Origin: a virus
Taxonomy: Duplodnaviria; Caudoviricetes
Direction: 5' to 3' (one strand)
IMG/VR virus record: IMGVR_UViG_3300010346_001007
Location: 1 to 64,000 of that record
DNA length: 64,000 nucleotides
Shown here one piece after another: positions 1 to 64,000 of this stretch; positions within the stretch are counted from its first letter, which is position 1; every line of letters begins with the position of its first letter. The translations under genes were made by a program, and so were the position numbers. The notes below the pieces were generated by a model. That model was not told the origin of the DNA. It did not search any database and was given only the letters and a program-made list of their open reading frames with translations.

Positions 1-64
1 CAGTACGTTTTGCTGCTTTAACATACTGTTTCATTGCCTTGTAATATTCGTTTAATCTTGACAT
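1..64 (-). CDS. 5' end of a gene running off the window (MSRLNEYYKAMKQYVKAAKRT...)
   Basis: ATG at 64-62, open to window edge, AAGGA and tandem ATATTTATA motifs upstream; not in ORF track. Confidence 0.6.
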   Translation of the reverse strand, partial: MSRLNEYYKAMKQYVKAAKRT

Positions 65-343
65 ATCTATCCTTTTGTTTTATCTATAAATATAAATATA
101 AATATAAAACATTTATTTTTTTTTTTCATATTCAAAGCTTTTTGAACAATTTCTGGTTTTATTTTTCGCAGTTTTTCTTTTTTATCAAAATAAAATTCGC
201 TAGTTATATTGCCCGTCCCTAATGCCAAAGCTAAATATGCGCCGAAGTTTCTTCTTCGGCGGGGGTTAATTCTTTACTTGGTCTGGGCTATCAAATGATA
301 CTTTTTTTGCAAATTAGAACAATCTGCAATATCCTTTTCATAT

Positions 344-1060
344 TTAATTTTTATTTTTTTGATCTATGTCTTCAATTTCATTTATAGAAATTATTGCATC
401 ATATGTTTTTATAATTGCATCTTTAAGTTTTTGAATTATTCCCTTTGATCGTAAAATTTTAAATACAATATTTTCTGTACTCAACTCTCCTCCCGTATCC
501 AATCCATATTGTCTATATGCATCCAAATATTTTTTAACTTTCACCATCGTTTCTCGGGGACCATTTAATGAAGCTTCTATATATTTCTTCATTGCTTCAT
601 ATTGAATTTTAATTAAATCTTTATCTATTTTGGAAGCATCTTTTTTCGGAATTCGAATCCAAATATTTTTTAACAATGAATATATTCCTCCGACATGAGG
701 CTTGGTTTCACTGACATCTTGAATATTTAATTCTAATTTATGTTTCTTAATTAAAATATCATGATCCGAATTCCATGCATCACTAAATGCCCGAGCCATT
801 TTTTGTACGGTTTCAACAGGCATTGCCAATTGTTTAAAATCAATTATTATATGAACATCGGCATCACTATAATCATTCCAGTTATAATTGGCTATAGAAC
901 CCATTAAATATATGTCAACTACTGGTGCAGTAAGATTTGTTTTTTTATAAAAATCTAACGATGCTTGTAATAAATTCTTTCGAATTTCAGGATTTAATTG
1001 ATTTTGCGAATTCCAAAATTCGGGACAAAGTATTTCATTATATATTCGATGTTTTGACAT
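344..1060 (-). CDS. Pol-beta-superfamily nucleotidyltransferase
   Basis: IYLMGSIANYNWNDYSDADVHIII = hGS-x-DxD motif. Confidence 0.75.
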   Translation of the reverse strand: MSKHRIYNEILCPEFWNSQNQLNPEIRKNLLQASLDFYKKTNLTAPVVDIYLMGSIANYNWNDYSDADVHIIIDFKQLAMPVETVQKMARAFSDAWNSDHDILIKKHKLELNIQDVSETKPHVGGIYSLLKNIWIRIPKKDASKIDKDLIKIQYEAMKKYIEASLNGPRETMVKVKKYLDAYRQYGLDTGGELSTENIVFKILRSKGIIQKLKDAIIKTYDAIISINEIEDIDQKNKN

Positions 1061-1061
1061 A

Positions 1062-1442
1062 TTATAAAGGGGTTAAATTTACTGAATTCATTGTTCCACC
1101 CGGTTCTTGGGTCACATATTTTTTTTCACCGGAAGGAGGAAGTTGTAATGCTTTCCGAACGGCTTCACGTTCTTCTTTTGAAAGTTCAATATTTTTTATT
1201 ATCCAATCAACCATTTCTTCTATGGTTAAATCCTCGTTTTTAATTTCCCCATTACAAATTGAATGTTTCCAAGTTGTTCCTCCGTCATCAGTATATTCTT
1301 GATTTTCCATAATTGGAGATTTGCAACATGGACAAATATCTTCATAAATTTCTTTTGCACTTCTATTCGATAATTTATTATTTATTCTTTTAAAGAAATT
1401 ATCAACGATTTCGTCTATTAATTGTTTTGTACATTTATCCAT
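1062..1442 (-). CDS. hypothetical protein with CPCC...HSIC possible Zn ribbon
   Basis: ORF, ATATTTATT motif just upstream of ATG. Confidence 0.55.
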   Translation of the reverse strand: MDKCTKQLIDEIVDNFFKRINNKLSNRSAKEIYEDICPCCKSPIMENQEYTDDGGTTWKHSICNGEIKNEDLTIEEMVDWIIKNIELSKEEREAVRKALQLPPSGEKKYVTQEPGGTMNSVNLTPL

Positions 1443-1459
1443 ACTTAATAAATATAAAA

Positions 1460-2038
1460 TTATATTATTAAAACATCCCGATCTATTTTTAAAATTTCTT
1501 TTAAATTTAGTGGCAATGCAAGTTGATTAAGTTTTTTTATAGTATTTTTATATTCGGATGCTTTATGTAAAATTCCTATTCCACCTTTTAAATTCCACTG
1601 TACAATAGTAACTGCCATATCATCTATTAAAATTGAAAATTCGGATGAATATCGTTGTTTTAAATGCTTCCCATGTACAATGAAAATTTCCTCATGAGAA
1701 AGTTCGGGAATATTTTTATTTAACCATTTTATTTTACCTTCCTTTATAATTTGACCCCTACCCTCGGGATCATTACTTGAACCAGTCGAAGATAATATAC
1801 ATACCCTCCTGAATAATTTATTGGCGGTTTTCCACAACTCCTTTCCTCCTTGAATCCAATCTAAATTGGCCCAAAATTCACTTCCCTGTTTAAAAAATTC
1901 TCCCAATACGGCATTTCGCCTATCTTTCCCAGTTAATTCTTTAAGTTTATCTTTGGATTTTAATTGCTTGTAGCCACCCCACATATCCACTAAAACTCCA
2001 TCCATATCTAAATATAAAATATAATCTTCGTTTTTCAT
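1460..2038 (-). CDS. HAD-family 5'(3')-deoxyribonucleotidase-like phosphatase
   Basis: LYLDMDGVLVD (motif I), ILSS (II), K, ILIDD (IV); ATG start placed at 2038. Confidence 0.8.
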   Translation of the reverse strand: MKNEDYILYLDMDGVLVDMWGGYKQLKSKDKLKELTGKDRRNAVLGEFFKQGSEFWANLDWIQGGKELWKTANKLFRRVCILSSTGSSNDPEGRGQIIKEGKIKWLNKNIPELSHEEIFIVHGKHLKQRYSSEFSILIDDMAVTIVQWNLKGGIGILHKASEYKNTIKKLNQLALPLNLKEILKIDRDVLII

Positions 2039-2049
2039 TTTAAAATAAC

Positions 2050-2078
2050 TTGACAAATTTTCCTGTCATGTGTATCAT
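2050..2078 (+). promoter_or_regulatory. sigma70-like promoter with no downstream sense ORF
   Basis: TTGACA-17 bp-TATCAT. Confidence 0.5.
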
Positions 2079-2110
2079 GTTAATAAATAAATAATTAATA
2101 AGTACAAAGT

Positions 2111-2156
2111 ACAATAAATTAAAAGTACAAATTACAATAAATTAAAAGTACAAATT
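2111..2156. repeat. perfect 23-bp tandem direct repeat (acaataaattaaaagtacaaatt x2)
   Basis: 2111-2133 = 2134-2156; extra aagtaca copies at 2100-2113. Confidence 0.9.
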
Positions 2157-4728
2157 ATAAGAAATTATCAAAATGATATGGGTTTATAATTTCTTCAATA
2201 GGAATAGAATATAAATAATCTTCGTTAGCAACAGGCTTATTGTCTGACGGAGACTCTGGTGCAATATCCGATTCTACATCATTTTTCTTCATTCTTCTTG
2301 GTTTTCTATTTCCAGCATTCGCATCATTTATTGTTGCTTCCCATTCTTTCCATACTTCAGAATTAGGTTCAAAGGGGTTTTTTCCGTTTTCTTTTGCTAG
2401 ATCAACTTTTTTCTTTAATTGACGGCCCCCCTTCATTGAAAAAAATAAATACATGGCCTGAACATCTTTTATTGGCGGAAGTTGCACCGATTGAAGAGAT
2501 TTATTAACCTTTTCCAATTGTTGTTCTGGAGTTTTGCCTTTTGGAGGGGGCCTTTTTTCCGATTCCGGTGATGTTCCCGATTCTCCTTTTTTGGGAAGAA
2601 GTTTTATTAAATCTTCTATAGTAATTTTATTTTCTTGTTGTCCGCTATCCCTAAGTTGAAGCCATAATTGTGAAGCTATTGATCTAGCATTAGGCTCTTT
2701 ATATCCTAATTTTATAAGATGTTTAACAAAATCATTAAACACGAGAATTTCCGGAGTATTTTCCGTTTCTTCCGGCGTTCCTTTAGTTGGTACATCTTCC
2801 GGTTTTGGTATAGGCATTCCAAGTTCTTCTTCCGTATATTTTAAATATTTTAATATATCAATCCAGCGGTTTTTTTCTTTTATATTTTTACCGTTTAATA
2901 TTTGTTTAATTTGATCTATTGTAAATATTTGCTCGGGGCCGTCTAAAGACCCATCATTTTTAAATTTTAAAATTCTGACAGATCCATTGCTCATTTTTTG
3001 ATAATCAAGAGTACCTTCTCCCCCGCTTTTCCACTCCATTGATTTTCGATAAACCGTTGCATATAAAGCTCTGAAAAAGGCATCTTCCATATTTGCAATT
3101 CTAGCATCCACATCTCCCGGCATTTTTTCCATCCATTCTGCATTAACTTTTGATACTGCTTTTTGAACGGAAAATTTTCCTATTGTCGGATTTTCAGGAT
3201 CGTTAGAATCATCTCTTTGCGCCCCCATTTGCGCACTAACTTCATGATCGAAAAAAATCATTAGAGTGTTAGTTGTTTTTTGCTTACTATTTAAATTAGT
3301 AAAATTAGCCTGTATTCTATTTACATAATTATCACAATTCCAAAAAATGTCCATTTTAATCTTAATCTCTTTCTTCATTATTTTAGAAGAATTAGGAAGA
3401 TATATCGGTTCAGATAAACTCGCTTCGTAAGGGACCATTTCAACAGAAAAAGTATTAGATTTTCTAAATGCACTACGAAAGTTTTGTAAAAATTCAAAGG
3501 GAACATTATGTATAGGCGAGTCCGGATTTTTTCTACGGTTCTTCTGCTTTCCTTTAGTATATCCATATAATTGTTCATTTTCTTTTATAATTTCTGAAAG
3601 TTTATTAGATTCAGGATTAACATTTGAAGGAGAACTACGTAAAGAAAATTTCTCTAATGGACTTTGAGGAAGGGGCCTATCAAAAAATGGTTTCGAACGT
3701 GCTTTGTCTGCTTTAACAACATCAATAACGATTTCAACGGCCCGTTCAATAATATAGGGCATATCTAATGATGAAATTTGTGGGTCTCTTATTTTAGCGT
3801 TCCCACCCGGCAATCCGCCCCCCGCACCAACAGAAGCTCCCCCAGAAAAAACGTTGCTTACTTTACCGGAGGATCCTTCTTTCTCTCCACCAGATTTATC
3901 GTCATCTTTTTCCTCGGGCTTAGGTTCTTCGGGCTTAGGTTCTTCAGGCTTAGATTTTTCTTCGCTTCCTTTCGCCCCCAAAATTTCAAAATTATTAATT
4001 TTTTCTATTTTTTCAAGTATGTCTTTATATATTCTTGCAGGATAAATACGTTTTACAGTAGTTGAAAGCATGCTGGCAGGAATTCCTAATTTTACTGCAT
4101 CTGCTGCAAATTTATCATAAATTTGCTTTATTGCATTTTTATAAGCATTCAGAATAGTATCTGGATCCCGAGAAGCAATGGCTTTTGATAATGAAATTCC
4201 CCCCGGAGTAAATATTCGACGGGTAGCATCCCACATAGATTCATTGAAAATTTCACTCAATTTGGTTGACGTTGGAGAAGGCTGAGACGGAGCATTTTGA
4301 CTTCCTTTTTGATATGCCGCCATGCTTTTTAAATTATAAGAAGGATTCTTTACTTGTTGTAAAGTATTTCCTATAGCCACATTTCCTGTCACAGCATCAT
4401 ATAATTCTTTCATCGCCTCTAACATTTGTAATTGTTGTTGAGTTGCGGGAGGAAGTGGTTTTCCAGTGTTAGGATCTACGGCACCAGATTGTCTATATTT
4501 AATAAGTGGAGAAATCTGATTCTCTACATCAGTTAAAATACGCCTCAACGAAATTAAAAGTACATTCCATAAAGATTTTAATTTGGTAATTTGAGGCGAC
4601 TCCAACGAATTTCCCGATAACGCTTGAGCCATTTGTGTACCGGAGCGTGTACGAGCCAACAATCTATCATATAATCCTTCTTCAATATAAGGAGACCCAG
4701 CAATTTGTTTTAAATATTCTCTATCCAT
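2155..4728 (-). CDS. large hypothetical late (probably virion/internal head) protein
   Basis: about 857 aa from MDREYL, ATATTTATA just upstream, KPEE repeats, KLSEIxxE motifs. Confidence 0.6.
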   Translation of the reverse strand: MDREYLKQIAGSPYIEEGLYDRLLARTRSGTQMAQALSGNSLESPQITKLKSLWNVLLISLRRILTDVENQISPLIKYRQSGAVDPNTGKPLPPATQQQLQMLEAMKELYDAVTGNVAIGNTLQQVKNPSYNLKSMAAYQKGSQNAPSQPSPTSTKLSEIFNESMWDATRRIFTPGGISLSKAIASRDPDTILNAYKNAIKQIYDKFAADAVKLGIPASMLSTTVKRIYPARIYKDILEKIEKINNFEILGAKGSEEKSKPEEPKPEEPKPEEKDDDKSGGEKEGSSGKVSNVFSGGASVGAGGGLPGGNAKIRDPQISSLDMPYIIERAVEIVIDVVKADKARSKPFFDRPLPQSPLEKFSLRSSPSNVNPESNKLSEIIKENEQLYGYTKGKQKNRRKNPDSPIHNVPFEFLQNFRSAFRKSNTFSVEMVPYEASLSEPIYLPNSSKIMKKEIKIKMDIFWNCDNYVNRIQANFTNLNSKQKTTNTLMIFFDHEVSAQMGAQRDDSNDPENPTIGKFSVQKAVSKVNAEWMEKMPGDVDARIANMEDAFFRALYATVYRKSMEWKSGGEGTLDYQKMSNGSVRILKFKNDGSLDGPEQIFTIDQIKQILNGKNIKEKNRWIDILKYLKYTEEELGMPIPKPEDVPTKGTPEETENTPEILVFNDFVKHLIKLGYKEPNARSIASQLWLQLRDSGQQENKITIEDLIKLLPKKGESGTSPESEKRPPPKGKTPEQQLEKVNKSLQSVQLPPIKDVQAMYLFFSMKGGRQLKKKVDLAKENGKNPFEPNSEVWKEWEATINDANAGNRKPRRMKKNDVESDIAPESPSDNKPVANEDYLYSIPIEEIINPYHFDNFL

Positions 4729-4780
4729 ATACAGGTATAAATATACGCAAAATAAATTCAATTCGCATATTCGTTAATTA

Positions 4781-4802
4781 AAAAGGGCACCCGAAGGTGC
4801 CC
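4781..4802 (-). terminator. rho-independent terminator after tail sheath
   Basis: GGGCACC-TTCG-GGTGCCC then T tract on minus strand. Confidence 0.85.
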
Positions 4803-4829
4803 ATGTATAATATGTTATTTTATTTTCAA

Positions 4830-7800
4830 TTATGCAGTTGGGAAAGAAGCTCCCGTAGGCATAATATTGAAGTCCAACACAATAAATTCAGCAGTCTTTG
4901 TTGGTTTTAGATAAATTTGACCGTATAGCATATTCCGATCAATTATATCTGGTGTATTATTACTTGCATCCATAACCACCTGGAATGCATATAAACCGCT
5001 TCTTTGTTGTATGCTTTCTAGGTATGGATTAACAATAGCCAAGAATTTATTGCGTGTCGTTGCAGTATTTTGTTCAAACACCAAATATTTCGCCGTTGAT
5101 GCGAAGAATTTCTTAATTTCAATTAACAGACGGCGAACATTAATGCGATCCAATGCCGACGCTTGTACTTGAAGCGTCTTTTGTCCCCAAGCGACAATAC
5201 TGGAGCCTCCGGTTCCGGGGAATGCGGCTATTGGATTAACTCTTCCTTCGTAGAGAGCATCCCGCTCAATATGAGTAGTTCTATCCGTTACTTGCACGGC
5301 CTGGGTAATTCCTCCACGATTCAATCCGGCGGCTGCCCACCATTCTCCCGCAACTCTGTCATTTGCGGCGTAAACGGCTGGCATGACAACGGAAGGCGGA
5401 ACGGTTACAATTTGATTGATGTTTGTATCCTTGATCTTTATCCACGGATAATAGGTTCCTGCATATGAAGTATCAAATTCTCGTGCAAGACCGACGACTT
5501 CATCAATTTGTCCCGCAGCAGGCACCCCATTATCTTTGTAAATATCCAAGATATAGAAACAATCGCCTCTATGTTCACACATGTCAATTACGAGGTTAGT
5601 AACGTATGGATGGTAAGAATAAATAATCCCAGGAGTTACAATTAGATTAATATCAAATTCATCCGCATTACTTAAAGCCCCAATACATTGTTTATATGCA
5701 ATCGATCCAGCAGTATTACTATTAGTACAATCTAATCCTTGCGTATTCCCCGGTTCAATGTCTTTTCCTATATTAATAGGTATTGCCGGAGATTGACCAT
5801 CGAATCCACCTTGGAATCCGAAGACGAACTTACGCATTTTAACATAGGTTGTTTCATTTGCTTCATCCAATATTGCTGGTATTGCATTAGTTCCTTCGAG
5901 TCCTTCATATGAACCCGTTGCAACACCATTTTTATCAATATGCAAATCCAAAGCAAATATTGAATTTCTACCAACTGTCGATTCGGCTGGAATTGGACAA
6001 TTATATTGCAAATTATTTCTCCAACATCCCTGCCCCTCCGATGACGTAGGATATAGGCTCGCCAACTCTATATCAGCACCAGCAGGAATTCCACCAAAAT
6101 CTACCCCAGATGGATATTTTCCGGGGAATAACCCATAAACCGATGCTTTGCTATATGCAACCGGCGCACACCATGTTCCTATAGCACCATTAATTGGAGC
6201 AATATAAGCTTGGAATCCATATGGAACAGCCGTTATTGGATATGGATTGGGAGACATTTCAATACGAATATTTTTACTTAAATTCGCATATGTACCAAAT
6301 TCAATTATTTTCCCATCAAATCGAATATAATTGTATCTATCTCCAATTCGACGAGCAATAAAATTAGCCGAATTTGGATCCATTGATAAATTATTAAATT
6401 GCTCAATAATCTTTGGCCTCTTATCTGTATCACTATAATCTCTTACAGTAAGGGTAAAGGTTCCCCATTCACTTCCGGCAACCGTACCCGCCAATCTAAC
6501 ATTAGAAATTTCAATCTTAAATTGTTTATTTGTATAAGTTCCATCAGATAAGGTCCATATTTTGAATAATGGAAAACGAGTGGGTTCTCCACCATTCCAC
6601 GGTGAAATTTGTTGAGAAATTATCCACGGTGTAGATGCATTAGTCAAACTAAATTCAGAATCGCCATTTAGTAAGTCATTTGAAAATTCATCGGTAAAAT
6701 TCATCGGCTCGCCCTTCCACGATCCAGAAGGTAATGCAGTACCATGTACCCTCCACTTGGAAGGATTGGCGGCAACTTCCGCAATAGAATCTTCAAAGAT
6801 TTTATAAATATATGCTGCTTCCTTTTTAGTTCCAGCCGCATAATTCTTCTTATTCCCCGCAGTAGGATCTTTTCCAAATACATTAGTGATATATTGTGGA
6901 TCATTTTTATCAAGCGAAAATTGATATGTTCCATATCCACCGTCTTCAGACTGACTCAATTGTAAATTAAATGTATGATTAATTTCAGCAGCCCCATCAA
7001 TACTATCACTATATGTTTGTGTAGAACCATTGAATCCTGGAGCATCTAATCCATGCATTCCACCAAATCTTGTATCAGCTAAAACAGCTAAAACTTTATA
7101 TTCAGCGTCACTTCCGCTCCAAGTTTTAGTGCAATGATCATATTTTAAACTTCCCGATCTGAATTCATCTTCATATGTTCCTATTTCTCCACTTAAAAAT
7201 GAAAAAATATGCAATACTCTATTATTACATTCATCTACTGATTGACTAATTTGCATTGCCTTTCCAAAATTTCCAGTCAAATCAAACGGACTTTCATAAG
7301 TTTTGAAATTTTTTCCTTCCTCAGAAAATAATTTTAAATTACCAACAAATTTTTGGGCCTCAAATAATCCATCAATTACTTTAGAAGCATCGGTAGCATC
7401 GATAGCAGGTATATTAATTGATTTAGAAAATTCAAATACCCCCGAAATAAATCCCATAATTGATTGTCCGGCATATAATCTTGAGCCGCTATTTGGGACA
7501 GGTCCAGCTATATCCGCATTGTCCCATTTTTGCGCTCCCTCATTCCACACTTCTACGGCCTTTTCTCTTCCACTAACTAATGTAACTACAACCGGGGCAT
7601 CTTTAAACTCAAAAGAACCCGATAAATTTATTCCCGCAGATTCATTTTCCGGATCAACATTGGCCGATGCTTCATATGTATATTCAACATTAGAAAAATC
7701 AATCCATGAAGAAGTTGGATTTAGCCATCCGGCATCCTCACTTCTTTTCCATCCACCGTTTTCTGCCCAAATTACCCACGGATATTTTTGTCGATACCCA

Positions 7801-8093
7801 GTTAAAGCGCCAACCCTACATACGGTAACAAATCCCTTTTCTTGTAAATATTGTTTAGCAGTATAGGGACCGTACAAAGTACCGTCGGCAACTCCAAATC
7901 GTTGCTCTAAGTCTGCTACAGTGCGGCAAAGAGTGGGAGAAAATCCTGGCCCCTTAGCAAACGGGGCAACCACCACAGCACCAATATCGGCTACACCTTG
8001 GGCTAGTCCTGATTGATCGATTTCTCGGGTAAATACACCCGGACTTATAATTCGGTCGTTTGGAGTAAATCTTCCTCCTTCTGTAATTGGCAT
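4830..8093 (-). CDS. contractile tail sheath protein (T4 gp18-like)
   Basis: N-term SPGVFTREIDQS, YYPWI, WWAAAGLNRG, WGQKTLQ, LDRINVRRLL, YLKPTKTAEFI. Confidence 0.95.
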   Translation of the reverse strand: MPITEGGRFTPNDRIISPGVFTREIDQSGLAQGVADIGAVVVAPFAKGPGFSPTLCRTVADLEQRFGVADGTLYGPYTAKQYLQEKGFVTVCRVGALTGYRQKYPWVIWAENGGWKRSEDAGWLNPTSSWIDFSNVEYTYEASANVDPENESAGINLSGSFEFKDAPVVVTLVSGREKAVEVWNEGAQKWDNADIAGPVPNSGSRLYAGQSIMGFISGVFEFSKSINIPAIDATDASKVIDGLFEAQKFVGNLKLFSEEGKNFKTYESPFDLTGNFGKAMQISQSVDECNNRVLHIFSFLSGEIGTYEDEFRSGSLKYDHCTKTWSGSDAEYKVLAVLADTRFGGMHGLDAPGFNGSTQTYSDSIDGAAEINHTFNLQLSQSEDGGYGTYQFSLDKNDPQYITNVFGKDPTAGNKKNYAAGTKKEAAYIYKIFEDSIAEVAANPSKWRVHGTALPSGSWKGEPMNFTDEFSNDLLNGDSEFSLTNASTPWIISQQISPWNGGEPTRFPLFKIWTLSDGTYTNKQFKIEISNVRLAGTVAGSEWGTFTLTVRDYSDTDKRPKIIEQFNNLSMDPNSANFIARRIGDRYNYIRFDGKIIEFGTYANLSKNIRIEMSPNPYPITAVPYGFQAYIAPINGAIGTWCAPVAYSKASVYGLFPGKYPSGVDFGGIPAGADIELASLYPTSSEGQGCWRNNLQYNCPIPAESTVGRNSIFALDLHIDKNGVATGSYEGLEGTNAIPAILDEANETTYVKMRKFVFGFQGGFDGQSPAIPINIGKDIEPGNTQGLDCTNSNTAGSIAYKQCIGALSNADEFDINLIVTPGIIYSYHPYVTNLVIDMCEHRGDCFYILDIYKDNGVPAAGQIDEVVGLAREFDTSYAGTYYPWIKIKDTNINQIVTVPPSVVMPAVYAANDRVAGEWWAAAGLNRGGITQAVQVTDRTTHIERDALYEGRVNPIAAFPGTGGSSIVAWGQKTLQVQASALDRINVRRLLIEIKKFFASTAKYLVFEQNTATTRNKFLAIVNPYLESIQQRSGLYAFQVVMDASNNTPDIIDRNMLYGQIYLKPTKTAEFIVLDFNIMPTGASFPTA

Positions 8094-8256
8094 ATCGTTA
8101 TATTATCTGTTGTAGTTCATTGAATGACTTAAATATAAATATAACCAAATTTTTAGAAAGATAAAAAAACTATTTTAAATATTTATTTTTTAATATATTT
8201 GAAATATTTCTTAAATAAACCGAAGTTTTAAATATAAAAATGATATTTATAATTAA

Positions 8257-8335
8257 TTCAGTTATTTTTGAAGTTCCGTGGTCGGAATTTAACGATGTTC
8301 ATTGTATTTGACTGCCACCATAGACTTCAACTGAA
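8257..8335 (+). ncRNA. candidate structured non-coding RNA
   Basis: ATATTTATA motif at 8243-8251, nested complementary segments, terminator immediately after, no ORF. Confidence 0.45.
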
Positions 8336-8360
8336 ACGCCTCCTCGGGGAGGCGTTTCTT
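8334..8360. terminator. GC-rich, probably bidirectional terminator
   Basis: AAACGCCTCC-loop-GGAGGCGTTT then CTTT. Confidence 0.8.
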
Positions 8361-8920
8361 TATGTACGATAAATTTTCCACCCATTATATAAGTCTCGTT
8401 CTATAACTATTTTTCGATCATGTTCCAACTCTTCTAGCAATTTTCTTTTTAAAATAAAAGATGAACCACTTATATTTTCTTCCAATATTTTTTTAGGATA
8501 ATCTGGTAATTGTGCAAGAATATATGACTTTTTTTGAATTCTTTGTCTCCTTCGTTCCGACCGTTTAATAGATGAGTTAGGATGCTCTTTTTTATGACAT
8601 TGTTTACATTTACATACTAATCCCCCATTTAATAATAAATGTTCTTCCCCATGTCGATCTTTTGCTTCTTTAGTATGATGTACTTCTAAATTTTCTCTGC
8701 ACCCACAAGAACATCTCCAATTAGACCTACGTTTTACTTCTGAAGAAATTATTAACCAATATGAAGTTTTTAAAAAATAAAAATATTCAAGATTAAGAAT
8801 ATAAGATTTTATTGGGGACCAATCTAATTTATTGATAATATCCAACATTTTTTCATATGAACCCGCCCCCGAATCTTGATCGGCACGAAAATATTCAAAT
8901 ATAAACTCATTTGGGGACAT
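8360..8920 (-). CDS. HNH endonuclease with possible C-terminal winged helix
   Basis: WRCSCGCRENLEVHH...LVCKCKQCHKKEH. Confidence 0.75.
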   Translation of the reverse strand: MSPNEFIFEYFRADQDSGAGSYEKMLDIINKLDWSPIKSYILNLEYFYFLKTSYWLIISSEVKRRSNWRCSCGCRENLEVHHTKEAKDRHGEEHLLLNGGLVCKCKQCHKKEHPNSSIKRSERRRQRIQKKSYILAQLPDYPKKILEENISGSSFILKRKLLEELEHDRKIVIERDLYNGWKIYRT

Positions 8921-8929
8921 TATACATCA

Positions 8930-9253
8930 TTAAAGTGATGATGAGTACGGAGCTTCCGGAATTGTTGCTTGAGCCGGACCACTTGTGCGAGTAAATGTTC
9001 CATCGGCCATATTAAGATTTCCTTCTCCATAAGTTTGAATAATCTTATCTAACAGCTTTCTTTCTTGTTGTTGTAAAGACACCCATTCTTCTTTTAAGGT
9101 TTTTTCTTTATCAACAAATTCATTAACTGCGGCATCTAATTGCATTTTTTCAATTTGTAAAGACCCCAATTTAACAATGGTTTCTTGAAACTTACTTTGT
9201 AACTCTCGGATCTCGGTTAAATCCGCCTCTGATATTTTAATTGTTTGTGACAT
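8930..9253 (-). CDS. coiled-coil hypothetical phage protein
   Basis: heptad-rich helix ending YGEGNLNMADGTF. Confidence 0.6.
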   Translation of the reverse strand: MSQTIKISEADLTEIRELQSKFQETIVKLGSLQIEKMQLDAAVNEFVDKEKTLKEEWVSLQQQERKLLDKIIQTYGEGNLNMADGTFTRTSGPAQATIPEAPYSSSL

Positions 9254-9341
9254 AACTTAATGTGTTTAGATATAGATAGAGACTCAATAATATAAAAACT
9301 AACATATTTACCGCTTTTAAATTTATAACTTATTTTATTAA

Positions 9342-9791
9342 TTAAGGCAAAGGTTCTTCTTTAGAACCACCTTCTTCTCCACCACCCGGAACGCCAATTT
9401 CTCCTAATTCCGATCCTTCATTTCCCGGATCCTTAACTCCTGGTTCCGACGGTAGTTCGGGTTCTCGATCTCGCTTTGAAATTAATTCATCTCGCAGAGA
9501 ACTTACTTCATTATCTGATAAATCTAATACTTCCTTAATAATATCATCATTATATTGCAATAAATTATCAATCAATGCCTTCTTTTCTTCTTCGGGATTA
9601 GGTTCAAAATTATATTGCAATTCTAAAAAATATCCGTGCCTTTCAATAGCTTCTTCAATTCCTTTAGAATTTGGACGATTTATAATATATGGTCCATATA
9701 TTGTAGAATCTTCATCTTCATGTTGAAAAATTATACGTACTCCATTTTCAACTACTACTCTTTTAATAATTTCAGATTTTGATATTTTCAT
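9342..9791 (-). CDS. hypothetical acidic late protein
   Basis: ORF with ATATTTATA motif at 9817-9825. Confidence 0.55.
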   Translation of the reverse strand: MKISKSEIIKRVVVENGVRIIFQHEDEDSTIYGPYIINRPNSKGIEEAIERHGYFLELQYNFEPNPEEEKKALIDNLLQYNDDIIKEVLDLSDNEVSSLRDELISKRDREPELPSEPGVKDPGNEGSELGEIGVPGGGEEGGSKEEPLP

Positions 9792-9885
9792 AATTCATTT
9801 ATAATCAATTACCACATATAAATATGTGCTATTAATCATTTTATTCCTATTTAACATATTATTCTATTTGTAAAAGAGTCTTTAT

Positions 9886-9934
9886 CTTTGCGTCGCCAGA
9901 AAACTCCTACGTCTTTAGCGTATGGGTAGTTCAT
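9886..9934 (+). mobile_element. 49-bp IS605 mini-element (left end fused to right end)
   Basis: follows TTTAT; gtcgccagaaaactcctacgtctttagcgta matches the reverse complement of the IS left end (about 11960-11988) and gggtagttcat matches its right end. Confidence 0.8.
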
Positions 9935-9950
9935 CCCCATTTTCCATATG

Positions 9951-10569
9951 TTATTCCAATTCTATTTTAGGGTTTATATTAATGGGTCCCACTGCCGCCA
10001 GCATCCCTACTCTGGCCCGGATTAATCCTTTTCTTTTGGGGGTAAAGGTATGCGAAAGTATATATTCCATGGGGATTGTGTAGTCCCCCGTCTCCCAGTC
10101 ACTTCCGGCATAGTCGTTGTCTAAATCGGTTTCGGCAGTGAAGGGATTTTCATTTCTCGATGAGTACAAAGTCCCCTGTGGCGAAGTAGCGTCGGCCAAG
10201 TACTCAAATTCCACCCATAACTGGGTGTCCTTTATATGGTCGTATTCTTCAATCAACAATTTGATTTTCGCCGTGACGGCAGAATCTACTGTACTATTCC
10301 ACATGCTAATCCATGGGGTGTAAAAAGGATTATAAACGGTGGCTTTATTATTCGGGACCACGGCCCAGCTTATGTTCGAGCCATCGGCAAATTTAGTTCC
10401 TTTGTAATAGACAGTTTCGTCTTCGACAATCGTTCCATTGTTCTTGCGGTACTCGAATACAGTGTTGGTATTGCCGCTGTCGCAGTTAATTATGCTGACC
10501 TGGGGGGCGTTGGCGTCCCAATCGCCATCAATCAGTGTGACGGCGGGATTTAATTTGCAATTCTGAAGA
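9951..10569 (-). pseudogene. 5'-truncated, GC-richer fragment of a probable phage structural (tail/fibre-like) gene
   Basis: frame open from the IS right end (LQNCKLNPAVTLIDG...) to stop at 9951; no native start; product type is inference. Confidence 0.6.
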
Positions 10570-10580
10570 ATGAACTACCC

Positions 10581-11783
10581 CTACGCTAAAGACGTAGGGG
10601 TTTCGGCTCCAACCAACTGCCCATTATTTCTAACGGGTCTTATGTCAGGACAAGCCACTAACTCCGTAGTTCCTACGGTTAAATTCAATCCTTGTCTCAG
10701 GATGTTTTGTGAAGCATTCCAATCTCTATCCAATTTCCGTTGGCATCGTGGACAATCCCATTCTCTCATGTTCAATGAGAGATTGTCATTCACAAATCCA
10801 CAATGAGAGCAGGTTTTGGATGACGGAAAGAACCTATCAATCTTCACAAGTCTCCTTCCATACCAATCTGCCTTATAGGTTAGTTGCCTCACCAGTTCTC
10901 CCCAAGAAGCATCTCCAATGGATTTGGACAAACAATGATTTGCCATCATATTTTTAACACCTAAATCTTCCAAACAAATCGCTTGGTTTTCGTTAATGAG
11001 TTTGGACGTTATTTGGTGAAGATGATTATGACGAATGTTGGCAATCTTCACTTGGACCTTGCCAACCTTCAATCGTGCTTTGTTTCTGCCATTGGAGCCT
11101 TTCTTGGAACGACTCAACGCTTTCTGTCTTATTCTTAATAGTTTCGCATACTTTTTGGTGGTCTTAATGTTTTCAAATCGCTGCCCATCGGAGCATGTCA
11201 CTAATGACTTAATGCCCAAGTCAATCCCAATGGTCTTATCTGCTTTCGGTTTCTTCTCAATGTCTCTGGTGACTCCAATACAAGCATAATACTGACCCGC
11301 CTTATTCTTGATGATGGTAGCATAGTTAATCTCACCTTCTACTTCACGATGCTGGTCAATCTTTATACCTTCCTTAAACTTTGGGAAGTATATCCTTTCT
11401 TCGCTTACTACTACGAATTGGGGGACACGAAATGACTGCTTATTCTTCTTGGACTTAAATCTTGGAAATTTCGCAAGTTTCTTAAAGAAACGATTATATG
11501 CTCCGTCCAGATGTTTAATGGCATGTTGGAGAGATTGGGCATTACACTCATTCAACCATTCAGTTTCAGGTTGTTCCTTAATCTTCGTCAGTTCCTTTGC
11601 CATATCCACATAAGTTAATGTTTTCTTGGCAAGTTGTTTCTCTTTCGCTTCCAGATAGAACTTGGTCCGTCTATCCAAAAAATGGTTGTAGGTCCATCGG
11701 ATGCTTCCGAAGTGTTTGGACAACAGGACTTCTTGTTCCTTGTTAGGAAACAATCTCATCTTAAATGTATAGTCCTGTTTCAC
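10581..11783 (-). CDS. tnpB: RNA-guided endonuclease TnpB
   Basis: N-terminal HTH, RuvC GIDLG / LEDL / DRDWNAS, Zn finger CSHC...CPRC. Confidence 0.95.
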   Translation of the reverse strand: MKQDYTFKMRLFPNKEQEVLLSKHFGSIRWTYNHFLDRRTKFYLEAKEKQLAKKTLTYVDMAKELTKIKEQPETEWLNECNAQSLQHAIKHLDGAYNRFFKKLAKFPRFKSKKNKQSFRVPQFVVVSEERIYFPKFKEGIKIDQHREVEGEINYATIIKNKAGQYYACIGVTRDIEKKPKADKTIGIDLGIKSLVTCSDGQRFENIKTTKKYAKLLRIRQKALSRSKKGSNGRNKARLKVGKVQVKIANIRHNHLHQITSKLINENQAICLEDLGVKNMMANHCLSKSIGDASWGELVRQLTYKADWYGRRLVKIDRFFPSSKTCSHCGFVNDNLSLNMREWDCPRCQRKLDRDWNASQNILRQGLNLTVGTTELVACPDIRPVRNNGQLVGAETPTSLA

Positions 11784-11844
11784 TTAATATATTTATTCTC
11801 TTTGTGTTTCTGGAATATACATATTAGGGAGAAAGAGAAAACGA

Positions 11845-11939
11845 TTAAAAAGGTATCACACAGCATCACGTTCCAAGTCTGCTCAACTGGTGATGTATCT
11901 TCGGAAACAATCAGAATGTATATTGAGAGCCGGGGATAA
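11845..11939 (+). pseudogene. tnpA: internally deleted Y1 transposase remnant
   Basis: KRYHTASRSK (N-terminus-like) abuts, in another frame, VCSTGDVSSETIRMYIESRG* (typical TnpA C-terminus); HUH core missing. Confidence 0.7.
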
Positions 11940-12067
11940 TTTTCTCCATTCATCTCCTACGCTAAAGACGTAGGAGTTTTCTGGCGACTTAAAGATAAAA
12001 TGACTGTTTCGATTTCGTTTTTATATTTATATATATTATAACAATTTGAACCAGGAATTTAAAATAA

Positions 12068-12808
12068 ATGAAATCGGAACAATCTAAACGGGAAGCATAT
12101 AATTATAATCCACATATAGAATCCAGAGTTGCCAAGCTTGAACTTGGGATGCAACGTATAACCGATGATTTAAGAGATTTAATCCAAGTTGTACGGGACC
12201 GAGGAGACGCAACAGATAAGAAAATTCAAGAATTGTTTGTTGCAGTAACCCAAGCTTCTGGACCCAAAAAAACCGATTGGTCCACAATTATTGCGGGAAT
12301 TATGCTTATGTTGGCTATTGGAGGGGCGGCATTTTGGCCATTAAATAATCAAGTTACCGAATTAAAGTCCCAATTACATGAACAACATATTTTATTATTG
12401 GAACATCAAAAAATAACTAATCACCCGGTAGGAGAAGCGCTAGTTCATAGGTTAGAAGATCAATTAAAAACGCATATTGAACAAAATAGAAGAGATTTTG
12501 CTGAACATTTATCTAATGAAGAAAAAACTTTTGAAGCATTTGCAAAATGTACAACAGCTAAAATAAGTGCCGATACGAGTATATTACAATGTGAAATTGC
12601 CGATGCTAAAAAATTGTGTAGTGCCATATCTACTGAAATTAAAGAGAGATTAAAGATTCTTGAAGAAGAAAACATAAAGAGAAATGATGAAGATCGGGCG
12701 GAATTAAGAATGTGGAGACAAAAAGCAATGGGATTATCTTCTCCCGATTCGTATGTTCCTCTACTTAATAGGGAAAATATTGAAGATTCATTTTCAATTA
12801 GAAAGTAA
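12068..12808 (+). CDS. coiled-coil membrane protein (single TM), possibly lysis-related
   Basis: TM WSTIIAGIMLMLAIGGAAFWPL between helical regions; late motif 12023-12031. Confidence 0.55.
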   Translation: MKSEQSKREAYNYNPHIESRVAKLELGMQRITDDLRDLIQVVRDRGDATDKKIQELFVAVTQASGPKKTDWSTIIAGIMLMLAIGGAAFWPLNNQVTELKSQLHEQHILLLEHQKITNHPVGEALVHRLEDQLKTHIEQNRRDFAEHLSNEEKTFEAFAKCTTAKISADTSILQCEIADAKKLCSAISTEIKERLKILEEENIKRNDEDRAELRMWRQKAMGLSSPDSYVPLLNRENIEDSFSIRK

Positions 12809-12848
12809 ATGTATTTTTAGTAAAGGTTAGAGATATTTATATTAAGAT

Positions 12849-13604
12849 ATGAACAACGTTAGGAAAAACTTTACAAATTTAGTTAATCGCATTCTTAATG
12901 AGGAATTAGAACGAGCTAATGCCATAGGAACTAAATCGGTTTCCCGAGTTCCAGAAATGGATGCCAATGGAATTTACGTTAATAAAGATATAAAACGTCC
13001 GGACAAAGATTCTATAGTTAAAAGTTTAAAAAGTAAAGAATTGATGATTTCTGAGTTATCTAAAGAAATAGAAGGTATAATCGAAAAAGCAGTTTCTATT
13101 AATTGGGATGATCATGATGATTTAATGGTTAGTGCTAAAGATTTAAAATATATTAGAATTTCACCGAGATGGACTGATTATTTTGTTATTGAAATGTTTA
13201 CTCGTAACGAAGACCGAATTTGGATTACGGGACAAACGTGGGATCAAGTTAAAGAATTTGTTAAGACCAACTTAAAGAATGTTTCCGAAGAATCAGTTGC
13301 TACAGAAAAAGCATTTGATAAAGTAACTCAAAATAGAAAAGATCAAACTCCTTCTCCGGACAAAGGAATGCCTCAGAAGGATAAACCAAAAATTAAGCCA
13401 TTAACTAATGAACCTCAAAAAAATAAATCTAAAAATAAAGAAAAAGATTATGTAGAAGATTTAGTTAAGCAAATAAAAGATTTACCTAATCAACCAATGT
13501 CTGCGGTAGATGATTTTAAGAAATTAATTGATTATAAAGTTAAAGATCCAGTGCGATTACGAAAACGTGTACCCAATAAAACATTAAAAATTAAAATGAA
13601 ATAA
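12849..13604 (+). CDS. hypothetical late protein
   Basis: ATATTTATA at 12833-12841; LVNRILNEE N-terminus. Confidence 0.6.
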   Translation: MNNVRKNFTNLVNRILNEELERANAIGTKSVSRVPEMDANGIYVNKDIKRPDKDSIVKSLKSKELMISELSKEIEGIIEKAVSINWDDHDDLMVSAKDLKYIRISPRWTDYFVIEMFTRNEDRIWITGQTWDQVKEFVKTNLKNVSEESVATEKAFDKVTQNRKDQTPSPDKGMPQKDKPKIKPLTNEPQKNKSKNKEKDYVEDLVKQIKDLPNQPMSAVDDFKKLIDYKVKDPVRLRKRVPNKTLKIKMK

Positions 13605-13620
13605 TTTATTTGGTTTCCGG

Positions 13621-13644
13621 GCGGCTCTTCGGAGCCGCTTTTTT
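13621..13644 (+). terminator. rho-independent terminator
   Basis: GCGGCTC-TTCG-GAGCCGC-TTTTTT. Confidence 0.9.
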
Positions 13645-13645
13645 A

Positions 13646-13674
13646 TTGACTTTCCTTGAGTTGCATGTTATAGT
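13646..13674 (+). promoter_or_regulatory. sigma70-like promoter, near-leaderless
   Basis: TTGACT-17-TATAGT with TGn extension, ATG 8 nt downstream. Confidence 0.75.
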
Positions 13675-13682
13675 GTGTCACA

Positions 13683-14615
13683 ATGGAAAAAAATGAGATT
13701 GGAATAATAAGGGACAGTTTATCACTAAAGCCTAAAGAATTGATAATTAGTGATTTAAAGTGGAAATATTTGGTTCGGGCAGTTGTACGTTCCAAGAATA
13801 TTATGATTGTTGGTCCTTCGGGCTGTGCCAAAACTATGGCGGCACGTAGCGTTGCAACGGTGTTAAAACGGCCATTTGAAGTATTTAATATTGGCAGCAC
13901 ACAGGATGCCCGGGCCACTTTAATAGGAAATACAACATTTAAAAAAGAAATAGGTACATTGTTTTATAAATCGGCATTTGTAAAGGCAATTACCACCCCC
14001 AATACAATAATATTGTTAGATGAATTTACACGGGGTACACATGATGCATGGAACATTTTAATGCCTGCAATTGATCCAACACAAAGATATTTGCGTTTAG
14101 ATGAAGATGAATCAAGTTCAGTGGTAAAGGTAGCCGATGGGGTTTGTTTCATTGCAACGGCTAATATAGGAAATGAATATACGGCCACAAGAGTTTTAGA
14201 TAAAGCCAGTGCTAGAAGATTTCCTATAAAACTAGAAATGCCCCCATTGGAGGGAGAACAACTTAAAACATTATTTTCTATTTTATTTCCGAATAGGAAT
14301 TTAGATGAAGAAAAACTCATGAATACACTGGCGTCCATTTCAGATGATTTAATTTCACAATGTAATATGGAAGATGCCAAAATTTCAACTTTTATTTCTC
14401 CGGCAAATATGGTTGAAATGGCCGAATTAGTAATGGATGGATTTACATTGGAAGAAATAGCAGAAGCAGCTATTTATCCTGAATATCCAGATGAGGGAGG
14501 GGTAGGAGAAAGCGAGCGGGTATATGTAAAAAGCATTTTACAAAAACATTTTCCTAAAAATGTAAAAAGTCCATTAAATGATCCACTGGCAAGTAAAAAA
14601 AGAGTTAAATTTTAA
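13683..14615 (+). CDS. MoxR/CobS-like AAA+ ATPase
   Basis: Walker A GPSGCAKT, Walker B ILLDE, IATAN, DKASARRF. Confidence 0.9.
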   Translation: MEKNEIGIIRDSLSLKPKELIISDLKWKYLVRAVVRSKNIMIVGPSGCAKTMAARSVATVLKRPFEVFNIGSTQDARATLIGNTTFKKEIGTLFYKSAFVKAITTPNTIILLDEFTRGTHDAWNILMPAIDPTQRYLRLDEDESSSVVKVADGVCFIATANIGNEYTATRVLDKASARRFPIKLEMPPLEGEQLKTLFSILFPNRNLDEEKLMNTLASISDDLISQCNMEDAKISTFISPANMVEMAELVMDGFTLEEIAEAAIYPEYPDEGGVGESERVYVKSILQKHFPKNVKSPLNDPLASKKRVKF

Positions 14616-16783
14616 TGTCTATGCAAAAAAATATTAATCCATCCGATGTTGAATTTTGGATGGATATGGACCAATTTTCTAATTACATAGTAGATTCCTC
14701 TGAACAAACAATAATATTTAATATAGATTTGGTAAAATTGGCTTCTATTAGAGCGGCCATTTCAAATTTTGTAAGGATCCTTGCTCGGAGGCCCATTCCA
14801 GTTTATTTTCATGATGATGAACAAAGTTTTAATAGTCGAGGTAAGGCGATTTATATTTCTGCTAAAATAACAAATCTTCGGCAATTTGAGCGGGCGGTCG
14901 GATTGGCATTGCACGAAGCGGCGCATACTTTATGGACAGATTTTGACCAAGTTTTGAAAGCGTGGGCTAATATTCCACATGAAATTCTTTCGTTATCTGA
15001 CAAAAAAAATATTAGAAGAGCAACATTGGAAAAATTTATACATGGGATGTGGAATATTATTGAAGATCGTTATATTGACAATTTTGTATTTAATGAGGCT
15101 CCAGGATATAGAGGATATTATATTTCTTTATATGATGATTTAAATAATGATATGATTGGGGAATATTTAAAAAGTGATTATTTCCGGCATCCAAGTTTAA
15201 AATCATATGATTTTCGCATATCTAATTTTACAAATGAGGCTACAGATTTATTGGCCCTGCCCCGGTTAGAAGAAATAGCCGAAACCATAAACATTTCTAA
15301 TATAGATAGGTTACATACAACAGAAGATAGGATTAAGTGCGCATTTGATGTTACTAAAATAGTATTAGAATGTATTGATGAACATTTACAAAAAGAGGAA
15401 CGGGGAGAAATACCAATACGAGGGAAAGATATGGGGTTGGCAAATCCATCTGATTTTTTTGATTTTGGGGATGGAGAAGAACAGGAAGAAGATGAGCCGG
15501 ATTCTTCTACTAAATTAGAAATGGGAGAATCCGAAGAAATAGATGTAGGAAAACAGATGATTGGTGAGATTTCAGATATAGTGCAAGGAAAAATGCCAGA
15601 ATCTGAAAATTTTGATGCAACCGAAAAAATTTCAGATGAACCGCCGGAAAAAGAGGTATTAAAAGAAATAAATAAATTAATCAAAATACAAAAAGAATTT
15701 ATAACGGGAAATGTAAAAAAAGAAGCGGTTACTTCACAACAAAAAGCACTTTTAGATTTAATTGAAAAGCACGGAATTACAATGGTGCGGGTAGATATTC
15801 CGATAACAGCTTCAGGAAATGATACCAGTTTAAAAGTAGATTGTATAGTTGTAAAAAAGATGACTAAAGAACTGATTTTATCCGGGGAAAAAGTATTTCC
15901 ATTAAGTGGGGCCATGAAATTTGGTGATATGGTTCCCGTGCCTCCTCCGGCGGTAAAACAAGCGGTTCAAAAAGGAATACGATTGGGAACAAAATTGGGG
16001 AGGAAATTACAAATTAGGGCCGAATCTAACCCCATAAAAATAATAAGAAAAACGTGTGGAAAAATAAATCGCAGGCAATTACATGAAGCCGGATTTGACG
16101 CAGAAGACCTTTTTTATAAAATGATAATTGATAAAAGACCCGAAGCAAATTTACATATTTCTGTAGATGCAAGCAGTTCAATGGCCGGAGAAAAATGGTA
16201 TAAAACTATGACAGCAGTAACAGCTATTTGTAAGGCGGCATCTATGATTGATAATATACATATTACCGTATCATTTAGAACTACACAAGAGTCAAAGAAT
16301 CATATGTTTCCATATATAATTTTGGCGTATGATTCAAAACATGATAAATTTTCTAAAATAAAAGAATTATTTCCTTATTTAACCCCGTCAGGGTGTACAC
16401 CAGAAGGATTGGCTTTTAGTGCAGTTATGAATTTATTTGAAGGTATTACACCCGATGAAGAAGAAAGGTTTTTATTAAATTTATCTGATGGAGAACCATA
16501 TTTCCAAATAGAAGTGAGAGATACAAGTTCTAGTATATTTTATCATGATGAAATTGGGGTATATCATACCAAAACCCAAATAGATAAAATACGGCGGCAA
16601 GGTATTGAAATTTTGAGTTATTTTATTAAATCGAAACATGAAGAAAATTCATCTAAGCTTGAAAAAAATTTCCGGCGAATGTATGGGAAAAACGCTAAAT
16701 TTATTGACGTAGAAAGTGTAATAGATTTGGCCAAAACAATTAACGAACTTTTTTTACGAAGTTTTGATGAAAAAATATCTTGA
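14615..16783 (+). CDS. VWA-domain partner (CobT-like) with N-terminal HExxH domain
   Basis: LALHEAAH, NIIEDRYID, MIDAS DASSSM...TPEG...LSDG. Confidence 0.85.
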   Translation: MSMQKNINPSDVEFWMDMDQFSNYIVDSSEQTIIFNIDLVKLASIRAAISNFVRILARRPIPVYFHDDEQSFNSRGKAIYISAKITNLRQFERAVGLALHEAAHTLWTDFDQVLKAWANIPHEILSLSDKKNIRRATLEKFIHGMWNIIEDRYIDNFVFNEAPGYRGYYISLYDDLNNDMIGEYLKSDYFRHPSLKSYDFRISNFTNEATDLLALPRLEEIAETINISNIDRLHTTEDRIKCAFDVTKIVLECIDEHLQKEERGEIPIRGKDMGLANPSDFFDFGDGEEQEEDEPDSSTKLEMGESEEIDVGKQMIGEISDIVQGKMPESENFDATEKISDEPPEKEVLKEINKLIKIQKEFITGNVKKEAVTSQQKALLDLIEKHGITMVRVDIPITASGNDTSLKVDCIVVKKMTKELILSGEKVFPLSGAMKFGDMVPVPPPAVKQAVQKGIRLGTKLGRKLQIRAESNPIKIIRKTCGKINRRQLHEAGFDAEDLFYKMIIDKRPEANLHISVDASSSMAGEKWYKTMTAVTAICKAASMIDNIHITVSFRTTQESKNHMFPYIILAYDSKHDKFSKIKELFPYLTPSGCTPEGLAFSAVMNLFEGITPDEEERFLLNLSDGEPYFQIEVRDTSSSIFYHDEIGVYHTKTQIDKIRRQGIEILSYFIKSKHEENSSKLEKNFRRMYGKNAKFIDVESVIDLAKTINELFLRSFDEKIS

Positions 16784-16858
16784 CATTTTATACTCTTTAA
16801 GTTATTATATGGTTGTATAATCAGAGAGCAAATAGCTCTTCAATCTAGTTAAATATTT

Positions 16859-17221
16859 ATGAAAGCAAAGAGAAAAAATAATACCAATCAAGTTGTTAAA
16901 TGGCCGTCGGCAAAATATTTTACGATGGAAAACATTTTTGAAACCAATCCGAATATAATTCATATAACCACTCGGAGTAAAACAAGCCGAGCTATAAAAG
17001 ACGGGAAAGTAGTTGAAATCGGACACATTCCCGGAGGAAAAGGAAGACCACGAAAGGTATATTCATTAAGTCCGGTAACACAAGAGATGCTATCAACCGC
17101 TGAAAAAGAAGGAATTATTTTAGTAGATAATGCCAGTAAATTAATTCATGTTGTTTCGGTATCAGACGAAATTCCGGCCAGTGCGGTATCTAAACCTTCG
17201 GAGATGGTAGTTACACGATAG
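16859..17221 (+). CDS. putative winged-helix DNA-binding protein
   Basis: GGKGRPRKVYSL wing motif; TTGACA-17-TATTAT at 16780-16808. Confidence 0.6.
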   Translation: MKAKRKNNTNQVVKWPSAKYFTMENIFETNPNIIHITTRSKTSRAIKDGKVVEIGHIPGGKGRPRKVYSLSPVTQEMLSTAEKEGIILVDNASKLIHVVSVSDEIPASAVSKPSEMVVTR

Positions 17222-17264
17222 TTTATACGATCTTCCATATATCCGGAAGTGATTTTGGTCGGTT

Positions 17265-17465
17265 ATGAATTTACGTGAAAAGAAGAAAAGAGAGTTAAAA
17301 AAATTAAAACCAAAACCTTACCGGATATATGGAATTTTTAATTTTGATACTAAGACGTTAATACAAGTAGATTTGGATTTAGAAAGATTAACATTTGATT
17401 ATGAACTGTCGGGGTATGATCCTGATAAATATGACATTGTTTCTTTTGATATAATGATAACTTAA
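17265..17465 (+). CDS. hypothetical protein
   Basis: ORF. Confidence 0.5.
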   Translation: MNLREKKKRELKKLKPKPYRIYGIFNFDTKTLIQVDLDLERLTFDYELSGYDPDKYDIVSFDIMIT

Positions 17466-17767
17466 TATCGTATGAGATATTTTCCAATTTCAGAAATAGG
17501 TGCTTTAAATGTTTGGATTCTTCTATATCCTTCATTTCCTAAAATATAGGAAAAGATTACTACTTTTGTATCCTTTGTCGCTCCAGCCATGTGTTCATCT
17601 ATTTTTTTAAGAAGGGTTATAATTATGGTTTTAGAACCCCAAATAATAGGAATGTTGAGTTCACTATCGAATAATACAGACGTATTCATATCCATGTAAA
17701 ATAAATGAAATACATTTCCTATAACACGACCTTTTTTTTCTGAATTTATGACATTTTTCGGTAACAT
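17462..17767 (-). CDS. hypothetical protein
   Basis: ORF with ATATTTATA 3 nt upstream of ATG. Confidence 0.55.
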   Translation of the reverse strand: MLPKNVINSEKKGRVIGNVFHLFYMDMNTSVLFDSELNIPIIWGSKTIIITLLKKIDEHMAGATKDTKVVIFSYILGNEGYRRIQTFKAPISEIGKYLIRY

Positions 17768-17831
17768 ACTTATAAATATAGATTAAAATAACTTGAATTC
17801 TAATTGAAACTGTGATATTATAAGAAAAATT

Positions 17832-17996
17832 ATGGGAAAAACATATAAAAGAAATCAATCGTTTCGTCCTAAACATCATGGCCGAAAATCTAAGAAATTT
17901 GATCGGTGGGATAAAGGGAGAAAACCTTCACGAGAAGATAGAGAACGAGATGAATATATGCCGTATGATCCAAAATATGACGGGAATGATATATGA
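17832..17996 (+). CDS. 54-aa basic protein (MGKTYKRNQSFRPKHHGRKSKKFDRW...)
   Basis: below ORF-track cutoff; TTGAAT-17-TATTAT promoter at 17793-17821; stop overlaps next ATG. Confidence 0.65.
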   Translation: MGKTYKRNQSFRPKHHGRKSKKFDRWDKGRKPSREDRERDEYMPYDPKYDGNDI

Positions 17997-18208
17997 TATG
18001 GGCAATAATTTCTATTAGTATAATAATTTTAATATTATTCTATATAATATATGCATTTCATCAGAAGGTGGAAAAACTTTCAAGCAATCAAGCAATCATG
18101 TTACAATGGTTTGAAGTATTACGTGAAAACGACGAGCAACTTTTAAATGATTTGAAAAGAATAAATTACGAGTTACAAAATGTCAAAAAGACAAAAAGAA
18201 AAGGTTAA
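17993..18208 (+). CDS. small membrane-anchored coiled-coil protein
   Basis: N-terminal hydrophobic helix. Confidence 0.55.
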   Translation: MIWAIISISIIILILFYIIYAFHQKVEKLSSNQAIMLQWFEVLRENDEQLLNDLKRINYELQNVKKTKRKG

Positions 18209-18674
18209 AGGGATTATAAAAAAGAAATCTCTCTTTGATCACGTAAAACATATACGACAAGTTAAAGACCCCGATTATTATAAAAATTTATCGGAGGAAG
18301 AACGTAAAACTTTTAATCATTATATGATTTTGCGGGCACTTTCAATGGACTCATCCATTATAGAAGAAGTTGTTGAGTTATTTAAGATTTTTGATAAAGT
18401 ACCATCCGAACAATTTTATCAATTATTAATATCAATTGTTCCTACTTCCACTAAATTTTATCCCTGGATTAAATCCAAAACACTAAAGCATAATAAAAAA
18501 CTTTTGGGTTATGTAGCAGATAGATTTAAAGTTTCTAAAAATCAAGCTAATGATTATATAAATATTTTATTACGTAGTGAATATGGGCAAATTGAATTAG
18601 TAAATATATTAAAAGCCCAGGGATTAGAAGATAAAGAAATAGAAAAAATTTTTGAGGAAAAAGAAAATGAATAG
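18180..18674 (+). CDS. clamp loader small subunit (T4 gp62-like)
   Basis: LFDH...FNHYMILRALSM...QFYQLL...FYPWIK pattern. Confidence 0.7.
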   Translation: MSKRQKEKVKGIIKKKSLFDHVKHIRQVKDPDYYKNLSEEERKTFNHYMILRALSMDSSIIEEVVELFKIFDKVPSEQFYQLLISIVPTSTKFYPWIKSKTLKHNKKLLGYVADRFKVSKNQANDYINILLRSEYGQIELVNILKAQGLEDKEIEKIFEEKENE

Positions 18675-19374
18675 TAAATCGATTTATGATGTACATGTTA
18701 TAGGTGTGGGAGGATATGCTCGTAGTGGAAAAGATACATTTGTTAATATAGCCAAACCGATTTTAAGAAAAAATGGATATTTTGTGGTTCAACTGGCCTT
18801 TGCTTCTAAATTAAAAGAAGAAGTTCAAAAGATGTTGAATGACAATGGATTTAGGACTTCAATATATGATATTGAAGATAACCATGCTAAGGAATTAATT
18901 CGACCGCTATTAGTATGGTGGGGATGTCAAAGACGCTATGAAACGTATCAGGGGATGTATTGGGTTAGCAAAGTAAATTCGCAATTAGAAGAAATAGCAA
19001 ATCAATTATTAAAACATGAAAATTCTGATGCTAAAAAAATTGTATTTTTAATATCAGACGTTAGATTTGGAAATGAGGCCGAATGGATACAAAAAACGAG
19101 AAAAGGAAAAGTTATACATCTAAAACGATATAGAGTTTTGATTGATTATGATAATACATGGGAAAGCGGTCAAATATTTAAAAAGGTTTATGATCCACCC
19201 CCCAATAAGGAAGAAGAAGACAATGATCCTATAGTACAAAGTTGTTCTGATTTTTGTATAGAATGGGAGGATCAGAAACATTTAACAATGAAAGAAGCAA
19301 CAGAAAACCCCGAACTTCAAAAGGTAGTGATGGATTGTTTAAATAATACTGGATTATTTCAATTAACGGGATAA
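18667..19374 (+). CDS. deoxynucleoside monophosphate kinase (T4 gp1-like)
   Basis: GGYARSGKDT, AFASKLK, ISDVRFGNE. Confidence 0.85.
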   Translation: MNSKSIYDVHVIGVGGYARSGKDTFVNIAKPILRKNGYFVVQLAFASKLKEEVQKMLNDNGFRTSIYDIEDNHAKELIRPLLVWWGCQRRYETYQGMYWVSKVNSQLEEIANQLLKHENSDAKKIVFLISDVRFGNEAEWIQKTRKGKVIHLKRYRVLIDYDNTWESGQIFKKVYDPPPNKEEEDNDPIVQSCSDFCIEWEDQKHLTMKEATENPELQKVVMDCLNNTGLFQLTG

Positions 19375-19656
19375 AAGGGATACAAGTTTTCCATTGTCAT
19401 CGTAAAATGAAATTCTACCTTCAGGCACTTTTTGTAATATAGTGTTTTTTAGACGAGGCACCGAATATATAACTGATTGTTTATATAAATCACAGCAATT
19501 TAAATATATTTCTCGTTTATCTCTGGATTTATGGCAATTACAATGAGCCTTATAATTATTAAGACAAGTAATAAGTTGTAAGAATCTTCCATCTAATGTT
19601 TGCAGTCCATTGTTACTTATAAATTGTACAAATTGAGTTACATTTCGTATTTCCAT
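19363..19656 (-). CDS. hypothetical Cys-rich protein
   Basis: ORF. Confidence 0.55.
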   Translation of the reverse strand: MEIRNVTQFVQFISNNGLQTLDGRFLQLITCLNNYKAHCNCHKSRDKREIYLNCCDLYKQSVIYSVPRLKNTILQKVPEGRISFYDDNGKLVSLLSR

Positions 19657-19657
19657 A

Positions 19658-20005
19658 TTAATCTAATAATTTATCAAATATTAAAAATATAAATAATGAA
19701 GATAAAATGCAAATTGGAATAAATAAAATGGGGACAAAAAATAATCCTGATATTATTCCGAGCCATGTTGCTAAACAAACGGGACATGTTATTAACCGAA
19801 TTAAAAAACTATCATAGTCTCGTCTAAGAAAATGTAAATATTCTAACGAAACGTCTTTTTTATATTCTTCATCATATTTTTTATATTTTGATAGATAATT
19901 TAACCTAAAAAGACGTGTATATTCAAGCCAACTATTAGTACGAAACCACAATAATAAAATTAAAGATATAAAAAATATATTGAATATTAAGGTAGATATT
20001 ATCAT
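19658..20005 (-). CDS. DUF1360-like membrane protein
   Basis: LITCPVCLATW motif flanked by TM helices. Confidence 0.55.
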   Translation of the reverse strand: MIISTLIFNIFFISLILLLWFRTNSWLEYTRLFRLNYLSKYKKYDEEYKKDVSLEYLHFLRRDYDSFLIRLITCPVCLATWLGIISGLFFVPILFIPICILSSLFIFLIFDKLLD

Positions 20006-21306
20006 ATTATTTCAAATTTTATATCATCAATTGGGGGATTATTAACTATTATATTTTCTTTAATTCTATTAATAGGATTATTAATTATAAGTTTAATATC
20101 ATAATTTTCTATTTCAATTTCAAATTCGCCTTCGCCTTCTTTTTTATATTCATGCATTGCATCTTGAAGATTTGAAAATAATGAAGAAGTAACAAGAAGT
20201 TCAAATGGCATATTTTTTAAATCAATATTCAATATTATATCATCATTTATAGGAGAATTTGTAAAAATATCTTCAAATTTTAATATACGATAATATTTTT
20301 GGTAAAGTTTCCAATTTATATCTGAAATATTAAGTAATTTATTGGCCGGGTTGTGTAAAGTATTATATGTATTTCTTAGATTTTCCCGACTTTCTAAATT
20401 TTCAATATAAATTTTTTGAAAATGAAAATAATGCTGTAATAAAGAAAAATCTCTGGGAGATGTATTATAGATATTTGTAGATATGTGATAAAAATAACTA
20501 TTTTTAACATCATCAAGTGAAGATGGATGATAAAATCTTCCCCATTTTCTTAAAAAGCGTGCATATTCTATTTGGTCGGCTACGGATTGTAATCTGGTTC
20601 TTTTTTGTGCTTTTTCAGTCCACCATTCAATTCCTCGTGAAGAAGTGCAAGTAAAATGATATACTAAGGCGTTCCATACTTGTTTGACTTCGTAACCCGA
20701 AAGTAATAATCGGAATAATATATCGGAGTCTTCCCGAGATCGACGAAATAATGTATCATGTCCACCAATATCAAGCCATATTTTTTTGTATAATGTAAAT
20801 GGAGCAAACCAAAAATTAGTTAAAATGTGTTTTTTATAGGATTCAACGGTCGAGGTAAATTTTTCTAAATTGAATGTTTTAGGATCGAGTCCAAAATCCA
20901 ATATAATTTTTTCACTGGATGGAGGGTGCAATGGAGGTTCTATTCGAGTTGCCGAAGTAATTGTATTTTCTTTTAGATATTTTAATATTTCTATATCATA
21001 ATTAGAACATATTACCATATCACTTTGTAAATATGATACTATTGGATATTTGGCCATCTCAAACATGAGATTAATATTTCGAGCATAACCAATAGGAATA
21101 GGAAGAGAATTTATAATTATTTTTAAATCCGGAAAATATGTTTTTTGAGATTTTAAAAATTCAATTGATCCCTGATTATCATTTTCTACATATACAATTA
21201 TTTCATGTTTGTTAGTTGAAAGATTTTCAACTAATGAGCGGAATAATAATTCAAGGTAGTATCGTTCATTGATGGCAGTATTTATACAAAAGCTGATTGG
21301 TGTCAT
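20002..21306 (-). CDS. glycosyltransferase, GT2-like
   Basis: GT-A pattern, QSDM, IGGHD..F...EDSD, VYH. Confidence 0.8.
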   Translation of the reverse strand: MTPISFCINTAINERYYLELLFRSLVENLSTNKHEIIVYVENDNQGSIEFLKSQKTYFPDLKIIINSLPIPIGYARNINLMFEMAKYPIVSYLQSDMVICSNYDIEILKYLKENTITSATRIEPPLHPPSSEKIILDFGLDPKTFNLEKFTSTVESYKKHILTNFWFAPFTLYKKIWLDIGGHDTLFRRSREDSDILFRLLLSGYEVKQVWNALVYHFTCTSSRGIEWWTEKAQKRTRLQSVADQIEYARFLRKWGRFYHPSSLDDVKNSYFYHISTNIYNTSPRDFSLLQHYFHFQKIYIENLESRENLRNTYNTLHNPANKLLNISDINWKLYQKYYRILKFEDIFTNSPINDDIILNIDLKNMPFELLVTSSLFSNLQDAMHEYKKEGEGEFEIEIENYDIKLIINNPINRIKENIIVNNPPIDDIKFEII

Positions 21307-22148
21307 TGACAGTTTAATATATCTATTGTTTGTTTAATGCCTTCTTCTAATCCTATAAAATTATTACAGACAGGAAGAGTATAAAGTAATTTGGAACTGC
21401 CCGTATAAGATTTTCCTATTTCACTATTATTTATTTTAATTAATGCATTTGAAGCTTTCATGTATTTTATAATTAGATTGGCAATATGCAATAAATCATA
21501 TTTTTTCTTATAAACTAAATTTATATTTTGAGGGCCGCCAACAGCCAAAATATATTTAATAACTTCATATATATCATTTATATAGAAAAAATCCATCATT
21601 TTATTTTGATGTATTTGAATGGGATTTCCATCTTTAATATTTTCAATGGATGATTTTATAAATCTATGAGATTTTTCATCCCAATTAAAACAACCGAATA
21701 CTCGCAATATCCATATATTATTATAGTCGATTAAAGACCTTCGTGAAATTATATTTTTTGATAATCCATATGGATCAATTGGCCATTTTTTAAATATATC
21801 TTCTTCTTGAGATTCGTAGATTTCATATCGACGATCAAATTCGGCCCCGGAACTAAAAATTATAACTGGTATATGATGAATCAATTCGCATAAATTTTCA
21901 AACATTAAAATATTTGGTATATATGTGTTTTCATATGTATCGGTGTCTATACGATTCCCTCCTTTTGTAGCTGCATGGATAATGGCATCAAATTTATATT
22001 TTTTTAAATATTGATGTAATTTATCTATGTCTAATAAATTTAATTCGGTGCGTGAAGGAGCATAAACTGTATAATTTTGTTCCGATTCAAATAAGGATTT
22101 TAAATTTCGGGCAATATATCCCCTTCCTCCGGTTATTAAAATTTTCAT
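21303..22148 (-). CDS. NAD(P)-dependent epimerase/reductase (extended SDR)
   Basis: ITGGRGYIA, YGLSK. Confidence 0.85.
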   Translation of the reverse strand: MKILITGGRGYIARNLKSLFESEQNYTVYAPSRTELNLLDIDKLHQYLKKYKFDAIIHAATKGGNRIDTDTYENTYIPNILMFENLCELIHHIPVIIFSSGAEFDRRYEIYESQEEDIFKKWPIDPYGLSKNIISRRSLIDYNNIWILRVFGCFNWDEKSHRFIKSSIENIKDGNPIQIHQNKMMDFFYINDIYEVIKYILAVGGPQNINLVYKKKYDLLHIANLIIKYMKASNALIKINNSEIGKSYTGSSKLLYTLPVCNNFIGLEEGIKQTIDILNCQ

Positions 22149-22621
22149 CGTGTTAGATTTATATAACAAGGTTCTCTTAATTCAAATATTCGTTTCATAT
22201 CATGTTCAAATTCGGGGCCAAGTTGCGGTTTATATGTTCTAATATTAAAAAGAGGACGTAATACGTCGAGATCTTCTTCCGCATGATGTGTAAACCCTAA
22301 ATTGCCGTAATCTTTGTCTCTTCCGCTTCCGGCTAATATAATTGGCAATTGATCAAATTGCATAAAGTTACGAATAAATTCAAATGGACGATACAATAAA
22401 AATGGAGTAATTGAATAACATATTGGTAATTTTTTTTCCATAGCAAATCCAGCAGCCATTCCGATCATTAATTGCTCTGCTGATCCGACATTGTAATATC
22501 GGTCTGGAAATTTTTCTTGAACACTTTCCCAAAGGCCATATCCTAAATCTGCTGTTATTAGAACGATATTTTTATCTTCGTTCATTTTATTTAATACATA
22601 TTTAGCAAATTCTTTTCTCAT
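22145..22621 (-). CDS. transketolase-like subunit, pyrimidine-binding domain only
   Basis: TADLG, NVGSAEQLMIGMAAG, RPFEFIR, GFTHH. Confidence 0.9.
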   Translation of the reverse strand: MRKEFAKYVLNKMNEDKNIVLITADLGYGLWESVQEKFPDRYYNVGSAEQLMIGMAAGFAMEKKLPICYSITPFLLYRPFEFIRNFMQFDQLPIILAGSGRDKDYGNLGFTHHAEEDLDVLRPLFNIRTYKPQLGPEFEHDMKRIFELREPCYINLTR

Positions 22622-22624
22622 AAT

Positions 22625-23260
22625 TTATTTAAGCAATTCTATTGCAAGATTATAATCTTCATTATTCATTATTTTATAATGGGCATTTAATCCAATTAAA
22701 AATGGCAATTGTTCTGACGATGTTTTTATAATTGTAATATTTTCGTTATCATTAAAACTGGCAATTCGTTGTTCTAATTTTTCTATTGATATAACATCAT
22801 AAGCGGCGTATCCATTAGCTACAATATATACTTTGATATTTTTAATTGGGCGGTCAGCCATAAATCGGAGAGATTCCCACACAACTCCCTCTGCACATTC
22901 ACCATCACTTATCATAACATGTACAATTCGGGATGGATTAGCTGCTGCTCGTCCTATTGCTGCTGCCAGTCCCATTCCCAAAGATCCCGTTGAACAATAG
23001 ATATGGCACGGTTCATCTAAATGGGGATGTCCTCCGTGTTTTCGATATAATTCTTCGGCGTTAATTCCAAATTTATTTTCAATATTTACATAAAGTGCTA
23101 AAGCGGCATGTCCATTGGATAGAATAAATATATCATCTTTGTGCATATTTTGAAATATCCATTTTATAGGATCAACGCAAGATAAATAACTTCCTAAATG
23201 AGACAGTTTATGTTTATGTGCAATTTCTATAATTCGTCTTTTTAATTCTTTATTTACCAT
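22625..23260 (-). CDS. transketolase-like subunit, ThDP-binding N-terminal domain
   Basis: HLGS, LSNGHA, STGSLGMG, SDGECAEG...N. Confidence 0.9.
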   Translation of the reverse strand: MVNKELKRRIIEIAHKHKLSHLGSYLSCVDPIKWIFQNMHKDDIFILSNGHAALALYVNIENKFGINAEELYRKHGGHPHLDEPCHIYCSTGSLGMGLAAAIGRAAANPSRIVHVMISDGECAEGVVWESLRFMADRPIKNIKVYIVANGYAAYDVISIEKLEQRIASFNDNENITIIKTSSEQLPFLIGLNAHYKIMNNEDYNLAIELLK

Positions 23261-25272
23261 ATAAAATTATCAGTATAAAATTTTATTATTTTAGGTAATT
23301 CGACATCGAAATTCTTCTCCGGGGACCATCCTAAATTTCTTAACTTAGTATCATCTAAAGAATATCTTACATCTTGTCCGTCTCTGGAATATGTAAAGTC
23401 ACAAAATTTATTAATGTCATCTGAGTTAAACATAAATTTTATAATTTTTCTGACAACATCGATATTTTGCAATTCAAGATCTCCCGAAATATTATAAATT
23501 TCATTTTTGACGCCCGATTCAATAATGGTTATAATTGCTTCAGCGGTATCATCAGCATGTAACCACTTTCGATAAGGAGTTCCTTTATTATGTAGAGGTA
23601 TTTTTCTTCCTATATTTAAATATTTAATTGTTTTAGGAATTAATTTTTCAACATATTGTCCCACACCATAATTGTTTGTAGGTCTAACTATTATATAAGG
23701 AACTTTAAATGTACGGGCCCATGCTAATGTAAGCATATCTCCCGAAGCTTTAGTTGCTGAATTATGTGTTATTATAAAGTTTCTTAATAAAAAATTGTGA
23801 TTGTTTTCTACTTCAATGTCATAAACAAATCCGTTATATTCAATAGTTTTAATTTCGGAAACCGTTTTCCATACAACCGCTCCCACATTACAATTCATTT
23901 GTGATTTTTTACATGACAATGTTATTTTTTTAAGGGTTGGTATAATTTTTTGAAATTTAATTGCTGAATGTGTGTGAGATATGATAACTCTTTTATTTTT
24001 TATGTCAACGGTGGATATAATTCCAAATTTTCTTAGAAGAAAACTAAGTTGATATAGAAATTTGGATGAATAACTACAGATTGAAAGTTTGTTGTTGGCA
24101 ATGCTTCCGTCCGCATCATACAATCCGCCGATAAACGCCCCGATTACATCCAGGGAGGAATTCATAATTTCGGGAGGTATGATTTTTTCATTTGATTTTT
24201 TATTCAACCCCATTTTTTCTATTTTATGAATTGATTCGACATCTCCGGTTTGAGAATACCAGCAATTTTTTGTTTTATGTTTATAAATACACCCCTTGTT
24301 GTTGAGAAATGAATTATAGTATTCGACAAAATTTCGTTTATCATCTGCGAGAAGTATAGTTTTTTGTATTTTATTCTTTTTAATAGAGCGGATTGATTTT
24401 ATGTATCCATCTCCGCAAAAATATCCAAGAAATCTTGCAAAGTCTGTTGATATACTTGTAATATTGGGTGTGTGGGATAATTCCGAATTAACCATTATCC
24501 AGTCTCCCGGTTTTATATTACTTGCTTCTATTTCAATTATAGGTAACTTTTCAAAATCTTGTTTATTATCTAATTTGTTATTTTTATATCTTTTTGGTCG
24601 TTTAATAAAGAATCTGTGAGCATGTGTACATTTTATAGGGTCTTTAATTTCAGATATGGTTAATTCAAGAAGATGATTGGCCGAATATTTGAAAATGTTT
24701 TTTATTTTTGCCTTTTCGCTTTTTTTTGTTTGAAACGAGTAAGATATAACCACATCCCCAATTTTTACATCGGAGATTTTTTTGGTTGTTCCATCATTCA
24801 TGTACAAGTAAGTATCTGGGTGTAAACAATATGGATTGCTCGGTTTTAATAAATCAGATTCAGAATGGGATCCATTTTTTATGTCTCCATATACTTCATC
24901 TGTACTGAATTGTAAGAGAATTGGCATTTTGAACAATCCTTTTTGACGAATCAATTCTAATAAATGTTTAACGCCATTTATATTAGAATGTAAAAACTCA
25001 TCACTGCTTATAATAGAATTATCGACATGAGTTTCGGCGGCAGCATTAATAATATAATCACAATCGTATAAGTTATTGAGATCATTTATATCAGAATGAA
25101 TGAATTTAAAATTATTAGGACCATAAGATTTAAATTCCGAAATTAATTCGGGCCTGGCGGCGTAAGTCATTTTATCTACGCCAATTACATGCCATCCTTT
25201 AGAAAGACATTTTCGTGTAATATGTGACCCAATAAGTCCTAAACATCCAGTTACATAAACTATTTTTTTCAT
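23254..25272 (-). CDS. rfbB: dTDP-glucose 4,6-dehydratase-like SDR containing an intein
   Basis: VTGCLGLIG, DKMTYA, AAETHVD, STDEVYG, PSNPY/SATK, NNYG..Q..EKLIP. Confidence 0.9.
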   Translation of the reverse strand: MKKIVYVTGCLGLIGSHITRKCLSKGWHVIGVDKMTYAARPELISEFKSYGPNNFKFIHSDINDLNNLYDCDYIINAAAETHVDNSIISSDEFLHSNINGVKHLLELIRQKGLFKMPILLQFSTDEVYGDIKNGSHSESDLLKPSNPYCLHPDTYLYMNDGTTKKISDVKIGDVVISYSFQTKKSEKAKIKNIFKYSANHLLELTISEIKDPIKCTHAHRFFIKRPKRYKNNKLDNKQDFEKLPIIEIEASNIKPGDWIMVNSELSHTPNITSISTDFARFLGYFCGDGYIKSIRSIKKNKIQKTILLADDKRNFVEYYNSFLNNKGCIYKHKTKNCWYSQTGDVESIHKIEKMGLNKKSNEKIIPPEIMNSSLDVIGAFIGGLYDADGSIANNKLSICSYSSKFLYQLSFLLRKFGIISTVDIKNKRVIISHTHSAIKFQKIIPTLKKITLSCKKSQMNCNVGAVVWKTVSEIKTIEYNGFVYDIEVENNHNFLLRNFIITHNSATKASGDMLTLAWARTFKVPYIIVRPTNNYGVGQYVEKLIPKTIKYLNIGRKIPLHNKGTPYRKWLHADDTAEAIITIIESGVKNEIYNISGDLELQNIDVVRKIIKFMFNSDDINKFCDFTYSRDGQDVRYSLDDTKLRNLGWSPEKNFDVELPKIIKFYTDNFIW
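23761..24828 (-). mobile_element. 356-aa intein with LAGLIDADG endonuclease
   Basis: CLHPDT start, LGYFCGDG and IGGLYDADG, VYDIEV...HNF...THN/S end. Confidence 0.95.
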
Positions 25273-26258
25273 ATTATATTATGTTCTTTTAAATATTTGT
25301 CAACATAATTTAGAAAAGGTTTGGGTTTTCCTTTTCCTCGAGTATGACCAATAAAATGTATTATTTTAGATTTCATTGCTTCATCCCATCCTTCATTTTC
25401 ATCATTTGGGTCTAATTTTCCAAATCGGGGGTGATACCCCCAATTAGGTATTATAAAATATTCCATTGAATCTAATAATATTGGATATGTTATTCGATTA
25501 CATATATTTAAAGTACTAAAGAAAGATTGTTGTTGAGTATCAATAATAAAGCGTCTGGGTCCAAAATATTCTTTCCCCGATTTATCAAAAATAGATGTAA
25601 AATCAAATAATGATATTAATTCATTAAAATTGTTTTTATCAATAAAATCATCAAAAATAGAAAGGTGTATTCCTTGAAATCCGGCGTTGAAACCTTTATA
25701 CAAAGGATTCCGTGATAAATATACTGGTAATAATTGTTGATCATATAAATTATTTAATGGTTCCAACATACATTTATCACAATTAGCGTTCATTGGTTCT
25801 TCAATTAAAATGGGTACTTGTTGTATTATATTATCCAAGATAAATTTCATGTCGCAATTTAAAATTATGTCATCATCATAAATAAGACAATATTCTTCTT
25901 TGCAAACACTTCTAATATAATGAAATAAAATAAATATATAAAATCCGACAAAGGCTAATTCTACTTTTAAATCATCAAAGGAAATATCATAATTTTCTTT
26001 ATAATAAGATTTAATAAAATCTTTAGTAAAAGATATTAATTTAACATTGTAGGAGTTTAATAATTGATCGGTTTTTTCTTCCCAATTTATATTGTCTTCG
26101 GATATTTCAAGTTTACCATCCCATAAAATATAAAATACAACTTCATAATTTTCATATAAAGAATGAATTTTTTTTAATATTTGATGCATGGCAAAATATG
26201 ATTGCCTATTTTTATATCGCATCATATTTGCTATTACTATTCTATTATTTTGTTTCAT
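25269..26258 (-). CDS. GT-A fold glycosyltransferase-like protein
   Basis: YDDD, FNAG, late HFIG motif. Confidence 0.55.
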   Translation of the reverse strand: MKQNNRIVIANMMRYKNRQSYFAMHQILKKIHSLYENYEVVFYILWDGKLEISEDNINWEEKTDQLLNSYNVKLISFTKDFIKSYYKENYDISFDDLKVELAFVGFYIFILFHYIRSVCKEEYCLIYDDDIILNCDMKFILDNIIQQVPILIEEPMNANCDKCMLEPLNNLYDQQLLPVYLSRNPLYKGFNAGFQGIHLSIFDDFIDKNNFNELISLFDFTSIFDKSGKEYFGPRRFIIDTQQQSFFSTLNICNRITYPILLDSMEYFIIPNWGYHPRFGKLDPNDENEGWDEAMKSKIIHFIGHTRGKGKPKPFLNYVDKYLKEHNII

Positions 26259-26895
26259 ATTGATATTCAGGGTCCGAGGTTTCGTCATCTATTTTTTTTA
26301 AGAATATTTGCCATCCGTGTTCTAAAATTTCATATTTTCCTTTATAGATTGATAAAAAGGCATCAATAGCTATTTTTGGTTTCATGGTTTCATCCGTAGT
26401 ATGTATTCCCCATCCATAATCGTCAAAAATGAGAATGCCGCCTTTTTTAAGTAAAGGCCAAGAATATACTGCGTCCACTAAAACACCTATGGCAGTATGT
26501 GAACCATCAATAAAAATATAATCTGCACACTGTAATTTAAAAATATTGCGATTAATTAATACATCGGACGATTTTCCTAAAATCATTTTAATATTTTTAT
26601 AGGGACCTATATTATTTCTTACACATTCTTGTTCTACTATATCAATAGTATAATGTACACTATTTTCTCCATTTACAATTTTCTCTGCGCAAAATACGGC
26701 ACAATCTCCTCGATTAGTGCCTATTTCTATCCCTAAAATATTGGGTTGATTTGATAAATGGCTTAATCTTCGAGTCCATAACGGAATCCATTTTTCAAAA
26801 AAATTAGATCCTTCAAATCCTGGTGGACGCTTTATATGAGGGGGGTAAATATAAGAAGTAATATCTCGTTTTAAAATATAAATTGGATCATTCAT
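26245..26895 (-). CDS. class I SAM methyltransferase (Methyltransf_24-like)
   Basis: EIGTNRG, FIDGSH, GGILIFDDY. Confidence 0.85.
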   Translation of the reverse strand: MNDPIYILKRDITSYIYPPHIKRPPGFEGSNFFEKWIPLWTRRLSHLSNQPNILGIEIGTNRGDCAVFCAEKIVNGENSVHYTIDIVEQECVRNNIGPYKNIKMILGKSSDVLINRNIFKLQCADYIFIDGSHTAIGVLVDAVYSWPLLKKGGILIFDDYGWGIHTTDETMKPKIAIDAFLSIYKGKYEILEHGWQIFLKKIDDETSDPEYQYETK

Positions 26896-28195
26896 ATTTT
26901 TTAAAAAATTGTTGAACTATATGTTGTATATAGTTTAATTGTTCGGGTGTTATAACTGGACTGGTGCCTAAGAAAAATGTATCCGTTGTAACTTTAGTTG
27001 CTATGGGAAAGGATTGTGAATTAAATGCTTCGGCATATTTTTCATAAGCAGGGTGCAATAATAAATTCCCGCCAAAATAATTCCGGGTTTGTATTTTATT
27101 ATTTTCTAAATATTTTGTAAAGTCTGAGCGTTTGAATGGTGCATTATTTTTTATTGTTAGAGGAAATGCAAACCAGGAAACATCAGATTTTGGTTGGGCG
27201 TTATGAAAATGAAAATATTCTTCATATGGAGAAAATATTTGTTTTAACCTAGAATGGTTTTCTTTTCGTTTTTGACAAATGACATCAATTTTATCTAATT
27301 GGGCCAATCCAATTGAACATTGTAATTCAATTGGTTTTAAATTAAAGCCGATATTATCATATACATATTTGTGGTCAAAGATTGCTTCGGGAAGTTTGGG
27401 TAGCCAATGACTAAATCTTTTACCACAAGTTCCTTTTGTAGATAGATTTGCTTTTGGGCCAACACAATAACAACCTCTCCCCCAGTCTCGAAAACTTCTA
27501 AGTAATCGTTCTTCTAACATATCATCGGTTGCAACAAACCCCCCCTCTCCCATAGTGATATGATGGGCTGGATAGAAAGAACAAGTTGCCATTTTTCCAA
27601 AACTACCCAAAGGCTTACCGTCATATTTTGAACCTAATGCATCGCAACAATCTTCTAATAGAATAATATTATATTTTTTTATAATTTCCATTAAACGATC
27701 CATGTTGGGAGGATTTCCGAGGACATGGGCAAAAGTTATAAATTTAGCTCCTGCTAATGCACATTTTTCTACCTGATCTAAATTAATATTTAATGTATCT
27801 AATTCAATATCACACCATAAAGGATTTCCCCCCAATTGTAAAATTGGATTGATTGTGGTCGGGAACCCAGCTACAGGACATATTACAAATGGGGAATTTT
27901 CATTGTATTTTTTTAGAATAGCAGACCACATAAGAAGATTAGAACTAGATCCACTATTTGTTACAATTCCATATTTTTTTCCGAGGAAAGTGGGGAATCT
28001 TTTTTCAAATTCAATTGAATCTTGTCCTAATACTAACCATTCATTAAGTAAGGTTTTGATAGCATTTACATATTCATTTGAATTGAAATAAGGTCCTGAA
28101 TATTGTACCCAATCTATACCGGGCCTCCAGGATTTTAAATTTTTTCTTTCTTCAAAATATTGCTTTATTACATTTAGAACGTGTTCTTTTTTCAT
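26888..28195 (-). CDS. rfbH: NDP-4-keto-6-deoxyglucose 3-dehydrase (E1/RfbH/DdhC)
   Basis: NSGSSSNL, EDCCDALG, SFYPAHHITMGEGG (His in place of Lys), DWGRGCYC...TC, DHKY. Confidence 0.9.
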   Translation of the reverse strand: MKKEHVLNVIKQYFEERKNLKSWRPGIDWVQYSGPYFNSNEYVNAIKTLLNEWLVLGQDSIEFEKRFPTFLGKKYGIVTNSGSSSNLLMWSAILKKYNENSPFVICPVAGFPTTINPILQLGGNPLWCDIELDTLNINLDQVEKCALAGAKFITFAHVLGNPPNMDRLMEIIKKYNIILLEDCCDALGSKYDGKPLGSFGKMATCSFYPAHHITMGEGGFVATDDMLEERLLRSFRDWGRGCYCVGPKANLSTKGTCGKRFSHWLPKLPEAIFDHKYVYDNIGFNLKPIELQCSIGLAQLDKIDVICQKRKENHSRLKQIFSPYEEYFHFHNAQPKSDVSWFAFPLTIKNNAPFKRSDFTKYLENNKIQTRNYFGGNLLLHPAYEKYAEAFNSQSFPIATKVTTDTFFLGTSPVITPEQLNYIQHIVQQFFKKYE

Positions 28196-28219
28196 TTAAT
28201 ATAATTTTATTTTGTCTTA

Positions 28220-28248
28220 ATTATACATGCAATTAGTAAAAAAGTCAA
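28220..28248 (-). promoter_or_regulatory. sigma70-like promoter of the rfbH operon
   Basis: TTGACT-17-TATAAT. Confidence 0.75.
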
Positions 28249-28251
28249 GAG

Positions 28252-29247
28252 TTAATTACTTAAAATATTATACATATATTCTTTCCATTTTTGAGGATTA
28301 GAATATATACTGTTTTTTACGGCGTTTTTGCAATAATTGCTACATTTTTCATAAAAATTTTTATCGTTTTTTAATGATATAGCAAGTTCTTTAGCATGAA
28401 CAATGTTTTCTATATCAACACTAAGATCGGGGTGTAAAGTGAGCTGAGTATCAATTTTTTCATTTCCAATACATGGTATTCCAAACCAAGCACAATTTAA
28501 GCTAAAGGACCCCGCAGCTACCGTTGGAGTTAAATGTACTGCATATTTAAATGTAGAAAGAAATTTCATCCAATTTTCCCACATTGTCCATTTAGAAATA
28601 AACAAATTAGGAATTTTTTCTTCATCCCTTCTTTTTCCATGACCAATAATCACATGAATTGGCACTTCAAATTCGGAAGCTACTACATAACTTTGAAATC
28701 CCCCTCCCCAACGACAAAAATTTCCTCCAATAATAGATTTTTGTTCTGAAATAGGATTTATTGAATCTAAATTATTAGTGCACATTAAACTGGGGATTAT
28801 ATTTACTTTTTGCTCGGGAAATAATCCTTTATAAAAATTTATATCGCATTCATTATGAGCAAATATGTAATCAACCGAAGATAATAAATTATGGTAATTA
28901 AATTGAGTAATAATTTCATAGTCGTTGAAAAACCAATGAGGACCTTCTTGAATAACACAGATAATTTTATTGTTGTTTTTTAAAGTATTAACAACTGGTT
29001 TAGAATAAATCGTTGGATCAAATCCTGGAGAAGGGCCCATCATTTCGTTTCCAACAGCATTTAAGTTTACTCCAATTTTAGGAAATATAATAAATACGGC
29101 ATCATAACCTTTGACGGAATTATAGTCGTTTAGATTAAAGTGATTTGCTTGTAAAGCAAACATCCACATTCCTTCGGTTCGTAATTTGGGATGTAAAAAA
29201 TTTACTTTTGCGTTAAATCCTAATTCCGATAAAAATGCAATATTCAT
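28252..29247 (-). CDS. GT-B-like protein
   Basis: C-terminal AAGSFSLNCAWFGIPCIG resembles the GT-B donor-binding region; gene context. Confidence 0.5.
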   Translation of the reverse strand: MNIAFLSELGFNAKVNFLHPKLRTEGMWMFALQANHFNLNDYNSVKGYDAVFIIFPKIGVNLNAVGNEMMGPSPGFDPTIYSKPVVNTLKNNNKIICVIQEGPHWFFNDYEIITQFNYHNLLSSVDYIFAHNECDINFYKGLFPEQKVNIIPSLMCTNNLDSINPISEQKSIIGGNFCRWGGGFQSYVVASEFEVPIHVIIGHGKRRDEEKIPNLFISKWTMWENWMKFLSTFKYAVHLTPTVAAGSFSLNCAWFGIPCIGNEKIDTQLTLHPDLSVDIENIVHAKELAISLKNDKNFYEKCSNYCKNAVKNSIYSNPQKWKEYMYNILSN

Positions 29248-29250
29248 ATA

Positions 29251-29928
29251 TTATGTATTAAATCCTTTATGACCCCGATTTTCTTCAGGAGTAAACAATT
29301 TATTATATCTTTGGTTGGTTTTTTCTTGTATTTCAATGGTTTTATCATGATATAACGCAAAAGAAAAGTCTTTTGGTAAATAAGAATATTTAGTATATCC
29401 TTCAATTTTCTCATGTAATCTACGATCCCACTTAATACGTTCTGGAATGTTTTTATAAATTCGGCCCTGATAATCGGGCCATTGAACTATGTATCTATTC
29501 TTATAAGGAGTTAATTGCCATCCCCATCTTTGTGCATGTTTTGAAGTTACACCCAGAAAATCATTGATTCGAGGAACCAAAAAGAGTTCAACACTATTAT
29601 TTTCTATGATAATTTCTTTTATAGAATTTAATAATATTTCGGATGGTAATTCATCACCATCTATTTGAAAAATCCATTCGTTTTTACACAAAGAATTTCC
29701 AAAATTTTTATGTTCTCCATAATTTCTGTTCAATGCATGTTGTATAATTTTAATATTTGGAAGATTGCTAAATTCGCTTAAAATTTTTTTGGTTTTATCA
29801 TTGTCTGAATAATCATCCAATATAATTATTTCATCTTCTTTTTCAAGAAAATTTGTAATTCGATTTAATAAATTTTTTAATGTTCGATCTTCGTTATGAA
29901 CAGTAATTAAATAAGAAATTGAAGTCAT
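29251..29928 (-). CDS. glycosyltransferase family 2
   Basis: ITVHNE, LDDYS, QIDGDE, WPDYQ.R, LHE. Confidence 0.85.
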   Translation of the reverse strand: MTSISYLITVHNEDRTLKNLLNRITNFLEKEDEIIILDDYSDNDKTKKILSEFSNLPNIKIIQHALNRNYGEHKNFGNSLCKNEWIFQIDGDELPSEILLNSIKEIIIENNSVELFLVPRINDFLGVTSKHAQRWGWQLTPYKNRYIVQWPDYQGRIYKNIPERIKWDRRLHEKIEGYTKYSYLPKDFSFALYHDKTIEIQEKTNQRYNKLFTPEENRGHKGFNT

Positions 29929-29933
29929 ACATA

Positions 29934-31235
29934 TTAAGTTTTTTTAATTCGTTTTAATGGTGGAAGTTTTAAAGGTTCTTCGGTTGTAATTTGAAGAGCA
30001 CATTTATCTAATATATTGTGAAATACCTCATCCATTTTTTGAATGGAGAATTTTTCTAAATTTTCTAATCTCAATTTTTCATATTTGGCTAACAACGTTT
30101 CGTCATAATTTTTGTATAAAGATTTCATTAAAATTTTCGCCTCATCATGATTTACATCAAACCACTGGGAACCTTTCACAAACCATTCATTGACTGCGGA
30201 ATCGGGAATAGGATTTAATTGTCCATTAAAAAATGTCGTATATTGAGGATTAAGAAAGTCCAGGTGTCCGCTCCAGTTGGGAGCAATGACTGGCTTTCCG
30301 CTTAAAGTAGCTAATAATAATGGATGACCAAATCCTTCTCCGTGAGTAAAAGATACATGTGCTTTTATTTTTGAATGATTATAAAGAGCATTCATTTCAA
30401 AATCATTTAATTCTCCATACATAAGGTATGCGTTAGGAAAGCGACTATTTGGAAATTCAGTTTTAACCATATCTCTAACCTCATGTATTTTAGTTATACA
30501 TTCATATCGGTCCATTGTACATATTTGGGCACCGCTAGTTTTTAAAATTAAAGCCGGAGGATTATCCATATCTTTAAATGTTTGATAAAACGTTTTTAAT
30601 AACCATCCAATAGCTTTCCGGTCTCCTTGAATATTCCCGGAAGTCCATTGACCAACGAATAAAAAGCACCAGTCTTCTTTTATTTTGGACATGGATGCTT
30701 CTATCGTTTCAATTTTTTCATCGGTTTTATGATATATTTTTGTATCTGCTCCCCAGAATAAAACTTCTATTGGTTTTTCAACCTTTAATTCTTCTTCTAT
30801 TCCATTGGGAAGTTTTTTGTTATAAACAGTATTAATAAAAATATCTTTAGAATGTTTTGAAGTAACAATATTTAAATTCATTCTATTTAATCCTTCAATC
30901 CATTCAGCCCGTGGAACAGTAGATTCAATTCCTGCGGTCATTCCGATATTATATTTGGCTGGGGCCGAAAATTCATTGGGAATAGTTACTTGAATAAAAA
31001 GATCGGGTTGAGAAGTTAATGGAGATTTTAAATTTCGTGTTAATAATTCTTTCCCTTCTGGATCTTGAATGTCTTCATTTATATTTCTTGCACTACAAGA
31101 TCCCCAAGGTGTGGGAATAAGAAACAATTCAAATTTGTTATACCGAAGAAGGCTTTTTGCTAAACACAATGCCCAATCCCCATATCCGCTGCGGGTCCAT
31201 ATTGGGCTTTGAAGTACACATGTAGGTTTTCTCAT
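29934..31235 (-). CDS. glycosyltransferase, GT4-like
   Basis: TRSGYG, FLFVGQW, GEGFGHPLL, WSGHLDF. Confidence 0.85.
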   Translation of the reverse strand: MRKPTCVLQSPIWTRSGYGDWALCLAKSLLRYNKFELFLIPTPWGSCSARNINEDIQDPEGKELLTRNLKSPLTSQPDLFIQVTIPNEFSAPAKYNIGMTAGIESTVPRAEWIEGLNRMNLNIVTSKHSKDIFINTVYNKKLPNGIEEELKVEKPIEVLFWGADTKIYHKTDEKIETIEASMSKIKEDWCFLFVGQWTSGNIQGDRKAIGWLLKTFYQTFKDMDNPPALILKTSGAQICTMDRYECITKIHEVRDMVKTEFPNSRFPNAYLMYGELNDFEMNALYNHSKIKAHVSFTHGEGFGHPLLLATLSGKPVIAPNWSGHLDFLNPQYTTFFNGQLNPIPDSAVNEWFVKGSQWFDVNHDEAKILMKSLYKNYDETLLAKYEKLRLENLEKFSIQKMDEVFHNILDKCALQITTEEPLKLPPLKRIKKT

Positions 31236-31238
31236 ATA

Positions 31239-31463
31239 TTAAATGTTTATAATATTTACTGGTTTTACATTAAATTTTTGTTCGAGTATTTTATATAATT
31301 CTTCTATGCATTCGTCACATAAATGAATTTCTAATTCTGTAAAATCAAATTTGCTTCCATACCAACTTGACGTTTTTAATTCAGAAAAACATTCCCGGGT
31401 AGGATGACGATCACAATAATATTTTATGTCCGAGGAACTTGAATTATTTAGATTTATTTTCAT
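31239..31463 (-). CDS. small putative Zn-binding protein
   Basis: CDRH...LCDEC. Confidence 0.55.
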   Translation of the reverse strand: MKINLNNSSSSDIKYYCDRHPTRECFSELKTSSWYGSKFDFTELEIHLCDECIEELYKILEQKFNVKPVNIINI

Positions 31464-32218
31464 TATTCTAAACTTTGACGTTCTTTTATTTCTTCACTAT
31501 ATTTCTTTTTTATTTCTATTCCTCCTGTTTTCATATATTGTTCGACCAATCCACCCGTAGCAATTTTTTCTTCTATATCGGATTTATTAATTTTAGGAAT
31601 TATTGATTCCGTTTTCTTTAATTCTATAATATTAGATTTTTTATTGTCGGTAGATCCAAATCCACCACTTCCCCGAGAAGTAGAATCTAATTCATTAACT
31701 AAAATAAATTCGGCTGGGTTTGTTTTTTCAACAACTAATTGGGCAATTTTATCTCCCTTTTGGTATATTCGTTCTTGATTTACTTTTATTAATAATTCAT
31801 ACCCCGCATTTTTTTCATCTTTCTTTGTTAAATAACTTATAACAAAATCTTCCGGCTGAAAGATATATTTAAAACAACAAATAATTTCTCCTCTATAATC
31901 ATTATCAATTAATCCAATACTATTAGCCAATACTAAATTATATTTTCTAATTGAAGAACGAGGATGTATCAAAGTGTGATAAAATTCCTTATTATGAAAT
32001 TTTGTCTCGGGAGATTGAGGGCTTATATATAATGCGGTTTTATATTCAATATAATCTACTCTTTTCCATAGTGGATAAAAGCAATCATCTCGAATTATAG
32101 ATTCTCCAATAATTATGGGGTCTTCTACAGCAATTAAGTCGTATCCGGCAGAACTTTCGCTTCCAGCAACTGGTAAAATTGTTTTTCCTTGTATATTTTT
32201 TACTTGTATTGTAATCAT
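31463..32218 (-). CDS. dut: trimeric dUTPase
   Basis: AGYDL, PRSS, GLIDNDYRGE, IAQL, RGSGGFGST; TTGTCT-17-TATAAT at 32229-32257. Confidence 0.95.
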   Translation of the reverse strand: MITIQVKNIQGKTILPVAGSESSAGYDLIAVEDPIIIGESIIRDDCFYPLWKRVDYIEYKTALYISPQSPETKFHNKEFYHTLIHPRSSIRKYNLVLANSIGLIDNDYRGEIICCFKYIFQPEDFVISYLTKKDEKNAGYELLIKVNQERIYQKGDKIAQLVVEKTNPAEFILVNELDSTSRGSGGFGSTDNKKSNIIELKKTESIIPKINKSDIEEKIATGGLVEQYMKTGGIEIKKKYSEEIKERQSLE

Positions 32219-32261
32219 ATTATAACCTATTATAACCTATAATATAGCAAAAGACAATTTT

Positions 32262-33794
32262 TTATATAACTAGCGATTCAATTTTTTTCAAAACAGATTC
32301 TTTGTCAATTTTGGGCCATTCAAATCCCATAATTTCATCCTTCATGACATTTCCTATATAATCTTTATGTGAAAATACATTAAATCGTGGGGGACTGGTC
32401 CAATTAGAAAATACAAATTCCATTCCATCAATAAATGTTTGAGCCATATTTTTACTATTAAGTCCACCTTCATTTAAAGCCCACCGACGACCTTCGGCTC
32501 CGCAGGCTTCTCGTTTCTTTTTATTCATTAAATACCAGTACATATATCCTTCTGATATATCTTCCCATTTGACTAAATCATCGAAGATATATGGAGTGGG
32601 AATAGATCCCTGTACTAATCGGGTAACAGGCCATAGAGGATATGCCCAGGGTCCATGTTTTTTGTATTTTCCAATATTATTTGAACCGAAGTGATTAGAA
32701 AATTTTAGTGGATTTCCATCATCATCTAATTGTCCAATTTGATCTTGCAACCCTCCTGTTACAGTTACTATAATTGGGGTTCCACACATAATACTTTCTG
32801 CCGCCGACAATCCAAATCCTTCATTAGAAGAAGCATTAACAGTAACATCGGCAAGATTATACAATAAATTCATATCATGCGGAGATAATTTTCCTGGAGA
32901 AAATATAATATTATTATTGGGGCAAAATGCTTCCTTAATAGCAAGTAAATTTGTTCCATTTTCTTGCATAATTTCAGTATGTAAAATGAGAACGCATTCC
33001 GAAGCTTCTTTTGGAGAAAGATTTTCACAGAATTGTCGAAATGCAAACATAATATTGCTTGTCCTCTTCCGCTGAATATTTCGAGAATTGTAAAGAATGG
33101 CAAATTTATAATTTTTTCCTTGATATATTTGGTTTTTAAAGTTAATAAAATTTTTATCATTTTTATCAATTGGTTTAAAAGTATCACCATCAATTCCATG
33201 AGGACAATATTGTAAAAGAGTTCTATTGTTCATAGGACGATTAATATTTTCTACAGGAATTATATTGCCTTCATTATCAAAATCTCCATCAATTAACATA
33301 CAATTCTTTGGTTCAAGAACCCACTTATTAATATTCATCGTTTGTTTACTAATACTAAAGAGGGCATCACAACTTTCGTAAAATGGTCGATTATACATGG
33401 GATAAGGAATATCATCCCAAATATTTAAATAAGTTAATGGTATTTTGGCCCGAATTCTTTTTTCAAGAGCATATAACCATCCCCAGAATCGAGGATCAGT
33501 AAAATGCAAAATGGCATGAGGGCGCTCTATCGTCATAATTTGATTTAATATATTTTCATTTCCATATCCATCGACGGGATATACTTTAACGTATGCATCG
33601 TTTATATTTTTTAATTCATTGGTGGACTGGGAAAGATCAAATATTTTACCTTTTTCTGGATGAGTAATTGCCCCTCCTATTTGAACCCAATCATATTTAT
33701 GGACCGTTCCTAAAACTAATTCACGAGACATAGTTGCTACGCCCGAGTTCATACGAAGATCGTCAGATAACAAAAGAATTCTTTTTTTTGCCAT
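32262..33794 (-). CDS. glycosyltransferase, GT4-like
   Basis: SGVAT, PHGID, RNIQRK, NEGFGLSAAES. Confidence 0.85.
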   Translation of the reverse strand: MAKKRILLLSDDLRMNSGVATMSRELVLGTVHKYDWVQIGGAITHPEKGKIFDLSQSTNELKNINDAYVKVYPVDGYGNENILNQIMTIERPHAILHFTDPRFWGWLYALEKRIRAKIPLTYLNIWDDIPYPMYNRPFYESCDALFSISKQTMNINKWVLEPKNCMLIDGDFDNEGNIIPVENINRPMNNRTLLQYCPHGIDGDTFKPIDKNDKNFINFKNQIYQGKNYKFAILYNSRNIQRKRTSNIMFAFRQFCENLSPKEASECVLILHTEIMQENGTNLLAIKEAFCPNNNIIFSPGKLSPHDMNLLYNLADVTVNASSNEGFGLSAAESIMCGTPIIVTVTGGLQDQIGQLDDDGNPLKFSNHFGSNNIGKYKKHGPWAYPLWPVTRLVQGSIPTPYIFDDLVKWEDISEGYMYWYLMNKKKREACGAEGRRWALNEGGLNSKNMAQTFIDGMEFVFSNWTSPPRFNVFSHKDYIGNVMKDEIMGFEWPKIDKESVLKKIESLVI

Positions 33795-33809
33795 AATTAT
33801 AACTTTATA

Positions 33810-34028
33810 TTAAACAACTGTTGAAGAAGAAATTGCATTCCAAGAAGAAGAAATATATTGAGGAATATAGTTATTCATTTCAATACGATATTTCTCTTCT
33901 TTAACATAACGAAATATAGTTTTTTCTATTAATTTCTGTAAGGAATGTTTGTGCCTTATACCTAGAATTTTAAATTCGTCGTATAAAGATTCTTCTATTT
34001 TAATTGTAGTTGAAACTTTATTTTTCAT
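33810..34028 (-). CDS. ribbon-helix-helix DNA-binding protein
   Basis: alternating strand VSTTIKI then two helices (EESLYDEFK; SLQKLIEKTI). Confidence 0.7.
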   Translation of the reverse strand: MKNKVSTTIKIEESLYDEFKILGIRHKHSLQKLIEKTIFRYVKEEKYRIEMNNYIPQYISSSWNAISSSTVV

Positions 34029-34036
34029 GTTATAGT

Positions 34037-34067
34037 TATACGTATATACATATTTACGTATATACGT
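34037..34067. promoter_or_regulatory. candidate operator (palindromic repeats)
   Basis: TACGTATATAC twice (34039-34049, 34055-34065); perfect palindrome ACGTATATACGT at 34056-34067. Confidence 0.6.
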
Positions 34068-34116
34068 TTAGCTATAAGTATGTACTAAAAAATTATTTCG
34101 ATAATATTTATTTTGG

Positions 34117-34809
34117 GTGAAAACAATTTCTTTAACGGTTTCAAATAGACCAGAATATTTGAAGAAGTTTCTTGATACATTAAGAAAATGTCATTATATT
34201 AATGAATATGAGTTAATTATAGGACTTGAGCCTATTTGTATGGAATCTTGGAGAATATGTAAATCAATAGATTTTATTCCTACTAAAATAATATATAATG
34301 AAAAAAAATTGGGGGTTAAAGAAAATCCGTATAGATTATTAAATCATATTTTTCAATTTAGTGAATTTAATATTTATTTAGAAGAAGATATAATATTATC
34401 TGAAGATGCTATTTCAATTTGTGAATGGTATTGGAATTCTAAATTATATAATGAATTTGTTTGTTTAAATTTACATAATTATTGGTCGCTAGACCCTAAT
34501 GCTAATCCTAAGAAAGTAAAAATTATTCCTCCCGAAGATTTTATAGCTTTTGGGTGGGCAATGGATAAATTACAATGGAATAATACATTTAGTAAGTGGT
34601 GGTATTTAACTGGGCGAGGATGGGATTGGGTTATTAGAACTTGTTTAAGTCAAAATAAAAAAACTATTATAGCTCCAGAATTTTCTCGATGTAATCATAT
34701 AGGAGAATTTGGAACTCATGCGGGGCCTAAAGATATGATAGAATTTAGAAAAAGACCTTTATATCAAGGATCTCCAATATGGCCAGAAGAATTTGTATAT
34801 GAAAAATAG
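34117..34809 (+). CDS. GT-A fold glycosyltransferase
   Basis: NRPEYL, IYLEEDI, GWDW, SRCNHIG; GTG start with ATATTTATT upstream. Confidence 0.7.
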   Translation: MKTISLTVSNRPEYLKKFLDTLRKCHYINEYELIIGLEPICMESWRICKSIDFIPTKIIYNEKKLGVKENPYRLLNHIFQFSEFNIYLEEDIILSEDAISICEWYWNSKLYNEFVCLNLHNYWSLDPNANPKKVKIIPPEDFIAFGWAMDKLQWNNTFSKWWYLTGRGWDWVIRTCLSQNKKTIIAPEFSRCNHIGEFGTHAGPKDMIEFRKRPLYQGSPIWPEEFVYEK

Positions 34810-35542
34810 ATTAGGAATTATTATACCATTTTATTATAAAATAAACGAGTTTAAATTTACATTTCCTATAAATTGGTGGAAAATACCAAATAAAACGGAA
34901 ATAATTTTAAGTGTAGATGAACCACACTCGGGGGATTTATTAATTGATTTTATTAAAAAATATAATAACCTAAGATGGAAAATTATATGCAATAATCGAA
35001 CTCATATTTGGCGTTCTCCATGTGCTGCTATTAATGTTGGAATTAAACATAGTATATCTGATTATCTTTTGGTTGTATCTCCTGAAAGTATATTCGTAAA
35101 CAATTTAATCTCTAAAGTATATGAGAATGTTTCAAAAAGTCAAGCATGTGCCGGAAGATTATATAAATGTAAATTGGGAGAAGTTAAAACTTTAGGTATA
35201 AATGAATGTGTTAAAAAATATCCGTTTAAAGAATATTATGGTTCAATATGTTTTCCTCGTAAATCGGCCTTAAATGTTTGTGGTTATGATGAATGCATGG
35301 TTGATTGGGGAGGCGACGATGATAATTTTCGTGTTAGGTTAAAAATGGACGGAATTTCATTAAAATATATCGAATCGGGAATATTACATGTTCTTGATGA
35401 AAATAGAACTGATTATGTAAAGGGGACATATACTAAATTTACTAAAGAAGAAATTTATTTTCCTAAACATAAAATATGTCCACATTGTAGTGATAAATGG
35501 GGACAAGATTATAAAGAAATTATATATTGTAATTATTTATAA
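34799..35542 (+). CDS. glycosyltransferase GT2/GT7-C-like
   Basis: AINVG, GYDE...WGGDDD. Confidence 0.75.
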   Translation: MKNRLGIIIPFYYKINEFKFTFPINWWKIPNKTEIILSVDEPHSGDLLIDFIKKYNNLRWKIICNNRTHIWRSPCAAINVGIKHSISDYLLVVSPESIFVNNLISKVYENVSKSQACAGRLYKCKLGEVKTLGINECVKKYPFKEYYGSICFPRKSALNVCGYDECMVDWGGDDDNFRVRLKMDGISLKYIESGILHVLDENRTDYVKGTYTKFTKEEIYFPKHKICPHCSDKWGQDYKEIIYCNYL

Positions 35543-36409
35543 TGGGTCCGGTTTTCCATCGCATTTACCATTTTTCAAATAATTACAATATTTACAATTT
35601 TTCTTATTTTTACCAGGAACTTTAGGAAATTTTTGATTTAAATTATAATTTCCATCGGGTGTGAAGCAAGTTTCGACGAAATTACGAAATTCTTTAATTA
35701 CTTGCATCACATCGTTTTGAAAAGATGCAGGTTTAAATATTTGTATTCTATTTTGTTCAAATTTAACATTAGGATAAATTTTGCGGCTTAAAATAATGAA
35801 TTCTATATGAATTTTATTTAGTGGAATATTGAATTTTTTGCTATATGCCGCTTTATACATTAATAACTGGCTTATTTTGGCAAAATCTTCTTTTGTTGCC
35901 GCAGTCCACTTTCGAGTTGCCGTTTTAAAATCAATTATTCGTATATCTCCCGTTACTTTATCTTTTAATACCATGTCTAATCGACAAGTTAAAGTGCAAT
36001 TATTAACTACGCTTTCATTAATTGCTACTTCAATGCCAACCCACTCCCATTTATCGGTAGGAAAATATCTCAATCTATTTGCGGGGTTTTTAAATTCGGA
36101 CAAAATTTCTTGTCCATCTTCTAAAAATTCAGAAAAATCTTCAGGAGTATGTTTAATTTTTTTACGGGCAATTTCTCCTTCAAAAGTTTTTTTAAATATT
36201 GGAAACAAGTCAATTTCTTCGGCTTCTTTTTCTCCTACAGTATAAAGAATTTTCAAATATGTTTGAATAGCTTCATGAATTCCTGTTCCAAATGACATAT
36301 GAATGCTTTCTTCAAACACCCTTTCGTTTAGAACGTAATCCCGATACCATCTATACGGACAGGCCCACCAATTAGAAAATTGGGTGTGACTAATAATCTT
36401 TTTTCTCAT
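35537..36409 (-). CDS. PD-(D/E)XK RecB/Cas4-like exonuclease
   Basis: ISHTQ...CP, FGTGIH, E...RLD...IIDFKT, Q..Y, CKYC...C; TTGATT-17-TATAAT at 36422-36450. Confidence 0.85.
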   Translation of the reverse strand: MRKKIISHTQFSNWWACPYRWYRDYVLNERVFEESIHMSFGTGIHEAIQTYLKILYTVGEKEAEEIDLFPIFKKTFEGEIARKKIKHTPEDFSEFLEDGQEILSEFKNPANRLRYFPTDKWEWVGIEVAINESVVNNCTLTCRLDMVLKDKVTGDIRIIDFKTATRKWTAATKEDFAKISQLLMYKAAYSKKFNIPLNKIHIEFIILSRKIYPNVKFEQNRIQIFKPASFQNDVMQVIKEFRNFVETCFTPDGNYNLNQKFPKVPGKNKKNCKYCNYLKNGKCDGKPDPL

Positions 36410-36462
36410 AATGTATTGATTATTATAACACACTTTAAAAATGGAATCAACTATTTATATTC

Positions 36463-37212
36463 ATGAATATGAAAACTTTTATTACTTTTTTATTTTTGGT
36501 CATTATAACATTTGCATTACCAGCATCCGAGTTCCAAAGGGGAGTTTTTTGTGTAGATAATACAGTAGAATGTAGAAATATACAGATAGATGGAACGACA
36601 ACAACAAATACAGTTTTTATGGGGAAAACTGTAGAAGTTGGGGAATCGATGTTAGAAATAGAAACCCCTAACAAAACAACATTTTACTTTTCGGGAGGTC
36701 CATTGATTGAAACAGGTACGAATTCAATGTTGAGTATCAATTTATTTGATCGGGAAGTAATTAATCTCGATTCAATTCCACGAAAAGCAGAATTTGGGAG
36801 ATGTAATCTTAGTGTGAAATTTGAAATTGGAGAATATTGTGTGATTTATCCAAATTCCGACCCAAATTCAAGTTTTACTATAACCACTCCATATACCGCA
36901 TATGAAATTTTAAATGGTAAATTTTATTTTAGAATTACTGACAGATCAGCAATTGTATATGTTATTGAAGGAGCGATGAATGTTCATGGTGATAAACATA
37001 TTAATAAAACGGCCAAAGGAAATTTAGCAATAGCGGTTCCATTTATGGATCCTGCCAGCGGATTAAATGATAAAATTGTGACGAGCATTAAGCCCGTAAA
37101 TCAAGAAGATACAAGTAAATTTTCCGATCCAGTAACATTAGCCGAACAAAAATGGAATGATGTTCAATTTTTTATAATTGATGGTAAAATAATTGGGGTG
37201 TGGTTTAATTAA
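36463..37212 (+). CDS. signal-peptide protein with FecR-like beta domain
   Basis: hydrophobic N-terminus; FTITTP...GKFYF...VYVIEGAMNV pattern. Confidence 0.55.
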   Translation: MNMKTFITFLFLVIITFALPASEFQRGVFCVDNTVECRNIQIDGTTTTNTVFMGKTVEVGESMLEIETPNKTTFYFSGGPLIETGTNSMLSINLFDREVINLDSIPRKAEFGRCNLSVKFEIGEYCVIYPNSDPNSSFTITTPYTAYEILNGKFYFRITDRSAIVYVIEGAMNVHGDKHINKTAKGNLAIAVPFMDPASGLNDKIVTSIKPVNQEDTSKFSDPVTLAEQKWNDVQFFIIDGKIIGVWFN

Positions 37213-37265
37213 ATTACTGGAAAAAATGGTTGCATGACTGGTTATTTTGTGGTATCATTGTTTTT

Positions 37266-37724
37266 ATGAATAGAAGAAATTTTTTAGAAACGGTCGCTGC
37301 GGTTCCTTTTATATCCGCTGTAATTCCCAAGTCTATATTGAAAAAAGATGTGATTGTTGAAGAAGAAAAATCTATTTTTAATCCTTCAGTATTATCAATA
37401 GATGTTAGTGATAAATCTTCCATATTAACCCCACCGGAGATTATAAATGCGGGATTTAAGTATGTAAAGACTTTAACTTTTGAAGAAAATGGGAAATCAT
37501 ATTTTGTTAAAACGGTGGGGATTCCTCTTAGATTACCAGTAACTCCACCCGGAACCCCCATTCCGGAAAATGTTAAAGAACGAGTGATTCGGGAAATTAG
37601 GAAAATTGGATTTACTCATATATACGATGTAAGACTTATAGAAGTTGGTATTTATGAAAAAGATTCACTTATAGTTAACCACAGATCTTATGTCAGCGGG
37701 GCAACAATAAAAAATGACGCTTAA
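37266..37724 (+). CDS. hypothetical protein with twin-arginine-like N-terminus
   Basis: MNRRNFL; TTGCAT-17-TATCAT at 37230-37258 supports this start. Confidence 0.6.
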   Translation: MNRRNFLETVAAVPFISAVIPKSILKKDVIVEEEKSIFNPSVLSIDVSDKSSILTPPEIINAGFKYVKTLTFEENGKSYFVKTVGIPLRLPVTPPGTPIPENVKERVIREIRKIGFTHIYDVRLIEVGIYEKDSLIVNHRSYVSGATIKNDA

Positions 37725-38046
37725 TCAATTATATAGTTTAACTGATGAAGAATTGGGGATGGCGTTATATATCGTAAACCATTTGGAAGATTCTTCAAAT
37801 AAAATACAATATAATCCACATAATCTTACATGGTTTAAGCACGATGCACTAATAAAAAAATTTTTGCGTGCATTTGAACAAATAAAACCGGAGGGACATA
37901 CTATTTATGTTTCGTTAATGAAGAAATTAGGAGTACACATTGAGATAAATTCATCACCGACTAATGAATCCCAACGAATTGAAAGCCCGGAAAATAATAG
38001 ACTTGCATCAGAAACGAGTGTTCCACTTGATGATGCGTATGGCTAA
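37714..38046 (+). CDS. hypothetical protein
   Basis: ORF. Confidence 0.55.
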   Translation: MTLNQLYSLTDEELGMALYIVNHLEDSSNKIQYNPHNLTWFKHDALIKKFLRAFEQIKPEGHTIYVSLMKKLGVHIEINSSPTNESQRIESPENNRLASETSVPLDDAYG

Positions 38047-38443
38047 AGATGTGGTCGAGCGAGCACATCATCACGACATGTCAAAATTTGGAGAGGAAGA
38101 ATTTCCACATTATGCTAATGTTATAGAGGAATTTGAAAAATTTTCATTTGGAAGTGACGGATATAATTGTGCTAGAGAAAAATTAGGAATAGCACTTAAA
38201 CATCATTATGAAAATAATCGACACCATCCCGAGCATTTTCCTAATGGAATTGATGACATGAATTTAATTGATATATTAGAAATGATTTGTGATTGGAAAT
38301 CGGCCACACAAAATCATTCGGCAGTTAAAGGAGATATATCAAATTCGGTGGAGATATTATCTGAAAAATATAAAATAAATCCGCAACTTAAATCAATTAT
38401 TTATAATACATTGCGTGATTTTAAAGCTTTAAATAACGAATAG
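37964..38443 (+). CDS. DUF5662-like HD-type phosphohydrolase
   Basis: HDMSKF, HHYENNRHHPEH, EMICDW. Confidence 0.75.
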   Translation: MNPNELKARKIIDLHQKRVFHLMMRMAKDVVERAHHHDMSKFGEEEFPHYANVIEEFEKFSFGSDGYNCAREKLGIALKHHYENNRHHPEHFPNGIDDMNLIDILEMICDWKSATQNHSAVKGDISNSVEILSEKYKINPQLKSIIYNTLRDFKALNNE

Positions 38444-38522
38444 AAATAAAAAACATTTCAATTATTGGGATGTGAGTTTTATAGAATGAATGTTGCTACT
38501 GGAGAACTGAAAAAATACTAAT

Positions 38523-39914
38523 ATGTATCAGAATATATTTTATGACCGAAAAAATGAAACGGTTTATTTGTGGGACGATGCACAGGGAATGTTATGCATA
38601 CCATCTTCAAAATTTCATTATGCATATCGGCGTAAAGCAGGAGGAACTTATAAATCTCTTTATGGAGAAGAACTCGAAAAAGTAACAATATTTGATGCAC
38701 AAGACCCGTCATTATTTGAATCGGATGTAAGTATAGAAATGAAATGCTTACGAGATATGTATGAAGACAGTGACGAGCCATCCGTGGGCCATAGAATTGT
38801 TATTTTGGATATTGAAGTAGATTCAACAGGAGGATTTCCAAATATTGATACAGGAGATAAAACCATTACGGCAATTGCTATGTACAATCAATTGTCTGAC
38901 CGATATATTTCTTTAGTATTAGATCCCGAAAACAAAGTTAAAAATAAAATTGATGGAAATGTAGAAATTAAATCTTTTCGCACTGAAAAAAGTCTATTAT
39001 TAAAATTTTTAAATATATGGGATGAAATAGGACCTACGATTGTAAGCGGATGGAATATAATGTATTTTGATATTCCATATTTGTATAATCGATTAAGAAA
39101 TGTATTAGGAAAAAGTGGGGGGTATCGGTTATCTCCGGTAAAAATAGCATATCAGAATTCATTTACTAAAAAAGTAACTATTGCTGGGGTTTCTATTTTA
39201 GATTATTTAGAACTGTATAAAAAATTTATTGGTTCCATGAAATCATCGTGGGCTTTAGCTAGTGTGGCTAAAGATGAGGGTTTAAAAACCCAAAAACTGA
39301 CATATAAAGGCAGTTTAACGGATTTATATAAAAATGACATTCACAGATATATTGAATATAATTTAACTGACGTTAAAGTAGTCGTAGAACTGGATAAAAA
39401 GTATGATTTTATCTATTTGGCTCGTTCTGTATGTCATAAAGGACATGTACCATATGATAATTTTCAAATGTCAAGTAGGTTTATTGATGGAGCCATTTTG
39501 ATGTATTTGAGAAGGAATAAGTTAGTTGCTCCCAATAAACCACCGGAAGGAAGGGCCGAATATGAAGCGATGGAAAGAGAGGGAGAAATTGGATTTACCG
39601 GAGCGTTTGTAAAGTCTCCAGTGCCCGGTCTTTATGATTGGATTGCTTCGGCGGATATTACTTCGCTATATCCTAGTGTAATTATGACCTTGAATATAAG
39701 TCCCGAAAAAAAGCTAGGGAAGATCGAAAATTGGGATATGATGTCATTCCGGCGGGGAGAAATTCCCGAGGTACACTTAAATGGGAATAAATATTCCGCC
39801 GACCACTTCAAGAAGATGTTGTCAGATCATAAGATTGCCATATCAAGCAATGGAATAATTTACTCACAGCCTACAAGAAAGGTTGTAGGAAGAATTATTG
39901 AAAATGATACTTAA
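38523..39914 (+). CDS. polB: family B DNA polymerase, N-terminal part (3'-5' exonuclease + motif A)
   Basis: DIE, GWN..FDIPY, YNLTD, DITSLYPS. Confidence 0.95.
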   Translation: MYQNIFYDRKNETVYLWDDAQGMLCIPSSKFHYAYRRKAGGTYKSLYGEELEKVTIFDAQDPSLFESDVSIEMKCLRDMYEDSDEPSVGHRIVILDIEVDSTGGFPNIDTGDKTITAIAMYNQLSDRYISLVLDPENKVKNKIDGNVEIKSFRTEKSLLLKFLNIWDEIGPTIVSGWNIMYFDIPYLYNRLRNVLGKSGGYRLSPVKIAYQNSFTKKVTIAGVSILDYLELYKKFIGSMKSSWALASVAKDEGLKTQKLTYKGSLTDLYKNDIHRYIEYNLTDVKVVVELDKKYDFIYLARSVCHKGHVPYDNFQMSSRFIDGAILMYLRRNKLVAPNKPPEGRAEYEAMEREGEIGFTGAFVKSPVPGLYDWIASADITSLYPSVIMTLNISPEKKLGKIENWDMMSFRRGEIPEVHLNGNKYSADHFKKMLSDHKIAISSNGIIYSQPTRKVVGRIIENDT

Positions 39915-39956
39915 TGTTTTTGTTTTATATTCATAGTCATAATAAATGAAGGAAAT

Positions 39957-40640
39957 ATGAATACAAAAAAGTGGACTATAATTTGTAATAAGTGTGGAAA
40001 AATTAAAATCTATTCTACATATAGTGGATATTATGAGGCTAAGAGATTGGGCAGGATTTTTTGTAGATCTTGTGCCATTAAAAAACGATGGGAAAATAGT
40101 AAAGAAAGATCTAAATATGATCGTTTAATTAAGCAAGGACAGCGATTTGGGAAGTTGGTAGTTTTATCTAAAAAAATAGAAAGAGGAAATCAGGTTTTAT
40201 GTAAATGTGAATGCGGCAATTTACTTAAAAAAAGAGCTATTAGATTATTAACCGAAAATAATAATGGATGTCAAAAATGTTTGATTGGAGAATTAAATCA
40301 TCTTTGGAAAGGAGTTGGAAAAGTGCCCAAAATTGCTTTAACACGAATAAAACATCACGCTATTAGAACACATAAAGAATTTAATATTACACTTAAATAT
40401 TTATCAGAAATATTTGACAAACAGCGGGGAAAGTGTGCATTATCTGGAATGAATTTAAATTTTGGAGTTTCAAATATAATAGAACAAACTGCATCGTTAG
40501 ACAGAATTGATTCCTTAAAAGGATATATTAAAGGCAATGTGCAATGGGTTCATAAAAATGTTAACTGGATGAAGCAAGATTTTTCGGAAGATGAATTTTT
40601 ATCTCTGTGTAAAAAAATCGTGGAATATCGTAAAATATGA
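39957..40640 (+). CDS. free-standing His-Me finger (HNH-like) homing endonuclease
   Basis: CxxC pairs, GQRFGKLVV...CKCECG, CALSG, SLDRIDSLKGYIKGNVQWV...NWMK. Confidence 0.8.
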   Translation: MNTKKWTIICNKCGKIKIYSTYSGYYEAKRLGRIFCRSCAIKKRWENSKERSKYDRLIKQGQRFGKLVVLSKKIERGNQVLCKCECGNLLKKRAIRLLTENNNGCQKCLIGELNHLWKGVGKVPKIALTRIKHHAIRTHKEFNITLKYLSEIFDKQRGKCALSGMNLNFGVSNIIEQTASLDRIDSLKGYIKGNVQWVHKNVNWMKQDFSEDEFLSLCKKIVEYRKI

Positions 40641-41983
40641 TAAAAGTAGAAATAAATGGGAAATTATTAGAGTTTAATGATCGTGCATCTGTAGATGCAT
40701 ATCTCAAAACCCACAACATGGACGTAGATGAGGATGGTAATATATTCCAGGTAGAAGGACGAGGAGTAATTCCAACAATTCTTGATGTATGGTTTAAAGA
40801 ACGTCTTGAATATCGAAAGTTGCAAAAAAAATTTTCTGATGAGAACAATACAATTCAGTCGGAATTTTATAAGAGGCGACAGTTGAGACAGAAAATATTT
40901 CTTAATTCTATTTATGGAACTCTGGGACTTCCTGTATTCCGTTTTTATGACCGAGACAATGCCGAAGCGGTTACTATGTCGGGCCAAGAAATTATTCTCT
41001 CGACATCGAAATTAGTCAATGATGAATTTTTAAATAGATATAAAAATAAAAAGGCCACTCCACCAACAGATGATTTTATTGTATATATTGATACAGATTC
41101 AATTTATTTTTCATCATTGCAATTAGCCAAATTAGAAGGAAAAACTGATGATATGACTAAATATACGATTGATCTTGTACAACAAGTAGCAAATAAAATC
41201 AATCGGTTTTATGAATACATGGTTCCTCGTGTTTTTAATGTTGCGCCCGAATTTAACCGGATAAAAATTGTACCGGATGTTGTTGCTAAGAAAGCATTGT
41301 GGATAGTTAAAAAAAGATATGCCATGCTCAAAGTATTTGACATGGAAAAAATGAAGCCCGTAATGGGAAAAGGCGGAGAAGAAGGAAAACTAGAAGTAAA
41401 AGGAATTGATGTTGTACGTTCAAGTTATCCAGCAGCATTTCGAAAATTTTCAGCAAATATTCTTGAATCAATTCTGCGGGGAGTTTCCCGTGTAGAATTA
41501 GATGAACAGATTATGCAATTTGAAGAAAATATAGAAAAGTATGCTGTTGAAGAATTATGTAAAACGAGTTCCGTAAGATTTAAATCGAGAGATGGGAAAA
41601 CGGATTATAGGCCCATAGACAGAAAGCGGTTTCAGTTTGTTTTAGGATCTCCTCCTCAAGTTAAGGGGGCATTATCGTATAATGATTTATTGAAAGTATG
41701 GAAATTACATCGCCAATATGAATCAATTGGACATAGTGAAAAAATTAAATGGTGTTATTTACTTCCAAATGATTTTAATTTGAGTGAAATAGCATTTAAA
41801 GGAGATGATACCGATCCTGATAAAATTTTGGATTTCATTTCTCATCACATTGATCGTAGAAAAATGTATGAAAGAGAATTAAAGTCAAAATTGTCCGAAA
41901 TTTATGCGGTTATTGGATGGCCCTATCCGAATAGAGGTTCACAGTTGGCTGAAAATACATTTAATTTTGATGAAGAGTGGTAA
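40637..41983 (+). CDS. polB: family B DNA polymerase, C-terminal part (motifs B, C, thumb)
   Basis: GVIP, KIFLNSIYG, YIDTDS, KKRYA, KGIDVVRS. Confidence 0.95.
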   Translation: MIKVEINGKLLEFNDRASVDAYLKTHNMDVDEDGNIFQVEGRGVIPTILDVWFKERLEYRKLQKKFSDENNTIQSEFYKRRQLRQKIFLNSIYGTLGLPVFRFYDRDNAEAVTMSGQEIILSTSKLVNDEFLNRYKNKKATPPTDDFIVYIDTDSIYFSSLQLAKLEGKTDDMTKYTIDLVQQVANKINRFYEYMVPRVFNVAPEFNRIKIVPDVVAKKALWIVKKRYAMLKVFDMEKMKPVMGKGGEEGKLEVKGIDVVRSSYPAAFRKFSANILESILRGVSRVELDEQIMQFEENIEKYAVEELCKTSSVRFKSRDGKTDYRPIDRKRFQFVLGSPPQVKGALSYNDLLKVWKLHRQYESIGHSEKIKWCYLLPNDFNLSEIAFKGDDTDPDKILDFISHHIDRRKMYERELKSKLSEIYAVIGWPYPNRGSQLAENTFNFDEEW

Positions 41984-42035
41984 AATATAATAAATTGCCA
42001 ATATAGGATAAATTTGATATACTAAGAATTGTAAT

Positions 42036-42782
42036 ATGAAGAAACAAGTACTAGAAACATTTATTAAAAGATATTCGCTGGGGGGAGAAATAAATAAAGT
42101 TAAGTGGAAATATACGGCGGACGCAAAAACTTTACATGCTAGAGCAACGGCGGATGGAAGATGTTTTATTGCGGATGTGATTCTCCATAATTTCAGCGAT
42201 TTTGGGGATGAAGATATAGACATTTGTATTGGAGATACTGAGAAAGTAAAAGCGATGTTATCTCCATTTATAAGTGAAGATTTGCGTTTTACGATAAATA
42301 AAACCGAAAGTAGAGTATTGGGATTTTCTATATCCGACGATGATTGTGAAAGTTATTGTACCGCCGCCGATCCTTCTTCCATCGATCCGGTTGCTAAGAA
42401 TCTAAAAGAAATTCCTGATTATGATGCAATTATACCATTGAGCGGGGAATTTGTTGATAAATTTTTAAAAGCAAAAGGTGCATTAAAAGATGTAACAAAT
42501 TTTTCAGTAGGAATGAACAAAAGTGGCGAATTTGAAATGATAATTGGTTATATCACCGCTAATTCTAATCGAATTCGGTTAAAACCAACGTGTGATGATA
42601 AATATAATAAAGTTACACAGGCATTATCTTTTCCTATTAAAAATGTTGCCGAAGTATTTAAGGCAAATCGTGATATTTCAGATGGAAAATTATCTATTAA
42701 TAGTGCTGGAATTATACAAATATATTATTCAAATGCGGATTATACATGCACTTATTACCAATTTGCAAATAAGAAAATATAG
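42036..42782 (+). CDS. sliding clamp (T4 gp45-like)
   Basis: size, two-domain alpha/beta pattern, position between polymerase and clamp loader; TTGCCA-17-TATACT at 41995-42023. Confidence 0.7.
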   Translation: MKKQVLETFIKRYSLGGEINKVKWKYTADAKTLHARATADGRCFIADVILHNFSDFGDEDIDICIGDTEKVKAMLSPFISEDLRFTINKTESRVLGFSISDDDCESYCTAADPSSIDPVAKNLKEIPDYDAIIPLSGEFVDKFLKAKGALKDVTNFSVGMNKSGEFEMIIGYITANSNRIRLKPTCDDKYNKVTQALSFPIKNVAEVFKANRDISDGKLSINSAGIIQIYYSNADYTCTYYQFANKKI

Positions 42783-42784
42783 TT

Positions 42785-43042
42785 ATGATTAAATTATCTA
42801 ATTGTTATAAAACATCGGATGGTTCTATTTTTAAGGATTTGGACGATGCTCAATATCATGAAATTTATGGGTTATTGAATCTGGCTGGATTTTCATGCGG
42901 AAAAGAATTGGCCGAGGGAATAATGGCTCGTAAAAAAGAAATTATAAATATTTTATCATTAACTCCCGAATCTTTTTTAGATGATAAAACTACAGTTTCA
43001 GATAGTAAAAAGAAAGATAAACGAGTATTAATAACTGGTTAA
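42785..43042 (+). CDS. hypothetical protein
   Basis: ORF. Confidence 0.55.
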   Translation: MIKLSNCYKTSDGSIFKDLDDAQYHEIYGLLNLAGFSCGKELAEGIMARKKEIINILSLTPESFLDDKTTVSDSKKKDKRVLITG

Positions 43043-43058
43043 AAATAAATAATATAAT

Positions 43059-44027
43059 ATGTTTGATCCAAATACATTTTTTGAAATGGAAGAACGAGTA
43101 CCCGTATCCGATCATAGTTTATGGGTAGAACGGTATCGTCCCCGAAATTTTGAAGACTTCATTGGAAATTCCACTTTGAAAGAAACTTTAAAAATGTGGG
43201 TTGAGAAAAAGGACATTCCACATTTATTATTATATAGTAGTCCTGGAACGGGAAAAACATCTTTGGGAAAAATGATTGTCGATCTAATTCCTTGCGATTA
43301 TCTTATTATTAATGCCTCAGATGAGAATGGTGTGGATAGTATAAGAGATAAAGTACAAGAATTTTGCATGACAATGGGAATGCGGAATTTAAAAGTAATG
43401 TTTTTAGATGAAGCAGATCGACTCACCCCCGATGCACAAGGAATTTTGAGAAATTTGATGGAGACTTATTCTCATTCAACTCGATTTATTTTAACTTGTA
43501 ATTATAAAGATAAAATAACTCCGGCAATATGGTCCCGGTGTCAAACATTTGAAGTGCGTCCACCTTCTAAAAGTGAAGTAGCTAAACATTTGGTAGGAAT
43601 TTTGAAAAAAGAAGAAATCCAATATCAAACTGAAGATGTAGTATTTATAGTAAATAGTTATTTTCCTGATTTGAGGAAAATTATCAATTATACCCAACAA
43701 TCTTCTATTGAAGGAGAATTGAAAATTGCTCGGGCAAGTGCTGCCGAACAAGATTATAAAACTAAATTAGTCGAATTATTAAAAGAAGCCCGTACCAGAA
43801 CCAGGGTATTTGATGAAATACGTCAATTAGTAGCGGACGCTTCGTTTTCTAATTATGACGAAGTTTATCGATATTTATTTGATCATATCAATGAATATTC
43901 TCCACAGGAGAAGGTTCCTATGGTTATTTTGAACTTGGCGGAATCTATTTATCAATCAGCATTGGTGTTTGAAAGAGAAATCACTTTCGTTGCAGCAATG
44001 CATAAATTGTTAACAATATTAAAGTAA
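43059..44027 (+). CDS. clamp loader large subunit (RFC / T4 gp44-like)
   Basis: WVERYRP, PGTGKT, NASDE, LDEAD, SRC. Confidence 0.95.
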   Translation: MFDPNTFFEMEERVPVSDHSLWVERYRPRNFEDFIGNSTLKETLKMWVEKKDIPHLLLYSSPGTGKTSLGKMIVDLIPCDYLIINASDENGVDSIRDKVQEFCMTMGMRNLKVMFLDEADRLTPDAQGILRNLMETYSHSTRFILTCNYKDKITPAIWSRCQTFEVRPPSKSEVAKHLVGILKKEEIQYQTEDVVFIVNSYFPDLRKIINYTQQSSIEGELKIARASAAEQDYKTKLVELLKEARTRTRVFDEIRQLVADASFSNYDEVYRYLFDHINEYSPQEKVPMVILNLAESIYQSALVFEREITFVAAMHKLLTILK

Positions 44028-44037
44028 GGATTATATT

Positions 44038-44286
44038 ATGAGTGAAATGACACAAGAACAACGTCTTAAAATTCTGGATGAAACAGTTAGAACTTTCGGA
44101 AAAAAAGAATGGTTCAGGGATGCTACGGTTTATAATAAGCATCCTTTAGATTCACAGCCAACATTGGAAATTAAAGTGAATTATCTTCCTTTATTTGAAC
44201 GAAGAGAAGTAAAGGAATTCTGTAATGCTAGAGGATTGGCCGATAGATTTGTTATTGTAGATCGGGATGGAAAACCAGTAAATTAA
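44038..44286 (+). CDS. hypothetical protein
   Basis: ORF with AAGGA upstream. Confidence 0.55.
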   Translation: MSEMTQEQRLKILDETVRTFGKKEWFRDATVYNKHPLDSQPTLEIKVNYLPLFERREVKEFCNARGLADRFVIVDRDGKPVN

Positions 44287-44287
44287 C

Positions 44288-44926
44288 ATGAAAGAAAATA
44301 ATACAGTTATAGAAATGCCCAAGCAAAAAATGTCGGGAATTAAATCTAACAAAGGTACAAAAGGATTTTTATTTGCAAAGAAGAAGAATCTATTGAAAAA
44401 TACTCGATGTTATTTGATTGGACATATGCAATATTCTGATGGTAGAGGGTGGAGAGAAGCTATACAAAAGGAATTAAAAAATACGGGGGTAAAGTTTTAT
44501 GACCCATATAATAAACCTTTTATACATCATGTTCCGGAAGACGAAATTTCTCGTGCCGAAATGTTACACTGGATGGAAACTGAACAATATGACATGGTTT
44601 CACAACGAATGAAATCAGTAAGAGATTATGATTTAAGGTTGTGTGAATATTGCGATTGGTTTATAGCAGTCATTAAACCTACTATTGCATCTTGGGGATC
44701 TGCCGAAGAAATTTCTGCCGTTGTAAGAGCAAGAAAACCTCTTTTTTTAGTTATAGACGATCCCCGAGGAAAAAAGGCGTGCCCACTATGGTTAATGGGC
44801 GCTGTTTCCCATAAATATATCTATAATAATTTAGATGAAGTTATAGAAATGGTACGAGCCATTGACTGGGGAATAATAAAGATGAATTCAGAAAGGTGGA
44901 AATTATTATTACCAGAAATGAGATAA
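44288..44926 (+). CDS. nucleoside 2-deoxyribosyltransferase-like protein
   Basis: YLIGHM...WR...YDP...DL....D...SWGSAEE. Confidence 0.7.
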   Translation: MKENNTVIEMPKQKMSGIKSNKGTKGFLFAKKKNLLKNTRCYLIGHMQYSDGRGWREAIQKELKNTGVKFYDPYNKPFIHHVPEDEISRAEMLHWMETEQYDMVSQRMKSVRDYDLRLCEYCDWFIAVIKPTIASWGSAEEISAVVRARKPLFLVIDDPRGKKACPLWLMGAVSHKYIYNNLDEVIEMVRAIDWGIIKMNSERWKLLLPEMR

Positions 44927-44932
44927 CATTAT

Positions 44933-46036
44933 ATGAGAGAATTTTTAATTCCAGCTTCCATTGGAATTTCACCCTCGATTTCATTACGAGGATTGTATTA
45001 TATTGGACAATATGGAACAAGTGGATATGCTTCGGCAGCACGAGGATATTTATTTGATTATTTTGTAAAAGGAATTCCTATCACATGGGAACCATTGTAC
45101 TTTGATAATTCACAATTAAGTGATGACGATTTTTATGATATTACAATAAAATCTTTGATTCATAAACCAATCAATAATATAGATATGGTTATTATGCACA
45201 GTACTCCCGATTTGTGGCCCGTATTTTGGAAAGAAAAAACCAAGTTATTGTCCAATAAAATTGTTGTTGGATACTGTACATGGGAAACAAACCGTCTGCC
45301 AAAACATTGGGTTAACGGTATTAATGGGTACGTTAATGAAGTGTGGTGTCCATCGACATATAATGAGACATCTTTTAAAGAGTCGGGAGTTACCTCTCAT
45401 ATAAGAGTAGTCCCTCATGTATTTTTACCAAAACCTCTTCCTCCACCCGATTTAGTTAAATTAACAAATGTATCTAATGGAGATAAAATAGAAAAGGATG
45501 GAAAATATACATTTTATACTATTGGTGAATTTAATGCACGAAAAAGTATTTCTGAAACTATACAAGCATATTGTACTGCATTTGATAGAAATGATCCTGT
45601 AAGGTTAATATTAAAAGTACATTTTCGGGGGTATCAGCAGGAAGCGAAAGTAAGATGTGAAAACGCAATTAAAGAAGAATTGAAAAAATATCCTAATCAT
45701 CCCCTGATTATTGGACTTTATGAAAATATGACTTCCAAAGAGATTTTAGGATTACATTCAATTGGTAATTGTTATGTAGGATTAACAAAGGCGGAAGGAT
45801 TTGGACTTACGATTTTTGATGCTTTTCATTATAAAAAAGAAATTATTGCAACGGGTTATAGTGGGCATATAGATTTTTTAGGAAAAAATCACCCCGGATT
45901 AGTAAGATATAAGCTGGGACCCGTGCAAGGAATGACCGAGTTTTCACCGAATTATACCGAAGATCAAATGTGGGCATATCCAGATATAGATCATGCTATT
46001 TATTTAATGAGAAAAGCAGCAAATATTAAATGTTAG
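44933..46036 (+). CDS. glycosyltransferase, GT4-like
   Basis: SGYA, WET, RKS, AEGFGL, YSGHIDF. Confidence 0.85.
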   Translation: MREFLIPASIGISPSISLRGLYYIGQYGTSGYASAARGYLFDYFVKGIPITWEPLYFDNSQLSDDDFYDITIKSLIHKPINNIDMVIMHSTPDLWPVFWKEKTKLLSNKIVVGYCTWETNRLPKHWVNGINGYVNEVWCPSTYNETSFKESGVTSHIRVVPHVFLPKPLPPPDLVKLTNVSNGDKIEKDGKYTFYTIGEFNARKSISETIQAYCTAFDRNDPVRLILKVHFRGYQQEAKVRCENAIKEELKKYPNHPLIIGLYENMTSKEILGLHSIGNCYVGLTKAEGFGLTIFDAFHYKKEIIATGYSGHIDFLGKNHPGLVRYKLGPVQGMTEFSPNYTEDQMWAYPDIDHAIYLMRKAANIKC

Positions 46037-46064
46037 ATTAAAAATATATAAGGAGAAATTAAAT

Positions 46065-46601
46065 ATGAAAGGAAGAAGTCTTACGGGTTCAAGTATTACA
46101 AATTGTTTTTCGGATTTTCTTTTAAAATATGAAGGAAATTATTTAGAAATTGGAATTTTTGATGGATATAATTTATGTCTAGTGGCTAAATCTATTCCAC
46201 TTAAAATTTGCTATGGAATTGATCCGTTTATTTCCGATGGTCACATTGGATATGAAAAAGGAACTCCTATTCCCGAACACGAAAAAAATTGTAAAGAAAA
46301 TATGCAGGAAGTTCCCAATACTAAATTATTTAGAGTGACTTCGGAAGAGTTTTTAAAAAATCTTACTGATGAAATGATTAACGAAATGAATGTTTCGGCG
46401 GTGTATATAGATGGATCACATCATTTTCCCGATGTAATTATAGATATTGAATTAGCAATAAAACTTATAGGGTCTAAACCGGGACTTATAATTTTTGATG
46501 ATTTACATATATCTGATGTCAAAGAAGGAATTAAATGGGGAATGGAAAAATATCCGGAACATTTGCGTTCTATATCAAGTACTCATTATATAAATATATG
46601 A
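46065..46601 (+). CDS. SAM methyltransferase (Methyltransf_24-like)
   Basis: LEIGIFDG, GIDPF, YIDGSH, IFDD. Confidence 0.8.
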   Translation: MKGRSLTGSSITNCFSDFLLKYEGNYLEIGIFDGYNLCLVAKSIPLKICYGIDPFISDGHIGYEKGTPIPEHEKNCKENMQEVPNTKLFRVTSEEFLKNLTDEMINEMNVSAVYIDGSHHFPDVIIDIELAIKLIGSKPGLIIFDDLHISDVKEGIKWGMEKYPEHLRSISSTHYINI

Positions 46602-47293
46602 AATTTAATATCAATAGGATTATAACAAAAGTCCAGATTCCTATTATCCGCATTTGTAATCAAAGATGTCCTAATTGTTGTGCTAGACATGAGCTTACTT
46701 GGTATAATAAAAATTTAAATAAAGAAAAAGAAGTTTCATTAGAAGAATTAAAGTGGGCTGGAGAATTGTTAGGATATATACCAGAAATAGAAATTACGGG
46801 TGGCGAGCCAACTTTGCATTCACAATTTGAAGAGTTGACTAATAATTTAAGAAATTATTTTAATTATAAAAAAATAATGTTGGTTTCTAATGGATTTTTA
46901 TTTGGAAAAGATCCTTCTAAATTACCTTTGTTATTAAAATATGATCGGTATTATTTTACTCATTATACCAATCAATTTGATAAAGAAAACAAAACTGGTA
47001 CAAATACAAAGACCATAGAAATGATAACAGAGTACATTAAAAAAAATATAAGACCAAAATGGCTCCCCGTTGATGTTTCTAGTCACATTATTTATGGTTC
47101 ACCCCCGTATCCAGGAAGATCATGTGAACGAAACAATTCTAATATGATTTCTTATTATGAAGGAAAATTATATGGATGTTGTATTGCTTGGTCGTTAGAA
47201 AATAAAGGAATAGGAATACCTCTAACTAAAAATTGGCGAAACGAATTACATAACATCGAATTACCATGTGAAAGTTGTTTTTTATCAGTATAA
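46598..47293 (+). CDS. radical SAM protein
   Basis: CNQRCPNC, TGGEP, SNG, C-terminal Cys cluster. Confidence 0.85.
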   Translation: MKFNINRIITKVQIPIIRICNQRCPNCCARHELTWYNKNLNKEKEVSLEELKWAGELLGYIPEIEITGGEPTLHSQFEELTNNLRNYFNYKKIMLVSNGFLFGKDPSKLPLLLKYDRYYFTHYTNQFDKENKTGTNTKTIEMITEYIKKNIRPKWLPVDVSSHIIYGSPPYPGRSCERNNSNMISYYEGKLYGCCIAWSLENKGIGIPLTKNWRNELHNIELPCESCFLSV

Positions 47294-47297
47294 ATAT

Positions 47298-47963
47298 ATG
47301 ATTATAACAAAAAATGATATTACATTTAAAGTTGAAGGACATCATAGTTGGTTTTTTGAAACATATGTGAAAGAAACATGGGAACCTCACACATGGAAAA
47401 TTTTAAAAGAATATGTTTCTAAAGAAACGATATTTTTTGATATAGGTGCTTGGATAGGAATTATTACATTGCCAGTTTCATATGTAGCAAAAATGTGCTA
47501 TTCTTTTGAACCTGATCCTTTAGCATTTAAAACTTGTCAAAATAATATTTTATTAAATTCCAGAGAAAATGTTAAGTTATACAATATGGCAATAACTAAT
47601 TATACTGGAAACATGAGTTTAGGAAATTTATACGAGTTGGGAGATAGTAGAACTAAACGAAACACTAAGAAGAATGAATTTGTAGTATCATGTACTTCTC
47701 TCAGCGAATTTTGTCAAAAAGAAAACATTGAACGAGTAGATTTTATTAAAATAGATGTAGAAGGTTCAGAAGAATTAATTTTAAAGGATTTTACTTTTTT
47801 CGAGAAATATAATCCTATAGTATATCTTAGTTTACATCCTGATTGGATAGATGATAAGAATGAATTTACTTCTAATATAAATCGATTAAAATCTTTATAT
47901 ACTAAAGTGAAGGAATACGAACCGACATATAAAAATTTTAATGAAATGTTATTTATAAATTAA
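47298..47963 (+). CDS. FkbM-family methyltransferase
   Basis: DIGAWIG, FEP, IKIDVEGSE. Confidence 0.9.
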   Translation: MIITKNDITFKVEGHHSWFFETYVKETWEPHTWKILKEYVSKETIFFDIGAWIGIITLPVSYVAKMCYSFEPDPLAFKTCQNNILLNSRENVKLYNMAITNYTGNMSLGNLYELGDSRTKRNTKKNEFVVSCTSLSEFCQKENIERVDFIKIDVEGSEELILKDFTFFEKYNPIVYLSLHPDWIDDKNEFTSNINRLKSLYTKVKEYEPTYKNFNEMLFIN

Positions 47964-47992
47964 GTTAATAAATTTAAAACGAAAGGAATCTA

Positions 47993-48637
47993 ATGCCAAT
48001 TAATGATTTAGATAAGTATTTTATACTACATAAAACGGATAAGGCTTCAACAGATCACAATTATTCTGTACCGTATTTTATGTTTTTTAATTCCGTACGA
48101 AATTCACCGATAAAATTACTTGAATTTGGAATATACAAGGGGGCTTCAGTTAAAGCATGGAAAGATTTCTTTCCTTCGGCAACTATTGTTGGTGTAGATA
48201 TAGATGCACAATGTCGTCAATATGAAGAAGAAAGAATACATGTAGAAATTGGAGACATGACAAATGGGTTATTTTTGAATGACCTACATCAAAAATATGG
48301 TGGATTCGATATTATTATTGATGATGCCGCACATTTTTGGAGACATCAAATAGAAGCTTTTCATTTTATGTTTCCATTATTAAATCCAGGAGGATTTTAT
48401 TCTATTGAAGATTTGCATACATCGTATTTATTTGGAAGTGTATATGATACTGGAAGACCAACTACTGTTGAAGTTTTAAACGATGTAATAAATCAATTAC
48501 ATTTGAATGGGAAAAGTTCTAACGGAGTAAAAGAAATTGGAAATAAGCCCCTTACATATTATGAGAATTGGTTAGAATATATGTTTTTATTTAAAGGAAT
48601 TTGTATAATGAAAAAAAGGAATTCTCCATTAAGATAA
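47993..48637 (+). CDS. sugar O-methyltransferase-like protein
   Basis: TDK...HNY, LEFGI..GAS, IIDDAAH, GGFYSIEDL. Confidence 0.8.
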   Translation: MPINDLDKYFILHKTDKASTDHNYSVPYFMFFNSVRNSPIKLLEFGIYKGASVKAWKDFFPSATIVGVDIDAQCRQYEEERIHVEIGDMTNGLFLNDLHQKYGGFDIIIDDAAHFWRHQIEAFHFMFPLLNPGGFYSIEDLHTSYLFGSVYDTGRPTTVEVLNDVINQLHLNGKSSNGVKEIGNKPLTYYENWLEYMFLFKGICIMKKRNSPLR

Positions 48638-48641
48638 AATT

Positions 48642-49301
48642 ATGAATGATATTGATTATTATAAATTATTGGGTATTAAATCTCCTTACACAAGATTTAA
48701 AAACAAATTTGATTTAAAACAAGTTATGCGAGGATGGAATGGAAATAACCCATTTTTATCTAACATTGTAAAGGAAAAACGGCCCAATTCCATAATAGAA
48801 GTAGGTAGTTTTTTGGGATTGTCAACAATTACAATGGCGAAAGCTTGTAAGGAGTGTAATTTAAATACAAAGATTTTATGTGTAGATACATGGTTAGGGT
48901 CTCCGGAACATTGGCGTTCGGATCAATGTAATTTATTAAATTTATACGATTATTTTGAGAATGGGATTTCGGCCATGTATGATCAATTTATAATTAATAT
49001 GATTGTTAATAAAATAGACGATATGGTTATTCCTATTCCGAACACTTCAAAAAATGCATTTAATATTTTACAATTAAAAAATGTTAAAGTAGATATGGTA
49101 TATATAGATGGTAGTCATGATACTGATGATGTTTATAATGATATTATATTATATTTTAAATTACTTAATAAAAATGGATATATGTTTGGTGATGATTATG
49201 GTGGATGGGAAAGTGTAAGGAAAGGTGTTCATTTAGCATTAGAAAAAATCAATGGAAAATTAGAAATTCATGACAATTTGTTTTGGAGTATTAAATTATG
49301 A
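48642..49301 (+). CDS. SAM methyltransferase (Methyltransf_24-like)
   Basis: EVGSFLG, VDTW, YIDGSH, GDDY. Confidence 0.85.
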   Translation: MNDIDYYKLLGIKSPYTRFKNKFDLKQVMRGWNGNNPFLSNIVKEKRPNSIIEVGSFLGLSTITMAKACKECNLNTKILCVDTWLGSPEHWRSDQCNLLNLYDYFENGISAMYDQFIINMIVNKIDDMVIPIPNTSKNAFNILQLKNVKVDMVYIDGSHDTDDVYNDIILYFKLLNKNGYMFGDDYGGWESVRKGVHLALEKINGKLEIHDNLFWSIKL

Positions 49302-50371
49302 ATATATTTGCTACTTCATTATGGACTCCCTATACTGGAATAGAATTTTCTGAAGATAAATATATAACTAATGCGTTATGGCGTGATGTTTTATTAAAAT
49401 ATGGAAATATAACTTTTACTGAATTAGAAAAAAGTCAACTGGTATTTTTATTTATTTCATTTACTGGAGAAAAATTTAAATTTGATGAATCGTTGGCTAA
49501 TAAAATTGAATTTTTACAAATACCCATTATAATTTTTGATTATTCTGAGTACGGTCAAGATGGAGCATGGGATAGATTATTTGAATATAATATTTTTGGT
49601 TATAATACCGAGTATTATAATATATTGAATAGAAAAGACTCATTGTTATTGCACGGGTTCCTTGAACGAAATCAACATCTTATTAAATGTTATTTTAAGA
49701 GGGAATTAAATAATAATACAGACAATTCAAAAATTCCATTTAAAGTATTTCCAATAGAATATATAAGTGATAATTATATTTATAATAATCTGGCACAAAC
49801 TTCAGATGAATATTTTAATCGGAAAATTCATTATTCTTTTATTGGTGGAAGTACTAATCGTTCTCGTATAAAATTATATGGAAATATACTAAAAAACATA
49901 GATAAATTTCGTTGTGAAGTTGCGACATCATTTAAACAATGTGATAAAAGATTAGAAGAAAATTCCCATTTTATTTTTTTAAATCATGTTCAATGGTATG
50001 AGCGCACGGAATATAAAAAATTGTTAGAATATCAATTAAATACACGGGTTGTTATGGATATGTATGGATGTGGATTAAAATGTTTTCGCAATGTTGAATC
50101 TACATATAATTCTCTTTCGGCTAAACAGGATCCTACAGTATTAAAATTTACACATCCTTGGATTGATAAAGAAAATTGTATTGTCTTACCAAATAAACCT
50201 GGTACATTATTAATAGATGAAAAATTATCAGTAGAAATTTTATTATACTATCGAAAAAATCAGCATTTACTTTATCCCATATATTTAAAAAGTTTAGATA
50301 CTAATAAATTATATTCTCCGGCGAATTATGTTCCTAATCATGTCATGAAAAATATTAAAGAGAGTTTATGA
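49298..50371 (+). CDS. putative GT-B glycosyltransferase-like protein
   Basis: FKRE, SFIGG...R, G.G.KCFR..E; gene context. Confidence 0.45.
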   Translation: MNIFATSLWTPYTGIEFSEDKYITNALWRDVLLKYGNITFTELEKSQLVFLFISFTGEKFKFDESLANKIEFLQIPIIIFDYSEYGQDGAWDRLFEYNIFGYNTEYYNILNRKDSLLLHGFLERNQHLIKCYFKRELNNNTDNSKIPFKVFPIEYISDNYIYNNLAQTSDEYFNRKIHYSFIGGSTNRSRIKLYGNILKNIDKFRCEVATSFKQCDKRLEENSHFIFLNHVQWYERTEYKKLLEYQLNTRVVMDMYGCGLKCFRNVESTYNSLSAKQDPTVLKFTHPWIDKENCIVLPNKPGTLLIDEKLSVEILLYYRKNQHLLYPIYLKSLDTNKLYSPANYVPNHVMKNIKESL

Positions 50372-50955
50372 ATAAAAAAAATATTTTAATTACTGGTAGT
50401 GGGCCACATTTACCAGAGTGGTGGGATAAGAATGTAGATAAAATAAAAGATTATGAAGTTATATCTATTAATACTTCTATTTGTATAACTAAAGAAAGAT
50501 GTAATCGATGGATAAAGTCGGAAGATTATTATTATTATCATAAAGACTTAGTTGAAACTTTAAGTTTATTAGAAAAAAAATTAAAGCCTTTTGATAAATG
50601 TAAAGGAATTCCTATAATTCCAGTAGCAAATTATGATTGGCCATTTAAATATAAAAGAAATGGAAGCGGCGGAATAATGTTTTTTAATGTATTAGAGGGA
50701 GTAATAAATGAAGCATTTTGGTATAATAATATAAAAGAAATAAATATCGTAGGATGTGATTTAATATATAAAAGTGGAAAAATTAATCATTTTTATGGAA
50801 AATCGGGAACTAATGATCCGATGCGAATGGGAATTCGGTGGATTGAATATAATTTAAAAATGTTTAAACATGCATTTAAATTATTAAATATTCCTGTTTA
50901 TAATTTATCTTTATCGGAGGAAACATTGCTACCTTTTCCTCGAAAAATTTTGTGA
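50368..50955 (+). CDS. Maf/CstII-like (DUF115-type) transferase fold
   Basis: ILITGSG, ISIN, SGG, IVGCDL, HFY, VYNLS. Confidence 0.55.
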   Translation: MNKKNILITGSGPHLPEWWDKNVDKIKDYEVISINTSICITKERCNRWIKSEDYYYYHKDLVETLSLLEKKLKPFDKCKGIPIIPVANYDWPFKYKRNGSGGIMFFNVLEGVINEAFWYNNIKEINIVGCDLIYKSGKINHFYGKSGTNDPMRMGIRWIEYNLKMFKHAFKLLNIPVYNLSLSEETLLPFPRKIL

Positions 50956-51965
50956 AAATACATTTTAGTGATAATAATCATATATGGCCCCGAATGGGGC
51001 CATTTATCAATACATTAAAGCAGGAAAGACATATTGTTTCATATACATTTGATAGATCTTGTCCTTCTAATGTTGATATATGGTTTATTGATTATCATAA
51101 GCGATTGTGGTGGGAAGATATAGTTAAACAAAATAATTTATTAAAAGATATAATCAGTAATTTTAAAGGTAAAATAGTACTTTATTCATTAGATGATAAT
51201 GGGTGGTATCCAGTACAAGGATTACATGCCGATATATTGCATAGAATAAATGCATTAATGGTATTTATTAAGTCTGATTATGATAAATGTAAATCTCCCA
51301 TATTAAATTCTAAAATTATTACTATTCCTCGTTATTTGTGTAATCACAGAGAATTTAATAATAAAATTATTAAAATTCCTCAAATATTCTTTATAGGAAA
51401 TTTGACGGGTGGATATAAGATGGGAGGAAAAAATTGGCGTGTAGAAGCCATGAAATTAATACAAAATTCATTAATAATAAAAAATAAATTTATTGGTGGA
51501 ATTGTAGGTAAAGAAATAATTGATGTAAAGCAAAATGAAGAATACAATAAAACGTTTTTTGATTTAATAGTTCCACCAATTTCTGAAATTGAAAATATTA
51601 GAAGACTTGAAGAAAGTTTAATTACTTTATGTATCCCGGGGAATACAATATGGTCATATCGATTTCCGTTAGCAATGCAATTAAAAACGACCATTATAAC
51701 AATGGAAGGATTAAAAAAGGATCCAGGAGAATGGATGTATAACAATGTATTTTCTGATGAATTTTATTATGTTAAACCGGATTTATCTAATTTCATAGAA
51801 ATTTGTAAATATGCATTGGAAAATATAGAAGAAACTAAGGATAAAGCTGAACGAGCATATCAATTATATAATAAATATTTTAGATTAGAATCCGGTGGTT
51901 TTTATATGCCTCATGTATGGAAAGAAGTAAAAGATAAATTTGAGCGATTAGGAGTAAACTTATAA
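50952..51965 (+). CDS. GT90/CAP10-like glycosyltransferase
   Basis: FFIGNLTG, IPGNTIWSYRF, YVKPDLSN. Confidence 0.55.
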   Translation: MKIHFSDNNHIWPRMGPFINTLKQERHIVSYTFDRSCPSNVDIWFIDYHKRLWWEDIVKQNNLLKDIISNFKGKIVLYSLDDNGWYPVQGLHADILHRINALMVFIKSDYDKCKSPILNSKIITIPRYLCNHREFNNKIIKIPQIFFIGNLTGGYKMGGKNWRVEAMKLIQNSLIIKNKFIGGIVGKEIIDVKQNEEYNKTFFDLIVPPISEIENIRRLEESLITLCIPGNTIWSYRFPLAMQLKTTIITMEGLKKDPGEWMYNNVFSDEFYYVKPDLSNFIEICKYALENIEETKDKAERAYQLYNKYFRLESGGFYMPHVWKEVKDKFERLGVNL

Positions 51966-52010
51966 TTAAATTCGTTAAGAGTTTGGTATTATATAATTAT
52001 ATTTATAAGC

Positions 52011-52649
52011 ATGAGTAAAAAGACAGTTAAAAAACCAGTTAAAGAGAATTTTTTTGAACCCGCCGTTGGCGGGGCGGCAGGAGCCGTTAATGTTCAACCG
52101 GGGTGGGGGACATTTGCTTCCCCAAATGTGCAGCAACATCCTTCGCATTTTGGGTTTGACCATAAGCATATTAATTCTAAAGGAAACACTAGGTCGGATA
52201 ATTTATATAATTCGGCATATTTGCAAAAAGATATAGATCAAATATATAGTCGCCCAACTACACCAACTCCCGATGAAATAGTTACTGGCATTCAATATGA
52301 ATTGGGACAAATGAATAAAAAAGATTTAGCTTTAGCCAAACAGAATGTTGTAATGAATTTAAAAAGAAATCCGAAATATTATTCGGAATTGAAAATGTTA
52401 AATATAACTGATGATGATATGACTAAAAATATGATGGACCCTCCGGCACAACCTCTTTATGAAAAAAAGCATCCTAATGATGCTCCGGCAAAAACTAAAA
52501 TTTCTACTAATTTAGAAGAAACCAAGAAAATTCTGGCCGATTTATCAAAAGGAAAAGATCAAAAATATGTTGTAAATAAAGGAATTGCCGATGTAATGAA
52601 AGAAATGTGGGAGAAAAAGAAGGCTCGCAATTTATGGAAAAAGGTGTAA
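52011..52649 (+). CDS. late protein with DUF5661-like segment
   Basis: GIQYE...LAKQNV..NL..NPKYYSEL; ATATTTATA at 51999-52007. Confidence 0.5.
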   Translation: MSKKTVKKPVKENFFEPAVGGAAGAVNVQPGWGTFASPNVQQHPSHFGFDHKHINSKGNTRSDNLYNSAYLQKDIDQIYSRPTTPTPDEIVTGIQYELGQMNKKDLALAKQNVVMNLKRNPKYYSELKMLNITDDDMTKNMMDPPAQPLYEKKHPNDAPAKTKISTNLEETKKILADLSKGKDQKYVVNKGIADVMKEMWEKKKARNLWKKV

Positions 52650-52650
52650 T

Positions 52651-52914
52651 ATGGCCGATCCAAACGAATATTATCATCCAAAACCTCCCGGAAATGCTCC
52701 ATATGACCCCTCCGTGGGAGATCCGGCTATGATGAAAGATTGTCGGTGGAGAATCAAATGGTTTAACGAAAATACGGGAAGTAAAGTATGGGGACTTGGT
52801 TCTGGGCAAGAATTCCCTAAATTAAGACAAGCTTCTAATATGCATGGAACTCGTGTTTTGGATGCCGGACAAGCAACTCCGGGAAGAAAGTTGCATGTTG
52901 TAAAACAGAAATAA
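52651..52914 (+). CDS. hypothetical protein
   Basis: ORF. Confidence 0.55.
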   Translation: MADPNEYYHPKPPGNAPYDPSVGDPAMMKDCRWRIKWFNENTGSKVWGLGSGQEFPKLRQASNMHGTRVLDAGQATPGRKLHVVKQK

Positions 52915-52922
52915 TTATTGAA

Positions 52923-53768
52923 TTATCTATCTATTACTAGAAGATAAAGTTCTTTTACAAATTGCTTCCATCGAACCTTATCAAAATTCATTAATTCTTT
53001 GAGATTGCGTGATATAAGTTGTATCATATCATCATATATATGAGGTAGTTTTCCTGACACTAACTTGATAAATGTTTGTTTCCAATCTGGTTTTGCAGCA
53101 TTTTTATTTATCCATCTTTTTATATAAAAAGCATAAGTATAAAGGTTGGGTTTGAATTCAATATCTCTGTTATGATGAGGAATGCGGCGTACGAAATCTC
53201 CCATACTATTATATCTGTGTCCCGCAATATCAGTATTGGGGTCTTGATGTAAAACCTTTTCTTTTGGAAGGCCGACGATTTGATTAAGTTGTATCCAATG
53301 CCGAATTTCATGTTTAATGGTTTCAGTTAATTCATCAAAGGAAGATTCAAATTCTTCGATGAAAAATTGTTTATCGGCCAAAATAAAGATTTCCTTGGGT
53401 TGTTCAAATTCGTTTACATATCCATCTCTTGATGATAAATATCCATCGGAAATTTTTAATATAGTGTCGGGAAATTCGGTTGTATTTTTAGGAATAATTC
53501 GAAAATCAGCATTTCCCCATTGAGTCTTATTACGTTCTTTTTTTGTTTTAAAAAAAGCAGCACTTTCTTGTCTATATTGAGTTGCTAATCTAACATATTC
53601 CTGATATTTTACAATGCGACGGTTTGAGGCGGTTTTCACATTCTGGGCCCGGGTTTTGAAATAGGAGAGAAACATCGACGCAATATATTTTGCTAACTTT
53701 TCAGCAAGTTCTTCAACGTCTGGAGGTAGTGCAAACCCAGCTTCACACAATTGTTTTAATTTTATCAT
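52923..53768 (-). CDS. putative zincin metallopeptidase, late
   Basis: TIKHEIRHWIQ plus downstream E; MIKLKQLCE N-terminus. Confidence 0.55.
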   Translation of the reverse strand: MIKLKQLCEAGFALPPDVEELAEKLAKYIASMFLSYFKTRAQNVKTASNRRIVKYQEYVRLATQYRQESAAFFKTKKERNKTQWGNADFRIIPKNTTEFPDTILKISDGYLSSRDGYVNEFEQPKEIFILADKQFFIEEFESSFDELTETIKHEIRHWIQLNQIVGLPKEKVLHQDPNTDIAGHRYNSMGDFVRRIPHHNRDIEFKPNLYTYAFYIKRWINKNAAKPDWKQTFIKLVSGKLPHIYDDMIQLISRNLKELMNFDKVRWKQFVKELYLLVIDR

Positions 53769-53894
53769 AAAGGTATCAAGAATAAATATATAATAATTTC
53801 TGGTTTTTCGGATATATTTAAAAGAGAGTACATTATTCTCAAAAATGTATTTATTGGGAATTTTGTTAGCATTAAAAATAACGATTATAAAAAG

Positions 53895-53923
53895 TTGACA
53901 CTAAATATTAAGTAAGTTATAAT
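53895..53923 (+). promoter_or_regulatory. perfect sigma70 consensus promoter
   Basis: TTGACA-17-TATAAT, 10 nt before ATG. Confidence 0.85.
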
Positions 53924-53933
53924 AAAGGATAAT

Positions 53934-56063
53934 ATGACAACTATACCTCGTACGTTTTGTATTACTCTTAGGGAAACTCCAAAGAGAAAAGAAGAAGCTA
54001 TTAAATATTTCAATCAAGTGGGATTAAATGTTGAAATGTTTGATGGCATACACGGTGAATCATTTGGACTTAAAACGGTTATACCAACTTATGATCTTAT
54101 GGCCGGAAGAGAATATTTTATTACTCAGGGAGCAATAGGATGTATTCTGTCGCATTTAATGTTATGGAATGTATTAATAAATCAACCCGAAGACGAATTT
54201 TTAATTTTAGAAGATGACGCTCAATTGTGTGATGATTTTTTTGAAAAATTTGCCAAATTTAAATTAGAATTACCTGATGATTGGGAAATGGTATATGTGG
54301 GCTATCTTCTTACAAGCGGAGAAAATATTGATACTGTAATTAAAGTATCAGATAATGTAGTTATAGTTGAACCAATGTGTACTCATGCATATTTGGTTAA
54401 AAAATCGGCGCTTAAAGTTCTTATAGAAACCAATCAAATTGCTTGGAATCCATTGGATTTGCAAATTTGTAAACGATCCTTGCCGTTATTAAAACATTAT
54501 GGAGCAAAAACCCCTTTAATTGGACAAAGATCGGTTCTTAATTTAAAGGATGAAACGTGGTATTCTTTATGTTATGATTGGAATGTTAATCCCGAGTGGT
54601 TGGGAAGTTCGAAAAGTAATAATGTTAGATTAGGAAATGGGTGGCATCCTCTTGAAAAGAATGAAGACGGATATATGATTTGGACCGACGGGAGGGGAGA
54701 ATTTATATTTGATGATAAATGGAAAAAAATGCAAATAGAATTTATCATAGAAGGAGAAGTAGAAAAAAAATTAAGAATTGTTTGTCCGCAACACTCGGAT
54801 CAGGTGTATGAATTAAATAAATATGGAATGTATAATTTAACATTTAATATTAACGAATCGCCGTCGGTTATTCTAGTGACTGATACATTTCGACCAAGTG
54901 ATATTTTTAAAACAAGCGATAACAGAAGGTTAGGAATAAGATTATTAAAAGGTATTACTCTTACTGATGTGGAAGGGAAATCGACATTTGTTAGTTTATA
55001 TTCAATGTATGGAGCCAAAAAAGTTGATGAGATGTCTAAAACTGCCGGAATTAGCATGCTTAAAATTAAATATAGTCATGCCGATGGAAAAATAAATCTA
55101 AGAGGACAATATTCGTATAATCATCATCGTTCGGGATTTGGTTATATGCTTGAATTATTATCTGAATATCATCGAGAAGATGCAACGGTAATGGATACAT
55201 GGGTAGAGAGAACATTTGCATGGGAAAAAGTAAAAAATTCACAATTACGGTTTATACCGTATCGTGAACCTTGGGTGGGGATAATGCACCATCCACCAAA
55301 TACTCCTAGCTGGTTCACGGATAATGCAACGCCTTATACTATAATTCAGTGTAAAGAATTTCAAGAAAGTTTACCTATGTGCAAAGGATTATATGTGTTT
55401 TCACAATATCATGCCGATTTCTTAAAATGCTTTATTAAAACTATACCCATAGAGGTTCTTCGATTGCCCACCGAAACCCCCGAGGTTAAATTTAATATGG
55501 ATAAGTTTATTGCTAATACTAATAAAAAAATTGTTAATATTGGATATTGGTTGAGAAAATTATCTTCTATTTATTTATTAAATTCAGACCAGGGAATTTA
55601 TCAAAAGATTCGTCTGTTACCGGCAACGACATGGGTTCCACCAGAATTAATAGAAACAACACTTGATATAGAAGCCGGATTTCGTGGTTATCCAATTTCG
55701 GATGATATGAAACGATCTGTTATAGATGTTCGCCATCTTCCTAATGATGAATATGATGAATTGCTTTCAAAAAATATATTGTTTGTTGATTTATATGATG
55801 CCAGTGCTAATAATTGTGTTATTGAAGCTATGGTAAGAAATACTCCAATATTAATTAATCCTGTACCTGCGGTGGTTGAATATTTAGGTGAACAATATCC
55901 ATTTTATTTTAAAGATTTAGAAGAAGCTTCTAAAAAGCTAAAGGATATAGCTCTAATTAAAGAAACCAGTGATTATTTATTAAATAGTGGTATCGCAGAA
56001 AAAGTATCGGATGAACATTTTAAACGTACAATTAGAAATGGGGAAATCTGGAAGAATTTATGA
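53934..56063 (+). CDS. multidomain glycosyltransferase: GT25 + beta domain + GT-B-like
   Basis: GCILSH, LILEDD, THAY; C-terminal ANNCVIEAMVRNTP. Confidence 0.8.
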   Translation: MTTIPRTFCITLRETPKRKEEAIKYFNQVGLNVEMFDGIHGESFGLKTVIPTYDLMAGREYFITQGAIGCILSHLMLWNVLINQPEDEFLILEDDAQLCDDFFEKFAKFKLELPDDWEMVYVGYLLTSGENIDTVIKVSDNVVIVEPMCTHAYLVKKSALKVLIETNQIAWNPLDLQICKRSLPLLKHYGAKTPLIGQRSVLNLKDETWYSLCYDWNVNPEWLGSSKSNNVRLGNGWHPLEKNEDGYMIWTDGRGEFIFDDKWKKMQIEFIIEGEVEKKLRIVCPQHSDQVYELNKYGMYNLTFNINESPSVILVTDTFRPSDIFKTSDNRRLGIRLLKGITLTDVEGKSTFVSLYSMYGAKKVDEMSKTAGISMLKIKYSHADGKINLRGQYSYNHHRSGFGYMLELLSEYHREDATVMDTWVERTFAWEKVKNSQLRFIPYREPWVGIMHHPPNTPSWFTDNATPYTIIQCKEFQESLPMCKGLYVFSQYHADFLKCFIKTIPIEVLRLPTETPEVKFNMDKFIANTNKKIVNIGYWLRKLSSIYLLNSDQGIYQKIRLLPATTWVPPELIETTLDIEAGFRGYPISDDMKRSVIDVRHLPNDEYDELLSKNILFVDLYDASANNCVIEAMVRNTPILINPVPAVVEYLGEQYPFYFKDLEEASKKLKDIALIKETSDYLLNSGIAEKVSDEHFKRTIRNGEIWKNL

Positions 56064-56845
56064 TTCCGAAAATTATTCATTTTATATTTGGATTAAGAGA
56101 AGATTTTGGAGGAATGCCGTTCTCTCAATGTCATTATTGGTCTATATTATCTGCTAAAATAATAAATAAAGATTATGAAATAGTTTTACATTATTTTTAC
56201 GAACCAGTTAATAATGAATGGTGGGAAAAATGTAAAAGTATAATAAAATTAAATAAATTAAAACAACTTCCTGTATCTGTTACAAATCATATTATAGAAA
56301 AACATGCTCATCGTTCTGATTTATTGCGGTTGGATATATTAAATGAAGAAGGAGGTATATGTTTAGATATTGATACTATTTGTATTAAACCTTTTGATCC
56401 GTTATTAGTACATGAAAATAAAGTTGTCATGGGAATAGAAGTATTTGACGGAATTATTACAGGATTGTGTAATGCAGTTATTATTTCAAATAAAAACAAT
56501 ATATTTTTACAAAGATGGAAACAATTGTGTTTAATTGAATTCGATCCACGAGATTATAATAGAACAGGCGTAAAACTTCCGTGGAGATTATATAATAGTT
56601 TTCCCGATGATATATGGGTTGAACCGCCAGAGTCATTTTTTCGGTTAACATGGTCGGAAAAAGACTTTCAAGAGATGTATTTTAATAAAATTATATTTGA
56701 TCGTTCTTATTCAGTGCATTTATATAATGGCTCGTGGAAATATCTTCAGCAAATTACGTATGAAGATATTATGAATAAAGATACTTCGTATAATTTACTT
56801 ATGAGAAAAATTTTAAATGAAGCACGTACTCAATCAATTCTTTGA
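56060..56845 (+). CDS. GT32 (DXD) glycosyltransferase
   Basis: IPKIIHF, SDLLRL...GGICLDID. Confidence 0.85.
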   Translation: MIPKIIHFIFGLREDFGGMPFSQCHYWSILSAKIINKDYEIVLHYFYEPVNNEWWEKCKSIIKLNKLKQLPVSVTNHIIEKHAHRSDLLRLDILNEEGGICLDIDTICIKPFDPLLVHENKVVMGIEVFDGIITGLCNAVIISNKNNIFLQRWKQLCLIEFDPRDYNRTGVKLPWRLYNSFPDDIWVEPPESFFRLTWSEKDFQEMYFNKIIFDRSYSVHLYNGSWKYLQQITYEDIMNKDTSYNLLMRKILNEARTQSIL

Positions 56846-57470
56846 CAAAATTTATTGTATTACTTGTGAAAATTTTACAGATCGACACAGTCTTGTAAAA
56901 GAACAATTAAAAGATATTGAATTTGATTGGGTTATTAGTCCTCCTTCAGCATCGTTATTTAATAATGGGCATATTACTACTTCAGAAATGTCTGTGGCGC
57001 TGGGACAAATATCTGTGATAAATAATGCCCGTTTAAATGGATATAATAAAATTGCTATTTGGGAAGATGATGGAGTACTAACGGCAACTTCAAATGAAAT
57101 TAAATCTTTTATAGATGAAATTCCTGATAAGTGGGATTTTTTATATTTGGGAAATGCTAACTGGACGGATAAATTTTGGCCTCCTATCGTTAAAGAATAT
57201 TCTTTGCATGTTAATAAAGTTTATAGAGCAAATGGTTGTTCATTTATAGGAATAAATTCACAAATATATAATGAAATATTATTTAAGTTAAATAAATTAG
57301 ATCGGGCTTCTGATTTTAAATTTAACGATTTATATGAGAGAGGTAATACTTACGGTCCAAAAAAGTATTTTTCCAATACTATATCTATACCCCACGAAAA
57401 AATACGGCACACTTTTAGTGAAGAAAATTTGAAAAAGTTTATTCCTTCTTATATTTCTCATACTTTATAA
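56817..57470 (+). CDS. GT25-like glycosyltransferase
   Basis: FDKIYCI...DR, IWEDD, WDFLYLG. Confidence 0.75.
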   Translation: MKHVLNQFFDKIYCITCENFTDRHSLVKEQLKDIEFDWVISPPSASLFNNGHITTSEMSVALGQISVINNARLNGYNKIAIWEDDGVLTATSNEIKSFIDEIPDKWDFLYLGNANWTDKFWPPIVKEYSLHVNKVYRANGCSFIGINSQIYNEILFKLNKLDRASDFKFNDLYERGNTYGPKKYFSNTISIPHEKIRHTFSEENLKKFIPSYISHTL

Positions 57471-57513
57471 TTTATAGTAAGTTATTTGTTTTTACTGTGA
57501 TATTTATATAAGT

Positions 57514-58485
57514 ATGGAAAACTATAGAGAATATTGTAATAGGCTTTTGGGATTACCCAAAAATAAAAAATCGATTTTATCTGAAATGAGGCATACTTCC
57601 CTCGATTCTCCGATATTATCTCCGACGGCAATACCTACTCCTATTATTGGTGGGGCTGTTAGAGGAAGTGTTACGGGAGGATTGCCTTCGGGGGCCGACC
57701 AATTTGGAGATATAAGCCCCAGCCGATTGGGGGGTTATGAAAAGGTCGATGTAAATACAGTTAATAGTAAACTTGTAGATAATACTCCTAAAAATCCCGA
57801 AATAGCATCGCCCAATCCTATTAATCAAGACCCATCTTTAGTGGGGGGAGTTACGCACCCGCATCAAGTTCAAAAAAATGCGGGGGAAGTCCCTCAAAAT
57901 GTTACAGGAGCTTCTACGGATGGCGATGATTCTTTAATGGTAAAACCAAACGCCCCCGATGGAATTGATATTGAAATAGATGAGAGGGGAAAAACCCCTC
58001 CGGTTGGAAGCCATGTAGTAAGAGAACTGGATGAAACATTCAGAAGGCATAAAAAATTTATGAGAAAAAGTCTTAATCTTAAAGAATGTACCTGTGAATG
58101 CGGAGATCCCGATTGTAAATGTGAATGCATGACTGACGAATGTATGACGGATGAGTGCAAATCTTGTGGTTGCGGAAAATCTAAAAAAAATAAAATGGAA
58201 GAAAACGTGGGAGCTTCGGAACCATTTGTAACTAAATGGAAAATGGATCCGGAAAAAGCTGGAATGATAAAAGTTGAAGAAAAAGAAACGATTAAAGAAG
58301 CATTTGAACGATTGAATACTTTAGCTGGTATATCTCCATTAAAAGAAAAAAATAAAGAAAAAGAAGTTAATGAAGAAGAACTTTCAGAAACCTCTGATAA
58401 ATACAGTCCTCCATTTTCTCGTATGAGAGGTTTAGCAAATATTGGTGAAAAAAGAATGATGCCCGACGGTACTTGGACGGTGTAA
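57514..58485 (+). CDS. late protein with Cys-rich metallothionein-like segment
   Basis: CTCECGDPDCKCECMTDECMTDECKSCGC; ATATTTATA at 57500-57508. Confidence 0.6.
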   Translation: MENYREYCNRLLGLPKNKKSILSEMRHTSLDSPILSPTAIPTPIIGGAVRGSVTGGLPSGADQFGDISPSRLGGYEKVDVNTVNSKLVDNTPKNPEIASPNPINQDPSLVGGVTHPHQVQKNAGEVPQNVTGASTDGDDSLMVKPNAPDGIDIEIDERGKTPPVGSHVVRELDETFRRHKKFMRKSLNLKECTCECGDPDCKCECMTDECMTDECKSCGCGKSKKNKMEENVGASEPFVTKWKMDPEKAGMIKVEEKETIKEAFERLNTLAGISPLKEKNKEKEVNEEELSETSDKYSPPFSRMRGLANIGEKRMMPDGTWTV

Positions 58486-58487
58486 TT

Positions 58488-58928
58488 ATGTCAGATAAAA
58501 TAAATAATATTATAGATTCCGGATTAAAACATCAATTGGGATCTTTATATCATTATTTATCTAAAAAATTAAATATACGTAAAATTCCTCGCTTAAAAGT
58601 GGTTAATGATAAAAAAAATCATGATAATCCATTTGGATATACTGCGTATTATAAAAATAATACAATTACATTATATATTACCGGAAGACATTCAACCGAT
58701 ATTCTTCGGTCCTTTGCTCATGAAGTAATACATCATTGGCAAAATGAACGAGGAACGTTGAGAGATTCTAATTCTAACGATCCAGGATATGCTCAGTCGG
58801 ATGAGTGGTTAAGAAGAAGAGAAATGGAAGCATATCTATTTGGAAATTTATTATTTAGAGATTGGCAAGATGAGAATAGAAATGGTCCTCCTAAAAATAT
58901 TCCTTTCTTGCCTCAACCATTGGATTAA
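58488..58928 (+). CDS. zincin-like metallopeptidase domain protein
   Basis: RHSTDILRSFAHEVIHHWQ...EMEA. Confidence 0.7.
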   Translation: MSDKINNIIDSGLKHQLGSLYHYLSKKLNIRKIPRLKVVNDKKNHDNPFGYTAYYKNNTITLYITGRHSTDILRSFAHEVIHHWQNERGTLRDSNSNDPGYAQSDEWLRRREMEAYLFGNLLFRDWQDENRNGPPKNIPFLPQPLD

Positions 58929-58931
58929 ATT

Positions 58932-59360
58932 ATGAGTGATAATTACGAAAGTTTAAATTCAAAATTGCCCGATTTAAAGTCCGTAATTATAAATAGAGCA
59001 AAGGGTAAACGTGAAGAAATATTACCGCCTCCCGGAACATTTGATCCATACCAAATGATGATTGATAGAAAAAGAGAAATGGATCCATCTGACTTTAAAC
59101 CAGGTCCTATTGTACGATGGCCCAAAGAAGATATTGAAGCGTTAGAAGAATATTGTAAAAAAATGGGAATACATGGATTTAAAACAACAATAAATCCAAA
59201 AATTGCTTTAGCACAATTGAAGCGAAAATTCGGGGACGATTATACGGGAGTACCAATGGAAGACCGAGTTCCAGAAGGATATGAACGAATAACACCTAAA
59301 TATGGTCCTAATAATACCTATTCCGAGGCAATGCGGAAAAAACAAATATTACACGATTAA
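58932..59360 (+). CDS. hypothetical protein
   Basis: ORF. Confidence 0.55.
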   Translation: MSDNYESLNSKLPDLKSVIINRAKGKREEILPPPGTFDPYQMMIDRKREMDPSDFKPGPIVRWPKEDIEALEEYCKKMGIHGFKTTINPKIALAQLKRKFGDDYTGVPMEDRVPEGYERITPKYGPNNTYSEAMRKKQILHD

Positions 59361-59385
59361 TTTTATTTATAAGAATTAAATAAAA

Positions 59386-60324
59386 TTAAGAATCTATTGT
59401 CCATCCTAGATTTCTCAATCCTTGTATAGCTGCTTTACCTTGAGTTCCTATAGTATCAAGATCGGTTCCCTCAATATTTAAATAAGCTTTAGTTGTAGAT
59501 TCTTTACTTTGTGTATAAAATTGAGGCAATATTGAATCTAAAACGTCATTTGATAGATTTGTATTTTTAAGATTTATGTAGGATAAACTAATATTATTTG
59601 ACATTGTAAATTCTTCTAAAGAAGTACATCCTTCGAGAGACATAGATATAAAATTCTCATTTCCTATTACATCATATACTTTAAGTTGGGAACAACTATC
59701 AAATGTTAATCCGGCTAAAGTTGGACAATAATGTGAATGTACTTCAATTACATTAGATGAAGTATATGGAATTTTATATCCCGATCCAGTAAATACTACT
59801 CCCGAATCAATATTTCCTTTAAAATATGAACGAGAATCGAAAGTCCCGCTAAAATATGAATTGCTAATTATAGTTCCTGAAAATTCAATACTTCCCGTAA
59901 TTACTCCGGCCATACTTCCACTAAATATTCCAACTGCTTCTGATTGCTCAATTATAATCACATTGTTTTCAGACATTTCACCCACATGAAATATGGGTTC
60001 TGTATTGGGTGGAACTATATATGACCCACTAAAGTAAAAATGAGGAAATTGACCATCCAAAATAGATTCGCTTTGAATGGAACAACTTAAATCGAAACTG
60101 CCGGTTAAAGATCCACTAATTATTGAATCCTTTATTGATCCACTCATTAATGATTCACTTATAAATGATCCACTAATTATTGAATTTGAATAAATATAAG
60201 TCTCTGTTGATCCACTATTAATTTTAGTATATGAATGTCCATAAATAGGTGAAAAGGATCCACTGGGTTTCGGAATTATTATTTTGTTTTCAAATGCTAT
60301 CATAATATTATAAATTTGGGTCAA
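59386..60324 (-). CDS. probable virion protein with [ST]GS repeats and short LRR-like C-terminus
   Basis: about 10 SGS/TGS motifs; SLEGCTSLEEF...LSYINLKNTNL. Confidence 0.55.
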   Translation of the reverse strand: MTQIYNIMIAFENKIIIPKPSGSFSPIYGHSYTKINSGSTETYIYSNSIISGSFISESLMSGSIKDSIISGSLTGSFDLSCSIQSESILDGQFPHFYFSGSYIVPPNTEPIFHVGEMSENNVIIIEQSEAVGIFSGSMAGVITGSIEFSGTIISNSYFSGTFDSRSYFKGNIDSGVVFTGSGYKIPYTSSNVIEVHSHYCPTLAGLTFDSCSQLKVYDVIGNENFISMSLEGCTSLEEFTMSNNISLSYINLKNTNLSNDVLDSILPQFYTQSKESTTKAYLNIEGTDLDTIGTQGKAAIQGLRNLGWTIDS

Positions 60325-60628
60325 TTACAAGGATTAAAGTATTATTATATGGATCGGACAACCTTGGGTCAACAACTGTAGTTGTTCTTTCCAATTCAAA
60401 TTTAGATAATGTAGATTGGATTACTTTTATAGAAGGATCTATTGCAATAGATTTAATTCCTTTGAGTGGGGGTTGAAAGGTATAATATGCCTTTTTATAA
60501 TGGGTATCGATGACAAACCAAGGTTCTTCTTTGTAATCTAATTGTCCGACCCATCCGAGTTTTATAGCTAAAGATTTAGCCGGAATAAAATTAGTAGAAT
60601 CTATTGATATATAAATTTTCTTTATCAT
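60308..60628 (-). CDS. hypothetical late protein
   Basis: CTATTTATA 3 nt upstream of ATG. Confidence 0.55.
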   Translation of the reverse strand: MIKKIYISIDSTNFIPAKSLAIKLGWVGQLDYKEEPWFVIDTHYKKAYYTFQPPLKGIKSIAIDPSIKVIQSTLSKFELERTTTVVDPRLSDPYNNTLILVIDPNL

Positions 60629-60723
60629 ATCTATAAATAGTTTATATTTTTATAAAATTATAAAAAATAATTAAAAAGATTTACGAAATATAGAAATATA
60701 TTTATAAATACAGGAAATTTAAC

Positions 60724-61671
60724 ATGAAAAAAATATATGTTTCAATAATTGTTGCGGGATTGACAGCTTTATTAACAAGTTGTGCTATTTTTACAACAAA
60801 AGGGAAAGCCTCTATAGCCGAAGAAAAAGGCCGAATTAAAATTGTTGATTTAGAAGCTGCTCAATCAGAAAATGTAGCTAATAAGTTAGATGAAGTGGCT
60901 GGATGGGCATATGGTACGGATTATGCACTTAGTAAAGTAAATGAACCTTCTCAAGAAGTTATAGTTGCTAAAGATATAAATAGACGAGTTATTTCTCTTT
61001 CTGGAAGTCCTACTATTGAAAAAATGAAGGAAATGCAAGAAATGATTGATAAATTGACTTCCGATTTAGAATTGGAAAAGGAAATGGGGAAGAAAAAATT
61101 GGCCTCAAAAGATAAAGAAATACTACAATTGCAGAATGAAAGTAAAGCAATATCAAAGGCTAAAGAAGTTGAAATAAAAAAATATATGGATAAAGCGGCT
61201 GCCGCCGCTGCCGCCGCAGATGCATATAAATTCCAATTGAAAGAATATGAGGGTTGGTTTGGATTAAAAGCAGTAGTTAAAGGCTTATGGCAATTTATTC
61301 GTACATCAATGTGGTTTTTATTAGGAGGAAGTATTTTATTCTTTATTTTAAGAATGGCCGCATTTTCTAGTCCAATTGCAGCATCTATATTTAGTATATT
61401 TACTACTATAGCGGGCTGGATAATTAATATTATACAATTTATTGTTCCAAAAGCAGTTGAAGCAACGGGGTATATTACTAATAAGGCATTTAATGTTTAT
61501 AAAAGTGCCTTGTGGAAAGTTGTTGATGGAATTCAAATTATAAGATATAAAGCCGAAGAAACAGGAAAAACTCCAGATATTGAAGAAGCCATTGAAGAAA
61601 TTAGTAAAACAATGAGTCCAGAAGAGAAAGAAATTATTAATAATATAAAAAAGACATTAAATTGGAAATAG
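60724..61671 (+). CDS. lipoprotein with coiled coil and C-terminal TM segments (unimolecular spanin candidate)
   Basis: MKK + hydrophobic stretch + LTSC lipobox; hydrophobic region WFLLGG...IIQFIVP. Confidence 0.55.
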   Translation: MKKIYVSIIVAGLTALLTSCAIFTTKGKASIAEEKGRIKIVDLEAAQSENVANKLDEVAGWAYGTDYALSKVNEPSQEVIVAKDINRRVISLSGSPTIEKMKEMQEMIDKLTSDLELEKEMGKKKLASKDKEILQLQNESKAISKAKEVEIKKYMDKAAAAAAAADAYKFQLKEYEGWFGLKAVVKGLWQFIRTSMWFLLGGSILFFILRMAAFSSPIAASIFSIFTTIAGWIINIIQFIVPKAVEATGYITNKAFNVYKSALWKVVDGIQIIRYKAEETGKTPDIEEAIEEISKTMSPEEKEIINNIKKTLNWK

Positions 61672-61703
61672 TCAATACTATTTATATTTAATATTAAAGC
61701 ATT

Positions 61704-62387
61704 ATGAAAATTACAAAAAATCAACTAAAACGGGCAATTAAACAAATAGTAAGAGAAACTATTGAAGAGCGGCATGAGAAAAAGCAAACTCTTTTCAAAA
61801 AACATTTAACTGAGGCCGGATTAACTAGCGAAACTGAAAATCAAACTCAAGGTTATAATGAGAATGAAGAGATCATGCTTATTAAAGTAATGAAATTAAT
61901 TGCCGATAAATTGTTAGCCATGCACGGAAATCAAGCTACCCCAACAATTGGAATGGCAACGGCAGAATATCCCGCTGACAACCAGGAGGATAACCAATCT
62001 GATATGGAAATAGAAGCCGAACCGGAAGATGGCGATGATGGAAATGAGGGAGAAGAAATTCCTACAGATAATGACAATGTAGAAGAAATTCCATTGGGTG
62101 ATGAGGAGCCAGAAAATAATGTCGATGGAGATGAAGAAAATGAAGTTCCAGCCGATAATGAAACGCCGGAAGATAAAGAAGAAGACGAAGAAAATTTAGA
62201 AGAAGCTTCATATAAAAAAATTGCCAAGCGTGCATATGAAACTTCGAAAGATATGAAAGCTCGTACAATACAATATGATCCCGAAGTTACTGAAAACTTT
62301 AAAGTTCAAACTCGGTCTTATCGTACTTCAGATGATAATGCTAGTGATCCTAATAAAGTAAGGGACCCCGAAATTCCACAAGTATAA
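61704..62387 (+). CDS. highly acidic late protein (scaffold/internal head-like)
   Basis: MKITKNQLKRAIKQIVRE, long D/E tract, CTATTTATA upstream. Confidence 0.55.
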   Translation: MKITKNQLKRAIKQIVRETIEERHEKKQTLFKKHLTEAGLTSETENQTQGYNENEEIMLIKVMKLIADKLLAMHGNQATPTIGMATAEYPADNQEDNQSDMEIEAEPEDGDDGNEGEEIPTDNDNVEEIPLGDEEPENNVDGDEENEVPADNETPEDKEEDEENLEEASYKKIAKRAYETSKDMKARTIQYDPEVTENFKVQTRSYRTSDDNASDPNKVRDPEIPQV

Positions 62388-62473
62388 AATAAATAAATAA
62401 AAAAAGTTGATATTATGTTCATGATAGGGCATAATATATATGTTATAGGTTAAATTATAAATAAAGGATCTTT

Positions 62474-62770
62474 ATGTCATTATATGTAATTGATACAACA
62501 TTAAATCCTCCACAAGAAAAGAGATTTATTAATTACTCCGATCTTGTATTATATTTGGATGGAATGTCTCAAAGAGCATTTGGACAAACACGAAAACAAC
62601 GTACTATATTATTAGAAGAATGTGGGCATGGGGCCGATGATAGAAACTCAACATTGTTTGTAAGATCCATGCAAGAGCAATTCCAAATAGGAATTGTTAG
62701 AGATGGTCGCCTAGTACGATGCGATGTTACCGCTCTCATTTCATTTCAAAAACCCGAATTTGGGGATTAA
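62474..62770 (+). CDS. hypothetical protein
   Basis: ORF with AAGGA; TTGATA-17-CATAAT at 62407-62435. Confidence 0.55.
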   Translation: MSLYVIDTTLNPPQEKRFINYSDLVLYLDGMSQRAFGQTRKQRTILLEECGHGADDRNSTLFVRSMQEQFQIGIVRDGRLVRCDVTALISFQKPEFGD

Positions 62771-62790
62771 TATTGTTAGTCTAATTAGTT

Positions 62791-64000
62791 ATGGATATTA
62801 AATGGAGTGATCCATATTCTATGAAAATAGGGTTTCGCACCGTATGGCGAAGAGAGTGGTGTATTCCTCCCTCCATGTTAGAATCGTTTTTCATGTTCTG
62901 GAAACGTAACCGATTTAAGATGTTAGCCAATGGATTTACGGTTACTAAAAGTTCTAATACTGGAAAATGGTTTTTATTTGAAACTAAAGATAATATAAAA
63001 TTATTTGATTCTTTTAGTTTGGAGGAACCTTCGCTCCCCGTAGATTCTTTTGTATTACCGGATTATCAAATTAAGAATATACAAGGATTGCGTACTTGGC
63101 AAGTAGAATCTGCCGGAAAATTATGTGCAGCAATTAAGCATTGGGGCGCAGCCATTGATGGTAGCGATACTGGATGTCATGCTAAGGGTCAGCCAATTTT
63201 AATGGCTAATGGAACTATTAAAAAAGTTGAAGATATTATTGTTGGTGATATTATAATGGGATGGCAGGGACCTCAAATAGTAACAGAATTAAAACGTGGT
63301 CGACAGAGAATGGCTAAAATAATCCCTAAAAAAGGCAAATCTTTCATTGTAAATTTAGATCATATTTTAACTGTTGCATTGACCAACAGTTGTTCTAAAA
63401 CACATAAAACTACGGGAGGGTATTGTTATGGTAGTATTGTGGACATTAAAGTTAAAGATTATCTTAAATTATGTAATGCTACTAAACATGCAATGAAATT
63501 ATTCTCGGTTGCAGTAAATAATTGGGAGAGTAAAAATTTACCTTTTAGTCCATATTTTGTGGGTGCTTTACTCGGAGATGGAGGAATGTCAACACGATCT
63601 ACAGTTACATTTACATCTAAAAAAAGTGTAATTTGGGAAATGATTTCCAATGAATGTAATGAAAATGGATGGAAACTTGGGACTACAAAAGAGAACATTA
63701 CACGAAGAATAACTAATGCTCCAACATTATTTAAATGGTTAAGAGATAATAATTTGTTGCCAGTTTCATGTGCAAATAAATTTATTCCTCACAATTATAA
63801 AACGGGAAGTCAAGAGCAACGATTACAATTATTGGCCGGTTTGTTGGATACCGACGGTTATTATCATCGTAACAATGGATATGAAATAACATTAAAATCT
63901 TCTCGATTATCGGAAGATATAGTATTTGTTGCCCGATCCCTTGGATTATCAGCATATACTAACCCCTGTAAGAAAAAAAGTAGTACTGGAGTAATAGGAG
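62791..64000 (+). CDS. SF2 helicase, intein-containing, runs off the window
   Basis: open frame MDIKWSDP...; Q motif LRTWQ; Walker A start AIDGSDTG then intein; not in ORF track. Confidence 0.75.
   Translation, partial: MDIKWSDPYSMKIGFRTVWRREWCIPPSMLESFFMFWKRNRFKMLANGFTVTKSSNTGKWFLFETKDNIKLFDSFSLEEPSLPVDSFVLPDYQIKNIQGLRTWQVESAGKLCAAIKHWGAAIDGSDTGCHAKGQPILMANGTIKKVEDIIVGDIIMGWQGPQIVTELKRGRQRMAKIIPKKGKSFIVNLDHILTVALTNSCSKTHKTTGGYCYGSIVDIKVKDYLKLCNATKHAMKLFSVAVNNWESKNLPFSPYFVGALLGDGGMSTRSTVTFTSKKSVIWEMISNECNENGWKLGTTKENITRRITNAPTLFKWLRDNNLLPVSCANKFIPHNYKTGSQEQRLQLLAGLLDTDGYYHRNNGYEITLKSSRLSEDIVFVARSLGLSAYTNPCKKKSSTGVIG
63175..64000 (+). mobile_element. intein with LAGLIDADG endonuclease (partial)
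   Basis: CHAKGQPILMANG start, NLDHIL block B, VGALLGDG and LAGLLDTDG. Confidence 0.9.

Follow-up and report, generated by a model that had tools for sequence, protein, structure and literature searches.

The DNA polymerase gene (polB) of a large wastewater phage consists of two genes that give two predicted proteins, with the gene of an HNH endonuclease lodged between them. How can the polymerase survive such an interruption? To our knowledge, the NrdA protein of phage Aeh1 is the only essential enzyme for which survival of such an endonuclease interruption, with neither an intron nor an intein, is understood in detail. We analyzed the 64,000-nucleotide stretch of phage DNA that contains the locus (the window) and compared its polymerase with those of about 90 viral loci.

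Results

The polymerase genes and the endonuclease gene

A sequence-only reading of the window had described an N-part, a 42-nt gap, the endonuclease gene, a 4-nt overlap and a C-part, and our coordinates agree with this layout (Table 1). Across the two ORFs the polymerase has the organization of the T4/RB69 gp43 type: an exonuclease domain followed in order by motifs A (DxxSLYPS), B (KxxxNSxYG) and C (YxDTDS). The Pfam families PF03104 and PF00136 match the PolB halves, as does phrog_262 (9.5e-92 and 2.5e-67), on which the N-part occupies positions 17-470 and the C-part positions 442-850, so that the halves overlap on the profile. The N-part also matched RB69 gp43 residues 179-433 by sequence (E 5e-46), the C-part likewise matched RB69 gp43, and residues 38-447 of the AF2 model of the C-part superposed on RB69 gp43 residues 464-903 (Z about 24.5). 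When each half was modelled alone the pLDDT was 88.7 for the C-part and 84.5 for the N-part. Both halves are under purifying selection, and no second polB was found in the 119-kb record; these two findings lend indirect support to the idea that the products may assemble into an active enzyme.

Table 1 Features of the interrupted polB locus (coordinates are those of the window)
Feature	Position	Strand	Length or residues	Description
PolB N-part	38523..39914	+	463 aa	N-terminal and exonuclease domains, first palm half, motif A DITSLYPS (39654-39677)
Resident copy 1, post-motif-A subdomain	39702..39869	+	N-part aa 394-449	PEKKLGKIENWD...SSNGIIYSQ
Cassette-borne N-tail	39870..39911	+	N-part aa 450-463	PTRKVVGRIIENDT; read as strand a' of copy 2
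Spacer	39915..39956	+	42 nt	GAAGGAAA ribosome-binding site ahead of endonuclease start
Free-standing HNH-type homing endonuclease	39957..40640	+	227 aa	phrog_3322 4e-25; phrog_3118 HNH 5e-12
PolB C-part	40637..41983	+	448 aa	Head, GVIPTILDVWF (40763-40795), fingers, second palm half, thumb
Cassette-borne C-head	40637..40762	+	C-part aa 1-42	MIKVEING...DGNIFQVEGR; copy 2 minus first strand
Motif B	40892-40918	+		Fingers, C-part
Motif C	41084-41101	+		YIDTDS; second palm half, C-part

The endonuclease has CxxC pairs in its N-terminal half and an HNH-like core (SLDRIDS...NVNWMK, 40494-40574), and gave no Pfam match even at E<=1. Homologues of 40-74% identity occupy the same place in every split relative, and many phages have more distantly related proteins that are free-standing endonucleases. 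The 42-nt spacer ahead of the gene is conserved in one relative (L005), and in three others (L003, L036 and L037) the next ORF begins 1 nt past the N-part stop codon. At the other end the start of the C-part is coupled to the endonuclease stop through the sequence ATGA. Scans for promoters and terminators found sites no more numerous than in shuffled sequence. The spacer holds a near-match to the T4 late promoter, which is not conserved in L005.

One chain or two

That the gene is fractured with neither an intron nor an intein, as first read from the letters alone, was borne out by the searches. A cmscan against Rfam at E<=1 over positions 38000-42500 gave no RNA family match, and hence no group I intron core, and the non-ORF DNA around the endonuclease gene amounts to only 42 nt and -4 nt. 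No Pfam intein family matched the PolB halves, and in hhalign comparisons with intein-bearing PolBs the match was to a PolB subdomain and not to the intein. The residues that flank the endonuclease gene, the tail of the N-part and the head of the C-part, total 56 amino acids; the tail has no conserved first Cys or Ser, and the head has no terminal Asn ahead of a Cys, Ser or Thr. NGxxY is followed by S, K or R and then by QP, and the head ends in GR before GVIP.

Restoration of a single polypeptide, by RNA splicing, protein splicing or a ribosomal bypass or frameshift across the endonuclease gene, would have precedents in that related PolBs bear inteins (Pfam PF14890, and a LAGLIDADG insert in L104) and the 43B gene of phage 25 contains a group I intron. 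Nonetheless we consider it very improbable here, given the lack of an RNA family, the short spacers, extensions that total only 56 aa and have no splicing residues, and profiles that match a PolB subdomain. Moreover, the intervening DNA varies among relatives in both length and gene content: the distance between the PolB halves ranges from 720 to 1000 nt, and some cassettes have an extra small ORF beside the endonuclease gene. Contigs of an anaerobic-digester metatranscriptome matched N-part positions 38823-39151 and endonuclease positions 40383-40564 at 99-100% identity and contained no joints; these RNA-library contigs cover only those parts, crossing neither junction, and could reflect DNA carry-over. 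The two RNA data sets in question (X1 and X2) look like one set filed twice.

Tail, endonuclease gene and head as one unit

Among the viral loci polB was split in 5 of about 90. In the about 85 intact relatives the gene is contiguous and has one copy of a subdomain of ~57 residues after motif A, which answers whether intact polymerases carry one copy or two, a question that the sequence-only reading had left to alignment. In the phage this contiguous gene is interrupted by an endonuclease ORF, without an intron or an intein, and is a gene in pieces. On the polymerase tree the five split forms require five separate gains or losses, and from these independent presence/absence changes we infer that the predicted endonuclease has spread between phages.

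Two sister pairs could be compared: split L036 with intact L042 (branch lengths 0.03-0.05; DNA homology 84-88%) and split L003 with intact L004 (about 73%). In both pairs DNA homology continues through copy 1 and breaks off just past the NGVxY codons; it picks up again at, or directly after, the GVxP..L..W segment, with a cassette of 1206 nt or 993 nt in place of 41 nt or 15 nt. Both tail and head lie outside the DNA homology with the intact sisters. The tail motif PxKKI[IV]GK[IV][IL], in exact or near-exact form, ended all 23 of the stand-alone N-parts examined, and each of the eight distinct cassettes found with this motif also had the endonuclease gene and the head. Three arrangements were sought and not found: a split form that lacks the endonuclease (among the relatives), a fused tandem-copy form with tail motif and GVIP in one ORF (among the protein sets examined) and a single-copy gene cut cleanly in the a-b loop. 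By these comparisons, which add a new point to the earlier description, tail, endonuclease gene and head constitute one horizontally mobile cassette.

The cassette contains a second subdomain copy

Copy 1, which is orthologous to the single subdomain copy of the intact relatives, consists of strand a, a short helix, a beta-hairpin, a helix and a second beta-hairpin (AF2: E397-401, H406-410, E416-419, E422-425, H426-434, E438-440, E445-448). An ordinary BLASTP comparison between the end of the N-part and the beginning of the C-part gave no significant match, and profiles were needed. When a profile of 26 C-part heads was compared with the profile of the whole intact PolB, the sole local match was to the subdomain (columns 422-449, P 8e-4). 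A composite of tail plus head aligned globally to columns 391-449 (PETKxGKI to NGVLYxxDKx, P 3.7e-5), with a 7-column gap that falls exactly at the break. A second template set repeated the tail/head match (P 2e-4 local, 1.7e-5 global). Allowing one gap, the tail matched no part of PolB better than the strand after motif A. In ungapped sliding the tail ranked only 5th against strand a (the alternative, the GVIP segment, ranked 8th), and with ~10 residues the tail alone is not decisive.

The profile alignments demonstrate a second, diverged copy of the subdomain that is broken in its first loop, and the parse given by the sequence-only reading, tail first and C-part head next, holds from end to end. 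The duplication that it proposed is real as to the second copy, but copy 2 does not belong to a tandem duplication resident in this genome; the cassette is absent from very close sister phages. A simple overlap of 47 residues, with the tail as a decayed copy of GVIPTIL, had also been considered and was abandoned once the DNA of the sister pairs had been compared and the profiles aligned.

Selection, charge and fold of the tail and head

The AF2 model of the head (E2-6, E9-13, H16-25, E28-30, E36-38; pLDDT 79-91) folds confidently without its first strand. In the N-part modelled alone the tail is coil with a pLDDT of about 52 and is predicted to be disordered. The sequence-only reading had noted a basic tail and an acidic head. 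The mean values agree: the net charge of the tail is +3.1 (+0.2 in the resident strand a) and that of the head is -4.3 (-0.4 in the resident copy and -0.3 in intact genes). Where the family-wide signature is SxSSNG the head reads DxDGN. For tail plus head dN/dS was 0.17-0.27, values to be read with dS saturated, and dN was no higher than that of the resident copy. Over 10 tail codons L036 and L037 differ by four synonymous and no non-synonymous codon changes. The codon comparisons show tail and head to be under purifying selection.

The tail and head might instead be a passive scar, either exon flanks that the endonuclease brought with it from a previous donor or the product of an illegitimate recombination event, and dispensable if the native palm interface assembles the halves. 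Free-standing endonucleases co-convert flanking sequence (PMC2988022), and the Aeh1 NrdA tails are unnecessary for heterodimer formation (PMC3045599). The motif A region of the N-part (residues 354-393) had a pLDDT <50 in the absence of the partner chain, and this disorder points to a large mutual folding interface; such a native interface between the palm halves might suffice with no clasp. We nevertheless regard a scar as unlikely. Its amino acids have survived synonymous changes at the low dN/dS given above, the charge complementarity of tail and head is missing from the resident copy, and tail and head are retained in all eight cassettes despite endonuclease divergence to about 44% identity.

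A second alternative is a swapped topology. The resident strand a, anchored by the motif A helix, would pair in trans with the GVIP-anchored head and rebuild the canonical subdomain, while the tail would fold back, within its own chain, against the resident hairpin-helix-hairpin and so form an extra domain that is circularly permuted. Tandem duplication is a classic route to circular permutants, and in this arrangement both chain anchors would be satisfied just as they are in the intact polymerase. Moreover, in 8 of the 50 structural alignments listed, the RB69 hairpin 451-463 is overlaid by the final hairpin of the head. We find the swap quite doubtful, however, since contact between tail and head best accounts for the basic charge of the one and the acidic charge of the other, and a head with DxDGN in place of SxSSNG looks like an accessory rather than a replacement.

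Pairing of the tail with the head in trans is probably how the two halves dock, and the best reading of the sequences and models. The evidence that favors it is indirect: both segments are under purifying selection, their charges are complementary, the tail is predicted to be disordered alone and the model of the head folds without its first strand.

Discussion

Our preferred explanation, which we hold with somewhat more confidence than doubt, is that an endonuclease cassette resides in a T4-type polB that is otherwise ordinary and that its split extra subdomain docks the two chains. The cassette lies between the last strand (NGxxY) of the small post-motif-A alpha/beta subdomain and the GVIP motif, from which the chain runs into the fingers. 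Read 5' to 3', its parts are ~14 codons for a basic strand (PxKKIVGKII) with a stop codon, the HNH gene, a coupled start and ~42 codons for an acidic hairpin-helix-hairpin. The polymerase would then be produced as two chains, and the C-part head would receive in trans, from the tail of the N-part, the strand that it lacks, aided by the opposite charges. The rebuilt extra domain, its two ends adjacent, would project from the palm/fingers border and tether the palm halves, such that motifs A and C form one active site. An endonuclease that brings its own clasp could make its insertion into an essential gene nearly harmless, and the cassette may spread by homing into intact alleles, with the NGVVYRQDxRGVVP junction the likely target. 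This analysis also supports the proposal that the inserted copy may offer the endonuclease a place where it can be tolerated. Whether the clasp is specifically a non-splicing protein device, an extra copy of a subdomain of the host enzyme with the endonuclease gene in one of its loops, in which strand complementation replaces the lost covalent link, we judge to be evenly balanced.

If this explanation is true, selfish endonucleases would have, in addition to introns and inteins, a third means of inhabiting an essential gene, and the unexplained tails of Aeh1 NrdA and T4 gp39/gp60 would gain an origin that can be traced. The close sister pairs that have and lack the mobile unit offer a clean comparison in the same polymerase background. 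A functional clasp would also be of use in split-protein complementation, as a small pair of 14 aa and 42 aa that occurs in nature.

Homing endonucleases are known to leave host genes in pieces. In Aeromonas phage Aeh1 the essential gene is split as nrdA-a / mobE / nrdA-b (Friedrich 2007; Crona et al. 2011, PMC3045599). There too, a free-standing HNH-type endonuclease gene splits the gene of an essential enzyme with no intron or intein, and the new C- and N-termini bear cassette-derived tails, one basic and one acidic. The Aeh1 tails are required for activity, and act on the dimerization of heterodimers rather than on heterodimer formation (PMC3045599). Unlike the tail and head described here, they have no detectable homology to anything, and their origin has not proved traceable, whereas that of the polB extensions is legible as a duplicated host subdomain split in a loop. 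The present cassette differs also in its host gene, polB rather than nrdA, and in its presence at one site in at least eight phage lineages.

A second comparison is with gp43A/gp43B of Aeromonas phages 25 and 44RR (Petrov, Ratnayaka and Karam 2010, J Mol Biol 395:457, in the summary given by PMC2988022), a T4-type PolB of two co-purifying active chains; in phage 25 a free-standing endonuclease gene separates the PolB halves. The phage 25 break lies inside the fingers, about 40 residues past GVLP, whereas here it is at the palm/fingers border. The phage 25 endonuclease is of the GIY-YIG (Seg-like) type and its 43B has a group I intron, in contrast to the HNH-type enzyme here and a locus in which no intron was found. 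No duplicated subdomain was seen at the termini.

Finally, fractured genes are known in which a free-standing endonuclease lies between the halves of a split intein (Dassa et al. 2009, PMC2677866). They have the order seen here, host N-part plus extension, endonuclease, extension plus host C-part, and association of their extensions through opposite charges has likewise been proposed. The polB extensions differ from those split inteins: a Hint fold and splicing residues are absent, and their total length is just 56 aa. They derive instead from the polymerase itself, and their product would remain two chains.

Organization of the split polymerase locus

The polB of the window consists of two ORFs with an endonuclease gene between them, as the sequence-only reading had proposed, and the ORF positions agree with its 42-nt gap on one side and 4-nt overlap on the other (see table). 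By their Pfam and PHROG matches, the outer ORFs are the N-part and C-part of a split family B polymerase of the T4/RB69 type; they match positions 17-470 and 442-850, respectively, of the PHROG polymerase profile and hence overlap on it. Clamp-loader genes lie downstream of polB, as in T4, and no second polB was found elsewhere in the 119-kb source record, an IMG/VR virus from wastewater or an anaerobic digester (judged from matching runs). A very large phage is probable, given that CheckV rates this record 34% complete. An assembly accident does not account for the layout, because a DNA contig from a public run (which may be the source sample) covers 38300-41718 of the window with one difference. 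Short contigs of an anaerobic-digester metatranscriptome match 38823-39151 and 40383-40564 at 99-100% identity, and thus the phage, or its DNA, was present in that RNA library. The 248-aa ORF that separates polB from the clamp-loader ATPase matched nothing in Pfam or PHROGs; going by its position and by conserved homologues in two relatives (L104 and L106), it may encode a divergent sliding clamp.

Features of the split polB locus and of related loci (L, contigs of relatives; P, related proteins)
Feature	Location	Remarks
PolB N-part ORF, 463 aa	38523-39914	
Spacer, 42 nt	between N-part and endonuclease ORFs	holds ribosome-binding site
HNH-type endonuclease ORF, 227 aa	39957-40640	PHROGs
PolB C-part ORF, 448 aa	40637-41983	start overlaps preceding stop as ATGA
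248-aa ORF	42036-42782	
Extra small cassette ORF, YopX-family protein	L036:3992-4390	Pfam PF09643, 1e-16
Extra small cassette ORF	L037:4073-4375	
Extra small cassette ORF	L003:5174-5383	
Endonuclease-like ORFs upstream of N-part	L003:1171-1725 and 3089-3811	
Cassette-endonuclease homologue	L007:4059-4703	39% identity
PolBs broken before motif C	L016:1-2739; L017:4744-7297	also proteins P0129, P0143, P0146
Split-PolB N-part, 813 aa	L104:3157-5595	also L107, L108

The break lies within a duplicated subdomain

PolB is intact in the nearest cultured relative, Microcystis phage Mel-JY01 (848 aa, 43% identity), and in about 85 uncultured relatives, all of which have one copy of a small subdomain between motif A and the fingers (consensus ISPETKxGKIxxWD ... 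ExxIxG ... FKKxx ... SxSSNGVxYRQDxRGVxPxILxxWF). The window N-part has a whole copy at residues 394-449 (copy 1) followed by an added 14-residue tail, PTRKVVGRIIENDT, and the C-part begins with a 42-residue head, MIKVEINGKLLEF..VDAYLK..VDEDGNIFQVEGR, and only afterwards reaches GVIPTILDVWF. Similarity between the two segments was not detected by BLASTP but was detected by profiles. A profile of 26 heads, compared with a profile of intact PolBs (847 columns), had its sole local match at columns 422-449 (P 8e-4). A tail plus head composite built from eight loci aligned globally with columns 391-449 (P 3.7e-5), a stretch that opens with the Pro of ISPE and stops just short of GVIP; a 7-column gap fell exactly at the position of the stop, endonuclease and start. 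Placement was the same with a second set of templates, 13 PolBs that bear inteins (P 2e-4 local, 1.7e-5 global), whose intein part did not match the tail or head profiles. With one gap allowed, a 10-residue tail profile moved along the entire PolB fitted best by far at PETKVGKIE; without gaps this site ranked fifth and the positional GVIP segment eighth. These alignments indicate that the N-part tail is the beginning of a second copy and the C-part head its continuation, which upholds the proposed duplication. The earlier observation is confirmed, and its interpretation is partly supported.

Tail, endonuclease and head form a mobile cassette

The main addition to the first reading is that tail, endonuclease and head constitute a mobile cassette. 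The same head opens many stand-alone C-parts (37-69% identity), and about 20 stand-alone N-parts end SSNGVxY[KR]QPxKKI[IV]GK[IV][IL] and then stop. Searching viral and metagenome contigs for the tail by DNA pattern gave eight distinct cassettes, all eight having an HNH homologue between tail and head. In a maximum-likelihood tree of the polymerase body (resident subdomain kept, tail and head left out), five split forms were scattered among 35 intact forms, requiring five changes. The split L036 was sister to the intact L042 (branch lengths 0.03-0.05), as was the split L003 to the intact L004, and in both pairs DNA homology ends at the NGVxY codons. In the first pair (84-88% identity) it resumes just after GVxP..L..W, a 1206-nt segment standing in place of 41 nt; in the second (about 73% identity) it resumes at GVVP, with 993 nt in place of 15 nt. 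Hence, copy 1 is resident, and the other three elements (tail, endonuclease, head) are gained or lost as one. The cassette endonucleases differ from each other about as much as their hosts do (identity down to about 44%), so the arrangement is old and stable.

Some cassettes have an additional small ORF between tail and endonuclease, unrelated from cassette to cassette. One split locus (L003) has further endonuclease-like ORFs upstream of its N-part, and in L007 a cassette-endonuclease homologue lies directly upstream of, not inside, an intact single-copy polB.

Splicing, selection and predicted folds

Some form of splicing would be a rival explanation. The claim that neither split intein nor intron is present held: there was no Rfam match in 38000-42500 at E<=1, neither PolB half matches an intein family, and splicing residues are absent, because S, K or R follows NGxxY and the head ends GR before GVIP. 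Tail and head together total only 56 residues. A dead-intein origin of these segments was tested as well and found no support. A hop or frameshift as a general solution is ruled out by the intervening DNA of relatives, which varies in length (720 to about 1000 nt) and in gene content (an extra unrelated ORF in some).

A second rival is that tail and head originated as a passive recombination scar. Tail and head bear signs of function, and selection on them is shown, as are the anatomy, homology and mobility: four of ten tail codons differ between L036 and L037, all synonymously, and tail plus head dN/dS was 0.17-0.27 at dS > 1 (Nei-Gojobori), with dN not above that of the resident subdomain. 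The described basic tail and acidic head were also recovered, mean net charge being +3.1 for the tail versus +0.2 for resident strand a (the first strand of the subdomain), and -4.3 for the head, compared with -0.4 in the resident copy and -0.3 in intact genes.

Modelled alone (AlphaFold2), the C-part gave pLDDT 88.7; its head was predicted to fold into a hairpin, a helix and a second hairpin (pLDDT 79-91). C-part residues 38-447 can be superposed on residues 464-903 of RB69 gp43, which puts the break at the palm/fingers border. In the model of the N-part, likewise alone (pLDDT 84.5), copy 1 consists, in order, of strand a, a short helix, a hairpin, a helix and another hairpin. The tail comes out as coil of low confidence, and around motif A the chain is disordered when its partner is absent.

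In the proposed mechanism, one operon would yield two polymerase chains, the spacer ribosome-binding site serving the endonuclease and the start codon of the C-part being coupled to the stop codon of the endonuclease gene. The acidic head would receive its missing first strand from the basic tail, and the rebuilt extra domain would tether the halves beside the native palm interface. In a swapped topology, the remaining rival, resident strand a would instead pair with the head. With the tail as the donor strand, the endonuclease would bring its own remedy for the damage it causes, and could home into intact alleles, with the NGVVYRQDxRGVVP junction as its target. Within this scheme we infer binding, pairing of the strands, activity of the endonuclease, and its target site.

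Other breaks and known split genes

Related PolBs can also be broken at another site, immediately upstream of motif C (YxDTDS), where N-part tails are conserved (..ELGRKYKIxYxDGxxEVxY..) and heads are short (MRIKKITKK..); the two halves in L016 are separated by another endonuclease ORF. These tails and heads could be another docking module or of a dead-intein type. The L104 N-part has a ~335-aa insert in the exonuclease region with a LAGLIDADG-like motif (LAGLIYTDG), which looks like an intein; one polymerase gene would thus have both intein and endonuclease cassette.

Our literature search found no paper on a host subdomain whose split copy is carried by a cassette. Fractured genes are known that use true split inteins (PMC2677866). 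In Aeromonas phages 25 and 44RR, whose gp43 is split, the break is inside the fingers, the endonuclease is GIY-YIG and no duplication is seen, whereas the window has a break at the palm/fingers border, an HNH-type endonuclease and a duplicated subdomain. The closest known case is Aeh1 nrdA/mobE, with basic and acidic tails of untraceable origin that are essential for activity (PMC3045599).
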